64,000 bases of DNA, taken from the NCBI GenBank assembly GCA_051313645.2, contig JBNRSN020000018.1, positions 35,154,001 through 35,218,000 of the forward strand, written 5' to 3'. Below the pieces are notes generated by a model. It did no database searches. It had not been told where the DNA came from and saw only the letters and a list, made by a program, of their open reading frames with translations. Source of the stretch: Centroscyllium fabricii. Its lineage: Eukaryota. Below are positions 1-64,000 of the stretch, piece after piece. A program made the position numbers and the translations under genes. The first letter of the stretch is position 1, and each line of letters opens with the position of its first letter.

Positions 1-187
1 CCTAGATTCAGATCCTTGTAGGCGTAGGTCCTGCTGGCAACTCCCTGCAGTTGTATTTCCTCTTGCTGTTTCAGATTAATAGAATCGCTTGCTCTGTAAA
101 GTTGTGTCCAATTTTATTTGTGACTTCTATCTTGCAGTTTGATGGCGTAGCAGTGCTGATCAAACAAAATGTCCCCTTTCTTTCCAG

Positions 188-342
188 TTGTTTTACATGG
201 TAATAACTTGCTGGTGTTTGGAGGCACTGGAGTCCCCTTTGGTGAGAGCAGTGGGAATGATGTCCATGTGTGCAACGTTAATTACAAGCGATGGGCATTG
301 CTCAACTGTCGAGGGAAGAAGCCCAACCGCATATACGGGCAG
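188..342 (+). CDS. KLHDC10: KLHDC10 exon (VLHGNNLLVFGG...KPNRIYGQ)
   Basis: ttccag acceptor 186-187, gtcagt donor 343; 155 nt. Confidence 0.95.
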
Positions 343-3300
343 GTCAGTGGCGCTCTGCTTTTCAATGAATGGGGGGTGTTGCAGCAAACAATAGCATTCA
401 TTCTTGCTCACTGTCTCCCTCTCCCCTCTCCCCTTTGCCCCCTCTCTCCCTCTCCCCTTTGGCTCCTCACTCCCTGCTTTGGCTTCCTCCCTTTCAATTT
501 CCGCCCGCCCCCCCCCCCCAGCCTTCCTCCTTTTAATGGCCATTTCCAGCCAGCCCAGAACCATGATTCCACTTTGGACTCGAGGAAAATCTCTTCAGGA
601 TTGGTCCAGATTGAATTTGGATCAGACAGTGATGGGGGTTGCAGCTCCAAGACTCTGCTCATCCCTGCTCCTTTGACATGGTCCCAGACACAACCCTTTT
701 GGTTTTGTGCTTGCACCCTTTATTTATTTCCCCCCCCCCCCCCCCTTTCTATCTTTTTTTTCTCTCTCGTTCCCTCTCTCGTCAGTTCTCACCTGCTCTC
801 TTTCCCACCACTGCTGGTGGTGCTGTGCCATTTAAAAAAAAAAAAATCTTAATCAAAGTAATCATTTATTTGGACTCAGTAGTTGAAGAGCAATTTAATT
901 TCAATCTTTTTTATATTTATCTATACATTGTAAAAAAAAAATTTTTTTTAAAAATTGTACCAGGATAAACAACTTTTTTCTTCAAAATTAGTATCGAGAG
1001 TAAATTTTAATATTTGTGCGTTTTATTATTCTTGAATTATAAATGCTGGGTATTGCCCAGTCTGAGTGTGTTGTGAACCAGTCTGACAATTTGGCATGGC
1101 GGAATATATCCAGAAACTGCTGAGGTAGTTGGAAGCACAATTTGTTCTTGCTTTGCTACATTACAACCACTTATGATTGTGCTCAGCAAAACTTCGATCC
1201 GAATAGGTCACTAAACTCCGATCCGAATAGGTCACTTCACCCTTCTGTTCTTGATTTGCTATATTACAAGCACTTGTGTTTTTACAATGAGTTCACCCAT
1301 TTCTTCTGAGCAGCTAGCTCGGTTCCTGTTAGATCAGGCCAACCAACAACCTCAAAAAAATAATGTTGCACTCTCCACCCATCCCCTTCACTTCACTGTT
1401 CCATCGATCCCCCAGTTTCCACTCGGGTGCCACATCATTAGTGGTAGGGAAGGAGCAACAATCAGTCTTAATTCCCCCGAGTTGGAAAGGGAGCTAAAAA
1501 ATCAACCAGAGTTCCTGCGCCGATTGCTATCTTGTCGTCCCTGCTGAAAGTGTGTGTGTGTGGCATTGACCGCGAAGCCTTTCCAACTACCTGCTAACAT
1601 TCGCCGTCCGAGGTCCACAATGGAATAATGGCCACTTGACCATCCGTGTATAACGCTATGGGAGATGAATTAGTATTTGATCATATATACGATAGCATCT
1701 CGTCTCATTTTGAATACCTCTTAATGTCTTTTCTCTTTTATTTTATTTTCTCTTCCCTTTTGTTCTCTCCCGGCCGCCTCACCTCTTTCATTTCCTTGCA
1801 AACAATGGGTCCTAACCTGAAACGTCGACTCTATATTTCTCTCTTCACGGATGTTGCCTGGCCTGCTGAGTTTTTCCAGCATTTTTTGTTGTTTGATATA
1901 TGTCTGCCCATTACCAAACAGCAGAGCTGTAAAATGTAGACATTTGCATTTAATGTATTGGCTCGTGTTTTTCCAGGTATAGATGCCATCTCTAATTGTA
2001 GAAGTTGGCTGGGGGAGGCAGGCTAGCGCTTTGTTCTTTATGAAATGGCGTGTTTTTGTTGGCCCAAGTGGTTTTCAAACTTTACTGTTTAGAGATGGAG
2101 TGAAACCCTCCATCCTAACCTCTGATGAACAGCCACACATTGGAGAACAATGTGTATTAGTGAACAGCAACAGAGGTCCGTCGACAGAATTCTTGACATG
2201 CTGTGCCCTGGAAGCATGTTTAACCCAGACAGATCAGTCTGACCTAGCGTCTAGGGACTCTCAGTTTGCCAACTGGTGTTCTGGTCCAAGGATCCTCTGA
2301 CTCTGGGCTGCGCAATACATATTGTGGAGCCTTGGAGGGTCCACATCTAACCACATGTTCCTATTAATTTGCGTATAACTCCAGCTGCTGACACTAACAG
2401 CTCTTGGTGTTCTGGCTTAGGATATATCTAACAGTAGAGGCAACGTTGCTTTAAAAAAAAACAGCCCTTTTCCAAAATTCCAGCCCTACACAATTCAATC
2501 GGGACATAACCAGGGAATACCAAATAGAAGCACAACCTCGAGGACTGCATAGGGCTCGGGGCCACGTGTAGTTCATGAACTGCAGTTTGGACAACCCACC
2601 CAGTCCTAGTCCTTCATCTGTGTATCTTTGCTTTTAACTGTTCCAGGCGATGGTGATCATAAATGGCTACCTGTACATATTTGGTGGGACAACTGGTTAT
2701 GTTTACAACACAGATTTGCACCGATTAGACCTTACAGCTCGGGAATGGATACAGCTGAAACCAAACAACCCTCCGAGCGATTTACCGGAAGAAAGGTGAG
2801 CCACAGCCCATCATTGTCTGGTCAGGCCAACCCCCGAGATCGAACTGTATTTATCGGCTTCTGATCTTGTTGGGCTCGACTGTGTGCTTTTTGCATTTCT
2901 TGGGTGGAACGGATTTTTTTTATTAATGGCTTTGTTGGTGTTTTTTTTAATTAAAAGGGGGGAATCTGTCTCCGGCAGTGAGCTAACGCGATTACCAACT
3001 GAGACTGAGCCACACGGACCAGGGAAGGCCCCGCTTTGATCCTGGTCAGTGTTGAGGTGCATAGTCCATCCCTGCAGATTTAGGACTCTGTCTCCTCCCT
3101 AACCTGGAGTCAATCAGCCTGGATTCACATATTTTGATTGGTTGGGGGGGGGTGTGGAAGTGGAAGGAGGGTGACGATGAGACATATATTTGCAGTAGAG
3201 TATCCCTCTCGAGGCTCACTGGGACACATTCCACAGTGGAATATCCCCCTGACTGAGCAGTGTACTGGTGTGTCCGGCCCCCTGACTGACCAACACTGAG

Positions 3301-6300
3301 TAGACCTCAGCTGGAGTTTTGTGTTCAATTCTGGGCACCGTACTTTCGGAAGGAATTCAAGGCCTGAGGGTCTGGAAGAGAGTTACAGGTTGAACGTCCT
3401 GAATCCGGCAACCTCTGGACCGAGGCTGAGCTGGTTTTCATGTTTTTCCGGACTTCGGAACGTGCTTCTGATGTCCGAAGTCTGGAAATATCACTGTCTA
3501 TCTCTGCTAAGGTGAGATGTGGGATAGATCGGATTTCTCCCTTCCTCCCATATGTGCATTCTTTAAGTCAGTCTCTCTTTCACCTGACGAAGGGGCAGAA
3601 GCTCCGAAAGCTTGTGATTTAAAATAAAACTGTTGGACTATAACCTGGTGTTGTGTGACTTCTTGCAATTGTCCACCCCAGTCCAACACCGGCACCTCCA
3701 CATCATGGAAATATCACAACCTGGGCTCGGGCGTTTCCGGACTTCAGACATCAGAAACACATTCCGAGTCTGGAAATGCCTGGGCCGCTCCACGTCGCGC
3801 TGACTCGCTTCTCCGCCAACAGAAGGGGAGGGACGCTGCGAGCTCTGCAGAGCATCCGATCGCCCACACTAGGCCACCAGGGTGGCGTGGTGCCGTGGCC
3901 GTAGCCTGGCGGAAACACTTAGTGGAGCTGTGTAGATGAAGGAGGATAAAACACAACACTAAAGTTTTATTGCTGTCCTTACCTGGTCTGGCCTATGTGA
4001 CTCCAGACCTGCAATAATGTAGCTGACTCTTAACTGCTCTCTGAAATGGCCGAGCAAGCCACTCAGTTGTAAAAAATGAATGGACCACCCGGCATCAACC
4101 TCTGCACCGGCTACGGACACGACAACGGCACGCCCAGTCGACCTTGCAAAGTCCTCTTTACTAACATCTGGGGACTTGTGTCAAAATTGGGAGAGCTGTC
4201 CCACAGACTAGTGAAGCAACAGCCTGACATAGTCATGCTCACAGAATCATACCCTTCAGCCAATGTACCAAACTCCTCCAGCATCATCCCTGGGTATGTC
4301 CTGTCCCACCAGCACAGTGGTATACAGTCAGGAAAGAGTGGCCCTGGGAGTCCTCGACAGTGACTCCGGACCCCATGAAGCCTCATGGCTTCAGGTAAAG
4401 CATGGGCAAGGAAACCTCCTGCTGATTACCACCTACTGTCCTCCCTCAGCTGATGAACCAGTACTCCTCCATGTTGAACACCACTTCGAAGAAGCACTGA
4501 GCAGCAAGGGCACAGAATATACTCTGGGTGGGGGACTTCAATGTCCATCACCAAGTGTGACTCGGTAGCACCACTATTGACCAAGCTGGCCAAGTCCTGA
4601 AGGACATAGCTGCCATTCTGGGCCACTGGCAGGTGGTGAGAGAACCAACATGAGGGAAAAACCTACTTGACCTTGTCCTCGCCAATCTACCTGCCGCAGA
4701 TGCATATGGCCATGACCGCATTGGTAGCAGTGACCACCACACAGTCATTGTGGAGACGAAGTCCCGTCTTCACACGGTGAACACCCTCCATCGTGTTGTG
4801 TGACACTACCACCGTGCTAAATGGGATAGATTCAGAATAGATCCTGCTTTTCTAAACTGGGCACCCATGAGGTGTTGTGGGCCATCAGCAGCAGAATTGT
4901 ATTCCACCACAATCTGTAACCTGATGGGCCCAGCATAACCCTCACTCTACCATTACCATCAAGCCAGGGGGACCATCCCTGGTTCAATAAGGAGTGTAGA
5001 AAAGCATGCCAGGAGCAGCACCAGACGTACCCAAAAATATGGTGCCAACCTGTGGAAGCTGCAACACAGAACTACATGCATGCTAAAAAGTGGAACTCGG
5101 CAATCCCACAATCAACGGATTAGATCAAAGCTCTGCCACATCCAGTTGTGAATGGACCATTAAAACAACTAATGGCAGGAGGAGGCTCCATGAATATCCC
5201 CATCCTCAATGATGGTGGAGCCCAGCAAGTGAGTGCAAAAGCCCAGGCTGAAGCATTTGCAACCATCTTCGGCCAGAAGTGCCAAGATGATGATCCATAT
5301 TGGCCTCCTCCTGAGGTCCCCACTGCCACAGAAGCCAGTTATCAGCCAATTCGATTAACTCCGTGATATCAAGAAACAGCTGAGCGTACTGGATACAGCA
5401 AATGCTATGGGCCCCGACAACATCCTGGCTATCGTGCTGAAGACTTGTGCACCAGAACTAGCTGCACCTCGAGCCAAGCTGTTCCAGTACAGCTACAACC
5501 CTGGCATCTATCCGACAATGTGGAAAACTGCCCAGCTATGTCCTGTCCACAAAGCAGGACAAATCCGATCCGGATACTGCCCTGCCCTATCAGTCTACCC
5601 TTAATCATCAGCACAGTGATGGAAGGTGTCGTCGACAGTGCTATCAAGCAGCACTTGCCAATAACCTGCTCACTGATGCTTAGTTTGGGTTCCGCCAGGA
5701 CCACTCCGCTCCGGACCTCATTACAGCCTTGGTCCAAACATGGACAAAAGATCTGAATTCCAGAGGTGAGAGCTTCTTGCCCTTGATATCAAGGCAGCAT
5801 TTGGCAGAGTGTGGCATCAAGGAGCCCTAGTAAACTGAAGTCAGTGGGAATCTGGGTTGGGGTGGTGCAGGTAACTCTCCACTGGCACAAAGGAAGATGG
5901 TTGTGGTGGTTGATGGTCGATCATCGCTGCAGGAGTTCCTCGGTGCTGCTTCATCAATGACCTTCCCTCCATCATAAAAGGTCAGAAGTGGGGATGTTTG
6001 CTGATGACTGCACAGTGTTCAGTGCCATTTGCCGCAACTCAGATAATGAAGCAGTCCATGCCTGCTTGCAGCAAAACCTGGACGTTGTTCAGGCTTGGGC
6101 TGATAAGTGGCAGGTAACATTCGTGCCACACGAGTGTCAGGCAATGACTATCTCCAACAAGCGAGCGTCTAACCACTGCTCCTTGACATTCAGCAGCATT
6201 ACCATCGCCGAATCCCTCACCATCAATATCCTGGAGTCACCATTGACCAGAAACGTAACAGAACCAGCCACATAAATACTGTGGCAACAAAAGCAGGTCA

Positions 6301-9300
6301 GAGGCTGAGTATTCTGCAGGGAGTGTCTCACCTCCTGACTCCCCAAAGCCCTGCCATCATCTACAAGGCAGAAGTCAGGAGTGTGATGTAATACTCTCCA
6401 TTTGCCTGGATGAGTGCAGCTCCAACAACACTCAAGAAGCTCGACACCATCCAAGACGAAGCAGCCTGCTTGATTGGCACCCCATCCACCACCTTTAAAC
6501 GTTCACTCCCTCCACCGGCGTACCGTGGCTGCAGAGTGTACCATCTAGGTGCACTGCAGAAACTCGCCAAGGCTTCAGCAGCACCTCCCAAATCCGTGAC
6601 CTCAACCACTTAGAATGACGAGGGCAGCAGGTACATGGGAACACCACCACCTCCAAGTTGCCCTCAAGTCACACACCATCCTGACATGGAAATATATCGC
6701 TGTTCCTTCATCGCCGCTGGGCCAAATTCCTGGAACTCCCTCCCTAACAGCATTGTGGGAGTACCTTCACCACATGGACTGCAGCGGTTCAAGAAGGCAG
6801 CTCACCACCACCTTCTCAAGGGCAACTAGGGATAGGCAATAAATATGGCCTTGCCGGCGACTCCCACATCCCATGAACTAATATATTTTTTAAACTCTCA
6901 TCCGAAAGACGACACCTCCGACAATGCCGCACTCCCTCCATACTGCACTGGCAATGTTGACCTGGACTCTAGTCTCAAGGAAAATAAAACAGTCCGATGG
7001 GAAAAGTGAAGAGCGTTGATTGAGGAAGCCAAGGTAAAAAGAGTTCGGAGGGCAATGATCAGGAGCAGAGGGGCTGAACGAGCGGTCACCAGTGCTGAAG
7101 CAAAGGGAGTGACAGAAAAGATCAGTGTTGGAGCAGGGGGTCGGTGTGTGTGTGAAGACATAAGGCAGGACATCAACATGAGAGAGGGCTGAGGCCTTGG
7201 ACTGCCAGGAATTTTGGTGAAGTTACTGGGCACGGAGTCAGTGGGATATGGAGAGCTTGGAGATGCCAGACTTTAAGGTATGGGCTGGAGTGCTTTGTGT
7301 TGTGGCTGGGGTAGCATTGGGTCCTTCAGTCAGCTTCTATTTGCAGATCCCTGTAATAAGCCTGCATGCTGTACTGTGCAGCTTTAAGGAGTGGCGGCCG
7401 GGAAGGGGGTTGGTGGAAAGTACAGCCAAGTAAGAATGTTTGGGGCTACTTGTATTTTCAGGTACCGACATGAAATTGCACAGGACGGACAGAGGATATA
7501 CATATTGGGAGGGGGAACATCATGGACAACATATCCACTAGATAAGGTAGGGAGAGATCACTCTTGTCGCTCAATTCTGGAACAAATGGGAAATTGTTGT
7601 AGGTTTATAAAGTGGTGAGATGTCTTCGTTAACTATTTTGTTAAAGAACTTGTAGGCAACATAAAATGATTGCAGAGGAGAGTGTCCGACTGCTCTTGGA
7701 GCATTGGACTCCGTTCAGAGACCATTTCGGGCTGGGGGGTGTGACCGGGGAGTGGAGGTTCTGAGTGGAATACTCCAGGGGTCAGTGTCCGGCTGGGGGT
7801 GTTGATGCAGAATGGAATACTCCAGGGGTCAGTGTCCGGCTGGGGGTCAGTGTCCGGCTGGGGGTGTTGATGCAGAATGGAATACTCCAGGGGTCAGTGT
7901 CCGGCTGGGGGTGTTGATGCAGATTGGAATACTCCAGGGGTCAGCGATTGGATCAATATTGCTTCCTATCTGCACAGCCATGTGGCTATAGGGTTTAACT
8001 TTTTTGGTGGAAGCTTTTAGCTCCGTTATGCAAATGAAGTTTAATACTAATAAATGTACAATATTAAAATTGGGAGAATGTACAACTGTGTTGCTCAATG
8101 AAGGGAATGCTGGGAAGGGGTTTGCAGCAGCAATCAATCACCCCAAGGGCAGGTATATTGAATCTAGAAGGTCATAATTTAAACTGTTTTAAAACTGTTC
8201 TTTAGATTAGTTCCACCCTTCAATTGTTTTTTACTGTAAGAACTGAAGCAGGAATAGGCCATAAGGCCCTTTTGAGCCTGCTCCACCATTCAATAAGATC
8301 ATGGCTGATCTTCAACCTCAACTCCACTTTCCTGCACTATCCCCATATCCCTCGATTCCCCCAGAGTCCAAAAATCTATCTCTGGTTGAATATACTCAAC
8401 GACTCCGCATCCACAGCCCTTTGGGATAGATAGAGAATTCCAAAGATTCACAACCCTCTGACTGAAGAAATTCCACCTCATCTCAGTTTTAAATGGCTGA
8501 CCCCTTATCCTGAGACTATGCCCCCTGGTCCTAGACACTTCAGCCAGGGGAAAGAATCTCAGCATATATCCTGTTAATCTCCCTCAATCTTATGTGCTTC
8601 AATGAGGTCATCTTTCTTGACTCCAGAGAGTATAGGCTCAATCTCTCCTCCTACGACAACCCTCTCATCCCAAGGATCAATCTAGTGAACCTTCATTGCA
8701 CCACCTCTAAGGCAAGTATGTCCTTCTTCAGATGAGGAGTCAGAGTAAGGTAGTGGCCCTGGACATTCGGCGAGTTCAAAGTGCAGTAGGCTGTGGGAGC
8801 TCAATGGGTCGAATGGCCGCCTTTTGTTCAGTAATCTAGAATGCTTCACACTGCAGCGTTCTATAATAATCTTTGGTGGGGGGCGGAGGAGTTATGGAGG
8901 GAAATGCCGACAATATAAACTTGATTCTCCTCATTCTTCAGCACCCCCGACCCTGCCTCCGATTTCAATCCAAGACTTATTTCCTTTTCAGATACATGCG
9001 TATAACTTGGAGACTAATACATGGGAGGAGATACAAACAAAACCACAGGAAAGAACAGGCAAGTCTGGAACATACCGCTCTGCTAAACGTCGGACAGGGA
9101 CATTGAGCCCCCTTGCAGTTTGAAGGGTTTTTGTTTTTTTAATCTCTTGCGTGCTCGTTTGACTAATTTTCTTCCTCCTCCTCCCATCTCTGTCCTCTTT
9201 CCTTCCATCCTCCCCTTCTTGCTTGGAGTGCAGTTCTAACAGGTGCTGGGTACCCTCCAACACCTCACCCAAGTGGCAATTCACGGGAGCTTTCAGACTG

Positions 9301-12300
9301 CAGTGGAACCTCGGGAAGCAGTGGGATTTGGGGCTTTGATGCCGGAGTCACTCTGAATAATGCTCACAGGATCTGAGCAATATCTGTAAATCTCCGATCT
9401 TTAAAGGAAATGATTTAAAACCACAACAGATAAAATCAGCTGCTTTAACCCCCCCCCCCCCCCCCCCCCCCCAGTGTTTGCTTAGTCTTGTACCACAATT
9501 TCTTTTGGAAGTCTGTCTTTTAAAATGATAAAAACTATTTTCTCTTACTCCAGGACTGCAACAGCCACTTGCTTTTATATAAGCTCTCAAAAAAAAAAAG
9601 TCCCAAGTCACTTCAGAATGGAACATATATGGGGAACAGACACTGAGCCATGGAGGGATTGGCGGAGGGGGGTGGTGATTAAGAGGGGGGTGACAAGAGA
9701 CTTAGTCGAAAAGATGGGTTTTGAGAAAGTTCTTGAATGGGAGGATCGTCCAGAGAGGAGTAGAGCTGAGGTAGCTACAGGCTTTGCTGCCAATGGGTGG
9801 GCGGGCGGGTGGGTGGGCGGGCAGGCGGTCGGTGAGAGGCAGTAATTCACAAAAGGCTAAACGGGAGACCCAAAGGGTGCAGGAGGAGCTGTCAGGCTCC
9901 AGGAGGTTGCAGAGATGAGACTGCAGACATTGTGGCTCAAGGCTGGGGTAGAATTTGAAGGTGGGAACAAAACTTTAGATGGGCAGACCCAACTAATCAA
10001 CCTAAGCCTGTTCTACATATCTTAATTCTGATGTTTTCTGGCACTGGTTTTGCTTGTCTGCCTTAAGGAGGGAAGTGGTGGTGGTTTGCGGGGGGGGTGG
10101 GGTGGTGTGTGTCTGTGTGGAAGTGAGGAGAGTGGGTACGGCCCCTCTACATGGAAGCTAATCAGGCTTTCATTGCAGTCAAAATATCTGCAGAAGTGAG
10201 GTGAGTTTGCAGCAGTTGTTTTGTACTAGTTTTTTTTCGAGGTGGTAGGGCAGCTGCTCTTTAATGGTACAAATTTGCCCTGGAGGTTAGCTTTCTGGTG
10301 TGGTTAGAAACTATATGCATGAGCTCAGATAGAAACTTATTTCTTGTCCCCTCCCCCAAACTATTTCCACCTGAATATTCTGTGACCATGTTCTGAACCG
10401 GGCTTGTGTTTTTCTTGTAGGTTTTCCTGCAGCCAGAAGGTGTCATAGCTGTGTACAAATAAGGCACGGTAAGTGGGAGCTGTTGGTAAGAATGGCATCG
10501 GAGAACTGGAAAATGCTCAGTTGCAAATCTTGTACCCGCCACTGTCTCTCATATTGCATTTCTATACATTGACAAAATACGTTTCTCTGCTTGGGAGTTT
10601 TCTCTCTTCCTGATCCAACTTTGAGAATTAAAATAAAATAATCCCCCTTTGGGCGATGTCGTCGCCTTTCTGTTTTTCAGTGGGCTGCCTGCATCTGGAA
10701 ATTTCTTACCAAAGTTTTAGGTGACCAGTTTATATGAAAGCTTCCATGTGTTTTTTTGTTCCTTCTGCCTCGTGGCTCAGTGGGTAGCACTCTCTCACCT
10801 CTGAGTCAGAAGGCTGTTGGTTCAGGTCCCACTCCAGAGACTTGAGCACTGAGGGAGTACTGCACTGTCGGAGGTGCCGCCTTTCAGTTGAGACCGAGGT
10901 TCCGTCTGTTCTCTCGGGTGGACGTAAAAGATCCCATGGCACTATTTGAAGAGGAGCTGGGGAGTTTTCCCTGGTGCCCTGGCCAATATTTATCCTTCAG
11001 CCACCATCACTAAAACTGATTATCATGTTGCTGTTTGTGGGCGCACGAATTTTCTGCCACGTTTCCTACATTAACAAAAATGCTTCACTGGCTATAAAGC
11101 TCTATGGGACGGCCTGAGATTGTGAAAGGTGCTATATAAGCACCAGTTCTTTTTGTCTTTTCTGTCTCATGATGTGGGGATATTGGGTTATTGAAGTTCT
11201 CCATTTTAGTTTTCAGCAGCAAATAATTGACTCCTTAATCCGGTCATCTTTTGCAGATGTGTATGTGTGTGGTGGGTATAACGGCGAGGTGATTCTTGGG
11301 GACCTCTGGAAGCTCAGTTTACAGACTTTCCAATGGACTAAACTGCCTGCAGAAATGCCAGAGCCGGCTTACTTCCACTGTGCAGCAGTCACCCCAGTGA
11401 GTAGCTGAGTAAAGTTTCCCACACTAGTTTATTTTATTTCTAAACCACAGTCGGTGTCACCGCGGGGCCTGGACTTGTCCTTGTCCTTGTCCAACACCCA
11501 TCCATATCGATATCCAGCAACAATTGCTGATACGCAATCAAGATTGAGAAAGTTTTTTCCCTTTTAACCTACTGCCACCCTAGTTGAGATTCATTAACCC
11601 TAACCCGGGTCTTGTGCAAGGACAAGATGGCGTGCTTTGTTCTATGTTCAATAGTTCTGCTTATGCAAACTTGTACCCTGTTTGCTTTGTTATGGCTTCG
11701 CAACATTGGTCATAAACCAGTAGAGAGCTACGAACAATAATGCCAAGATCCCTTTTTCACCTGATTTTAATTTAGTGCCATGTAGCATGCAAGTCCACTT
11801 GGTATTGATCCTGCTGAAGTGTGTTACACTGCACTTGCCCAAGTTAAAGGACATCTACCAGAGTTTGGCCCATTCCCCAGCGCGTTTAGATCCAGTTGCA
11901 GAAGTTCCTTCTCCTGCGCAGTCCTGACACTCGCACAAATGTTGGTGTCATCTGTGAATTTGGGGACCATTTCCCTCCGCACCCACATCTAGGTCATTAC
12001 TATAAAACAGCAACAGACCTGTGGGGTGCTGCCGGTCATCTTTCCAAAGCAGCTTATGGTCTCTCAGTCTCCTCCTCCCCAAATAAGATCAAACTGCCTC
12101 GAGTGATTCCAGAATATCTGTCTCCGCTGGTCTACCCCGAACACCGTTCCAAGTAGTCCGCTTCAACCCCAGTATCTCTCAGCACAAAATGCTCTTCTCC
12201 CAATCGTGGGAATCTAGAAGGGTAGATCTGAGTGGGGTTCCTTTTTTTTCCTCTAGAGTTCAAACAGTCACTGAATGAATCTCTTGTGCCCACAACTTCA

Positions 12301-12612
12301 CTGAAATACTAGTGTCGACGCTACAGGACTTTGCTTGTGCTGGCAGTACTGCACAGGCCGAGAGACGTTGCTGATCATTCCCTGTGTGTGTGTTTTTTGC
12401 AGGCTGGCTGCATGTACGTACACGGCGGAGTGGTCAACATCCACGAGAACAAGCGGACTGATTCACTCTACAAAATCTGGCTGGTGGTGCCCAGCCTCTT
12501 TGAACTTTGCTGGGAGAGGCTGCTGAAGAGCCTCCCTCACCTAACTCAGTTCTCCACCACTCAGCTGCTCAATCTTGGACTCACGCAAGGACTGGTGGAG
12601 AGACTGAAGTGA
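188..12612 (+). CDS. KLHDC10: Kelch domain-containing protein 10, 5'-partial; join(188-342,2647-2795,7462-7546,8992-9058,10421-10468,11257-11396,12403-12612)
   Basis: Seven AG/GT(GC)-bounded exons (854 nt) splice in frame to VLHGNNLLVFGGTG...YRHEIAQDGQRIYILGGGTSW...FPAARRCHSCVQI...VPSLFELCWERLL...LGLTQGLVERLK*, which I recognise as the vertebrate KLHDC10 kelch repeats plus C-terminal BC-box region. Confidence 0.96.
1189..1236. repeat. 24-bp tandem duplication
   Basis: aaact(t/c)cgatccgaataggtcact twice. Confidence 0.85.
1806..1895 (+). mobile_element. Degenerate single arm of the same Penelope-like repeat
   Basis: acctgaaacgtcgact...gatgttgcctggcctgctgagtttttccagcatttt. Confidence 0.5.
2647..2795 (+). 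CDS. KLHDC10: KLHDC10 exon (AMVIINGYLYIFGGTTG...DLPEER)
   Basis: ttccag acceptor, gtgagc donor; 149 nt; kelch GG motif. Confidence 0.95.
3495..3705 (+). mobile_element. Penelope-like element terminal fragment carrying a hammerhead motif
   Basis: 211-bp insert flanked by 12-bp direct repeat TGGAAATATCAC (3483-3494, 3706-3717); hammerhead core followed by AATAAA. Confidence 0.7.
3580..3617 (+). ncRNA. Minimal type I hammerhead ribozyme motif
   Basis: TCAC-CTGACGA-A-GGGGC(AGAA)GCTCC-GAAA-GCTT-GTGA: 4-bp stem I, 5-bp stem II, palindromic AAGCTT in place of stem III. Confidence 0.7.
3975..6890 (+). mobile_element. Degenerate APE-type LINE (family A, CR1-group-like), near full length
   Basis: Endonuclease start (FTNIWGL...PDIVMLTES), RT fragments (GPDNI, FADDCT), C-terminus FKKAAHHHLLKGN*, AATAAA tail; many frameshifts. 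Confidence 0.85.
7462..7546 (+). CDS. KLHDC10: KLHDC10 exon (YRHEIAQDGQRIYILGGGTSWTTYPLDK)
   Basis: tttcag acceptor, gtaggg donor; 85 nt. Confidence 0.95.
7728..7945. repeat. ~47-bp minisatellite, about 4 copies
   Basis: ggtcagtgtccggctgggggtgttgatgcagaatggaatactccagg repeated. Confidence 0.85.
8245..8735 (-). mobile_element. CR1/HER1 LINE 3' fragment
   Basis: SRTRGHSLRIRG..FFSQRVVNLWNSL and HER1-type tail. Confidence 0.85.
8992..9058 (+). CDS. KLHDC10: KLHDC10 exon (IHAYNLETNTWEEIQTKPQERTG), GC donor
   Basis: tttcag acceptor; CAG|GCAAGT donor is the only nearby site that keeps frame with the next exon; 67 nt. Confidence 0.9.
9059..10420 (+). other. GC-AG intron of KLHDC10
   Basis: CAG|GCAAGT donor; G|GT makes the Gly of G-FPAARRCH. 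Confidence 0.88.
10421..10468 (+). CDS. KLHDC10: KLHDC10 exon (GFPAARRCHSCVQIRHD)
   Basis: ttgtag acceptor, gtaagt donor; 48 nt. Confidence 0.93.
10770..11150 (+). mobile_element. tRNA-derived Deu-domain SINE (SacSINE1/AmnSINE-like) with L2-type tail
   Basis: gtggctcagtgggtagcactc head, gtaaaagatcccatggcactattt...ggccaatatttatcc core, gtgaaaggtgctatata tail. Confidence 0.78.
11257..11396 (+). CDS. KLHDC10: KLHDC10 exon (DVYVCGGYNGEV...YFHCAAVTP)
   Basis: ttgcag acceptor, gtgagt donor; 140 nt. Confidence 0.95.
12403..12612 (+). CDS. KLHDC10: KLHDC10 terminal coding exon (AGCMYVHGG...VERLK*)
   Basis: ttgcag acceptor, TGA at 12610-12612; BC-box-like PSLFELCW. Confidence 0.96.
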   Translation, partial: AGCMYVHGGVVNIHENKRTDSLYKIWLVVPSLFELCWERLLKSLPHLTQFSTTQLLNLGLTQGLVERLK

Positions 12613-15464
12613 CTGCCGGAGGGGAGGAGGTAGAGAGCGGGACACACTTCTGCAATATGGGTGATGGGCAGTGTTGGAGGAAGCTGCTGGGAAGAATACT
12701 CCTCAGGCCTTATCTGCCATAAGTGTTAGATGCCTCAGTTATTTTTTTAAAACATCCTGTCACTTTATCACGTCAAGTGATGTGGACTGACCCCAATCTC
12801 TCTCTTTCCCCCCCCCTCCCCCTGCAAACCCCTGTCCCTCCTCATAAGACAAGTGGAGCCCACTTTCCAATGATGGTTTTTAAACTCTTGCCCCCCCGTA
12901 GGTTTGTCCTGACTCCAGTTTCGAGATGCAGGTTAGTCAGCCTTTGGAAGGGCCCATTTCCTGGCTCTCTCCATTCGGCTCCCCAACACCTGAAAGTCTC
13001 AAAATTTCTACCCAGTTTTTTTGCTATTGCGATTTGTGAGAGATATTAAAAAGGTCGTTTCTTTTTCTCTCACAAGCTAATTCCTTCCACTAACCCGGAG
13101 TTTTGGCAGGGCTGATTGTCTCAACTACACCGGCCTCTTATTTTTTAAATTCCTCCTTCAAATGCTGACAGCCCTGCAGTGTGTCCAGCATTTTCTGTTT
13201 TGATTCCAGGTTGTAGCATTTTTTTTAAAATTCCCTTTAATTATTTTTAAAAAAAAATGAAAATCCCTTTTGGCTGGGGGTTCTACTTCTCCTCCTTCCT
13301 CCCCCCCCCCCCTTCATCCTGGATCTACTTCTCTATTTCCCCCCCCCCCCCAATCCCATCCCATTTACATCTTCCTCACATCAAGAGCCAAAAACCCAGC
13401 AAGTGGTTGCCTTAAATGCTGTTTTAATCACCGCGAGTACTTTTCACGAAGGAGTCCGCTCCAATTCCACTGAATGTCAATCATGTGTTTGTTTCAGCCA
13501 TGCTGATTTCGATTCAATGTGCTGTCGTGTGTGTGTGTGTTTTTTATATAAAGCTACAATTGTTCATGTGTTAGAAAAAGGAAAGAAACATTCAGATGTT
13601 GCATTAATCTTACTGCCTTGGTTTAGGGTGCCCGTCGGCCTGTCCTAGCTAACCTGTCAGTAATTATAATGGAATGATATCGGGGCTTGGGTCATTGGGA
13701 GGGGGCCCGCATGCCTTTGGCTGATTGACCGAGCAGGTGATCTGGGGCAGACCCAGAAATTTATCCACTTTGTGCTGTGGGTAAAGGGGGATTTGTGGCA
13801 TTAGATGGTGAGTGGTGCCAGTTTCTGAGTGGCTACCAGTCACGTTCCACATCTGAACACTTGCCCTCGCCGATTGATGATCGATCTGAGTGAGTGGGGC
13901 GAATCTCACGGACTCGGTCGCTGATCTAAGCAGCTGTGATAACTGTGAAGGCAAATTCTGACTGCACCATTCAGAGTTTTGTGGGGTTTCCCTTTTCCTT
14001 ACATTGCCCAATCTTTCTCTTCTCTTTCTCCCCCCCCCCCCCCCCAAAAAACCCGATCGTGCCCCAATGTTCAGCTGCTCATGGAAAAACTTTGAGAAGT
14101 TGCTGAATAGTAATCCCAGGTTTGAATGCAGGAGCCTGAATCGGGGTCTGTTGAAGCGAGTGGGGGCTGCTGTGAGTGAAGAAATCCAGGAGAACCTGAA
14201 GACCAAGAAAAAGGGGAACAAATGATCTTGTTCGTCACTTTTTCCCCTCCCTTTATGATATATCTCTGTCCTGCTCAGGCCAAATTCGTCCTGTCCTCTC
14301 TGCCTGCTGAGGCCTGGCTCTATCCTCTCACCTTCACTCTCCAGCCCAATGCTGTCGCCCCTCTTCTCACTGACCCCGCCCTAGGCTTCTTGTTCTTCTT
14401 TCCTGAGGTGCTGTTACCCCTCTCTTCCCCTCCTTAGGCCAGTGTTTACCCCCACCCCACCTCAGGTTGGTGCTATGCTATGATTCGCATTGAAGTTGCC
14501 AACTTGTCTTTCCTTTTTGGGAATCTGCTCCATGTGGATTTTCGCCAGGTTCGTGTCTCATTCTCCCCATTTCCAACCCCCCCCACCAGTCAGTGGCAGT
14601 AAGTTTGTGTGTGCCTGGCTTTTAGTTTCAACTTTAACTCTTGTGGCTTGCTTTTGTTTTAATACTGTAATTGGCTGGGCTGCTCAGTTTCATCTGTGAA
14701 CAGTGCAGTGACTAAAAGTGCTCTAAATGCTGTGACTGGGAGCTGCCACCCTATGGGTCCCTCTATCATGAGATTTCCATGTGCAAATGGATGTTGCACA
14801 TTATCAAGTCTGTAGTAAATCTGGTCCATAATGGAGAGCTAGGAATTGCTGTCTTGATCTTTGGGTTTGAAACATCCACTTGTGTCTTTGATACAAGTGA
14901 GTAATCGGCCAATTATCGACAACTAGCAGCAATGTAGAGCTTAGAGTGTCTCATATAAGCAACTGGGCTGTTGCAGGAAATCTGATTGCAGCTAGTAAAT
15001 CCGTAGCAACTGTCACAACCCAAAGCCTACAAGGAAAGTGGTACATTTAACTCCTCTCCAGGAAGTGCTCACACAAGGGATCTGACCAGCTAACTGACCA
15101 GTTGCTGTGATAAAAGGAGCCTGTTGTGTATGTCGGGACTGTTGCCTGTGTACCTGCTGTTCTCTGGGTGAGTGTAGTGGTTGGGATTTGTTCCTGTTCT
15201 GCTCTTGTAGCAATTGGCATCCTCGAACGGAGGCCTGTTTTAATGAACCTTCAGAATTTTAAGCTCTTCTTGCCGAGAGTCAAACTGACAGTTTGCGAAA
15301 ATCTAAGCTGAGGCTTTACTGAAACCCATTTTAAAAATGATGGGATCAAAATAAAAGTGGGTCAGTCCTTTTTTAAAAAAATAATAATTTTTTTTTTCAA
15401 TTGTCTGGATTTGATTTTTAAATCATTGCAAGGTTTTTTTCCCCCCATCTTTTGTAAAATTGTT

Positions 15465-15470
15465 AATAAA
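15465..15470 (+). terminator. Candidate KLHDC10 polyadenylation signal (alternatives near 15350 and 15590)
   Basis: AATAAA after an AT-rich tract and followed by GT/T-rich sequence; implies a ~2.9 kb 3' UTR. No transcript evidence. Confidence 0.45.
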
Positions 15471-15696
15471 AGCATGATTGAATCTGTTGAATTGCTCATC
15501 TTGTGTTCATGGCCAGCCTCAAAGTACTGTGGTCCCTGAATGGCTACAGTGCAGCTGGTGGCCTCTGTATTTCTAGAGTTCAGCCACTCAATAAATGTGA
15601 TTGTCCCCTCCCAAGATGTGGACACCTTCCCAGAGATATTTTTCCTGGTCTGAGGGACCCTCCTGCCTCAGTGGCCGTCTTTAGTGTGGCAGTAAG

Positions 15697-18600
15697 TGAT
15701 GTGCCATCAATAACTCCCAAAAGTCTAAGAGTTAAACTTATAACAAGTAGGCTTTTATTAACAAAAGAATACGAGCATGCCTCTGCTGGTAGACTGATCC
15801 TTAAAGCGATGGAGACTGGAGGTCAATCACCTTTATACCTGGGTTTAGGGCTGGAGCCAGGGGCGGAGCCAGCTGAGGCATGCCCAGACATGTTCTGTAC
15901 AGGCAGATTAGTGGTTTACCACATTCACCCCTGGTTTAAAATGAGTCCAGCGGGGTGAAGTGTCTCAGAAGTTCGTATAGGCAAGTCTCTCCGGGGGTCT
16001 TGTCCGCCGTAGTGACGGTCGTGTTGCCAGCTGTGGCGGTTCTTTTCCCGCGTGGGCTGGAGCACCAGTGTGTTGTCTTCGTGGGTGCGGGGTCGGTGGG
16101 TGTATAAGGGTGGGTCACAGGGCCCTGGCGTGCCGTCTACTTGGGTTCGGTGTGGATTCCCTTCTAGGGGTGTGTTGTGGGTAATGGTAATGGTGTTTTC
16201 GGTGGCACTTGAGGGTGCAAGGTCTCTTATGGAGACAGTGTCCTCCCACCCATCAGGATACGCCACGTATGCATATTGTGGATTGGCGTGGAGGAGGTGG
16301 ACCCTTTCGACCAGGGGGTCTGTTTTATGGCTCATGAGCTTCCTGAGCAAGACGGGCCCTGGAGACGTCGGGCATGGCGGTAGCGATGTCCCCGAGGTGG
16401 ATTTCCTAGGGAAGACGAACATTTTCTCGTGAGGGGTGGCTATTGTGGCGGTACAGAGTAGTGACCGTATGGAGTGAAGCACATCGGGGTGTACTTCTTG
16501 CCAGCGGGAGGTTGGGAGGCCTCTGGACTTTAAGGCTAGCATAGCGGTTTTCCACACTGTCGCGTTCTCCCTTTCTACTTGTCCGTTACCCTGGGGGTCC
16601 TGCTCGTGGCTACCCCTTTTTCGAGCAGGTACTGGCGCAGCTCGTCGCTCATGAACGACGAGTCCCTGTCGCTATGGATGAAGCTGGGAAAACCGAATAT
16701 GGCGGAGGTCATTGAGACATTTGATGACTGTTGCGCTGGTCATGGCCGGGCTGGGGATAGCGAACGGGAAACTGGAGTACTCGTTAATGATGTTGAGGAA
16801 GTACGTGTTGCGGTCAGAGGAGGGGAGGGGCCCTTTAAAATCTACGCTTCGGCACTCGAGGGGGCGGGCGGCTTTTATCAGGTGCGCCCTGTCTGGCCTA
16901 TAAAAGTGCAGTTTGCATTCGGCACAGACTTGGCAGTTCCTGGTCATGGTCCTGACCTCCTCGATGGAGTATGGCAGGTTGTGGGCCTTAATGAAGTGGA
17001 AAAACCTGGTGACCCCCAGGTGGCAGAGATCGTTGTGGAGGGCCTGTAGCCTATCGACCTGTGCGTTGGCACATGTTCCACGGGATAGGGCGTCCGGGGG
17101 CTCATTAAGTTTCCCGGGCTGGTATAAGATATCGTAATTGTAGGTGGATAATTTGATCCTCCACCGCAATATCTTGTCGTTTTTGATTTTGCCCCTCTGC
17201 TTGTTATTGAACATAAATGCTACTGATCGTTGGTCAGTGAGCAGGTGAAGCGTTTACCGGCCAGGTAATGCCTCCAATGCCGTACAGCCTCCACTATAGC
17301 CCAGGCCTCCTTTTCGACTGAAGAGTGTCTAATTTCGGGACCCTGGAGGGCTCGTGAAAAGGCGGCCACGGGTCTCCCCGCCTGGTTATGGGTTGCGGCC
17401 AGGGCAAAGTCGGATGCATCGCTCTCCACTTGGAAAGGGATGGACTCGTCCACGGTGTGCATTGTAGCCTTTGCAATGTCCTCTTTTATACGGGTGAAGG
17501 CTGTATGGGCCTCTGCCGCCAGGGGGAAGGAGGTTGCCTTGATAAGGGGCCAGGCTTTGTCCGCGTAATTGGGCACCCATTGGGCGTAATAAGAGAAAAG
17601 CCCCAGACATCTCTTCAGGGCTTTGAGGCAGTGGTAGTTCCAGAAGGGGGCGCATTCGGTCGGGGCCGATGACTCCGTTTTCCACTACACAGCCAAGGAT
17701 AGCGAGGCGGGTGGTGCGAAACATACTTTTCTTTGTTGTATGTCAAATTTACGCGCTGGGCTGTTCGGAGGAATTTTTCTAGATTGGCGTCATGGTCCTG
17801 CTGGTCATGGCTGCAGATGGTGACATTGTCCAGGTAGGGAAAAGTGGCCTGTAGCGCGTTCTGGTCAACCATCCGGTCCATCTCCCTTTGGAAGACTGAA
17901 ACCCCATTGGTGACGCCGAAGGGGACTTTGAAGAAGCGGCCGTTTGCCTCAAAGGCAGTGTACTGGCGGTCTTCAGGTCAATGGTAGAGAATACCTGGTA
18001 CTGTGCAATCTGATTGACCATATCAGATATGCGGGGAAGGGGGTATGCGTCTAATTGGGTATACCTATTGATTGTTTGACTGTAGTCAATGACCAGGCGC
18101 TGTTTCTCGGCGGTCTTAGCGACCACTATTTGGACGTCGAAGCTGGTGGCCCGCACCGCTCACGCGTGGCTGGTGATGTCCAAGATGCTGGCCCGCACGG
18201 CTCACACGCGGCTGGTGGTGTCCAAGATGACGACCTGCATGGCTCACACGTAGTGCTGCTGGAGTTAGGGGTCGGTTTCGCCCTGCACACTTTGGCATAG
18301 TGTCCCTTCTTTCTGCATTTGGAGCAGATCGTGTCCTTCGCCGGGCAGTATTGTCTGAGGTGCTTGGCCTGGCTGCAGAAATAGCACTTTGGGCCGCTGG
18401 ACATCGCAGCTGTAGTTGGGCTGCTGGCGGGCCGTGGTGGCAGCCTGTGGCCTTACCGTGTCCCAAGATGGCGGCTCCTGCGATATCCACGGGGCGGAGA
18501 GGGCCGCATGGTCAGGGGAGTAGGCGTCCATGTTTCGGAGGACTACGTCCAGCGAGTTAGCAAGGGCCACAGCCTTCTGCAGGTCGAGCCCACTTTGCTC

Positions 18601-19279
18601 TAGCAGTCTCTGCTGAGTGTAGCTGGACCGGATGCCAGCGACGTAGGCGTCTGATTAGGTCATCAGTATTTTCCGTGGCCGTCACTGATTTGCACTTGCA
18701 GGCCTGGCCGAAGACTGTGCCCGTAGGTATTAGTCACCCGATTCCCTGGGTTGCTGTTTGCGGGTAGCCAGGCGGTGTCTAGCGTAGACCTCGTTGACTG
18801 GCTTAGTATATTCTTTTAGTATCGCAATAGCGTCCGTGTAGGATGCAGCGTCTTGGATAATTAAATATACTTGGTGGCTCACCCGTGAGTTCAGTACTAG
18901 CAGTTTGTCGGCTTCGGTCCTGATGGTAGTGCTGGAGGCCTGCAGGAATGCTTCAAAGCAGTTCAGCCAGTGCTCGAAGTTATTTGATGCATCTGCTGTT
19001 TGAGGGTCCTGTTCCAGGCGTTCCGGTTTCAGGATTTGCTCCATTTCAAAACTTTTTGTTCATAAAATTGATGTCATCAATAACTCCCAAAAGACAAAGT
19101 TAAACTTATAACAAGTAGGCTTTTATTAACAAAAGAATATGAGCATGCCTCTGCTGGTAGACCGATCCTTAAAGCCAGGGGGACTGGAGGTCAATCGCCT
19201 TTATACCTGGGCTTAGGGGTGGAGCCAGCTGAGGCATGCCCGGACATGTTCTGTACAGGCAGATTAGTGTTTTACCACA
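15697..19279 (-). mobile_element. Ty3/Gypsy LTR retrotransposon (Mag-like), degenerate, protease region deleted
   Basis: LTRs 19069-19279 (5') and 15697-15923 (3'), TG...CA ends, GTAAG TSD at 15692-15696 and 19280-19284. Gag start MEQILKPERL at 19044, two CCHC knuckles, RT (RLVIDYSQTIN, YLDNV), RNase H (ESDASDFAL, SSVEKEA), integrase (HHCC, VDFKGP, GPY-like end); frameshifts and stops throughout. Confidence 0.95.
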
Positions 19280-19547
19280 GTAAGCATTTCCGTTACAAAG
19301 CCACCCCTGGTCAGACTGCTCCAGTACTTGTGCGATGGGCACAAGTGTGCGCTTCCAGCAGTAGTCAGCAATCTGGAGCCGGAATGCTATGTTATGCTCG
19401 TGTGCTGAAGGTGAAAGTTATTCCTTTAGTGTACTTGTGTGTTGTATGCCTAAATATGACACCCACTTACACACTGGAACTGAGGTAGGAGGATATGTTA
19501 AATGAGTTGGTGGTGCAGTGGTTAGCACTGCTGCCTCGTACATCTGT

Positions 19548-19735
19548 AGAGAGCAGGTTGAGCAACATCTGTAGAGAGAAACTGAGTTCCGGTTGATGTT
19601 CTAATGAATGGGCATTGAGCTGAACCATTAACTCGTTCTCTCTCCACAGCTACTGCCTGACCAGCTGAGTGTTTTCCAGCATTTTCTGGTTCTAGTTTAG
19701 ATTTCCAGCATCCACAGCATTTTGCTTTTATTTCC
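19548..19735. mobile_element. Degenerate copy of the palindromic Penelope-like repeat
   Basis: ctctctccacag...ctgcctgacc.gctgagt.ttttccagcattttctg motif preceded by a short inverted arm. Confidence 0.5.
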
Positions 19736-21472
19736 CAGTATGCTGGGTTTTGAACCTGCCTAATGGGAAATGTAATTCACATTGTACAGAAATCTATGCA
19801 AAGTATAAAGGCTCTGGCTGAAACAGTGCAGTGGTTGCAGTGAAAAAACCAGTCTGGATCCACCACAGCTCAACCAAGCCAATGCCAATGTTATTGGAAA
19901 GGTGGTTAAGATTGATAGGAGCAAACCCATGAATTGATGGTGACAGGTGACCTATCTAACACTTCAACACTCCTTCAGTGACTGGGGCACTGAAGTTCTC
20001 AGTGATTGGTGCTCACTGTGCTCACTGTTCCTTTTGAATAGTTGTTTCTATAGATTATTTTTGAATTGTGAAAGAAAAATCCAGCTTCACGGGACACTGA
20101 TGGTGATAAATTGCTTATGTTGGCTGCATATTAATCCAGAACATGTCAGTTAGTTTAAAACTCAGCCAACTTTATCAGTCATCATCTATGCATTGTGCCA
20201 TCTGCTATCTTTCAGTCCTGAATAAGGCAACTGTGACCATTATTGGATTCTAAAGGAGCCAACAGTCCTGTGGCACAGAAAAGGATAGCTGCCTGGGTAT
20301 TTAAGAAGCATATGCATGCCAAATGTGAGCACAATGCAAAATTAGCCTAATTTTCCTTTGTATAGGATGAAGTGGATAGTTTCACACAAGCACAAGTTTT
20401 GCAGAGGGTTTTACTTATATATGAAAAAACTCAACATAGGAAAAGAGCATTTAATCTTCAGATGTATTCGTTGTCCTGGATCAAATCCCAAGCATGGTGA
20501 CCCTACTGCTAGATCAGATAACCTGTCCCTTAAATGTCAGTTTGACAACTGTGTAATGAACCTCTAATAATGCAGAAGATTCACTTCCCTCTCCTCTCCC
20601 ACCCCCCTCTCCCCTCAAAGGGGTTGGCTCTGTTTGAGAAGGTTCCATAGGCACCCTCTGGAACTTTACCCAAGTGTCCATTATTTACATACATCATTGA
20701 TTCTGCCAGCACCAGAGGAGGCCCTTGTGCCTGCTCTTTGAAAGCTATCCAATTAGCCCCACTCCCCAGCTCTTTCTCCAGAGAGAGATCTGCAATTTTC
20801 TCCAAGTATTTATCCAATTGCCTTTTGGAAGTTAGTATTGCATCTGCATCCATAGCATTATAGCTCATGTAAAAAAGGATTCTCCTCTCTGCCTCTTGCC
20901 ATTGATCTAGGCTTGTATTCTCTGGCATATAGACAGCGAAGGGGTGATTTGGTTGAGGCTTTTACGATTTTCAAAGGAATTGATAGGGTCGGTAAACTTG
21001 CGCCTGCTTTTGGGAATCTAGGACAAGGGCACATAACCTGAACAGATCAGCTGTGATCTCATTGAATGACGTAGCCTATTCGATGTACCTTAAACATGTG
21101 TTCTGGCCTCCTGCCAGTGGAAACCCTGTTAAGGCAGAGAGTCAACTGACAAAAATCAAAACAGATCAATAGATTTTGATTAGGCAATTAAAGGGATATG
21201 GAACCACAGTAGGTAGAGGGAGTGATGGTACTATTCTTACTTTAATGGCAGAACAGGCTTGCACAGCTGAATAGCCAGCTCTAGATAACAAGAATGTATA
21301 AACGAAAGCACGGTAAAGAACAAACAGTTTTAACTCCTCTCTCTTCAACTCCGCATCATAAAAGTAGGAACAACTTGCAACCCATCCTCTATCACTTAGC
21401 CTTTACCACCATAACCCCTTCCCTACATTTCCATTAGAGAAACTCTTATTACAAACCATCTATACTATAGTA

Positions 21473-21811
21473 CAGGTTTAGCACTGGTAATCCGGCACAG
21501 TCTGGACCAGGCTGGCGCCGGACCACTGGAAATTCCGAACCACAAGGTATGGGGGGAGCGCGCGGGTAGAACACTCACCGGGGCCCGGAGCGCGAGGGTA
21601 GAACACTCCCCGGGAGGGAGCCTGGGGATGGAACACTTACAAGCCTTAAAAAAGCAGCAACCCAAATGCCTTCGGTGCTCGCCCACCCTTCGTGGGAAAC
21701 GGCAGCGCTGCCACGCAGCTGCTCCACAAACTGAAGACCGCCGGTTTCAATTTGTGCCAGACCACTGAAGGTGCCAGACCATCGGGTGCCAGATTACCAG
21801 TGCTCAACCTG
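21473..21811. mobile_element. Tc1/mariner-superfamily (Tigger/pogo-like) MITE
   Basis: 26-bp TIRs CAGGTT(T/G)AGCACTGGTAATC(C/T)GGCAC (24/26 match), TA on both sides, no ORF. Confidence 0.85.
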
Positions 21812-22095
21812 TAAGCCAAACCCCTTGGGCTGGGTAGTTACTTGTAAATAGGGTATGAAATGCACAAACAGGCAGTAATCCCAAATTTATCAATCGGTTT
21901 TGATTGACCAGGAGTCAGGCACAGGATACAACTAGTCACTTTAACAACCTATGCTCCTTCACTCACAGCTCCACCTCCCCTTAGGAGTATGAGTGGTGAA
22001 TTTACTTTAATATGGTGTAACAATGCACTTCAATTAACAAACATAAAAGCAGGAGTAGGCCATTCGGCCCCTCAAGCCTGTTCCACTTTAATGAG

Positions 22096-22468
22096 ATAGA
22101 AACTAGGAGCAGGAGTAGGCCATTCGGCCCTTCGTGCCTGCTCCGCCATTCAATGAGATCATGGCTGATCATCCAAACCCAGTACCCCGCCCCTGCCCCC
22201 TCCCCATATCACTCGAGCCTGCATCGACATATCCCACCCTATCCCCGCAACCCCACACATTCAATCCCCCTAACACTAAGGGTCAATTTATCATGGCCAA
22301 TCAACCTAACCCGCACATCTTTGGACTGTGGGAGGAAACCGGAGCACCCAGAGGAAACCCACGCAGACACGGGGAGAATGTGCAAACTCCACACAGATAG
22401 TACCTGAGGCTGGATTTGAACCCGGGTCTCCAGTGCTATGAGACAACAGTGCTAGCCACCGTGCCACC
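22096..22468 (-). mobile_element. HE1-like V-SINE inserted into an older homologous tail
   Basis: Reverse complement of the family; tail-like sequence continues on both sides (22040-22095, 22470-22530). Confidence 0.88.
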
Positions 22469-22592
22469 TTTGGTTGATCATCCAAATTCAGAACCCTGTC
22501 CCCGCTTCCTCCCCATATCCCTTTAGCCTCAGGAATAAAAGTAATTAATAGAATAATTAAAAGCAGTAACTCCCCACAACAGCACCATTCAT

Positions 22593-22801
22593 GTAATGAA
22601 ACATCAAGATGCTTGGGAAGGGGGGGGGGGGGGGGGTAATGAAACATCAAGATGCTTGGGAAGGGGGGGGGGGAGTAATGAAACATCAAGATGCTTGGCT
22701 TGGGACGGGGGGGTGTAATGAAACATGATGCTTGGCTTGGGGGGGGGGGGGGGGGGGAGTAATGAAACATCAAGATGCTTGGCTGGGGGGGGGGGGGGGG
22801 G
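22593..22801. repeat. G-rich minisatellite, 5 units
   Basis: gtaatgaaacatcaagatgcttgg followed by a variable G run. Confidence 0.85.
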
Positions 22802-22959
22802 AAGGAGGAAGAGAGAAGAGAGAGAGGAAGAAAACAATGGAAGCCAAAATGGATGGGTGAAGTAGCTGGTGTAACGGAAGGAGTTGGAAGCAGCTTGACT
22901 GCACTCTGGGATGTTGAAGATCAAGTTGGCGTCTTGTACTTCATTGAGAACCAGATCCA

Positions 22960-23280
22960 ATGAAATGCTGAAACTACTCAGCAAGTTATGCAGCATCTGG
23001 TGAGTTAACGTTTCAGGTCAGTAACCTTTCAGCAGCACTGGAAAATGTTGATGTACCAGGTTTTAAGCAAGTAGAGGCAGGAAACAGGGGTAGGGAGAAC
23101 CCAAAATCCCCTCCTCCCCCCACCGTGCCTCTACTTGCTTAAAACCTGGTACATCAACATTTTCCAGTTCTGATGAAAGTTCATGGACCTGAAACATCAA
23201 ATCTTTCAGATGCTGCCTGAATATTTCCAGCATTTTTTTTTTTTGATTTCCAACATCCACACTACAGTATTTTGCTTTTG
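22960..23280. mobile_element. Palindromic Penelope-like end repeat, degenerate hammerhead cores
   Basis: Same family as 59440-59725; perfect 43-bp inverted core 23037-23079 / 23126-23168. Confidence 0.65.
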
Positions 23281-24775
23281 TAATAGAACCTGGCTACAAT
23301 TTGTTAGGCTTGAAATGAAAGCAGCAGCTACATTTCTGTGGACCCAGGTTTGCTCAAGTCAGAGTCTGAATGGTACACCAATGGTGCTTATACGTGGTTG
23401 AAAAGTATTTGCAGTTCTAGTGTCCAGAATCACAGACCTTTTAAAACAGGAGGCATACAGCAGTGTTCAGTTCATGCAGCAAGTCCCCAAACCGGAGAGC
23501 AGGCCAGTTGCAGTTTCTGTTGCCACTCTGCTGATGTAATGGGTAAGAGTGGGTGTTGCTACAATTGGCCTTAACAGCCCTGTTAGGAAACAAAACAGCC
23601 ATTCACAGCTATTGCACGAGCCCATGGTCAACACACAGATCATGTTGAACTTCAGTGGGCTCCTACAGCCAAAATGACCTGCCAAAACTCAGTTTCACTC
23701 AGATTTTATAGGGAATAAAATGTACCGACATGAATAGCTGCTGGGAGAAGAATTTTAAAAACCATTATAGCAACTCCAAATTATGACCTTACTCTTTGTC
23801 TGACATCCAACAATTGTGACAAATGGAGAACAATTTGAAACAGCAATCCTTACCTTGTTGTAGATGCAAATGGAAAGCGAGCTCTTGGGCAGAGCCCCAA
23901 GGTAGGGATTTCTACACATTTCCAAAATTCAGTGATGGGAGTGGCAACCCTCTCCTGGAATACTACGCTAATCTATCCTCACACTGCACATCAACTATGC
24001 ACTTGTACAAATCGCTCTGCTGGACATAAGTTCAGAAACACTAAATTGCTGTCAAATGTTGTTTGCCTGGCTCTCAGACCTATGCTTAGCAAGGGGCCAG
24101 TGTGTAAAATAAAATTGCACAGGAACAAATTGGAGTTGGGTGTGCATGTTGAATTTTCCTAAATTCTCTGCCTTGAAGAGTTGATGTTGGAGAGGAATGA
24201 GATTGCCATGTTGTTTGTTTTCTAGATTTGCAGATGTCTAGCCTTGTGTTTCAATTCAAGTCTATAATAAAAGCTGTTAAAACAGACAGCAGAAAGTGTA
24301 TGCACTACATTTAAAACAAAATTGAGTTATTCAGGATCATGAAGGTGACTAAGTCATTCCCTGAGCAATAAATGGAACCTGGCCACAAACTTCAGTATTC
24401 CCAAATTAACAAGAAGTTGAACTCTTTTGCACATTTCCTCCCCTGAAACTTTAGTCCGTCAGGGTTCAGGTCTGTGGGCACCAGGTGCTCTCCAATACCT
24501 CACCCAACAATGGCCATCTTTCATGTGAACCTGGATGCTTGACTTTTTGCTGGCTATATGGTCTTCAGTTATCAGAAAGGATCGGAGAGGGAATTTGATC
24601 AAGATGCCAGGCTGATTTTTCCCCAACTCAGATAGAATTGGGGAGGAGGGAAGTAGGGGAAGGAGATCACCAAGTCATTACCCTAGCTTATACATTGTAG
24701 ACTAAAGAATAACCTCCTACAACCTGCCAAGAACTCTGCATTCCTCCAACTCTGGCCTCGTGCACTTCCTCCCCT

Positions 24776-26820
24776 ACAAGAGCAGGCCAGAGGCTGGGAA
24801 TTCTGCGGCAAGTATCTCACCTCCTGACTCCCCAAAGCCTTTCCACCATCTACAAGGCACAAGTCAGGAGTGTGATGGAATACTCTCCACTTGCCTGGAT
24901 GAGTGCAGCTCCAACAACACAAGAAGCTCGACACCATTCAGGATAAAGCAGGCCGCTTGATTGGCACTCCCTCCACCACCGGCGCACTGTGGCTGCAGTG
25001 TGTACCATCTACAAGATGCACTGCAGCAACTCGCCAAAGCTCCTTCAACAGCACCTTCCAAACCCGCGACCTCTACCACTTCATGTTTGACAAATTTGCT
25101 AGAGTTCTTTGAGGACATAATATATAGGGTGGATAAAGGGGAACCAGTGGATGTGTATTTGGACTTCCAAAAGGCATTTGACAAGGTGCCCCACAGAAGA
25201 TTATTACTCAAGATAAAAAATCACAGGGTTGGGGGTAATATTCTGGCATGGGTGGAGGATTGGCTTTCTAACAGAAAACAGAGTTGGGATAAATGGTTCG
25301 TTCTCAGACTGGCAGTCAGTCACTAGTGGTGTTCCGCAAGGGTCGGTGCTGGGACCCCAACTCTTTACAATCTATATTAACGATTTGGAAGAAGGGACCA
25401 AGTGCAACATATCAAAGTTTGCGGATGACACAAAAATGGGAGGGAGGGTGATGAATGAGGAGGACATTAAAAACCTGCAAAAGGACATAGATAGGCTAAG
25501 TGAGTGGGCAGAGATTTGGCAGATGGAGTATAATACTGGAAAATGTGTTATGCACTTTGGCAGGAAAAATAATAGAGCGAGTTATTATCTAAATGGAAAG
25601 GAACTGGAAAGTACTTCAGTGCAAAGGGATCTGGGGGTCCTGGTGCAGGGGACACAAAGTTAATATGCAGGTGCAGCAGGTGGTAAGGAAGGCCAACGGA
25701 ATGTTGGCTTTTATTGCTAGGGGGATTGAGTATAAAAGCAGGGAGGTCTTGCTGCAGTTGTACAGGGTATTGGTGAGACCACACCTGGAATACTGCGTGC
25801 AATTCTGGTGTCCCTATTTAAGAAAGGACATACTTGCTCTCGAGGCAGTGCAGAGAAGATTCACTAGGTTAATTCCGGGGATGAGGGGGGCTAACATATG
25901 ACGAGAGGCTGAGTAGATTGGGCCTCTACTCATTGGAGTTCAGAAGAATGAGAGGCGATCTTATTGAAATATATAAGATTGTGAGAGGGCTTGATCGGGT
26001 GGATGCGGTGAGGATGTTCCCAATGGTGGGTGAGACTAGGACTAGGGGGCATAATCTTAAAATAAGGGGCTCCCATTTCAAAACTGAGATGAGGGGGAAC
26101 TTCTTTACTCAGAGGGTGGTGCGGCTGTGGAATTTGCTGCCCCAGAGAGCTGTAGAAGCTACTACGTTGAATAAATTTAAAACTGAGATAGACAGTTTCC
26201 TGGAATTAAAGGGAATTAGGGGTTATGGTGAACGGGCTGGTAAGTGGACGTGAGGCTAGGTTCACATCGGCCATGTGATCTCCTGGACCAGTTTTCGATT
26301 GCCTCGATGGGTCGGAGAGGAATTTTCCTGATTTTTATTTATTTTTTTCTCCAAAATTGGCTACTTTTTTAAAATCTGGTTTTTCACCTCTCCCAGGTGA
26401 TCACATTGGTCTGGGCGGGGTGGAGAGTAAAAATAAAATTGAGGTTAGGATCAGATCAGCCATGATCTTGTTGAATGGCGGAGCAGGCTCAAGGGGCCGA
26501 TTGGCCTACTCCTGCTCCTATTTCTTATGTTCTTATGTTCTAGAAGGACATGGGCAGCAGACGCATGGGAACAGCACCACCTACAAGTTCCCCTCCAAGC
26601 CACACACCATCCTGACTTGGACCTGTATCGCCGCTCCTTCACTGTCGCTGGGCCAAAATCCTGGAACTCCCTTCCTAACAACATTGTGGGTGTACCTACA
26701 CCATATGGACTGCAGCGGTTCAAGAAGGTGGCTCACCACCATCTTCGAGGGCAATTAGGGATGGGCACTAAATGCAGGCCTAGCCAGCCAGCGACACCCA
26801 TACATCAATGAATATATATA
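24776..26820 (+). mobile_element. Family A LINE 3' fragment split by a CR1 insertion (24776-25080 and 26539-26820)
   Basis: The two halves are contiguous in the copy at 32695-33500 (ctctaccact-tagaaggac). Confidence 0.85.
25081..26538 (+). mobile_element. CR1/HER1-type LINE, 5' truncated
   Basis: SCLTNLLEFFE, LDFQKAFDKVPH, SGVPQGSVLGP, FADDTK, RPHLEYCVQFW, FFTQRVV; (ttcttatg)n tail. Confidence 0.92.
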
Positions 26821-27658
26821 TTTTTTTTTAATTAGTGCTCATTGTATCCAAGATCTGTTCCACTATTTCAGTAGGTTACAAACATACAGAAAGACTGGGA
26901 GACTCACTGGTCCCAGTAAGCACAAGTGATGTCTCGTGCATCACCATACACACTCCCCACATGGACTCTCCTGGGAAGAGTCAAAAAACATAAAATCCCA
27001 GGTGAATTAGGGGAAGATATTATGGAAAATTCCTCTCCGACTCCTTTGTGATGTGATTGAAACTAGTCCAGATCACATCCACCCTGATTTATAGTACAGG
27101 TACAAGGCAATCTCCACCCCAGTCAGAAACAGGTTCAGCTCTCTTGAAGGAACAGAGAGTCAGCGTTCACCACACGAGCCACCAGCCTGTACCACAGGTC
27201 AACACAACCCAGCGCTGCCCTTCCATAATTTGCAACCGTGACCTCGGGTCTGCCCTATCCTATCCAGTTACAACAAACACAATCTAGTCCCTTCATTGGT
27301 TGATAAACCTCATACCAGAGTGTCTGCTCTTCTAAATTATACAAACTCAACTTTGGTCTCGTCAAAAGGAAGGATATACTTGCCTTGGAGGCAGTGCAAC
27401 CAAGGTTCACTAGATTGATTCCTGGGGTGAGAGGGCTGTCCTATGAGGAGAGATTGTGTAGATTGGGCCGATACTCTGGAGTTTAGATTAGAGGCGATCT
27501 CATTGAAACACAAGATTCTGAAGGGGATTGACAGCCGAGAGGGGCAGTGATATCCATTGTAATCGCCTCATCACAGGGCTTCAACTTGGGTACCAGGACA
27601 GCTCATGTAATTTCTCTAGCATGGAGTCAAGCTTCAGGTTGTAAATGGAGATACAAAT

Positions 27659-27664
27659 TTTATT
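27659..27664 (-). terminator. Candidate CAX polyadenylation signal
   Basis: AATAAA on the - strand ~600 nt after the CAX stop codon, in an AT-rich stretch. Confidence 0.5.
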
Positions 27665-28264
27665 TTAAACAAAGTTCATAATGACCCTATAAAATACAGT
27701 TTGCCTACCTACACAGCAACTCCAAACACTAAATTCCATAAGTTACTTTAGTAAGAAAGCCACACAAGCTTCCTCCCAAAAATATTTTTACATCAAGTCT
27801 TTAGTACAAGTTCAATTTTTCCAAAACATAGGAAACCGTATTTAGATCAAACAGCAGCAGTTAATGGAATCACAAACTCAAGGAAGTTGTTCTGTGTTGA
27901 GGCCAGCATAGCTTCAGAGGGAGTCTCTCCATACAGAACCTCATCCAAAAAATATCTGAAACAAGATAACCGAGCTCTTCTCCCCCCCCGAAGCAGGGGA
28001 CAGGTCAGAGAAGTGGATCGATGGGAGGTGAATCGAATCACCACAAGACTGTTGATCTTCAAATTGTGTCACTAAACCTCCGCACGGAGGAATTTTCAGT
28101 TCCCACAGCAGCACCAACTCCCACTTAAGAGGTCTGGATTATGGTCCCTCTCCTGGCAGGTAGAAATGGGAGAAGACTCTGAAGACTTGTTGGCTGCCAA
28201 TAATTATTCTAGAGCTGTTCAATCAAACCGTCAAAGTCACGTAAGCAGTTCAATGAATCCACCT

Positions 28265-28338
28265 TCAGCACCCACTTGGAGATGGGGCAAAGTAGTACAT
28301 GGCCATGATGATCAGGTAGACGACAACCAGCGGGGTGC
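28265..28338 (-). CDS. CAX: CAX terminal coding exon (GTPLVVVYLIIMAMYYFAPSPSGC*)
   Basis: ccacag acceptor; TGA at 28265-28267; last transmembrane helix. Confidence 0.92.
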
Positions 28339-31300
28339 CTGTGGAGACAAGTCAGTGTCAGGATTAAAGGATGGTAAATTACCACTTTTCAGAAGATTGC
28401 TCAAGGCAAAAGGACACCCTGTGCAGAAGAATGGAAGATCGTCTGCTCTCAGCACCTGACTAGCATAAAGCACCCGAGATACAGACAAGCATAGATCAGT
28501 TGGGCCGAATGGCCTGTTTCTGCTGTACATTCTATGCAAGCGCTGCTCAGTCTCTGTTGCTGGGATTCTTGACTCAAAACCAACTCCCACCTCAGTCAGA
28601 TTTCACATGAGCCTTAAATACATCAATTGGAACTGGATCAAACAGCTTCAGTTTAACTTAGGCCAAAGAGTACAAGAGATTCAATTCTGGGGCCCACAGG
28701 CAATGGCAAAGGGTTTGACTCACTGTCTTCAATCCTACAATTAATTGTTTTGTAATTTTCCTCTTTAAATAAAAAAAATGGGGCTGGTCAAAACTGCCAG
28801 AAAGTCCTTCAACTCTAATAGATCAGAGTGCACCCAAACTATGATAGGATTAGACTGTTACAGTAACCCAGCCACAGCAAAGAAAGAAAGGACTTTCATG
28901 AGGCCAGGTAGTCCCAAAGCACTTTATATCCAATTAAGTACTTTAAGTATGGCCACTGTTTTAATGTCAGCAAACATGGCAACCAATTTGCACACAGCAA
29001 GGTTCCACAAACAGCAATGTTAAATGACCTGATTATTTTTAAATAATGTTGATACAGCTGAGGCGGCTGCCATTTGGCCCATTGTGCCTGTTTTTTGAAA
29101 GTCCCATTCCCCTGCTCTTTCCCTATAGTGCTACAAATCTTCTTCGCAAGTATTTATCCAATTCCCTCTTCGAAGTTAGTATTGAATCTGCTTCCACCAG
29201 CCTTTCAGGTCGTGCATTGCAGATCATAACTTACTGTGTAAAAAATAATTCTCCTCATCTGCCTCTCCTAGTTCTTTTGCCAATCTAAAGTGGTTCCTGA
29301 GGGGAGGGATATTACTGCTGGGAAATGAAACATTCCCATTTCAGGCAGCCAGTGTCAGGTATAGCACAGGTCGGACACAGAGTGGAGATCCGCTCCGCTG
29401 GCTCATGTAGAGCACCCTTTGTACAATGTGACATTTCCCCACATCACCAGTGTGGTAACCGTTGTATGTATTGCAATTACCACCATAATATTGTATCCAA
29501 TATTATCTGTACGTATAGCGGTCGGGTGCATGATGCAACGGTCCTGTGTTGCGACACTGTCGTGGGGCCAGGTCAGCCACACCTCTAACTCCTCCCCTCA
29601 GGTGAGTGCCTTATAGGTGGGGACTGACCGGCCCCCATTCATTCTGTACCTGATGTTCGATCGGAGCGTAGCTCCATTGTAAGCTAATAAAAGCCTGGAG
29701 TTAAGGTAACTACTCGTCTTTAGTTTTATTAGATTATTGACGATACGTCAACCAGTTCCCCATGGCCTCCAGTCAAAATGCCAGCTTAGTGCTGTGGGAT
29801 TGTGTTCATTAGGAACTGGATCAAGTTGCCCTCTTTATCCAATAGCTGCAGGTTGGATATGAATCAGGGAGGGGGGGGGGGGGGGAAGGGCAGCGTGCTG
29901 ACCCATTGCACCACTCACTCCCTCTGTACCCAAGTCACTATTCTATTCTAGAATGCAGATAATCCAGGATGTGGCGAGTCTCACTACTCCATCTGAAGTC
30001 GCTCAGATCTGGCAACTGCACAGGTTACTGTTTGAGCCTGGTTGCTTATCTTGAGCCAAAGCAGATCCCACCAGTTGTTGGAATGTGACCGTATTCCATT
30101 CCAGAGACTTGAGCACAAAGTCCAGGCAGACACGTCAGTGCAGTAGAGGGAGTGCTGCTTTGTCGGCGGTGCCATCTTTCAGTTGAGACGTTAAACCCAG
30201 GCCCCATCTGCTCTCAAGTGGATGTAAAAGATCCTATGGCACTATTTTGAAGAGCAGGGGAGTTCATTCTGGTGTCCAGGCCAATATTTATCCTTCACCC
30301 AACATCACAAAAAAGTGACCTGGTCATTTAACAGTTTGTAGGAGCTTGCGGTGTGCAAATTAGCTACCACATTTCCTAAATTACAACAGTGTCTACAGTT
30401 CAAAAATACATCATTGGCTTCAAAGCATTTCAGGACATCCTGAAAGGCACTATATAAATGAAAGTCTTTATTGGTAAGTGGTTAGGACACAGGCTTGTAC
30501 CCTTGCTCAGCATAGGGCAGAGAGCATGTCTCAGTTACTGGTCGGGCTACAAATAGAGTACGTGCTCGGTCCTGTGCGACTTGGACAGAATGACTGACTA
30601 AGTAAATGCAAACAAGACCATTGACCAAACATTTGATTACATCACTTGCGTAGAGGTGTAAGCAAACACAACTCACTGCCCCTCTCCCCTGGTGTGGGTC
30701 TCTGCAATATGTATTGTACGGTTTCACAAGAATCATGCGGAATCTGTTACAAGTCCAAGAACCACATATTTTATTCCTCTATACAGCTCAATAAAGAAAG
30801 TCAACCTACCCTGGAAATAGTCACACTTGCCATCCATGAAGATATAGTTCATTAAGATGACACTGAATATTGACGCCCAAAGGTGGAGATCACTGAAGAG
30901 CAAAGTAAAGCCTACAGGCTAATCAAAAGCAAATGGCACATGGTCAGTACATGGGCAGTCAAAACCATTTTCTTTGCACAAAGTTTTTACATCCAGACTT
31001 CCCAAGCTCCACCTTACACAAGCTAGTTTGTTCAAAACTCTGCTGCCCATACTCTTTCCTAGATTACATGTTATCAGCCCTTTTCTCAAACTTTTAACAG
31101 CTCCCATCCATAATAGTGAATTCAAAATCCTCATCCTGGCGTACAAATCCTTCCAAAGCCTTGCCCCCACCACCCTCCCTCACCTCCTCTAGCCCTAGAT
31201 GCTTCCACCAAATCTGGTTTCCCTCCCATAGAAACATAGAAGATAGGAGCAGGAGTAGGCCATTCGGCCCTTCGAACCTGCTCCGCCATTCAATGAGATC

Positions 31301-33526
31301 ATGGCTGATCATCCAAACCCAGTACCCTGTCCCGGCCTTGTCCCCATATCCCTCGATCCCTATCGAGCCTGCACCGACACATATCCCACCCTATCCCCGT
31401 AACCCCACATATTTAATCCCCCTAACACTAAGGGTCAATTTATCCTGGCCAATCAACCTAACCCACACATCTTTGGACTGTGGGAGGAAACCAGAGCACC
31501 CGGAGGAAACCCACGCAGACACAGGGAGAATGTGCAAACTCCACACAGATAGTCACCCGAGGCTGGATTTGAACCCGGGTCTCTAGTGCTGTAAGGCAAC
31601 AGTGCTAACCACTATGCCACCGATTTCCATTCCACCAGTGGCAAACCCACACACTAGATCACACACAGGCCCGCCCACAACCTGGCTACCTCACCCCATC
31701 TGCAAAAGCCTCAAACCTCCCCTGGATCTCTCCCAGCTCTGCTCAGTGACTAGGCCTGCGAAAAGCACCTCAGGAAGTTTGCCACAAGGCTGCACACAAA
31801 AGCAAGTAGTTGGTTTTCAGCTAATGAGCACACCTACATGGGAGTTACATACTTACATAAATGACAGAGAAGAGCACCAAGACTGGGATTTGCAGCATAC
31901 ACACTTGTACAGCAATGGAACTTCCAACTTCCAGGCTGAGGAGACAGATCAAGATGGATGAACCCAAATCTACAAGGAGCAACACTGCTTTGCTGAAGTA
32001 CATCCTATCCTTGACCTCTCCAAGCAATTGGTTGCCCCCTTGTATCCTGCTTTTGCAGTTTGCCTTGTACTTTATAATAAAGACTGAACACATTTGGATG
32101 CCTGCTCCCAGGCCACTTACCATTTTGGCTTCTAACTAGCCCATGATTAGTTCAGCCTGTGGACAGCTGGCAGTGGAATGTAGAGAGGGGAAAGGCAGTT
32201 CCTGCTCCCAGATGCCCCATAGCGCGCACACACACACACAGAACTCTGACCCAAAAGGTTTTAGTGCCTCACGTAGCCTCCCCAATATCTTATGGCACAA
32301 AACAGACAGCCTCTGGACCACAGACAGCGCATTAAAGGTCAAAGATCAGATTGACAGCAACATACCTGAGGCTGATGTTGTTTTGCAATGCAAACTGGAT
32401 TCCATTTACAATCTCAGGAAGCTCAGGGACCATTGCCAAGACAGTTACACCAAGGAAGTACTGTTATTGATAGGAAAAACACACAAGAGGAAAGCAGTTA
32501 GAATAAAGCAGTCTCCATATCAATTTCTTCCTCTTTCCAGTCAAAACAAGCAATAAAGAATCAAGATGTAGAACACTGAATGAAGAGGCCAATCCAGAAC
32601 ATTCCATTGTACAATCTCCCAGAGTCCACCCCCATCTATTTAACCTGGAGGGAAAGTTCTGCACTTAAAATAAACCTCAGCTAATCTTTTTTTTAAATCC
32701 ATTGATGGGATGTGGGCGTCACTGGCTGGCTAGGCCTGCATTTAGTGCCCATCCCTAATTGCCTTTGAGAAGATGGTGGTGAGCCGCCTTCTTGAACCGC
32801 TGCAGTCCATATGGTGTAGGTACACCCACAATGTTGTTAGGAAGGGAGTTCCAGGATTTTGGCCCAGCGGCAGTGAAGGAGCGGCGATACAGGTCCAAGT
32901 CAGGATGGTGTGTGGCTTGGAGGGGAACTTGTAGGTGGTGCTGTTCCCATGCGTCTGCTGCCCTTGTCCTTCTAAGTGGTAGAGGTCGCGGGTTTGGAAG
33001 GTGCTGTTGAAGGAGCTTTGGTGAGTTGCTGCAGTGCATCTTGTAGATGGTACACACTGCAGCCACAGTGCGCCTGTGATGGAGGGAGTGAATGTTGAAG
33101 GTGGTGGATGGAGTGCCAATCAAGCAGCCTGATTTATCCTGAATGGTGTCGAGCTTCGAGTGTTGTTGGAGCTGCACTCATCCAGGCAAGTGGAGAGTAT
33201 TCCATCACACTCCTGACTTGTGCCTTGTAGATGGTGGAAAGGCTTTGGGGAGTCAGGAGGTGAGACACCCGCCGCAGAATTCCCAGCCTCTGGCCTGCTC
33301 TTGTAGCCACAGTATTTATATGGCTGGTCCAGTTCAGTTTCCTATCCATGGTAACCCCCAGGATGTCGATAGTGGGGGATTCAGCGATGATAATGCCATT
33401 GAATGTCAAGAGGAGATGGTTAGTCTCGCTTGTTGGAGATGGTCATTGCCTAGCACTTGTGTGGTGCGAATGTCTTGCCACTTGTCAGCCCAAGTCTGAA
33501 TCCACAGCCCAAGTCTGAATCTACAG

Positions 33527-33567
<41 letters not shown>

Positions 33568-36500
33568 ATTACCCTTCTCCCCACCAAGCTCCACATGTCC
33601 CAAGTGACCCAATCTGGATTCTCTGCCTCTTCCTAGTCCTGGCACATTCTTGCTCTATCCCCCATCTCAAGTTTTATCCAGCCCCACACCCCCTCACTGG
33701 GACTCCGTTACCACTGGTCCCCTCTCCGCTCCACCAGAGGCCACAGTGCCCCTCTCCTCCAGGAGTTCTCTTCTAAACCAGCAGAGGCTTTTAAAGGCAA
33801 GTGTCAAACACCTTAGTGTCCACTTGTCCTTGGAGGAGACTTACAAGTGTTACAAAAACAAGCTTCTGAGACACTACCGTATGGATTTATTTTGAAAAAT
33901 ATCCTGTACCAGGGTTTGTGTAGCTATTAAATCACAAGTATGAGCCACACTAGTGACCAGTGGTGGAAGCAGAAATCAATAACAATTTTCAAAAAGGGAA
34001 TTGGATAAATATTTTAAAAGGAAAAATTTGCAGGGCTATGGGAAAGAGCAGAGGTTGTGGGATGCATTGGCTAGCTCGTTCAAAGAGCTGGCACAGCCAC
34101 GATGGGCCCAACGGCCTCTTTCAGGGCTGTGTAATTCGAAGAGTCAAAAACATGTAGCCATATATCAAAGAGGAGCACCAGTTAGACAATTTTTTGAAAA
34201 AAGCTCAATGCCGAATTGGCAGACAAAACCAAAATTGCTTATACACAGCAAACTAACTCAGCAGAGACAGGGCCAACCTGGGGCTTCCTGCTGTACATGG
34301 CTCAGTTACTCAGTGCCAAAACCCACAGCCATTCACCCCATCCCTCACATCTATACATGTAGATGTAATAAACATACGGTGCTATGTACTCACTGAACAG
34401 AACATTGAGACAGCAATGCAGTGACTTACCGGTGAGATTGCAGAGCTGGACAGCAAGGGGTCAATGTGCTCAGACACCAACTCTGCACAGGCAGACATGA
34501 AAATAGTGGCAACAATGAGCAGCACCACAGCTCTCCATCGTGACCAGTGGATGACAATACTGTGACTATGTCCTGGAACTGGGGAGAAGATACAAGTTAA
34601 GCCAACACCAGCAAACAACTTATTTTGTATAAGAGCAGTGTGACTAATCAGATAGCTCTACCAGAGAGCCACCACAGGCACAATGGGCTGAATAGCCTCC
34701 TTCTGCCCTTTATCATTCTATGATTTTATGAAGGTGCGCAAAGTCAGATTACTCAATAGGTAGTTAGTGCCAGGCTGGATTCAAGTTCTGGGTCATCAGC
34801 CTTCCATACTTTGGAATGAGAACCCCAGCTTCATGGAAAGTGGAAATTCAGGGACTCCAGGTACATGGAAAGGCAGTGATGCTTGGGGGAAATCCCAGGT
34901 GCACTGAACACAAGACAGGCCATAGAAACGGAGCTGGCCACAATTGGCAAGGAGACACTCAACAAGCATGCCCCCTTAGCCCATGTGGCAGGACAGGGAT
35001 GTTTATCTGCTGCAAAAGTGTTACTTTATTAGTCAGACAAGTAAACAAGCAACTTATCCCAAGGCTGGGAGAAGAGGTACTTACCATGGCAGTCACTGAT
35101 GTGAATATCGTAGATGTGGGTGTGTGTCTTCAGAGCAAAGACGAGACCAATCACATATGATGCAGGGAGAAGTATGCACACCGTGTAGATCAGGGGCCTG
35201 AAGGAGAGACAGAGAATTATCATTCGTGTTACAGGAAACATACCCTGCGTGCGATGCTTCAGTGACCCTGCGTGCGATGCTTCAGTGACCCTGCGTGCGA
35301 TGCTTCAGTGACACCCTGTACAAAGTGCAGTGAATCCCACATCCCCACCATTCTATCTGTCCCCTTACTGCAGCCTTCCAGATCATTAATCTTACAAGAA
35401 AATGGCAACCTGTTCAGCTACCGCGTTTACATTCAGCCATTTTAGGTTTGTTTGCATTCCCTCATCCCCAGTTTGTATACAGTCCGAATAGGCACTTGTT
35501 CTGCATGCATATTCAGCACATGGCTCCTCTCCCCCTGTACCCGAGAGCAGGAGGAGCAAAACAAGAGAACAAAGCGTTTTTAAAAACCCATGTACTTACT
35601 GGACGTGATTGTGAAACAAGGTGTTGTTCTGCAGCTGTGAGGAAGGGGAGGTGGAGAAATGAGAATATTTCTAATCAGAAAGGATTTAAAATCCTGAAAC
35701 TTCAATGCTACTTTAATACAGCTATTTTCAAGCATCAATGAGAGATAGACCCAATTCCCCCTCAGATAGAGACAGTCCTCAAAGCATCAGACCGTAATAG
35801 CAGGCACTTGGCCTTCTCTATCCTACCCAGAAAATGCATTCCCCACCGTCACTGAACATCCCGACTTGGCTGCATTAATGTGCAGTGAGGAGGAGGGTAA
35901 ATGCCACCCCGACCCCAAAAAAGCCTGGAAAACAGCTGAAGCCTTGTTCCCCACCCACCCCCCCAAAATAAAAGGGGGTGCCTGAGGCAACGAGCTGTAT
36001 TAATGCCACCAACAAACAAACCATCCTAGAGTCATTACAACTTAGGGAAAGATGATTCCTCACATTTCCTTTGTAACCAAGGTGCAGTGGAGCATGAGGA
36101 GAGAAGCTTCATAAGGAACTTTACATACACCCTGCACCTTTACCTTGTGCCAAGGTTATCAGCCGCAGCTCACACGTCATCTCAGAGTCAGAAGGTTTTG
36201 AGTTCAAATGCCACTCGAGACTTGAGCCCATAATAGAGGCAGACGTGCCAGTGCAGAACCGAGGGAGTGCTGCACGGTCGAGGTTTGAAGGCAGCGACAG
36301 ATGCACAATAAATCATGGCCTTGCCAGCAATGCCCACATCGCGTGAATGAATAAATAAGATGCGGTCTTAAACTGGGGCTCCGTATGCCCTCTCGGGTAG
36401 ATGTGAAAGATCGCATGGCACTATTCAAAGAGGAGCAGGGGCGTTCTCCCCAGTGACCTGGCCAAGATTTATCCCTCAATTATCACTGCAACCAATTATC

Positions 36501-39500
36501 TGGTCATTATCTCAGTGCTGTTTGTGGGATCTGCAGTGTACAAATTGGCCACTGTGTTTCCAACATTACAACAGTGATTACATGTCGAAAGTACTTAATT
36601 CATTGCAAGGCTCTTTGGGATGTCCCGAGGTCATGAAAGGAGCTATATAAATGCAAGTTCTTTAACTTTATTGCCTGCTTTAAGCAGGTTGGCTCAGGTC
36701 ACTCAATAGGCATATATCAAAAATCCCCAATTAAAAATGGAGGTCATCTTGAACCTCCTGAAGCCAGAGACCATGATCCTCACGTCCTGGGTGACATTAA
36801 CAAGTGGAGGGATTGGTTTCAACAGCTTGTGTTTAGCACGGACACATCATTGCAAGCCAACTGGCAAACCCAGGATTGCACATCTGGTCCCCCCACCTCA
36901 AACCTTCAAGAGAAAAACCAAGCCCAGGCATACAAGTGTCAGCACAGGGTGGGGGGGGGGGGGGGGGGGGGTCAGAGAATGTCCTCCACTAGTTTTAGGT
37001 TCAGTGCAGATTTCCTGCTTTAGACAGCAGTATTCTCTTATTGCCACTAGATGGCACTAAAACACAAGAAATTAACCCAGGGCTGTGTGTGCAGAACTCT
37101 TATTTAAAACCAATTAGAAAAACATTATTTACAACATTCACAAAAGAAAATAAAACCCCCACATTACCGCGCTTGAGCCGCGGCAAACTCCCAAGCCCCA
37201 ATGCCCACAAGGTAGGGGTCAAAGTTTCAAGCCCTCCTGCCGATGAGGCAGGGGTCAAAGTCTCAAGTCCTTATGCCCACAAGGCAGGGGTAAAAGTCAC
37301 AAGCCCTCATGCCCACAAGGCAGGGGTCACGACCACAAGTCCTCATGGCCGCAGGCAGGGGTCCAACTTGCCGCACAAAGCATTTACCGCCCCGGCTCCG
37401 TAACACCCAGTGCCTGGGATCAGTACTTGCTTCCCCGGCTCGGTGACACCCAGTGCCTGGGATCAGCATTTACTGCCCAGGCTCCGTAACACCCAGTGCC
37501 TGGGATCAGTAGGGTCTGCAGCAGCAGGACAGTGTACCAGAAGGAGGAATTTCTGGTAGTCTAACAAGGAGGAACACATTTAAATAGAAATCAGAACAGT
37601 AATGTACAGTATGCAACAGAACAGGAGTTTAACTGGTGGTCACACTGGAGTTAAACACTTCAAACAATTCTGCCTTATCCACAGGGTTCAGCAGCCAAGA
37701 ATGGAGCAGGTCTGAGGTGATCACTGACTTCTAGTCGCAGTACTACATGATCTGTTCAGGGGGGATTTAAGATGCCCATCTGGAGTTGTCCTAAAGAGTG
37801 CAGTTTTCTCCAGGCAACTGGATGATGGAGGTGGCAAAATATGTAGAACCCCATCAAAAACAGCCATTGACTTTCCGCTCACCACCCCCTCCCCAAGGAG
37901 TGATGTCCTCATCAGTCAGCATCCCAGGCACTGGGAGTCATGGAGCAGGGGCAGTAAATGCTGAACCCCTTCCAGTACCCAACCAAGTGGTCAATCCTGT
38001 CTGAGCCGAGAGCCAGGGTGAGCCGATGTCCAACCATCACTGCCAAACTGGACCAGGTCCTCATTCCGTAGCAACAGCCAAGGTTCAAAAATATCAGGAG
38101 TAGCAAACTCCAGCTAATATTGCACCTCCCAAACCCGAGCTGACATCATCAGACCAGGGATTGTACCTGGAATTCTTTCTGGGTTTCTACAGCTCAGCCA
38201 CTCATCAACTTAACCAGCCGAGACAACAGGCTCCACATGAAGCTTTAATTAAAAGAGTAAATCCATACCACACTGAAATGACAGTCACTGCACTCAAAGG
38301 GACCAGATTCATTCTGTGTGGAGTTGGTGCAGCCTTGACAGATTAAGCTTCCATAGGCCTTGGAAAAGAGTGTTGGTGCAAACACGCCTACAGGAAAAGG
38401 AACAAACCAGCTACACGTCAAACTTAATAAGGAAGAGCTGATAGTTAGTTTAAAGAGGCACCTCTCGCCCACAGAAATTGCCCGGCAGCACCTCTGGCTG
38501 CCCCACCGAGTTCAGTGGAGTAAGAGGCTGTGGGCGCCTTCAGTGGGTTCAGAGGTCGAGCACCCGAAGGTTCACAAACTCAGCCCCACACCCCGGACCC
38601 ATCCCCAGCCACTGCGTGCAGCAGATTGAGAGAAACTTACTGAAACCAGGTGCACAAGCTGGCACGCTATTCTACTGTGATGGCATCACAACCAACTCCC
38701 AATCCCGTATTCGGCCAAGTCAGTGGTTAGCACTGTTGCCTCACAGCTCTGGAGACCCGGGTAAAAATCCAGCCTCGGGTGACTATCTGTGTGGAGTTTG
38801 CACATTCTCCCCGTGTCTGCGTGGGTTTCCTCCGGGTGCTCCGGTTTCCTCCCACAGTCCAAAGATGTGCGGGTTAGGTTGATTGGCCAGGATAAATTGA
38901 CCCTTAGCGTTAGGGGGATTAAATATGTGGGGTTACGGGGATAGGGTGGGATGTGTGTCGTTGCAGGCTCGATAGGGATCGAGGGATATGGGGACGGGGC
39001 AGGGACAGGGTGCTGGGTTTGGATGATCAGGCATGATCTCATTGAATGGCGGAGCAGGCTCGAAGGGCCGAATGGCCTACTCCTGCTCCTATCTTCTATG
39101 TTTCTAAGTCTACCTATACATACTCAACTGGTAACTTTTACTGGGTATGGGAACCCTGGCCAATTTCCTCCTCCCCCCATCGATCCCATTTTGATAGGGA
39201 GGGTAGATACAGAAAAGAAATTCCTCTGGTGCAGGAACAGTCTTAAAATTAGAGCTCCCAAAATTCAGGAGTGAAATCAGGAAGCACTTTTCCCCCACCA
39301 CACACAAAGGGGAATGGAAATCTGGAACCCTCCCCTGAAAGGCTTGGGATCAATTGAAACTTTAAGACCGAGATAGACAGACTTTGATGGGTAAGGTCAT
39401 CGAGATATGGAACAAAGGCAGGTAAATGGGGTTGAGGTACAGATCAGCCGTGATCAGATTGATTGGCGAACAGGCTCGAGGGGCTGAATGGCCTCCTGTT

Positions 39501-42500
39501 CCTCTGCTCTTGGGGGCACAGAGGCCCACTTACAATTGGCTTCAGGATTGAGCTTTAAATGGCCACGTTATTCTACTCAAATGAAGAGTGCTGCTCCCAC
39601 CCAGACCACTGCATCACATCAATGACATTGTGTGAACTCAAAGATAAATCCATATTTAGCACCGAGCTAGCAAGGCTCTTGTTTGGGGGGGGGGGGGGTC
39701 TATCCATGGCATTTTTGAGAGTGTGTTGGTCAACAATCAATTCAGATGTTAAAAGTCAGTCAGTATGTGACATCTGCCTCGCCACCTACCTCCCACGGAT
39801 ATGAAGAGCAGCGCTGAACTGATGCCAGCTGACCTACTGTTGAACCTCTGCTCCTGGTGCTTACATCCTCCGATCACCATGGATATACCCTGGTGGACAA
39901 ACAGCTCGTCAGTCTCTGGTCTTAAGCAAAAAAAAAAGTACCACAAAAAGCACAGGATTTACAAAACTGCCATTTGCAGAATTCTTATTTAAATAGTGTA
40001 TAAAGTTTCTTCACTGTTTAGCAGGGAATCATCCAACGGTCCATGCTTCCCCCCCACCCCCCCACCACTTTGCCACATAAGGGGATTTGAGTACAGGAGT
40101 AGGGAGGTGTTGCTACAGTTGTACAGGGCCTTGGTGAGGCCACACTTGGAGTATTGTGTGCAGTTTTGGTCTCCTAACTTGAGGAAGGACATTCTTGCTA
40201 TTGAGGGAGTGCAGCGAAGGTTTACTAGATTGATTCCCAGGATGGCCGGACTGACATATCAAGAAAGACTGGATCAACTGAACTTGTACTCTCGAGTTCA
40301 GAAGAATGAGGGGGGATCTCAGAAATGTTTAAAATACTGATCGGTTTAGACAGGTTAGATGCGGGCAGAATGTTCCCAATGTTGGGGAAGTCCAGAACCA
40401 GGGGGCACAGACTAAGGATAAGGGGTAAGCCATTTAGGACCGAGATGAGGAGAAACCTCTTCACCCAGAGGGTGGTGAACCTGTGGAATTCTCTACCACA
40501 GAAAGTTGTTGAGGCCAATTTACTAAATATATTCAAAAGGGAGTTAGATGTAATACTTACAACTAGAGGATCAAGGGATATGGCGAGAAAGTAGGAATGG
40601 TGTACTGATGTAGCATGTTCAGCCATGAACGCATTAAATGGCGGTGCAGGCTCGAAGGGCCAAATGGCCTACTCCTGCACCTATTTTCTATGATTCTATA
40701 ACCCAACTTCTTTCGTTTGCTTCAGTATCCCGTTGTCAGATCACCAGCTCGGTTGAGGAAAGCCATGCTAGCGTTTCGTCGTCTAGAGCAGCTATGCCGG
40801 CTTCGCCGTTGGGTGGTCGATGTTTTAGACATGACTCGATAATGTGATCGACTGTCTGTTCAGGGTGACCACAGTCGCAGACAGCCGAGTCCCTGAGTCC
40901 CCATCCTTTCATGGTCGCGGCGAAACGGCCGACACCAGTCCTGAGGCGGTTGAGCATTGTCCACTGCCGGCGAGGGAGGTCCATGCCCAGTAGTTCATCC
41001 GGCTCCTCCACAAATCTGTGCAGCCTTGATTGATCTGCTGCCTGCCATTCCTTCGTCCAGCGGCGTTTGAGCCAGGTTCGTTTTGTGACATCACCGGATG
41101 TTGAATGCAGGAGCTGGTGGGCGTGCTCCGCGAATGGTCGTCGTGACTTCAGGCGAGCTCGTGGAGGGATCTCTGTGACGAACTTGTGGAGAAGGTGGTC
41201 CTCATCGTTGGTGGCTTTTCGGGACAGTGCAAGGACAGCTGCTTCACGGCGCAGGGTTGGTGGTGCGATGCCGGCGAGTATCGGTAGTTGGTTGACCGGC
41301 GTGGCGCGCAGGCAGCCAGAGACTGTGCGTAAGGCGGTGTTGAGCGTTGTGTCCAGCTTCTTGGTGTGGGAGCTCCTGCACCAGACTGGGGAGCAGTACT
41401 CGGCGGCGGAGAAGACCAATGCCTGGGTGGAGATGCGTAGTGTCTTGGTCGAGGCACCCCAGGTGGTACCAGCTAGGCGGCGTATTAGGGCGACGCGGGC
41501 CGATGTCTTGGCGGACAAGTTTTCCAGGTGTTGGCGAAACGTCAGCGTGCGGTCAAGCTTGACCCCGAGGTACGTCGGGGCAGCCTGGAACTGGAGTCTG
41601 TTGTTGTCAACCATGATGTTGAGCTCGTGGCTTGCCTCTCGGTTGTTTAGATGGTATGCGGAAGACATGGTCTTGGCCACGGAGAGCTTAAGGCGCCAGT
41701 TTGTCAGGTAGCTTGACAGGATGTTCATATCAGCCGTAAGCCCCAGTTCGATCGTCTCCCAGCTCTTGTTGGACGGAAGAATGGCGAGGTCGTCAGCATA
41801 TCCATATTTCTTGGACAGCGTGTCTGGGAGGTCGTGGATGTAGATGTTAAACAACATCGGGGCGAGTACGGAGCCTTGTGGGACGCCATTTTTGAGTCGT
41901 CGGAGCCTGCTATGTTGGCCGTTGCTGGTGTGAAGGGTGAAGCTGCGGTTGGTTAGCATCTCCATGATGAAGCCCACCATGTGTCGGTCCGGGATCGTCT
42001 GTAGGAGCTTGAGGTGGAGTCCACGGAGCCAGACGGTATCGTACGCTGCTGTGAGATCAAGGAAAACGACGCCCGCCTTCTCACCTCGTTGGAAGGAGTC
42101 CTCGATGTCTTGGGTGAGGAGGGTTACCTGGTCCACGGTGGACTTCCCGTGGCGGAAGCCTGCTTGCTCTTTCGGCAGTATTGGGTCGATCACCGGGTCG
42201 AGGCGCGCATGGAGGAGACGTTCCATGATCTTGTATGGCACGCAGAGAAGGGCGATGGGGCGGTATCCCTTTGGGTCATCCAGCGACTTGTTGGGCTTCG
42301 GGAGAGCGATGACCTTAGCTCGTCGCCATATCTTCGGGAGCTTGGACGTGCGGAAGCAGAGGGAGCAGAAAGATCGAAGCCACTCTATGGCCTTGCTACC
42401 CTGGTGCAGGATGAACTCGGGGTGGATGTTGTCAATCCCAGCTGCTTTGTGTGGCTATAACCCAACAATGTACTTGAACTCGACAGAACACAAGTCACGG

Positions 42501-45500
42501 TCAAACAAACAGCCAAGGCCATTTGCCGAGCCAAACTTCAGTGGGGCAGTCATGGCTCAGTGAGTAGCACTCTCACCTCAGAGTTGCAGGTTCAAGTCCC
42601 ACTCCAGAGACTGAGCCCAGAATCCAGGCCAGCACTCCAGTGCAGTACTGAGGAAGTGCTGCACTCCAAGGTGCAGTCTTTTGGATGAAATGTTAAACAG
42701 AGGTCCTGTCTGCCCTCCCAAGTAGGCGTAAAGGATCGTTTGACTATTTCAACGACAATCAGGGAAGTTCTTCCAGTGTCCGGGTCAATATTTATCCCTC
42801 AAACCAATATGTTACAAAGATTCTGGTCACAGGACAATCCAGGGAACCTTGTTGCTGCTTAGTGTACAGCTTCAGAAAGGCACATTGTATTGTATTGGCT
42901 AGACTTGCAGCAAAAGTAACTAAGGTAGCATCACAAGACCTTCAATTTGGAGCTGGGTAAGATATGGTTAGCAACAGAACCAGAGGCAATAGGGAAGGGA
43001 AGATCGATCAAATATTCTACAGCACCCAATGGACTGTGGGCTGTTCTTTTTGGAGAGGGGGAAAAGAGGAAGAGGGGGGAAGAGATTTGGGTACAAAGTA
43101 ACATTCTTGCAGATTTAACATTGCTAGTTCAGCTGTGAGGATGGATGAATATTCTGCTTTTTGCTCCATCACCTTTGGGGGTGGGGGGAGAATGAGGAAG
43201 TATTTATACAGAACTTTCCTTCAGGAGATTTAGCTTGTCCATGGTTTGTGGGAAGGGGATTGGGCTCAGTGGTCACCCTGTGACCAGGAGGTTTCAAATC
43301 CTGCAGAGAGTGAGGTTTCCTAGCTTGCTTGGTTAAGAGGAGAAGGTTGCTAAAATGACAACTCACAGGGATAAAGAGGACACACCCCAGCAGGGTTCCA
43401 GTCAGAGCACTTTTCACCACCTCTTCGTAGCACTTGTTTCCCTTATGGCTGCCTTTGATCAGAGCAGTTATGTAGAAGGTCAACTCGGTGATTGAACCGA
43501 AGGTAGCGTTCACTACTGCACCTACTGCAAAGTTACTCTGAGCTGAAATACTGAAGACAGAAGAGAAGATTTCAACCCACGCACATATTAGGGGAACTTT
43601 GAACAGCAACGCTTCCTCAACTCTACCGACCAACTCCAGTACACGAAGGAGGTATGGTTACTTAATAAAAATCACAAAAATAAACCTTAGCAACACAACC
43701 ACTCAGTACTTGGCTGAAATAAAGCCTGGGGGTGCCTCCCAGGGTACAAACAAGTCTCTCAAGAGTTCAACTTCCACCAAAATTATGTCAGTAGGCCTGG
43801 ATCTTTACAAAAGACTTCATTACTCAAGGAGGCCTAAAGCCACAGCACTTCGATCACAATAACACTTCCCAAAACACTACTCGGCTTGGGAGCTGCTGAA
43901 TGAGGTGATTAGCTGCACCTAGTCTCTGCTCCAACCACCAGCAGGATTACAAAAGGACTGGGGCCACAAACTGACTCGTCCTCGTTATGCCCCTGGTTCA
44001 AGATCCCACCAGGACACGGACCCAAGTGGACAGACAGACCAGACCTACCCACTCCCTTCAGTGGAAACAGCCTGGACACAAGTTAGACAATTGCACACTA
44101 GCAGAATACACTGCAGGTAATGCTCCTTCTCAAAAGAAAAGTGTCCTGACTTACCATCACCAGCATCAACTAGTTTGAGGGATTAAAATGGCCAATTAAA
44201 AAAAATTCTTGATGTGGGCATCGCTGGCATTTATTGCCCATGCCTAGTCACCCTCAAGTAGGTGGTGGTGCACTGCCATCCTGAATTGCAACATGCCCCC
44301 AGCAAGAAATCAACTTTCAAGAGAAGAGACAAGAGCTCCCCTGGATTTTTCTACCCTTCACTTTCAGTCACGTTATATGCATTCTAGAACGCACAATGTT
44401 CTCCAGAAATCAGTACCCTGCACCATGTTTATAAACAGCAAACTTTACTAAAGCTGCAAAAGTAACTTGCCCACTAGAACCAGCACCAACCCTTCCTAGG
44501 ACTGGGTGAAGACAACAGGAGTCGGCCAAATGGCCCCTCGCGCCTGCTCCGCCATTCAATAAGACCATGGCTGATAATCTACATCAACTCCACTTTCCCG
44601 CCCTACCCCTCGATTCCCCAAGGGTGGCAGGAAGCTAGATGCTGTCCTTTCGCCGGTGAATCCAGCCCAGACGCCAGGGGCTATTGGCAATTGTTGGTCA
44701 TGTTATGAAGCAAGGGTTTAAGGAGCATTCCATTCCATACTCTGGAATTCAACACTCAGTTCACAACCACCTGGAAACTGTCCCCCGCCTCCCACACAAG
44801 CAAAGTCTATTCAGCCCAACCCAATTGTGCAGAGTTCTGGTCTCCAGATTAGGATATAGGAAGCACTGGAGAAGAAAAACAAAAAGATTTACAAGAATGA
44901 CAGCAGAACAGAGAGGTTATACCCATCGAGAGAGAGGCTGGGGCTCGTTAGAAAAAATAAAAGGTTGAGTAGTGACCCGGTAGAGGCCTTAAATTATGAA
45001 AGTTTGATTGGGTAGATGTAGAGAAAATGCTGGGGGGGCAGGGTCATAAATCCAATAGGGAATTCCGGAGAAATTTCTTTACCCATGGAGTGGCAAGAAT
45101 GTGGAACTGGCTACCACAAGGAGTAGTTGAGGCGAATAGTATAGATGTATTTCAGGAAGCGAGATGAACACACGAGGGAGAAAGCAATAGGTGGTTCTGC
45201 TGATGGGGTTCAATGAAATAGGATGGGAAGCGGTTCGTCTGGAGCATAAACAGCAGCACGGACCAGCTGGGCGAAAGGGCCCGTTTCTGTGCCGTCAATT
45301 CTATGCAACCTCTAGTACTCCAACTCTCCCACTGTAGCTTCCAGCCTCAACGCCCCCAATTTTTAAAATTTTCCCCACTACTCCAACTAGATGATGTTTC
45401 CCCAACACTTAGAATATATACTCGCTACACTTGAAGCTCTCCTGAACCACCTGCTACTCGGAGTTTTACCTTCTCCAATCTTTCCTCGTGGTTCATTGCA

Positions 45501-48500
45501 ATCAGTCTAAGGTTTCACAACACTTCAGTAAGGTAGTGCACGCAGGGCAGGGGTGGCTTAAACTTTGCCAGTGGGCTGCGAGTGTCTCAGGGGTAACATT
45601 AGGGCAGACTTCATTATATTCGGGCATAAAGAGCCACCTGGGCTACACAGGAGAAGCCAGGCAGTTTCCTAGATCACATGCCCACCTGACTATCCATGCA
45701 TTCACTCAAGTGGATGAAAAACAGTGGGCAAGCTCCGACACACAACTAGGGGGCACTTCTGCAGACTGAACTCGAGTAAGGCATGAATAGACCACCACAA
45801 TAGTGCACAAGTCACAAAGTATAATTCAGCCCCAAGTCAGTTTGCGGTCTTCTGCAGATGCTGAAAACAGAAACCAAATGAGTTTTGTAAATAGATGAGA
45901 ATGTCAATCAGCAGGAAACCATTTGCACCACATGACAGGACAGAAACAAACCACAGGCATGATATCTTTAGACCAATATCAAGGCTTCAAGCAATTCCCC
46001 CCAACCACTGAAAGTAAACTGCAAGCAGCATTTAAGAGTCAAAAGGAATTCCATTTTACACCCTTGGGGATATTTCTAAATGGATATATTTGTGGAGAGG
46101 AGAGAGGCAGTTTTGCTTTGACTGGATAGAACAGCACGATGATAAGAGGAAGTGATGGTTGAAAGCATTCTCTAGGGGAAAACTAGTCTCACCGGCAGCA
46201 CATGGAGAGAAAAAAAAAGTATCTGTTTATCTGAAGGACGAGGCAGTCGCAAACATGCACTAGTAGCGATGGCACGCTGCTAAGGGGGGGGGGGTCGAGT
46301 TCTCAGCTCCAAACTGGAGCAGTACACCACTCTGCAGAGTTCCCATTGCAGTCGCAAAATAGCAAATCACTCCCTTCGAGGCTACTTTCATGTGCCCTCC
46401 CCCTTTTAGGAGAGCAACAGTGGGGAGGCTAAGGAAGGTTAATTAGCCTTTCAGAACCTTGAGAATTGGGGGGGGAAGGGAGGAACATGAGTAGCGAGAC
46501 TTTGTAACTTATCCTTAGCACAAGTGCCATCTGTATGGTGGATTTTCCAGACTCCTCCTCCTTCCCTCCCTAGGAACTCCCAGTTCGCCAGGTGGGAAGA
46601 GTCAGGTAAAGGGGTGGAGACCTGATCACCAGCCTGCAACCCATTCATGCTGTCCTGAGGTTTCTTAGTTTTTTTTGCAGGGGGGGGGGGGGGGGGGGGC
46701 ACGGTCTACATCTGCATTGGTGACGGGCTGAAGACTGACTAAAGGAAGTAGGCGAGGGCATTCCCAGCTCCTCTCCAATGCCACAAGCACCCAAGGGAAC
46801 ATAACTGACATACCACCAAGATCCCTGTGCACCAGAGATTGCAGGGGACGGAGAAGGAAGAATAGTTGATTCACAAGGTCAGGCTGAATACTTTATGCAA
46901 GGACGATGAATTAAAACTGCCCAACTAGGACCTGCAACTGAAGTCACAAAGTCCTATCTCCCAGGCCCAACACAGCTGGTGTTCAGCAAAGCTTCATTTT
47001 CATGCCCATTCTGCTAGTACTAGCCCCATCAGAGGGCAGGGGTATGCTCGGCCATACAAGGCACCTGGAGCAGGAAATCCCAGCGATCTTGGGGCTGGAC
47101 AGGACATTTTCACCCCACCCGGGAAGGAAGCATTGCTTTTTGGGGTTGGGGCAGTGTAGGGGTTTCGCAAAATCCCTCAGCCCCGAAGATCAGGAAATAT
47201 TAATCCGCATCGTGGACGAAGGCTCTGCGTGGTTTAAATTGCCTCTGGGTTGGACAATGTTTTAAACATATCCAGAATCGAGGGATGCCACTGCGTTGAG
47301 TTGGGCGGTACGCGGGCAACACTGGATTCGAAGAACATTGTGAAAAAATATTTGCATGCTTTAAGACAGCACATTTTATTAAAAAGGAAAATGTGCTCTG
47401 GAAGTTTGAACTGTGTGAATTGCCCAGAGCATAAAGTTAGCATCTGAAGGGATCGGAGCTGGCAAGCAGGTGGGTCAAATACCTACAGCTGCTTGGTTTA
47501 CAGAAATTGCTGCACAAAAAGGAGATAATCACTTCAGATGGCAGCTTCAGCTTCACAATGGGTTTCTGTTTAGTGTTTACAACCCCATTCAAAAATGCAG
47601 ACACAGGCAAAACCCCCTGCAGTTTGATTGACAGCCAGCAGAGGAAATGGCAACATTACTCAAAACTCCTCCCAGACAAGGGGATGGTTTTGGATCCTTT
47701 GTTTTAGCCCATTAGACTCCGGATCTGGGCAGGAACATTTTCCGCCTCAAATTTGAGGTATAAGAGACGGCTTCCCAGGAGTCTCTCTCTCTCCCACCTG
47801 CCTTCGTCGCCTCTACAGTTCGTTTGAGTCTGTCGGATCGGAGTAAGCACCAGCTGTGTTACTTTTAAACACTGGGGTGCTTCCCACTTCTGGGCAGTGA
47901 AGATCTAAGGTCGCTGGGCACGAGGCAGAATTGCAGCGAGGTGAGCAAATATCTTTCTGACCTTCCACAGGCAATTTAGGACAGGCATAGGGGTGGGGGG
48001 TAAAGTGGATTTCGTTAGAGTTATCATTTTAGTCGTTTTCCCTCATGCCCGTTCTTTTTGCCTCCCTGTTAAGCAATTTTACCGTGATTACATTGATCGT
48101 GTGGTGAAGCTTGTTTAGTTAATAAAGTTTGATTTTTCCAACATTCAAACCATTTGTCCGTTTATATTAATAATTAGAAGTCCCTCCAGTCAGGATTGGA
48201 AGGGGAGGTGTAGCGATTCGAAACCGCAAACTGGTAGTGGTCACAGTGCAGCGACTGGACCAGGTAAATGACTGTAAACCAGGTAAAAGATGCCCCCCTG
48301 CAGCAGGGTGGCAGATGGACAGCTTGCAACAGCAACTGGATGGGTGGTGATTAATTTGAATGCATGAAAAACTAGTTAGAAATAAAATTCCAAAAATCAA
48401 AGCCAGCTTGGGTTCTGCATTTTTTTTTTTTTTAGTCTGGGTTTATGAATTATAAACTGGACTCAAAACTATTTACAGCAGCTCAAATGTTATTTAAGAT

Positions 48501-51260
48501 GTTCTTTGCAGTTTTTAATTTGCACTATGGGTAGAGGTTTTTAAATTCAATATTCTTACCACCTTGTCCCCTTCCCTTCCTGATCCACACCACCACCCTC
48601 CCTGCCCCCTTCCCACAGGTACTGGCAGCCCTCTGGTAACTAGCCCAAGGCCCCATTCATGTCAGAGACTCAGCTGTACCCATCAGCCAGAATGTATCTC
48701 AGCCAAGTCATGACTGGCCCTCATCCAACATCCACGCTCATTTTTCTGCAGGGATAACTGGGCAGTGATCAGGAATTGCCAGTTGGAAAAGCCCCAGGAA
48801 GCCCACGCTGACACTTGCTGGATGAGTTCAACTGAAAGACCCGGTTCTCAAACCCATTAGAAGTCCAGTTGGTTCAGGCCTGAAGACTCATTTCCAAAGA
48901 TGCCTGGCAACCAATCCTGGTGCAAAAATCCATGACCGTTCTTATAAGTTTCCTTCAAAACTTAGAATGTGGAACTTGCTACCACAAGGAGTAGTTGAAG
49001 CAGAAAGCATAATGCATTTAAGGGGAAGCTAGATCGGTACATAGGGAGAAAGTAATAAAAGAGAGAGATATGCTGATAGGCTTAGATGAAGTAGGGTGAG
49101 GAGAGAGAGACACACACACACACCAGAATAGACAGGTTCAGCCAAATGGCCTGTTTCTGTGCTGTAAATTCTATTTTTAAAACAAAGTTCCACTTACCTG
49201 GCGATTGCCATCCCAATGTAGTAGGACAGGGGAATTATGGCCATGATGGAGAGTGCGAATTTCACAGGCGAGCTGGCATAGTGATTCTCTGTATCTGCGT
49301 AACCCAGTACCAGAGCAACTATTACTAGAGGCAGCAGATCTGAAGATTCAGTTAAAGAAATAACTCCCATGGAAAAGAAAACCGAGTCAGCAAGAGGCAT
49401 AATCAGTCATAGCAGGATGCTGAATCTGTCCATGAGAGGCACCACAGGTGTTAAGTGAACACTGACCACATTCTGCCCTTTCCCTCCCCCCCACCCCCAC
49501 CGACACCCATCTTGCCTTCCCACCAGACATGAGCTGCAAGGCCTGGCCCATGTATTGCATCATTAGTTGGAGAAAGAAGAGTAAAAATATCTTTCGGAGT
49601 TCAAGAGTTCAGCTGGGCGAGGGGGATCTTCCAAATCGATTTGCTTTTGACTGGGAAACAATAAGTTAGCCAGAGACGGCTAATCGTATTTCTGATTAGC
49701 AAAAGTAAGTCATAGACAAGCCATTGGGCATGTGACCCCCCCCCACCCAATAGCCATCACACTGTGTGCATGTGAATTTTAACCATTTCGTGCATTTGTT
49801 GATCAAATTAAAAGACCAAAAGCTGTGCAAGAGTTTTTTGATCGTTGACTTTTGTCTCCAAGATTCATTCAGCTGCCTCTGCCACTTCCCTTCCTTCCCC
49901 TAGCCCACTGGGCCAAACATCCTTCAAGGTTCCCCCTGCCCCAGCCCGGAGCTCACATCTTTCTCAGTTTCTCTCCGATCTCATGACCTCTCTGCATTCA
50001 TCATGTCCACGAGACCCACCACCTGCTCCCTTGACCCTATTCCCACCAAACGGACCCCCGAAGCTTCCTTCCCTGACTCCCAGGTTAGTGGATATTGTCA
50101 ACGGTTCTCTCCCCCTCCCCCTCAAATCTGCAGTCATCAACCCTCTGCTCAAAAAACCAACCCTGGATCCCTCCATCCTTGCAAACTAACACCCCATCTC
50201 CAACCTCTCCTCTCCAAAGTCCTTGACTGTGTTGTCGCCTCTCAAATCCATGCCCATCTTTCCCGTAATTCCATGTTAGAATCCCTCCAATCAGGTTTCC
50301 GCCCTTGCCGCAGTACCGAAACGGCACTTGTCAAAGTCACAAATGACATCCTTTATGAATGTGACAAAGGTAAACTACCCCTCCTTGACTTGTCTGCAAC
50401 CTTTGACACGGTTGATCACTTCATCCTCCAACACCTCTTCACCGTCATCCAACTGTGAATGCACTCGCCTGGTTCCATTCTCATCTATCTAATCGTAGCC
50501 AGAGAATCACCTGCAATTCCCGTTCCTGCATGGTTACCTCTGGTGTCCCCCAAGAATCTACCTTGGCCCCACTGCGGTTTCTCATCTACATGTTGCCCCT
50601 TGACAACATCATCTGAAAACACAGCGTCAGTTTCCACATGTACGCCGATGACACACAGCTCTACTTCACCACCACGTCTCTCGACCCCTCCACAGTGTCT
50701 AAATTATCAGACTGCTTTCCAGAATGTGTTCTGGATGAGAAAATTTTCTCCAATTAAATATTGGGCAGCGTGAAGCCATTATCAGTCCCCACCACAAACT
50801 CCGTTCCCTAAGCCACTGACCCCATCCCTCTTCCCATCATCTGTCGGAGGCTGAACCTTGGGTGTCAGATTTGACCCTGAAATGCACTTCCGACCACATG
50901 CCCGCCGCATAACAAAGACTATCTACTTCCACCTCCAGAACATCTCCCGTCTCCGCCTATGCCTCAGCTCATCCACTGCTTAAACCCTCGTCCATGCTTT
51001 AGTTACCTTTAGACTTGACTATTCCACCCTATGTAAACATGGTCATCCAAAACTCGGCTGCCCGTGTCCTAACTCACACCAAGTTCTGTTCACCCATCTC
51101 CCCTGTGCTTGCTGACCTACATTGGCTCCCGGTTAAGCAGCACCTTAATTTCAAAATTCTCATCCTTATTTTCAAATTGGATCTCCTTCAGCCCACAACA
51201 CTCCAAAGATAGCTGCGCTCCTCTTAAGTCTGCCTCTTGAACATCCCTCCCGGATTATTT

Positions 51261-51326
<66 letters not shown>

Positions 51327-54300
51327 GCTCAACCATTGGTGGCTATGCCTTCTGTTGCCTCAGTCCTAAGTTCTGGAATTCCCGGCCTAAACTTGTCCAT
51401 CTCTCTTCCTCCTTTAAGACGCTCCTTAAAACCCACCTCTGACCAAGCTTTTGCTCACCTGCCCTAATTTATCGTTATGCGGATCGGGTCAAATATTGTG
51501 TCTTAAAATATTCCTGTGCAGCACCTTGGGATGTTTTACTGCATTAAAAAGGTGCTATATAAATACAAGTTGTTGTTTACTTCCTTGGTCACTGAATGGC
51601 AGATGTTTGTTAAGTAAATTTACCGTATTGTGTGCAAAGTGTTTTCTACTAAAATTAGTGCATGTGGCTAAACAGTGTTACCGTAAGCTCACTTGTGGCT
51701 AGTCAGCAATTCCTACTGAATAACACTGCTGTAGAGACCTGCCAAGAGGGCAATACTATAATCTATATAGACACACTCAATAAATAATTTTTAAAAGGAA
51801 GTAGGAGGACAGGGGTTTCCGGTGCTGCAATGCTAATCAGAGTTGAAATAAGGGAGACACTTTCCAGAGGAAGTGAAGTGAAATGAACCCCCACCCCTTT
51901 ATAACTCCGATCACAAGGCACTTGGAAGCCTCTTAGTGGAGAGATCATCCAAAGGTTTGGGGAGGGCGAAAAAAACAGCAAGGGAGCAGGATAACCCACG
52001 GAGGTGGAAGTGTCAGTAAATAAGCAACAACTCAGAAGATAACAGCAGGAGGCGGCCATTCGGCCCTTCGAGCCTGCTCCGCCACCTTGAGGAGATCGTA
52101 GCTGATCATCCAAACCCAGCACCCCCCTCCTACTTTTTCCCCCATATCCCCCCCCATTTCCATCCCTCCCCCCCTACTTTTTCCCCCATATCCCCCCCTC
52201 CCCATTTCCATCCCTCCCCCCCCTCCCCATTTCCATCCCTCCCCCCCCCTCCCCATTTCCATCCCCCCCCCCTCCATCCCCCCCCCCTCCATCCCCCCCC
52301 CCTCCATTTCCCCCCTCCATTTCCCCCCCCCCATTTCCATCCCTCCCCCTCCCCCATTTCCCCCCCCTCCCCATTTCCATCCCTCCCCCATTTCCATCCC
52401 CCCTCCCCTCCCCCCTCCCCATTTCCATCACCCCCCCCTCCCTCTCCCCCCTACTTTTTCCCTCATATCCCCCCCTCCCCCCCCATTTCCATCCCCCCAT
52501 TTCTTCCCTCCTCCCACCCATTCCCCCCCCCCCCCCCCCCCCACTCAGAACTACATCCCACACACACTCATGGGCAATTTTTAGTATCTCCAATTCACCT
52601 AACTTGCATGTCTTTGGGTGGTGGGAGGAAACCCACACGAACACGGGGAGAACATGCAAACTCCAGAGGTCCCGGGCCAAGCAGGATTCGAACCCAGGAG
52701 CTCCTATTGCGAGGCAGCAGTGCTAACCACTGCGCCTCCGTGTCGTCCAAACTTCTAGTGTAAAGAGTAAGCAATGGTATAATTCCCCCCCCCCCCCCCC
52801 CCCACCCCCACCCCCCACCCCACCACCCACCAAGCCAGTTAAAGCAATGGCAGTGAACCAAAGGATACTTACAGCAAACACATTAATGCCAACCACAGTA
52901 TATTTGTAATAGTAGAAATTCATAGCATGGTAACAGCAGAGGACCACTTCCCCATCCAACGGAACTTCAGTCTGGGGGCAGGAAGTGAAACAAAGAAAGA
53001 ACAAGAATTCAAAACAGTTCATATAGATCCTTATGTTGGAAACATCTTAATGTTTTATGAATCACATTTGGAATGCAACCTCCAATATGGGCCAATGTGA
53101 CAGCCATTGTGCAGCAATCACAAGAGTACCTGGAATCATGGCCAATTTTGGATCAACTATACCCAATTCAACTCTCGAACTGGTCAAAGTAGGAGCCTGA
53201 GTTTTTGGAGTATCGTACAGCCAGAGATTTATTGTATTAGAACCAGTCATTCCTCAAATTGCACGAGTCCAGCAGCCAGTTGCAAGTCATTGATGCTCGG
53301 CTACAGGAATGGAAGGGGCTCAATGTACAAGTTCCAGTGAAGCCAACAGTTGGCATATCATTGGATGGATCCATGCAAACTGTTCGCCAAGTTAGCAGAG
53401 CCACTGGAAACCGCTAACAAATTCAAAAAAGGCCCAAGTGTCAGGATCAATGGAAATCTTGGGTGGATTCTGCAGAGCTCAGACTTTCAAAATAAAAGCA
53501 TAAATTTGGCAGGTCGCCCTGTTATTCTGCCCCATACTAGGTAGAACAGGCAGCTCAACACAATAGTGGCAATGCTACAGATCAGCCAAAATAACCATGT
53601 TACAAATATGGTGGCTGATGGCCAGTGGTGTCCTGATTGTAACTGTGTAAATGTGTGAATGTGCATGACTTCAGATACAATGCGCAGAGGTAGGGAGAAT
53701 CACCTCCACCATAAGTGCAGACATCTATAAAGGAATGTTTTTGTTTGCCTCTGTGCAAGGCAGCAGGGATGCACATGGCACTGCAGGAAGCACCATGTCC
53801 ATTGCCAAACCAATCATGTGAAAGCTGGGTGTAGAGGAAGCTTTTCTCTTGCACTTAACCCAGTGCTGGATGCTAACACAGGACATTGAAAAAACACCAA
53901 CATTCCTCATTAGGATGAAGGGTAGGAATGCTCCTGACTGTCTCGGTTTGCCTTGACTGCTAATGCTTAGTTTTCACCTCATGTAATGTTCTGACCGACA
54001 ACCTAACAGGACATACAACACATTACTGGAGAAGCTCCTTACCAGCTTGGGTTGTCTGATTTGAAGCTGCTCTGGAGGGATCAGCAAGATGACAGTGATG
54101 GCTCTGCCATTTAGCTTGGCTACTGGGATGGTGATAACCAGGATCCAGGCAATGAAGGAAGCCAAGCTATGGGTAAGTACAAGAAGTGGATACCCCAGGA
54201 GAAGCCACACATAGGTGCTAGGACGGTGCTGCAAAATGGATCAAGACCAACAAGTTAATTCTCAAAGCAGCCAATTTCAGAGCGTGATTTGCTAAATTGC

Positions 54301-57300
54301 ATGAATATATTCCTGTATTAAAAAAAAGGGAACTCAAGGAAAGCACAGTATACCACACCGACAGGCGTACAAACACTTCAAAACCAACTGGGATGAAAGC
54401 AGGTAAAGTACTGGACTTGCCACATTCCTAATATACCACATTTGATCTTGCAACTACAGACCAAGAGTCTGAGCTTTGCCTCGGGTGATGCCTAGAGTAG
54501 CTTCATTTGGCAAAGAGAAGTCTTCAGGGCCCACCATTAAAACAAATACTCTGCCAATCAAACATTTCCTCTGCAAACCATCTTATGAAGCAGTGACCCA
54601 GGAGGCAAGTTACCATTTTAAAATGAGGATAGACAGGCCCAGACATTTGAACAGGTGGCTTGTTCTGTGGCAGCAGCAGAGCTGGGTTTCAGTCAACATG
54701 TTAAGAGGTGCAGGAGGAAAAAACACCTCATGTTAACAAATCCACCCCTCAACACAATGAATACTCGTTTAGGAGACTGCAGAGAAAGCAGCAACCAGCC
54801 TACCCAGTGACAGGGAAGGCAAGGCATGCTCAGGACTGCGGTCATTTCAGTATTGAGGATTTAGACAGATGGAGAAGACATTCCCATCAGCTTTTACAAT
54901 TGGAAGCATTTCTCTAAACTTCATTACACAATTCACTGCCCTTCAACTGCTCTCCGAGGATAACCTGGTTGACATATTCCCCACAGGGGTACATGTCAAC
55001 CATGTACATAGGCCACCTTCCTTCCATTTCATGCTGGAATACTGCACCACCTGGTAAAGTCCCAATCCCAGCAGCCCACCTCTAGGTTTTAAAGATCTCC
55101 CACAAGTCACCTTTCACTTTTTCCATTGCATTTCATTTCAATTTTTTGAAAACATTATCCCTACCCAACTAGGGAGAGAGCTACTAGTATTCATAATAAT
55201 AGAGTAACCTGCTATGTTGAAAAAGGAAAGTAACCCACCCAGTACTTCACTCCCTCTGCGGGAGTCTCTGGTGACATGTCTTCAACCGTTTCAGTGACAC
55301 CAAGAAGTGTTGTTGTCTCCACCGCTGTCCTCTCAGGAAAACCCTCGCCATAAAATCGGATACTGCTTTTCCTAGGATAGGTGAATGGCTTTGAAAGGAA
55401 GAGGAAAGAACCAGTGTTCAGAAATCATTTAGAAACCAAAGTACGAGCAAAAGGAGGGTTCACAAAAAAGCATTAGCTATGTGGAAACAAGTACATGTGC
55501 ACACAAACAGCATCAAGGCTTTCTAAGCAGAGCACCCCTGGTAGCATCACAGCAATTATTAGCATGTGCCAGCAGCTTGCATTTATATAGCACCTTTTAA
55601 TGTGGTAAAATGCCCCAAAGGCACTTCACAGGAGTGTAATACAAAAATAAGCACCGAGCATAAGGAGGCATCATTCGGACAGGTGAGGAAAAGCTTGGTC
55701 AAAGAGGTAGGTTTGCAGGAGGGTCTGAACAGGTTGCTGCTAGGCAGTTCAAATCCACTGCAACATCTCGAAACATGCACTGTCCTTGACCTGCCTGCTC
55801 TCCTGAAGGGTACTTACACTGGGAATGGTTCCCCAAAAATCACTAAGTCACCTTCCATGAACAAACCCTGGAGGTGAGAATTAAGTCACCTTCCATGAAC
55901 AAACCCTGGGAGGTGAGAATTAGGAGGTTTGTAACTATTAGCAGGAGAGATGGTGGTGGTGGTGGTGGTGGTGGGGGGGGGGGGGGGGAGAAGAAAGAGA
56001 AGAGAAAGAGAAAGCAGAAAATCACAACCAAATAAGCTCCTGTTCTCTAGCAGCAGTGGACCATGATAAACCACTTTTATTTGTCCTTCCCATTGGAAAC
56101 AGAGACTGTACTCGGCCAACAGGCCCAAGATCAAAGCTCGGGGCCATCCCATTTGTATGGCTCAGGTCATAGGAATTTAATATTTTTATAATAGATACTA
56201 TATTCAATCATTTTAAGATCCACAGGACACACTCAAAACACAAGTTCAAGGATGAGAAACCCATTGACCCAAAGCTGACCTTTGGTGCTATCCCAACATA
56301 ATTGGCAACTGCCCAACAGCTGTCCATTGCTGGCAAGTTTCCCTAAACAATCAGTTTGAGTAAAATAAATTTAATGCTGGTTTTAAAGCAGCCTTTGATG
56401 CAATATTCTGGTTTCAACTCATCTATATTTAATACTTTATACCCCATCAGGATCGTCTGTAGAGCTTCTCCAATCCTTCCATGTAGGTAGTCACATTCAC
56501 ACTTACTCATCTATTCACTCCCCAGGGCATGCAAGCCTTGTAATGGGCAACCTGCACAGTATTTCCTGTGCCCAGTCTGGCCAGCACATTGTGAAGTCTT
56601 GCTGCGCCTGTAGACTTGCACTCTGCTGTGTTACAGGTCCCTGTATTCGATCAGCTTCATCGCACTGAAAGTGAAATTTAATATTCCCTGGTCTTGGAAG
56701 TATAGTGAACAGTGAGGAAGAGAGCAATAGACTTCAGGAAGACAGACAGGCTGGTGAAATGGCCAGACACATGGCAGATGAAATTTAACAGAAAAGTGTG
56801 AAGTAATACATTTTGGTAGAAAGAATGGGGAAGAGGACATACAAGCTAAAAATGGTACAATTCTAAAGGAGGTGCGTGAACAGAGAGACCTGGAGGTCGG
56901 TGTGCACAAATCATTGAAGGTGGCAGGGCAGGTTGAGAAAGCAGTTAAAAAGGCTCGTGGGATCCACGGAGAGGTTCAGAGTACAAGTGTGGAAATGATT
57001 ATGAACATGTATAAAACACTGGTTTGGCCTCAACTGGAGTATTGTGTCCAATTCTGGGCACCACACTTCAGGAAGGATGTGAAGGCCTTAGAGAAGCTGC
57101 AGAAAAGATTTACGAGAATGATTCCAGGAATGAGGGACTTGAGTTACTTTGATAGACTGGAGAAGCTGGGGTTGTTCTCCTTGGAGCAGAGAAGATTGAG
57201 AGGAGATTTGATTGGTGTTCAAAATCATGAGGGGTTTGGACAGAGCAGGGTCCAGAACCAGAGGACACAGACTTAAGGTGATTGGCAAAAGAACCAAAGG

Positions 57301-60300
57301 TGATGCAAGAAAAAAAAAAACTATGCAGCAAGTGGTTAGGATCTGGAATGTACTGCCTGAAAAAGGGTGGTGGAGGCAGATTCAATCGCATCTTTCAAAA
57401 CAAAGTTGGATAAATATCTGAAGGAAAAATATTTGCAGCACCATGGGGAAAGGGTGGGACTATCTGAGGTGCTCTTAGAGAGCTGGCACTGGCTCGACAG
57501 GCCAAATGGCCTTCTTCCGTGCTGCAACCATTCGATGGTCCTTTTTCCAGATCGCCATGAGAATTCCATTTCAGCCATTGTGTACTTGTTGCAAACCTCA
57601 CTCAATGTACAATTTAAAGAGAAAAGCAAATTTCACATGAAGGGGGAATGAGGGTTCCGAAGGGGGGGGGGGGGGGGGGGGCAAAGAGATAAAGAGAATG
57701 GAAGTCTGAGGGGGGGTGTTTGGCTCACGAGAAGCTGGTTTTGCTAACTTTGTACGGATACAAAGGTGGTTAAGAAGGCATACGGAATTCTGGCCTTTAT
57801 TAACCAGGGCATAGTATACAAAAGTAGGGAGGTAATGTTAAACTTGTATAACACGCTGGTGAGACCTCAGCTGGAGTACTGTGTGCAGTTCTGGTCACCG
57901 CACTTCAGGAAGGATGTGGTTGCCCTGGAGAGGGTGCAGAGAAGGTTTACCAGGATGATACCTGGTCTGGGGGACTTATGCTACGAGGAAAGGCTGGACA
58001 GGCTGGGGTTGTTTGCCTTGGAGAAGAGAAGATTGAGGGGCGACATGATTGAGGTGTACAGGATCATGAGAGGACACGATAAGGTGGATAAAGGGGCATT
58101 GTTTCCCTTGGTGGGAGAGTCAAGTACCAGGGGACATAGATTCAAGATTAGGGGAGGGAGGTTTAGGGGGGAGGTAAGGAGAAATTTCTTTACTCAGAGG
58201 GTGGTGGAAGTCTGGAACTCCCTGCCTGTAAGGGTGGTGGAGGCAGAAACCATCGCAACATTTAAAAAATATTTGGACCAGCACATGAAGGACCGTAACA
58301 TACAGGGTTATGGGCCAGATGCGGGCAAATGGGGTTAGTATAGTGAGGAGTTTCCTGGGCCGGTGCGGACTGGATGGGCCGAATGGCCTTTATCCGCACT
58401 GTAAAGTTTCTATGATTCTATGATTCTATGATATACTCAATTTGCCAAACACATCCTTTGTACCTTCAAATTCCAATCTCATTTAGCCTTTGGCCTTGAA
58501 GAAATTAATTAATAACAGGAACTTTTGTAGTTTGTTTCAAAGTTCCAAGAGTTGGGCGGAAGGAAGGATTCCTTAACACAAGGCTAGTCTGATGTACATC
58601 AGTTTAGTTCTATTTAATAAATATCACAAAGGAATCAAAAAGGTCAGGTGTAGTCTACCAATCCAAAGACAGTTAAATAATCCATGACAGATTTGGCTCC
58701 CGTCAGGTGTGCATTACTTTACACCAAATTCTTTTGCACTTTTAATTTCTAATTTCTATGGAGCTGTTAATATTGCAGTTCTCAAACTTGTATAAAACAC
58801 TGGTCTGTATTTAATATTCTACCAGAGTGACAGAGCAGAAGACTACCGTTAATCCAATGCCCCAATTACTGCACATAGGGTCATTGTTAATCTTGCGATT
58901 AGTGGAATTCTGCAAGGGCAGATTATGGGAACAAAAATGAACACTTGGCAGTCATTGTATTTTACATTCTAGTGACTGCCTCACATATTTAGCTGGTTGA
59001 TGTTGATAATATTGTTGAATCCAGCGTCAAGACACTGGATGCCAAGTATCGATGAGCCCTAACTGCTTAAGTGACACGACTATTCCATGGGTTAACAACC
59101 GCCAAGGGTCTGTGATGCCAAGACAGTATTTGATACAATACAACTGTCTTTCTCCACCTCCCCAAAGCCAAGATACATTTACAGCAACTTTTAGTGATTC
59201 AATGTGCATGAGGTTCTCTCAAAACAGCAATCCCTTGTTCCACTGGGAAGAGACCCACAGCTAGAGTCAAACATTTCCCCTCCACAAGTGTACATCAGGA
59301 AGGAGACCACCGACATCAAGTTACCACATTCTGCATCTACTAGAGAGCTGATTTACCAACAATGTTGAGCAAAATGACCCATTGTCAAGAAAAGGGTCAA
59401 AGCCAGCCAAACCAGGCTGTTGAATATCTGGAAAAAAACAGAAAACGCTGGAGAAACTCAGCAGGCCAGGCAGCATCAGTGGAGAGAGAAGCAGAGTTAA
59501 CGTTTCAGGTCGAAGATCTTTCTTCAGAACTGGTTGAAGAACAGTTCTGAAGAAAGGTCATCGACCTGAAACGTTAACCGTTTCTCTCTCCACCGATGCT
59601 GCCTGGCCTGCTGAGTCTCTCCACCGATGCTGCCTGGCCTGCTGAGTCTCTCCACCGATGCTGCCTGGCCTGCTGAGTCTCAGCATTTTGTTATTTAGGA
59701 TTTCCAGCATCTGCAGTATTTTGCTATCGCATTAGTGTTGGATATCTGAACTGCATGCCTTTAATCAAGGGTCAGATCACCACATTCTGGTCAACATGGA
59801 CCGTTTTAAAATAAGTTACTACAAATTGGAACCAATTCTAACAGATTGCAATATTTAAGACTTGACAGTACATGTACACTAAAGTCTTGGAGTAATAGTT
59901 ACCACACTTACCTTTTGAATTACCTTCCCAAATGGCCAGAAGTAATATCCAGCAAGACTGCAGCACAGCTTCCCTGGAAGACAGCAGAACTGCATTTTTT
60001 TCAATTTTTAAAAATTACATAAATATAAACTGAACTTTTTTTGGGGGGGGGGGGGGGGCGGGGGGGTGGAGAAAAAGTTAACAAAAAGCAAAACAAGCAA
60101 AGCATCCAACAGATGGTAGAAGATACCTAGCATAAAAAGTTAGATATGAAACCCAACTAATCCCCAATAGGACAAGGATACAGTCTTAAACTCGCTCTTT
60201 ACCAGTTTAAATCAGATATCAGGAAGTCCCTCATATGTGGAATGGATTTCTGGGTAGGGAGTGTAGGCAAAATCCTGGAATCAAGGATGAAGATACTGGG

Positions 60301-61095
60301 ATTTAGAAGGGAGAGATTTGGAAGTGGGGTACAGGGAAAGACAAAGCTGTCTCTTGATCAAACAAACTTATAGTTGCAAACCATTAAAAAGGTAAATATG
60401 GCTGATTGAAAGTCTGAAAGCAGAGCAAGGCATACTGTCAAGTTAGTCAGGAGACCAGAGGCTGACTGACATCCATCTTACAGCATGGGAGATCTCTACT
60501 GGAGCAGGGTACAAGACACATACAATTATGGAATATACATTTGAGCTCAAGAAAGCAAGAGAGGGAATCCACTTCAGGGAATAGAGCGGATTGAAGTACG
60601 TATACTATAATTAGAAACAGAACCAGTGACCATAAAGAGGAACAGCTAAACACTAAAATCCCCAGGTGCCCTCAAAAGGGGAAACAGCAGAGCCTTTTTG
60701 CTATTTAAGCCAATGTGAACATGTAGCAGTTGGCACAAATAAAAAGGGGATTACATCTCAAAGAAAGAGGCACAATTCTCAGAATGGGCTGTTGTACAAA
60801 CCCAACTCCAGATAGATTGGAATATAATCTAGACCATTTAAAAAAGGAAATCAGGAAGCACATTTTCACACAATGGATAGTGGAAATCCAGAACTCTTCC
60901 CCCAGTGGGTCACAAGTTTGTATTTCAACCACGTCACTGCTCGACATGCTGAACAGAGGACAAGCACTTCCCAAAGAGGAGAAAGAGTGTTAGGGACAAC
61001 TTACCAGCCAGTTGTAGGAAGGGATTCTAGGAGAACTGAAGACAGGTGTCTAACCCATTCTTTTTACAGTGGGGTGGGGGAGGAAACACTTAGAT

Positions 61096-61139
<44 letters not shown>

Positions 61140-62909
61140 CATTCACGGGATGTGGACATCACCGGCAAGGCCAGCATTTACTGCCCACCCCTAATTGCCC
61201 GAGAAGGTAGTGGTGGTGAGCCACCTTCTTGAACTGCTGCAGTCAGTGCGGGGAAGCTGCTGCCGCTGTTAGGGAGAGAGTTCCAGGATTTTGACCCAGC
61301 GCTATTGAAAGAACAGCGATATATTCCCAAGTCAGGATGGTGGTGTTCCCATGTGTCTACTGCCCTTGAAGGCAATAGCAGTCACTTCTAAACTAAATCC
61401 TTTAGGAATGTGTGGAGTCCCAAGTCAAACAAAACAGAAGTTTAGGTATATCAAATCTTACCCAGCAATAGACCATCTTTAAAGCAGCCAACCGAAAGAT
61501 TTTGCAAAGGTGTAGATCGATGCAAATTCAAAACAGGATTTGGGCACTAGGAGGACAATTTAGATTTACTGAGCATCTGCTCCAAAAAAGGACCATCTGC
61601 CATAGGACATTTCCCCTTACTGTGACATGCCCTTAATCCATCAAGCTGTCGGATATAAAGTCATTCAAACCTTCGACAGGGCGGCACGGTGGCATAGTGG
61701 TTAGCACTGTTGCCTCACAGCACTGGAGACCCGGGTTCAAATCCAGCCTCGGGTACTATCTGTGTGGAGTTTGCACATTCTCCTCGTGTCTGCGTGGGTT
61801 TCCTCAGGGTGCTCCGGTTTCCTCCCACAGTCCAAAGATGTGCGGGTTAGGTTGGTTGGCCAGGATAAATTGACCCTTAGTGTTAAGGGGATTGAATGTG
61901 TGTGGTTATGGGGATAGGGTGGGATATGTGTTGGTGCAGGTTCGATAGGGATCGAGGGATATGGGGAGAGGGCAGGGACAGGGTGCTGGGTTTGGATGAT
62001 CAGCCATGATCTCATTGAATGGCGGAGCAGGCTCAAAGGGCCGAATGGCCTACTCCTGCTCCCATCTTGTGTGTTTCTGTGTTTCAATAGATCAGTCCTT
62101 CACCTGGCATCACTCTAGATGGACTTGTTAAAGCAGAAGTGGGATAATTAACATGCAACTGTTCTTTCACTGCTTGATGAACCTTGTAGGCAATGAATTC
62201 CATGTTTGTCTTAATTGGATGCAACAAGCATTTTGGATTTAGAATGGAACCTCCACTACCTGCCATAATGGAGATTGCTTCCTGCCATCCCATAACTGGG
62301 AGTGGAAAAGTGTTCCTATTTTGATGTTGCACATGTGATATAGCAATACCCTAAAGCACAGGAAAGAAAAGTGCAATAAAACACCAAGTGGTTTACTACA
62401 AAAAAAGTTATGCAGCACAGATGGCTCAAAAGACACTTTGGCGAGTAAATCCTGGTACTGGTGCGAATTCACGAATAAATTCACGCACTTACTTTTCTGC
62501 AGTATGTTTAAACTCATTTATTGTAATTAGAACTCACGCAAGGGGCCAAATGTCCATTTTACTAGTTGCGAAATTTCTTGCGTTACCAACTTAATCACCA
62601 GACGGGTATGCATTCAAGCACATTAAACCTTCGCTCCCTCCAGAACAAGAACCACTTCACCTCACTCGGGTCAAGACAAAGAGTTTGCGTTGGACCGCAA
62701 CCCTGCACCACGTCTTCAGAAACATGGAGCCAGGACTGCCGATTCATTTAATCTGTTCATATTTAAAGCTTAACAGCCCAAGTGAAACTTACCGTAAGGT
62801 ACTCCCACAACGGTAACAAACATAATTACAGCAATTAGTAGGTACAGCAGGGCAACCCACCATCCAAACAGCAGCACATACAATAGGTTGCCACAGGTAA
62901 CCAGAGATC
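28265..62909 (-). CDS. CAX: Type II cation/H+ exchanger (CAX, VNX1-like, CaCA superfamily), 5'-partial; 16 exons, 1817 nt
   Basis: All 16 exons splice in frame (605 codons including stop). N-terminal YccF-like segments (GNLLYVLLFGWW..., YYFWPFGK), YKYTVVGINVFAVN, alpha-1 repeat GAVVNATFGSITE, alpha-2 repeat VPELPEIVNGI, DGKCDYFQG. I cannot assign the paralog (cax1 vs cax2). Confidence 0.92.
29451..29750 (+). mobile_element. Solo LTR related to the Mag-like Gypsy family
   Basis: TGTGGTAA...CGTCA ends, ACCAG TSD at 29446-29450 and 29751-29755, internal TATA-like TTATAG and TAATAAAAGCCT shared with the LTRs at 15697/19069. Confidence 0.85.
30100..30470 (+). mobile_element. Deu-domain SINE copy
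   Basis: Same core and tail as 10770-11150. Confidence 0.72.
30810..30918 (-). CDS. CAX: CAX exon (PVGFTLLFSDLHLWASIFSVILMNYIFMDGKCDYFQ)
   Basis: gattag acceptor, gtaggt donor; 109 nt. Confidence 0.9.
31227..31622 (-). mobile_element. HE1-like V-SINE
   Basis: Reverse complement of the same family. Confidence 0.9.
31857..31935 (-). CDS. CAX: CAX exon (LEVGSSIAVQVCMLQIPVLVLFSVIY)
   Basis: cctcag acceptor, gtaagt donor; 79 nt. Confidence 0.93.
32366..32460 (-). CDS. CAX: CAX exon with alpha-2 repeat (YFLGVTVLAMVPELPEIVNGIQFALQNNISLS)
   Basis: caacag-type acceptor (taacag), gtatgt donor; 95 nt. Confidence 0.93.
32695..33500 (-). mobile_element. Family A LINE 3' fragment
   Basis: AGQRLGILRRV...YKAQVRSVMEY, FKKAAHHHLLKGN*. 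Confidence 0.88.
33528..33567. repeat. (CA)n microsatellite
   Basis: Direct observation. Confidence 0.9.
34430..34578 (-). CDS. CAX: CAX exon (VPGHSHSIVIHWSRWRAV...SSSAISP)
   Basis: ccccag acceptor, gtaagt donor; 149 nt. Confidence 0.92.
35085..35197 (-). CDS. CAX: CAX exon (PLIYTVCILLPASYVIGLVFALKTHTHIYDIHISDCH)
   Basis: cttcag acceptor, gtaagt donor; 113 nt; LKTH motif. Confidence 0.93.
35242..35310. repeat. 23-bp perfect tandem repeat x3
   Basis: accctgcgtgcgatgcttcagtg. Confidence 0.9.
35600..35634 (-). CDS. CAX: CAX small exon (LQNNTLFHNHVQ)
   Basis: tcacag acceptor, gtaagt donor; 35 nt; supplies the phase 0 to 2 link required between the flanking exons. Confidence 0.85.
36170..36662 (+). 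mobile_element. Deu-domain SINE copy containing a short family A LINE tail (~36305-36357)
   Basis: Same head, core and tail; insert aataaatcatggccttgccagcaatgcccacatc. Confidence 0.72.
37190..37510. repeat. Two adjacent minisatellites (36 bp x ~5; ~43 bp x 3)
   Basis: caagccc.catgcccacaaggcaggggtcaaagt; cccggctccgtaacacccagtgcctgggatcag. Confidence 0.85.
38269..38387 (-). CDS. CAX: CAX exon (GVFAPTLFSKAYG...CSDCHFSV)
   Basis: ctgtag acceptor, gtatgg donor; 119 nt; Cys-containing loop. Confidence 0.9.
38722..39105 (+). mobile_element. HE1-like V-SINE
   Basis: Near-identical to 61679-62085; possible AAGTC TSD. Confidence 0.9.
39790..39889 (-). CDS. CAX: CAX exon (GISMVIGGCKHQEQRFNSRSAGISSALLFISVG)
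   Basis: caccag acceptor, gtaggt donor; 100 nt. Confidence 0.93.
40079..40699 (+). mobile_element. CR1/HER1 LINE 3' fragment
   Basis: RPHLEYCVQFWSP, FTQRVVNLWNSLP, ttctatgattctat tail. Confidence 0.88.
40708..42454 (-). mobile_element. 5'-truncated Vingi/Ingi-like non-LTR retrotransposon with uninterrupted RT ORF
   Basis: Open frame 42448-40736 (~570 codons: KAAGIDNIHPE, YRPIALL, QGSVLAP, YADD, C-terminal CDCG..QT..H....C finger, no RNase H seen), 28-nt 3' UTR ending in GAA-like tail, 12-bp TSD CTATAACCCAAC at 40696-40707 and 42455-42466. Clade name is from motif recall. Confidence 0.85.
42545..42830 (+). mobile_element. Deu-domain SINE copy, 3' truncated
   Basis: tggctcagtgagtagcactctcacctc head and core. 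Confidence 0.7.
43367..43550 (-). CDS. CAX: CAX exon with alpha-1 repeat (ISAQSNFAVGAVVNATFGSITE...GCVLFIP)
   Basis: cttcag acceptor, gtgagt donor; 184 nt. Confidence 0.94.
44845..45305 (+). mobile_element. Degenerate CR1 3' fragment
   Basis: aaaagatttacaagaatg, gagaaatttctttaccca, gaatgtggaact, gggcc.gtttctgtgc tail. Confidence 0.6.
46719..48245 (+). mobile_element. Possible long solo LTR
   Basis: TATA-like gtataag ~47759, AATAAA 48121, ends gtggtcaca, CpG-richer than flanks; 5' end and TSD not established. Confidence 0.3.
49198..49339 (-). CDS. CAX: CAX exon (NLLPLVIVALVLGY...YYIGMAIAS)
   Basis: TTCTTTAAC branch point plus cag acceptor, gtaagt donor; 142 nt. Confidence 0.92.
49840..51575 (+). 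mobile_element. L2-clade LINE fragment, degenerate
   Basis: TTCSLDPIPT, QSGFRPCRSTETALVKVTNDI, LDLSATFDTVDH, YADDTQLY, LHWLPV; ggtgctatataaatacaagttgttg tail. Confidence 0.88.
51265..51324. repeat. 60-nt poly(A) run inside the L2 fragment
   Basis: Direct observation. Confidence 0.9.
52030..52742 (-). mobile_element. Older V-SINE with an internal C/G-rich expansion
   Basis: tRNA head 52680-52742, V-domain 52590-52670, tail 52030-52125, low-complexity 52126-52545. Confidence 0.7.
52869..52971 (-). CDS. CAX: CAX exon (TEVPLDGEVVLCCYHAMNFYYYKYTVVGINVFAV), U12 donor
   Basis: ccccag acceptor; GTATCCTTT donor at 52868; 103 nt. Confidence 0.9.
54043..54228 (-). CDS. CAX: CAX exon (HRPSTYVWLLLGYP...QIRQPKL)
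   Basis: ttgcag acceptor, gtaagg donor; 186 nt. Confidence 0.9.
55239..55388 (-). CDS. CAX: CAX exon, variable acidic loop (PFTYPRKSSIRF...EGVKYW)
   Basis: Pyrimidine tract plus tcaaag acceptor, gtgggt donor; 150 nt, phase 0/0; poorly conserved region so less certain. Confidence 0.7.
55843..55922. repeat. ~39-bp tandem duplication
   Basis: taagtcaccttccatgaacaaaccctggaggtgagaat twice. Confidence 0.85.
56730..57540 (+). mobile_element. CR1 LINE 3' fragment, degenerate
   Basis: QRDLEV.VH, PQLEYCVQFWAP, RRLRGDLI. Confidence 0.82.
57765..58432 (+). mobile_element. CR1 LINE 3' fragment, young (190 codons uninterrupted)
   Basis: ORF 57766-58338 matches CR1 ORF2 C-terminus; (ttctatga)3 tail. Confidence 0.9.
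59440..59725. mobile_element. Palindromic Penelope-like end repeat with a hammerhead motif on each strand
   Basis: Inverted arms about 59440-59532 and 59542-59615; + motif 59544-59578, - motif 59495-59531; 31-bp unit tandemly triplicated at 59585-59677. Confidence 0.7.
59912..59973 (-). CDS. CAX: CAX exon (GKLCCSLAGYYFWPFGKVIQK)
   Basis: ttccag acceptor, gtaagt donor; 62 nt. Confidence 0.9.
61097..61370 (-). mobile_element. Family A LINE 3' end with poly(A) tail
   Basis: WEHHHPDL..SWNSLPN fragment, 3' UTR and ~40-nt T run on the + strand. Confidence 0.75.
61679..62085 (+). mobile_element. HE1-like V-SINE, full length
   Basis: tRNA-like head with A/B boxes (TGGCATAGTGG, GGTTCAAATCC), V-domain (tgtgtggagtttgcacattctc...cctcccacagtccaaagatgtg), CR1/HER1-derived tail. 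Confidence 0.9.
62793..62909 (-). CDS. CAX: CAX exon (SLVTCGNLLYVLLFGWWVALLY...VGVPYG)
   Basis: tttcag acceptor, gtaagt donor; 117 nt. Confidence 0.9.
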
Positions 62910-64000
62910 CTGAAAGACGGAAGGAAATTCTGATGAGTGCATTACAGCATCACATAGGATTTTATAGTATTTAAAGGCTATTATAGTATTTAAAGGCTAT
63001 TAAGAGCATTCCACCGACAGTGAGATGCAGGGCATTGTGAACACACTGACAGCTCAAGTGCACACATTCCAGCCTTAAGCCAACAACGTCGGTGCAATTC
63101 GCTGAACTGAACAGAATTTGTTTAGATGTGTCCAGTGGTACATATCAAATCAGTACAATCAAAAGGCTGGTGAGGCACGAGGTCAGAGCAGGTGACAAAA
63201 AGCTGAACTGGTCACGATAGCATAGTGAAGGACAGCACCAGGGCATGCCGGCCAGAAGGCAGCAAGTTTCGATTCCCGGTTTGCAGTTACCCAAGCTCAG
63301 CTAGTGGAACAGCCAGGAGTCTAAAATTAAAATGGTGGTGGAAGTGCACAGCACCTGTGCAGAGTAAAAGGAAGGCTCGGTCACTTCAAGTGCACTGTCT
63401 GCTCTGGTTTGCTTCTCAGGAGGAGTCACTGGAGAAAAGTAAACAAGTAAATGAATGGAGTAAAGCACTTCCGATTCACCCACTCTAGGTCACTGTACAT
63501 GTAAATATAGTCTTGGTAACCTCAGTAGGTCCCATTTGCATTCGATGCCTCATTTCATCTGATGACCACCACTTCTTTGCATAGTACGAACAGTTCCAAT
63601 TATTTGTTTTTAAAACTGGTCCCACCATGAATTCCCAAGCAGTGGCATAGGTGGGGGAAAATAGTTTTTTTTTTTTTTTTTAATTCCGTATCCTTCTTTC
63701 AAGAGAACATGCCTTAGATCACTTGATAGAACATGAAAAACATTTTATTTCAGAGCTCTGTTCTGCAATTCCACCAGTGAAATCAGATTAGTTGGGCTTC
63801 AAAACATTCACCAGGATATTGCAGTGAATAGTAGCAAAGTTGACAGACTAGCAACACTTAATCAATCAGTGCTTCGACTTCAAAGAACATAAAAAACAGG
63901 AGCAGGCAGCCATACAGTACTTCGAGCCTGCTCCACCATTCAATAAGATCATGGCTGATCCTCTACCTCAACTCCACTTTCCCACCCTACCCCCCATATC

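Follow-up and report, generated by a model that had tools for sequence, protein, structure and literature searches.

Priming of reverse transcription without a tRNA has so far been tied mainly to the Tf1/sushi chromoviruses, which use the 5′ end of their own RNA as primer. In Tf1 and Tf2 of Schizosaccharomyces pombe, and in Tf1/sushi chromoviruses including Tj1, Tosmo and the plant element Tcn1, there is no tRNA primer-binding site (PBS), and the PBS, placed right behind the 5′ LTR, has its complement in the LTR of the element itself, with flanking stems beside the duplex (PMC10085805 and PMC6317226, in the parts drawn on here). For Tf1, the self-primer:PBS duplex with its flanking stems is described as a 'pretzel' (PMC10085805, in part). 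Self-priming was also predicted from LTR complementarity outside the chromoviruses, for the TAR lineage of Ty1/copia (Houba, Osr-1), which belongs to a different superfamily and host range from the element described here; the part of PMC6317226 drawn on does not tie the primer of that lineage to the poly(A) signal. Skipper of Dictyostelium and the fungal GalEa Copia elements likewise have no canonical PBS, and unconventional priming was proposed for them: for GalEa a hairpin, but in the internal domain, while Skipper has a polypyrimidine stretch without a complement in the LTR (PMC5006619 and PMC6934838, in part). The shark element analysed here resembles the Tf1/sushi elements in what appears to be self-priming (PMC10085805, PMC6317226, PMC3601003 and PMC11042837, each in part). 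It differs from them in that the complementary segment is probably internal to the RNA, about 40 nt from the predicted start, and ends in a poly(A) signal. In the literature searched, which leaves most subscription papers and Repbase outside, we found no Gypsy element described as priming from its poly(A) signal, so that a prior description is possible.

The window, that is the whole stretch of 64,000 nt analysed from the Centroscyllium fabricii assembly, contains a decayed Gypsy element on its minus strand, in which LTRs, target-site duplication (TSD) and polypurine tract are recognisable, gag has an early stop and pol is in fragments. The LTRs bounded by TG...CA, the TSD and the polypurine tract are those of a Ty3/Gypsy element. 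The 5′ LTR of 211 bp (19069–19279) is flanked by the TSD CTTAC (19280–19284, second copy at 15692–15696) and has a TATA-like box (19200–19205) 78 nt upstream of the motif AATAAAA. The 3′ LTR of 227 bp (15697–15923) adjoins the polypurine tract (15924–15932) and is 87.7% identical to the 5′ LTR, with indels. The start of gag (18730–19044) has about 104 open codons before a premature stop, and broken remnants of pol (approximately 15980–18130) comprise RT, RNase H and integrase-like pieces; all these features are on the minus strand. In this copy Pfam detects no domain other than RNase H; it finds the domain order PR-RT-RH-IN in the sister copy L063 and in the relative L233. A solo LTR of a sister family, with the TSD ACCAG, is located on the plus strand at 29451–29750. 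Elsewhere in the window, a 572-aa open frame (40736–42454, minus strand) appears by eye to encode a LINE-type reverse transcriptase.

A preliminary description of this locus had reported that the element lacks a tRNA PBS, that the gag ATG follows 25 nt into the leader, and that an inverted repeat at the end of U5 may serve as primer. The first two statements hold. The leader begins ATTTTATGAAC at 19068, has no TGG, and the ATG is at its base 25 (19044). TGG is missing in all 30 loci of the family to which the window copy belongs (family A; the best 30 of 40 scored matches, window copy included) and in all 5′ junctions of the solo-LTR family. A PBS deleted from this copy only does not account for the absence, since the leader is common to all 30 family loci. 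No TGG-type PBS was found within 5 nt of the LTR in any of 68 pattern-selected junctions of this genome or in five relatives selected by their RT.

Folding of the 5′ LTR together with the leader revealed a feature of Tf1 type that the preliminary description had overlooked: the leader pairs over 13–15 bp with the LTR segment that ends in AATAAAA. In the window copy this predicted self-primer segment comprises 14 nt (19121–19134, minus strand, poly(A) signal at its end), and its reverse complement occupies the PBS position, +2 to +15 of the leader (19054–19067, minus strand). Of the 14 pairs of the duplex this copy has 13, and a perfect 14-bp duplex from +2 is present in 19 of the 30 family loci. 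The G at leader position +8 of the window copy, shared by 2 of the 30 loci, is a decay letter. The 3′ LTR carries a copy of the segment as well (15753–15766, minus strand), and no complement follows it. The segment of the solo LTR (29680–29692, plus strand) differs in its letters from that of family A, and we predicted before testing that the leader in the family of this solo LTR would differ as well, so as to match the LTR of that family. This was borne out: among 30 fetched loci, every locus that reaches the gag start has a 13-nt complement, one of them with a single mismatch.

In order to see how common this layout is, we searched the genome for AATAAAA followed after 35–65 nt by TCAATTTTATT. 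The pattern was matched 48,112 times with a non-A as the next base and 71,420 times with A, compared to 73 and 21 matches for the reversed patterns (94 in total). Thus, at least 119,532 5′ junctions with the duplex layout are present in the 7.2-Gb genome, and the clade is likely to be a major contributor to genome size.

Covariation was determined in 68 pattern-selected junctions (the first loci of both searches, five others, and L001, L002 and L032). The search pattern forces pairs 1–7, and pairs from 8 on are free. At pairs 8–13, 390 of 408 cells were Watson-Crick, 4 were G-U and 14 were mismatches. The hexamer formed by these pairs was perfect in 53 of the 68 junctions and occurred in 16 different kinds. 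For the 23 distinct LTR hexamers, 125 of 138 positions paired, while 10,000 shuffles averaged 72.6 and never exceeded 92. Pairing dropped beyond pair 13 (pair 14 in 32/68, pair 15 in 23/68). In 26 representatives, 98.7% of the duplex was paired; 40 changes were two-sided and none was one-sided, counts that are inflated by relatedness and come from a hand-picked set; it was the sole helix predicted by RNAalifold for them. Its mean predicted pairing was 0.84, exceeding 0.7 in 60 of 67 junctions and reaching at least 0.79 in 25 of the 26 representatives. In the predicted folds, the duplex closes a structured loop of 23–75 nt. The trinucleotide GCC directly after AATAAAA, which may help to determine the cut site, is nearly invariant in most junctions and also occurs in L072, L233 and L238. 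Just 5′ of the segment there is often a short hairpin, and L082, L130 and related abundant families have a splice-donor-like GTAAGT just before AATAAAA that other families do not have.

A wobble test at one C/T pair gave 28,791 Watson-Crick combinations in 29,001 junctions, with 104 G-U and 106 C-A. G-U is thus no commoner than a mismatch, which fits neutral decay of copies that were born perfect, and hence a primer that is copied into the PBS. The absence of a G-U excess is also compatible with strict selection for Watson-Crick pairs. In a test for templating at one pair, a double change within the same copy was seen in a single case genome-wide (L094/L114, C1 ~1602268–1602349), where the 5′ LTR segment and the PBS were changed by complementary transversions. 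This case is not diagnostic of templating, since the 3′ LTR keeps the family letter, and the change possibly arose by inverted-repeat template switching in DNA.

The same arrangement was found in relatives beyond this genome. RT homologs numbered 1,237 at E ≤ 1e-40, and the named ones among the 120 matches listed come from sharks, rays, cnidarians, a damselfly and a nematode. RT-similarity scans yielded 4 loci in metagenomes and 7 in GTDB, and no relatives were found in viral contigs. Of these 11 loci, which were selected by RT and not by the pattern, five have a gag start with upstream DNA (L072, L232, L233, L236, L238); L234 ends inside gag, and L071, L073, L074, L235 and L237 are without a gag match. 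Perfect duplexes at +2 are present in L233 and L236 (14 bp each), L232 (13 bp) and L072 (12 bp), and L238 has a decayed duplex (9/10). In L233 the signal reads ATTAAA and the PBS TTTAAT, so that the hexamer itself contains a compensatory change. The distant L073 (31% RT identity) has TGG after ACA. L232, L233, L234, L236 and L238 are animal-type Gypsy elements inside bacterial MAG records, probably as host DNA contamination. Motifs resembling 3′ splice acceptors (a pyrimidine run and AG) were noticed at or shortly before the primer segment of the non-host relatives (L072:100–128, L238:2750–2780, and in L232, L233 and L236); they could mark an LTR intron or a trans-splice site. A primer formed across a splice junction was considered and rejected, as no convincing donor was found to extend the duplex in L238 or in L072, which is truncated.

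Tf1/sushi elements usually carry a chromodomain, at the C-terminal end of integrase. No chromo family was detected in 6 proteins at E ≤ 0.1, nor was one among the precomputed domains of the 120 homologs among the matches listed, and for this reason we do not file the shark element under Tf1/sushi. A quick RT tree, built without named reference RTs, grouped the rows with the duplex in a single branch (support 98) that excludes L073 and L117; L235, which has a long branch and no junction found, fell inside this branch, and the clustering did not reach significance (85 of 500 shuffles). The gag translation of L063 contains a double CCHC knuckle, which we take to be a feature of the Mag lineage and Cigr-1 clade. 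The short LTRs and the single ORF of about 1,200 aa presumably also resemble Cigr-1. Cigr-1 is placed under Mag in a supplementary row of PMC6238403. The ESM Atlas gave generic gag clusters only.

From the sequence and the folding models, we favour with moderate confidence the view that the duplex of the leader and the poly(A) segment is a tRNA-free, Tf1-like self-primer for minus-strand DNA, formed by the 5′ copy in cis. That the duplex serves self-priming in some form, be it with the 5′ copy, the 3′ copy or a downstream start, seems to us very probable. The duplex covers the only place where a primer can bind. A TATA-like motif lies 72–79 nt before AATAAAA in 61 of the 68 junctions, and an initiator-like motif about 44–52 nt before it in most of them. 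This spacing suggests that the segment is internal, starting about 40 nt downstream of the RNA start. The 5′ copy of the segment would pair in cis with the PBS and thereby make the 5′ AAUAAA inaccessible for polyadenylation; the 3′ copy lacks a partner, and its poly(A) signal would stay usable. The element's RNase H would likely cut just 3′ of AAUAAAA and leave a 3′-OH, as that of Tf1 does at its own duplex. Reverse transcriptase could then copy base +1 and U5, and strand transfer would rely on the short region that separates AAUAAAA from the 3′ cleavage site. During plus-strand synthesis the PBS would be rewritten from the primer, by which exact complementarity would be kept. Two points count against priming by the 5′ copy in cis. 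Unlike in Tf1, the RNA is predicted to begin upstream of the primer, so that either a capped primer of about 55 nt or a second cut would be needed. Furthermore, the homology left for the first strand transfer would be only about 10–30 nt.

Taking these data together, we tentatively suggest that a large, chromodomain-less clade of animal Gypsy elements, with at least 119,000 5′ junctions in this genome, has evolved a switch for self-priming whose primer terminates, at its 3′ end, in the poly(A) signal. A single duplex of 13–15 bp would silence premature 5′ polyadenylation, provide the primer after an internal cut and be re-templated into the PBS in each cycle; rare LTRs in which AATAAAA adjoins the start of the predicted cDNA may be fossils of the primer-DNA joint. 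If true, this would be a second architecture of self-priming, with an internal primer that doubles as poly(A) signal and couples the choice of the 3′ end to the initiation of reverse transcription. It would also make a very abundant repeat of this genome independent of host tRNAs and of silencing by tRNA fragments, and such elements would be misjudged by tools that require a tRNA PBS. As the cut site and the start of the cDNA are predicted to the base, the claim is directly testable.

It is less likely, although worth serious consideration, that the primer is the copy in the 3′ LTR. The genomic RNA would circularise, the AAUAAAA segment near its 3′ end would pair with the PBS and be trimmed or cut to a 3′-OH, and the whole 5′ R would stay free for strand transfer. 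The same segment is present in the 3′ LTR, the covariation data fit a 5′ and a 3′ primer equally, and a 3′ primer would offer longer homology for strand transfer. However, the 3′ copy must displace the 5′ copy, which is made first, lies 50–60 nt from the PBS and folds with high probability, and the poly(A) tail has to be removed together with the bases that precede it.

An improbable alternative is that the duplex only masks the 5′ poly(A) signal and that a protein or another RNA primes. In HIV-1 the poly(A) signal is occluded by structure, the polyA hairpin masking the signal at the 5′ end, and in retroviruses the U5-IR stem adjoins the end of the primer. The shark element is similar in having a stem by the predicted primer end and, in our model, a 5′ signal masked by structure. 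Retroviruses are primed by a tRNA, whereas the masking partner in the shark element would be the PBS itself, at the 5′ end only. Masking alone has this precedent and agrees with AATAAA or ATTAAA always being within the paired segment, but it would not require the duplex to start always at +2 or to end sharply at 13–15 bp, should tolerate G-U, and leaves the element with no other primer site before the ATG.

We give even less weight to a mechanism identical to that of Tf1, in which a second, downstream transcription start makes the RNA begin with the segment of 13–15 nt. This would account for the fixed length of the duplex, and alternative start sites of retrotransposons are, judging by its title, the subject of PMC5341516. 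The TATA-like and initiator-like motifs upstream of AATAAAA speak against it. A start about 67 nt after the TATA-like motif would be needed, which is unusual in vertebrates.

Priming by an internal tRNA fragment or another host RNA is very unlikely: half-tRNA primers are known in Ty1/copia lineages (PMC6317226, in part), but here the leader tracks its own LTR through 16 different perfect hexamers, so that a separate matching host RNA would be required for every family. The best match between the leader and tRNA genes was 6 nt, in a comparison with an Rfam set that covers just two isotypes, Lys(TTT) and Cys(GCA) (32 genes, 11 distinct).

Equally remote is priming by a snap-back of the hairpin at the end of U5, as the preliminary description had suggested; its wider proposal of self-priming remains the best explanation, while the local hairpin as primer is unsupported. 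The inverted repeat itself is real. It reads ATTGATG-A-CATCAAT at 19081–19067 (minus strand, feature 19067–19081), and the other LTR ends are also as described, TGATG-GCA-CATCA for the 3′ LTR and TGACG-ATA-CGTCA for the solo LTR. The 1-nt loop exists in the window copy, but is a private deletion, as 29 of the 30 family loci have two more bases (24 GCA, 3 ACA and 2 other variants). Since a loop of 1 nt cannot close, the window copy folds as 6 bp with a 3-nt loop, at only −1.7 kcal/mol. The repeat in this genome exceeds chance: a stem of at least 7 bp, with G-U allowed, is present in 58 of 67 junctions. The covariation proposed for it was confirmed with 12 two-sided and 4 one-sided changes in the 26 representatives. 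However, the hairpin is weakly folded in family A (predicted pairing of 0.13 in the copy L002), reaches 0.8 in 7 of the 26 representatives only, and is missing in all four distant relatives tested (L072, L232, L233, L236). Snap-back copying would also be expected to invert the loop and would seem to have no route to rebuild the junction of LTR and leader. A genome-wide search for inverted loops gave 4 matches versus 61,097 uninverted junctions, and two of the 4 were the other strand of deleted LTRs, leaving 2 true inverted junctions; the near absence of this product argues against the hairpin as primer. The hairpin occupies exactly the site at which DNA synthesis would begin, and is likely an accessory stem beside the primer end, comparable to the U5-IR.

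LTRs in which AATAAAA is fused directly to the terminal hairpin arm were noticed at L205, L212, L219, L221, L222 and L231 (match ~1501). Among 61 matches with a shortened U5, the commonest class (13/61) joins AATAAAA straight to TTGACG, the letters of the predicted joint between primer and cDNA. As a trace of priming these joints are suggestive and ambiguous, given that a DNA template switch on the inverted repeat yields the same product. Seven of the AATAAAA-TTGACG matches were fetched, and proved to be six deleted LTRs from several families and one inverted junction. The leader follows none of the six deleted LTRs, and five of them are flanked by a matching 5-bp TSD.
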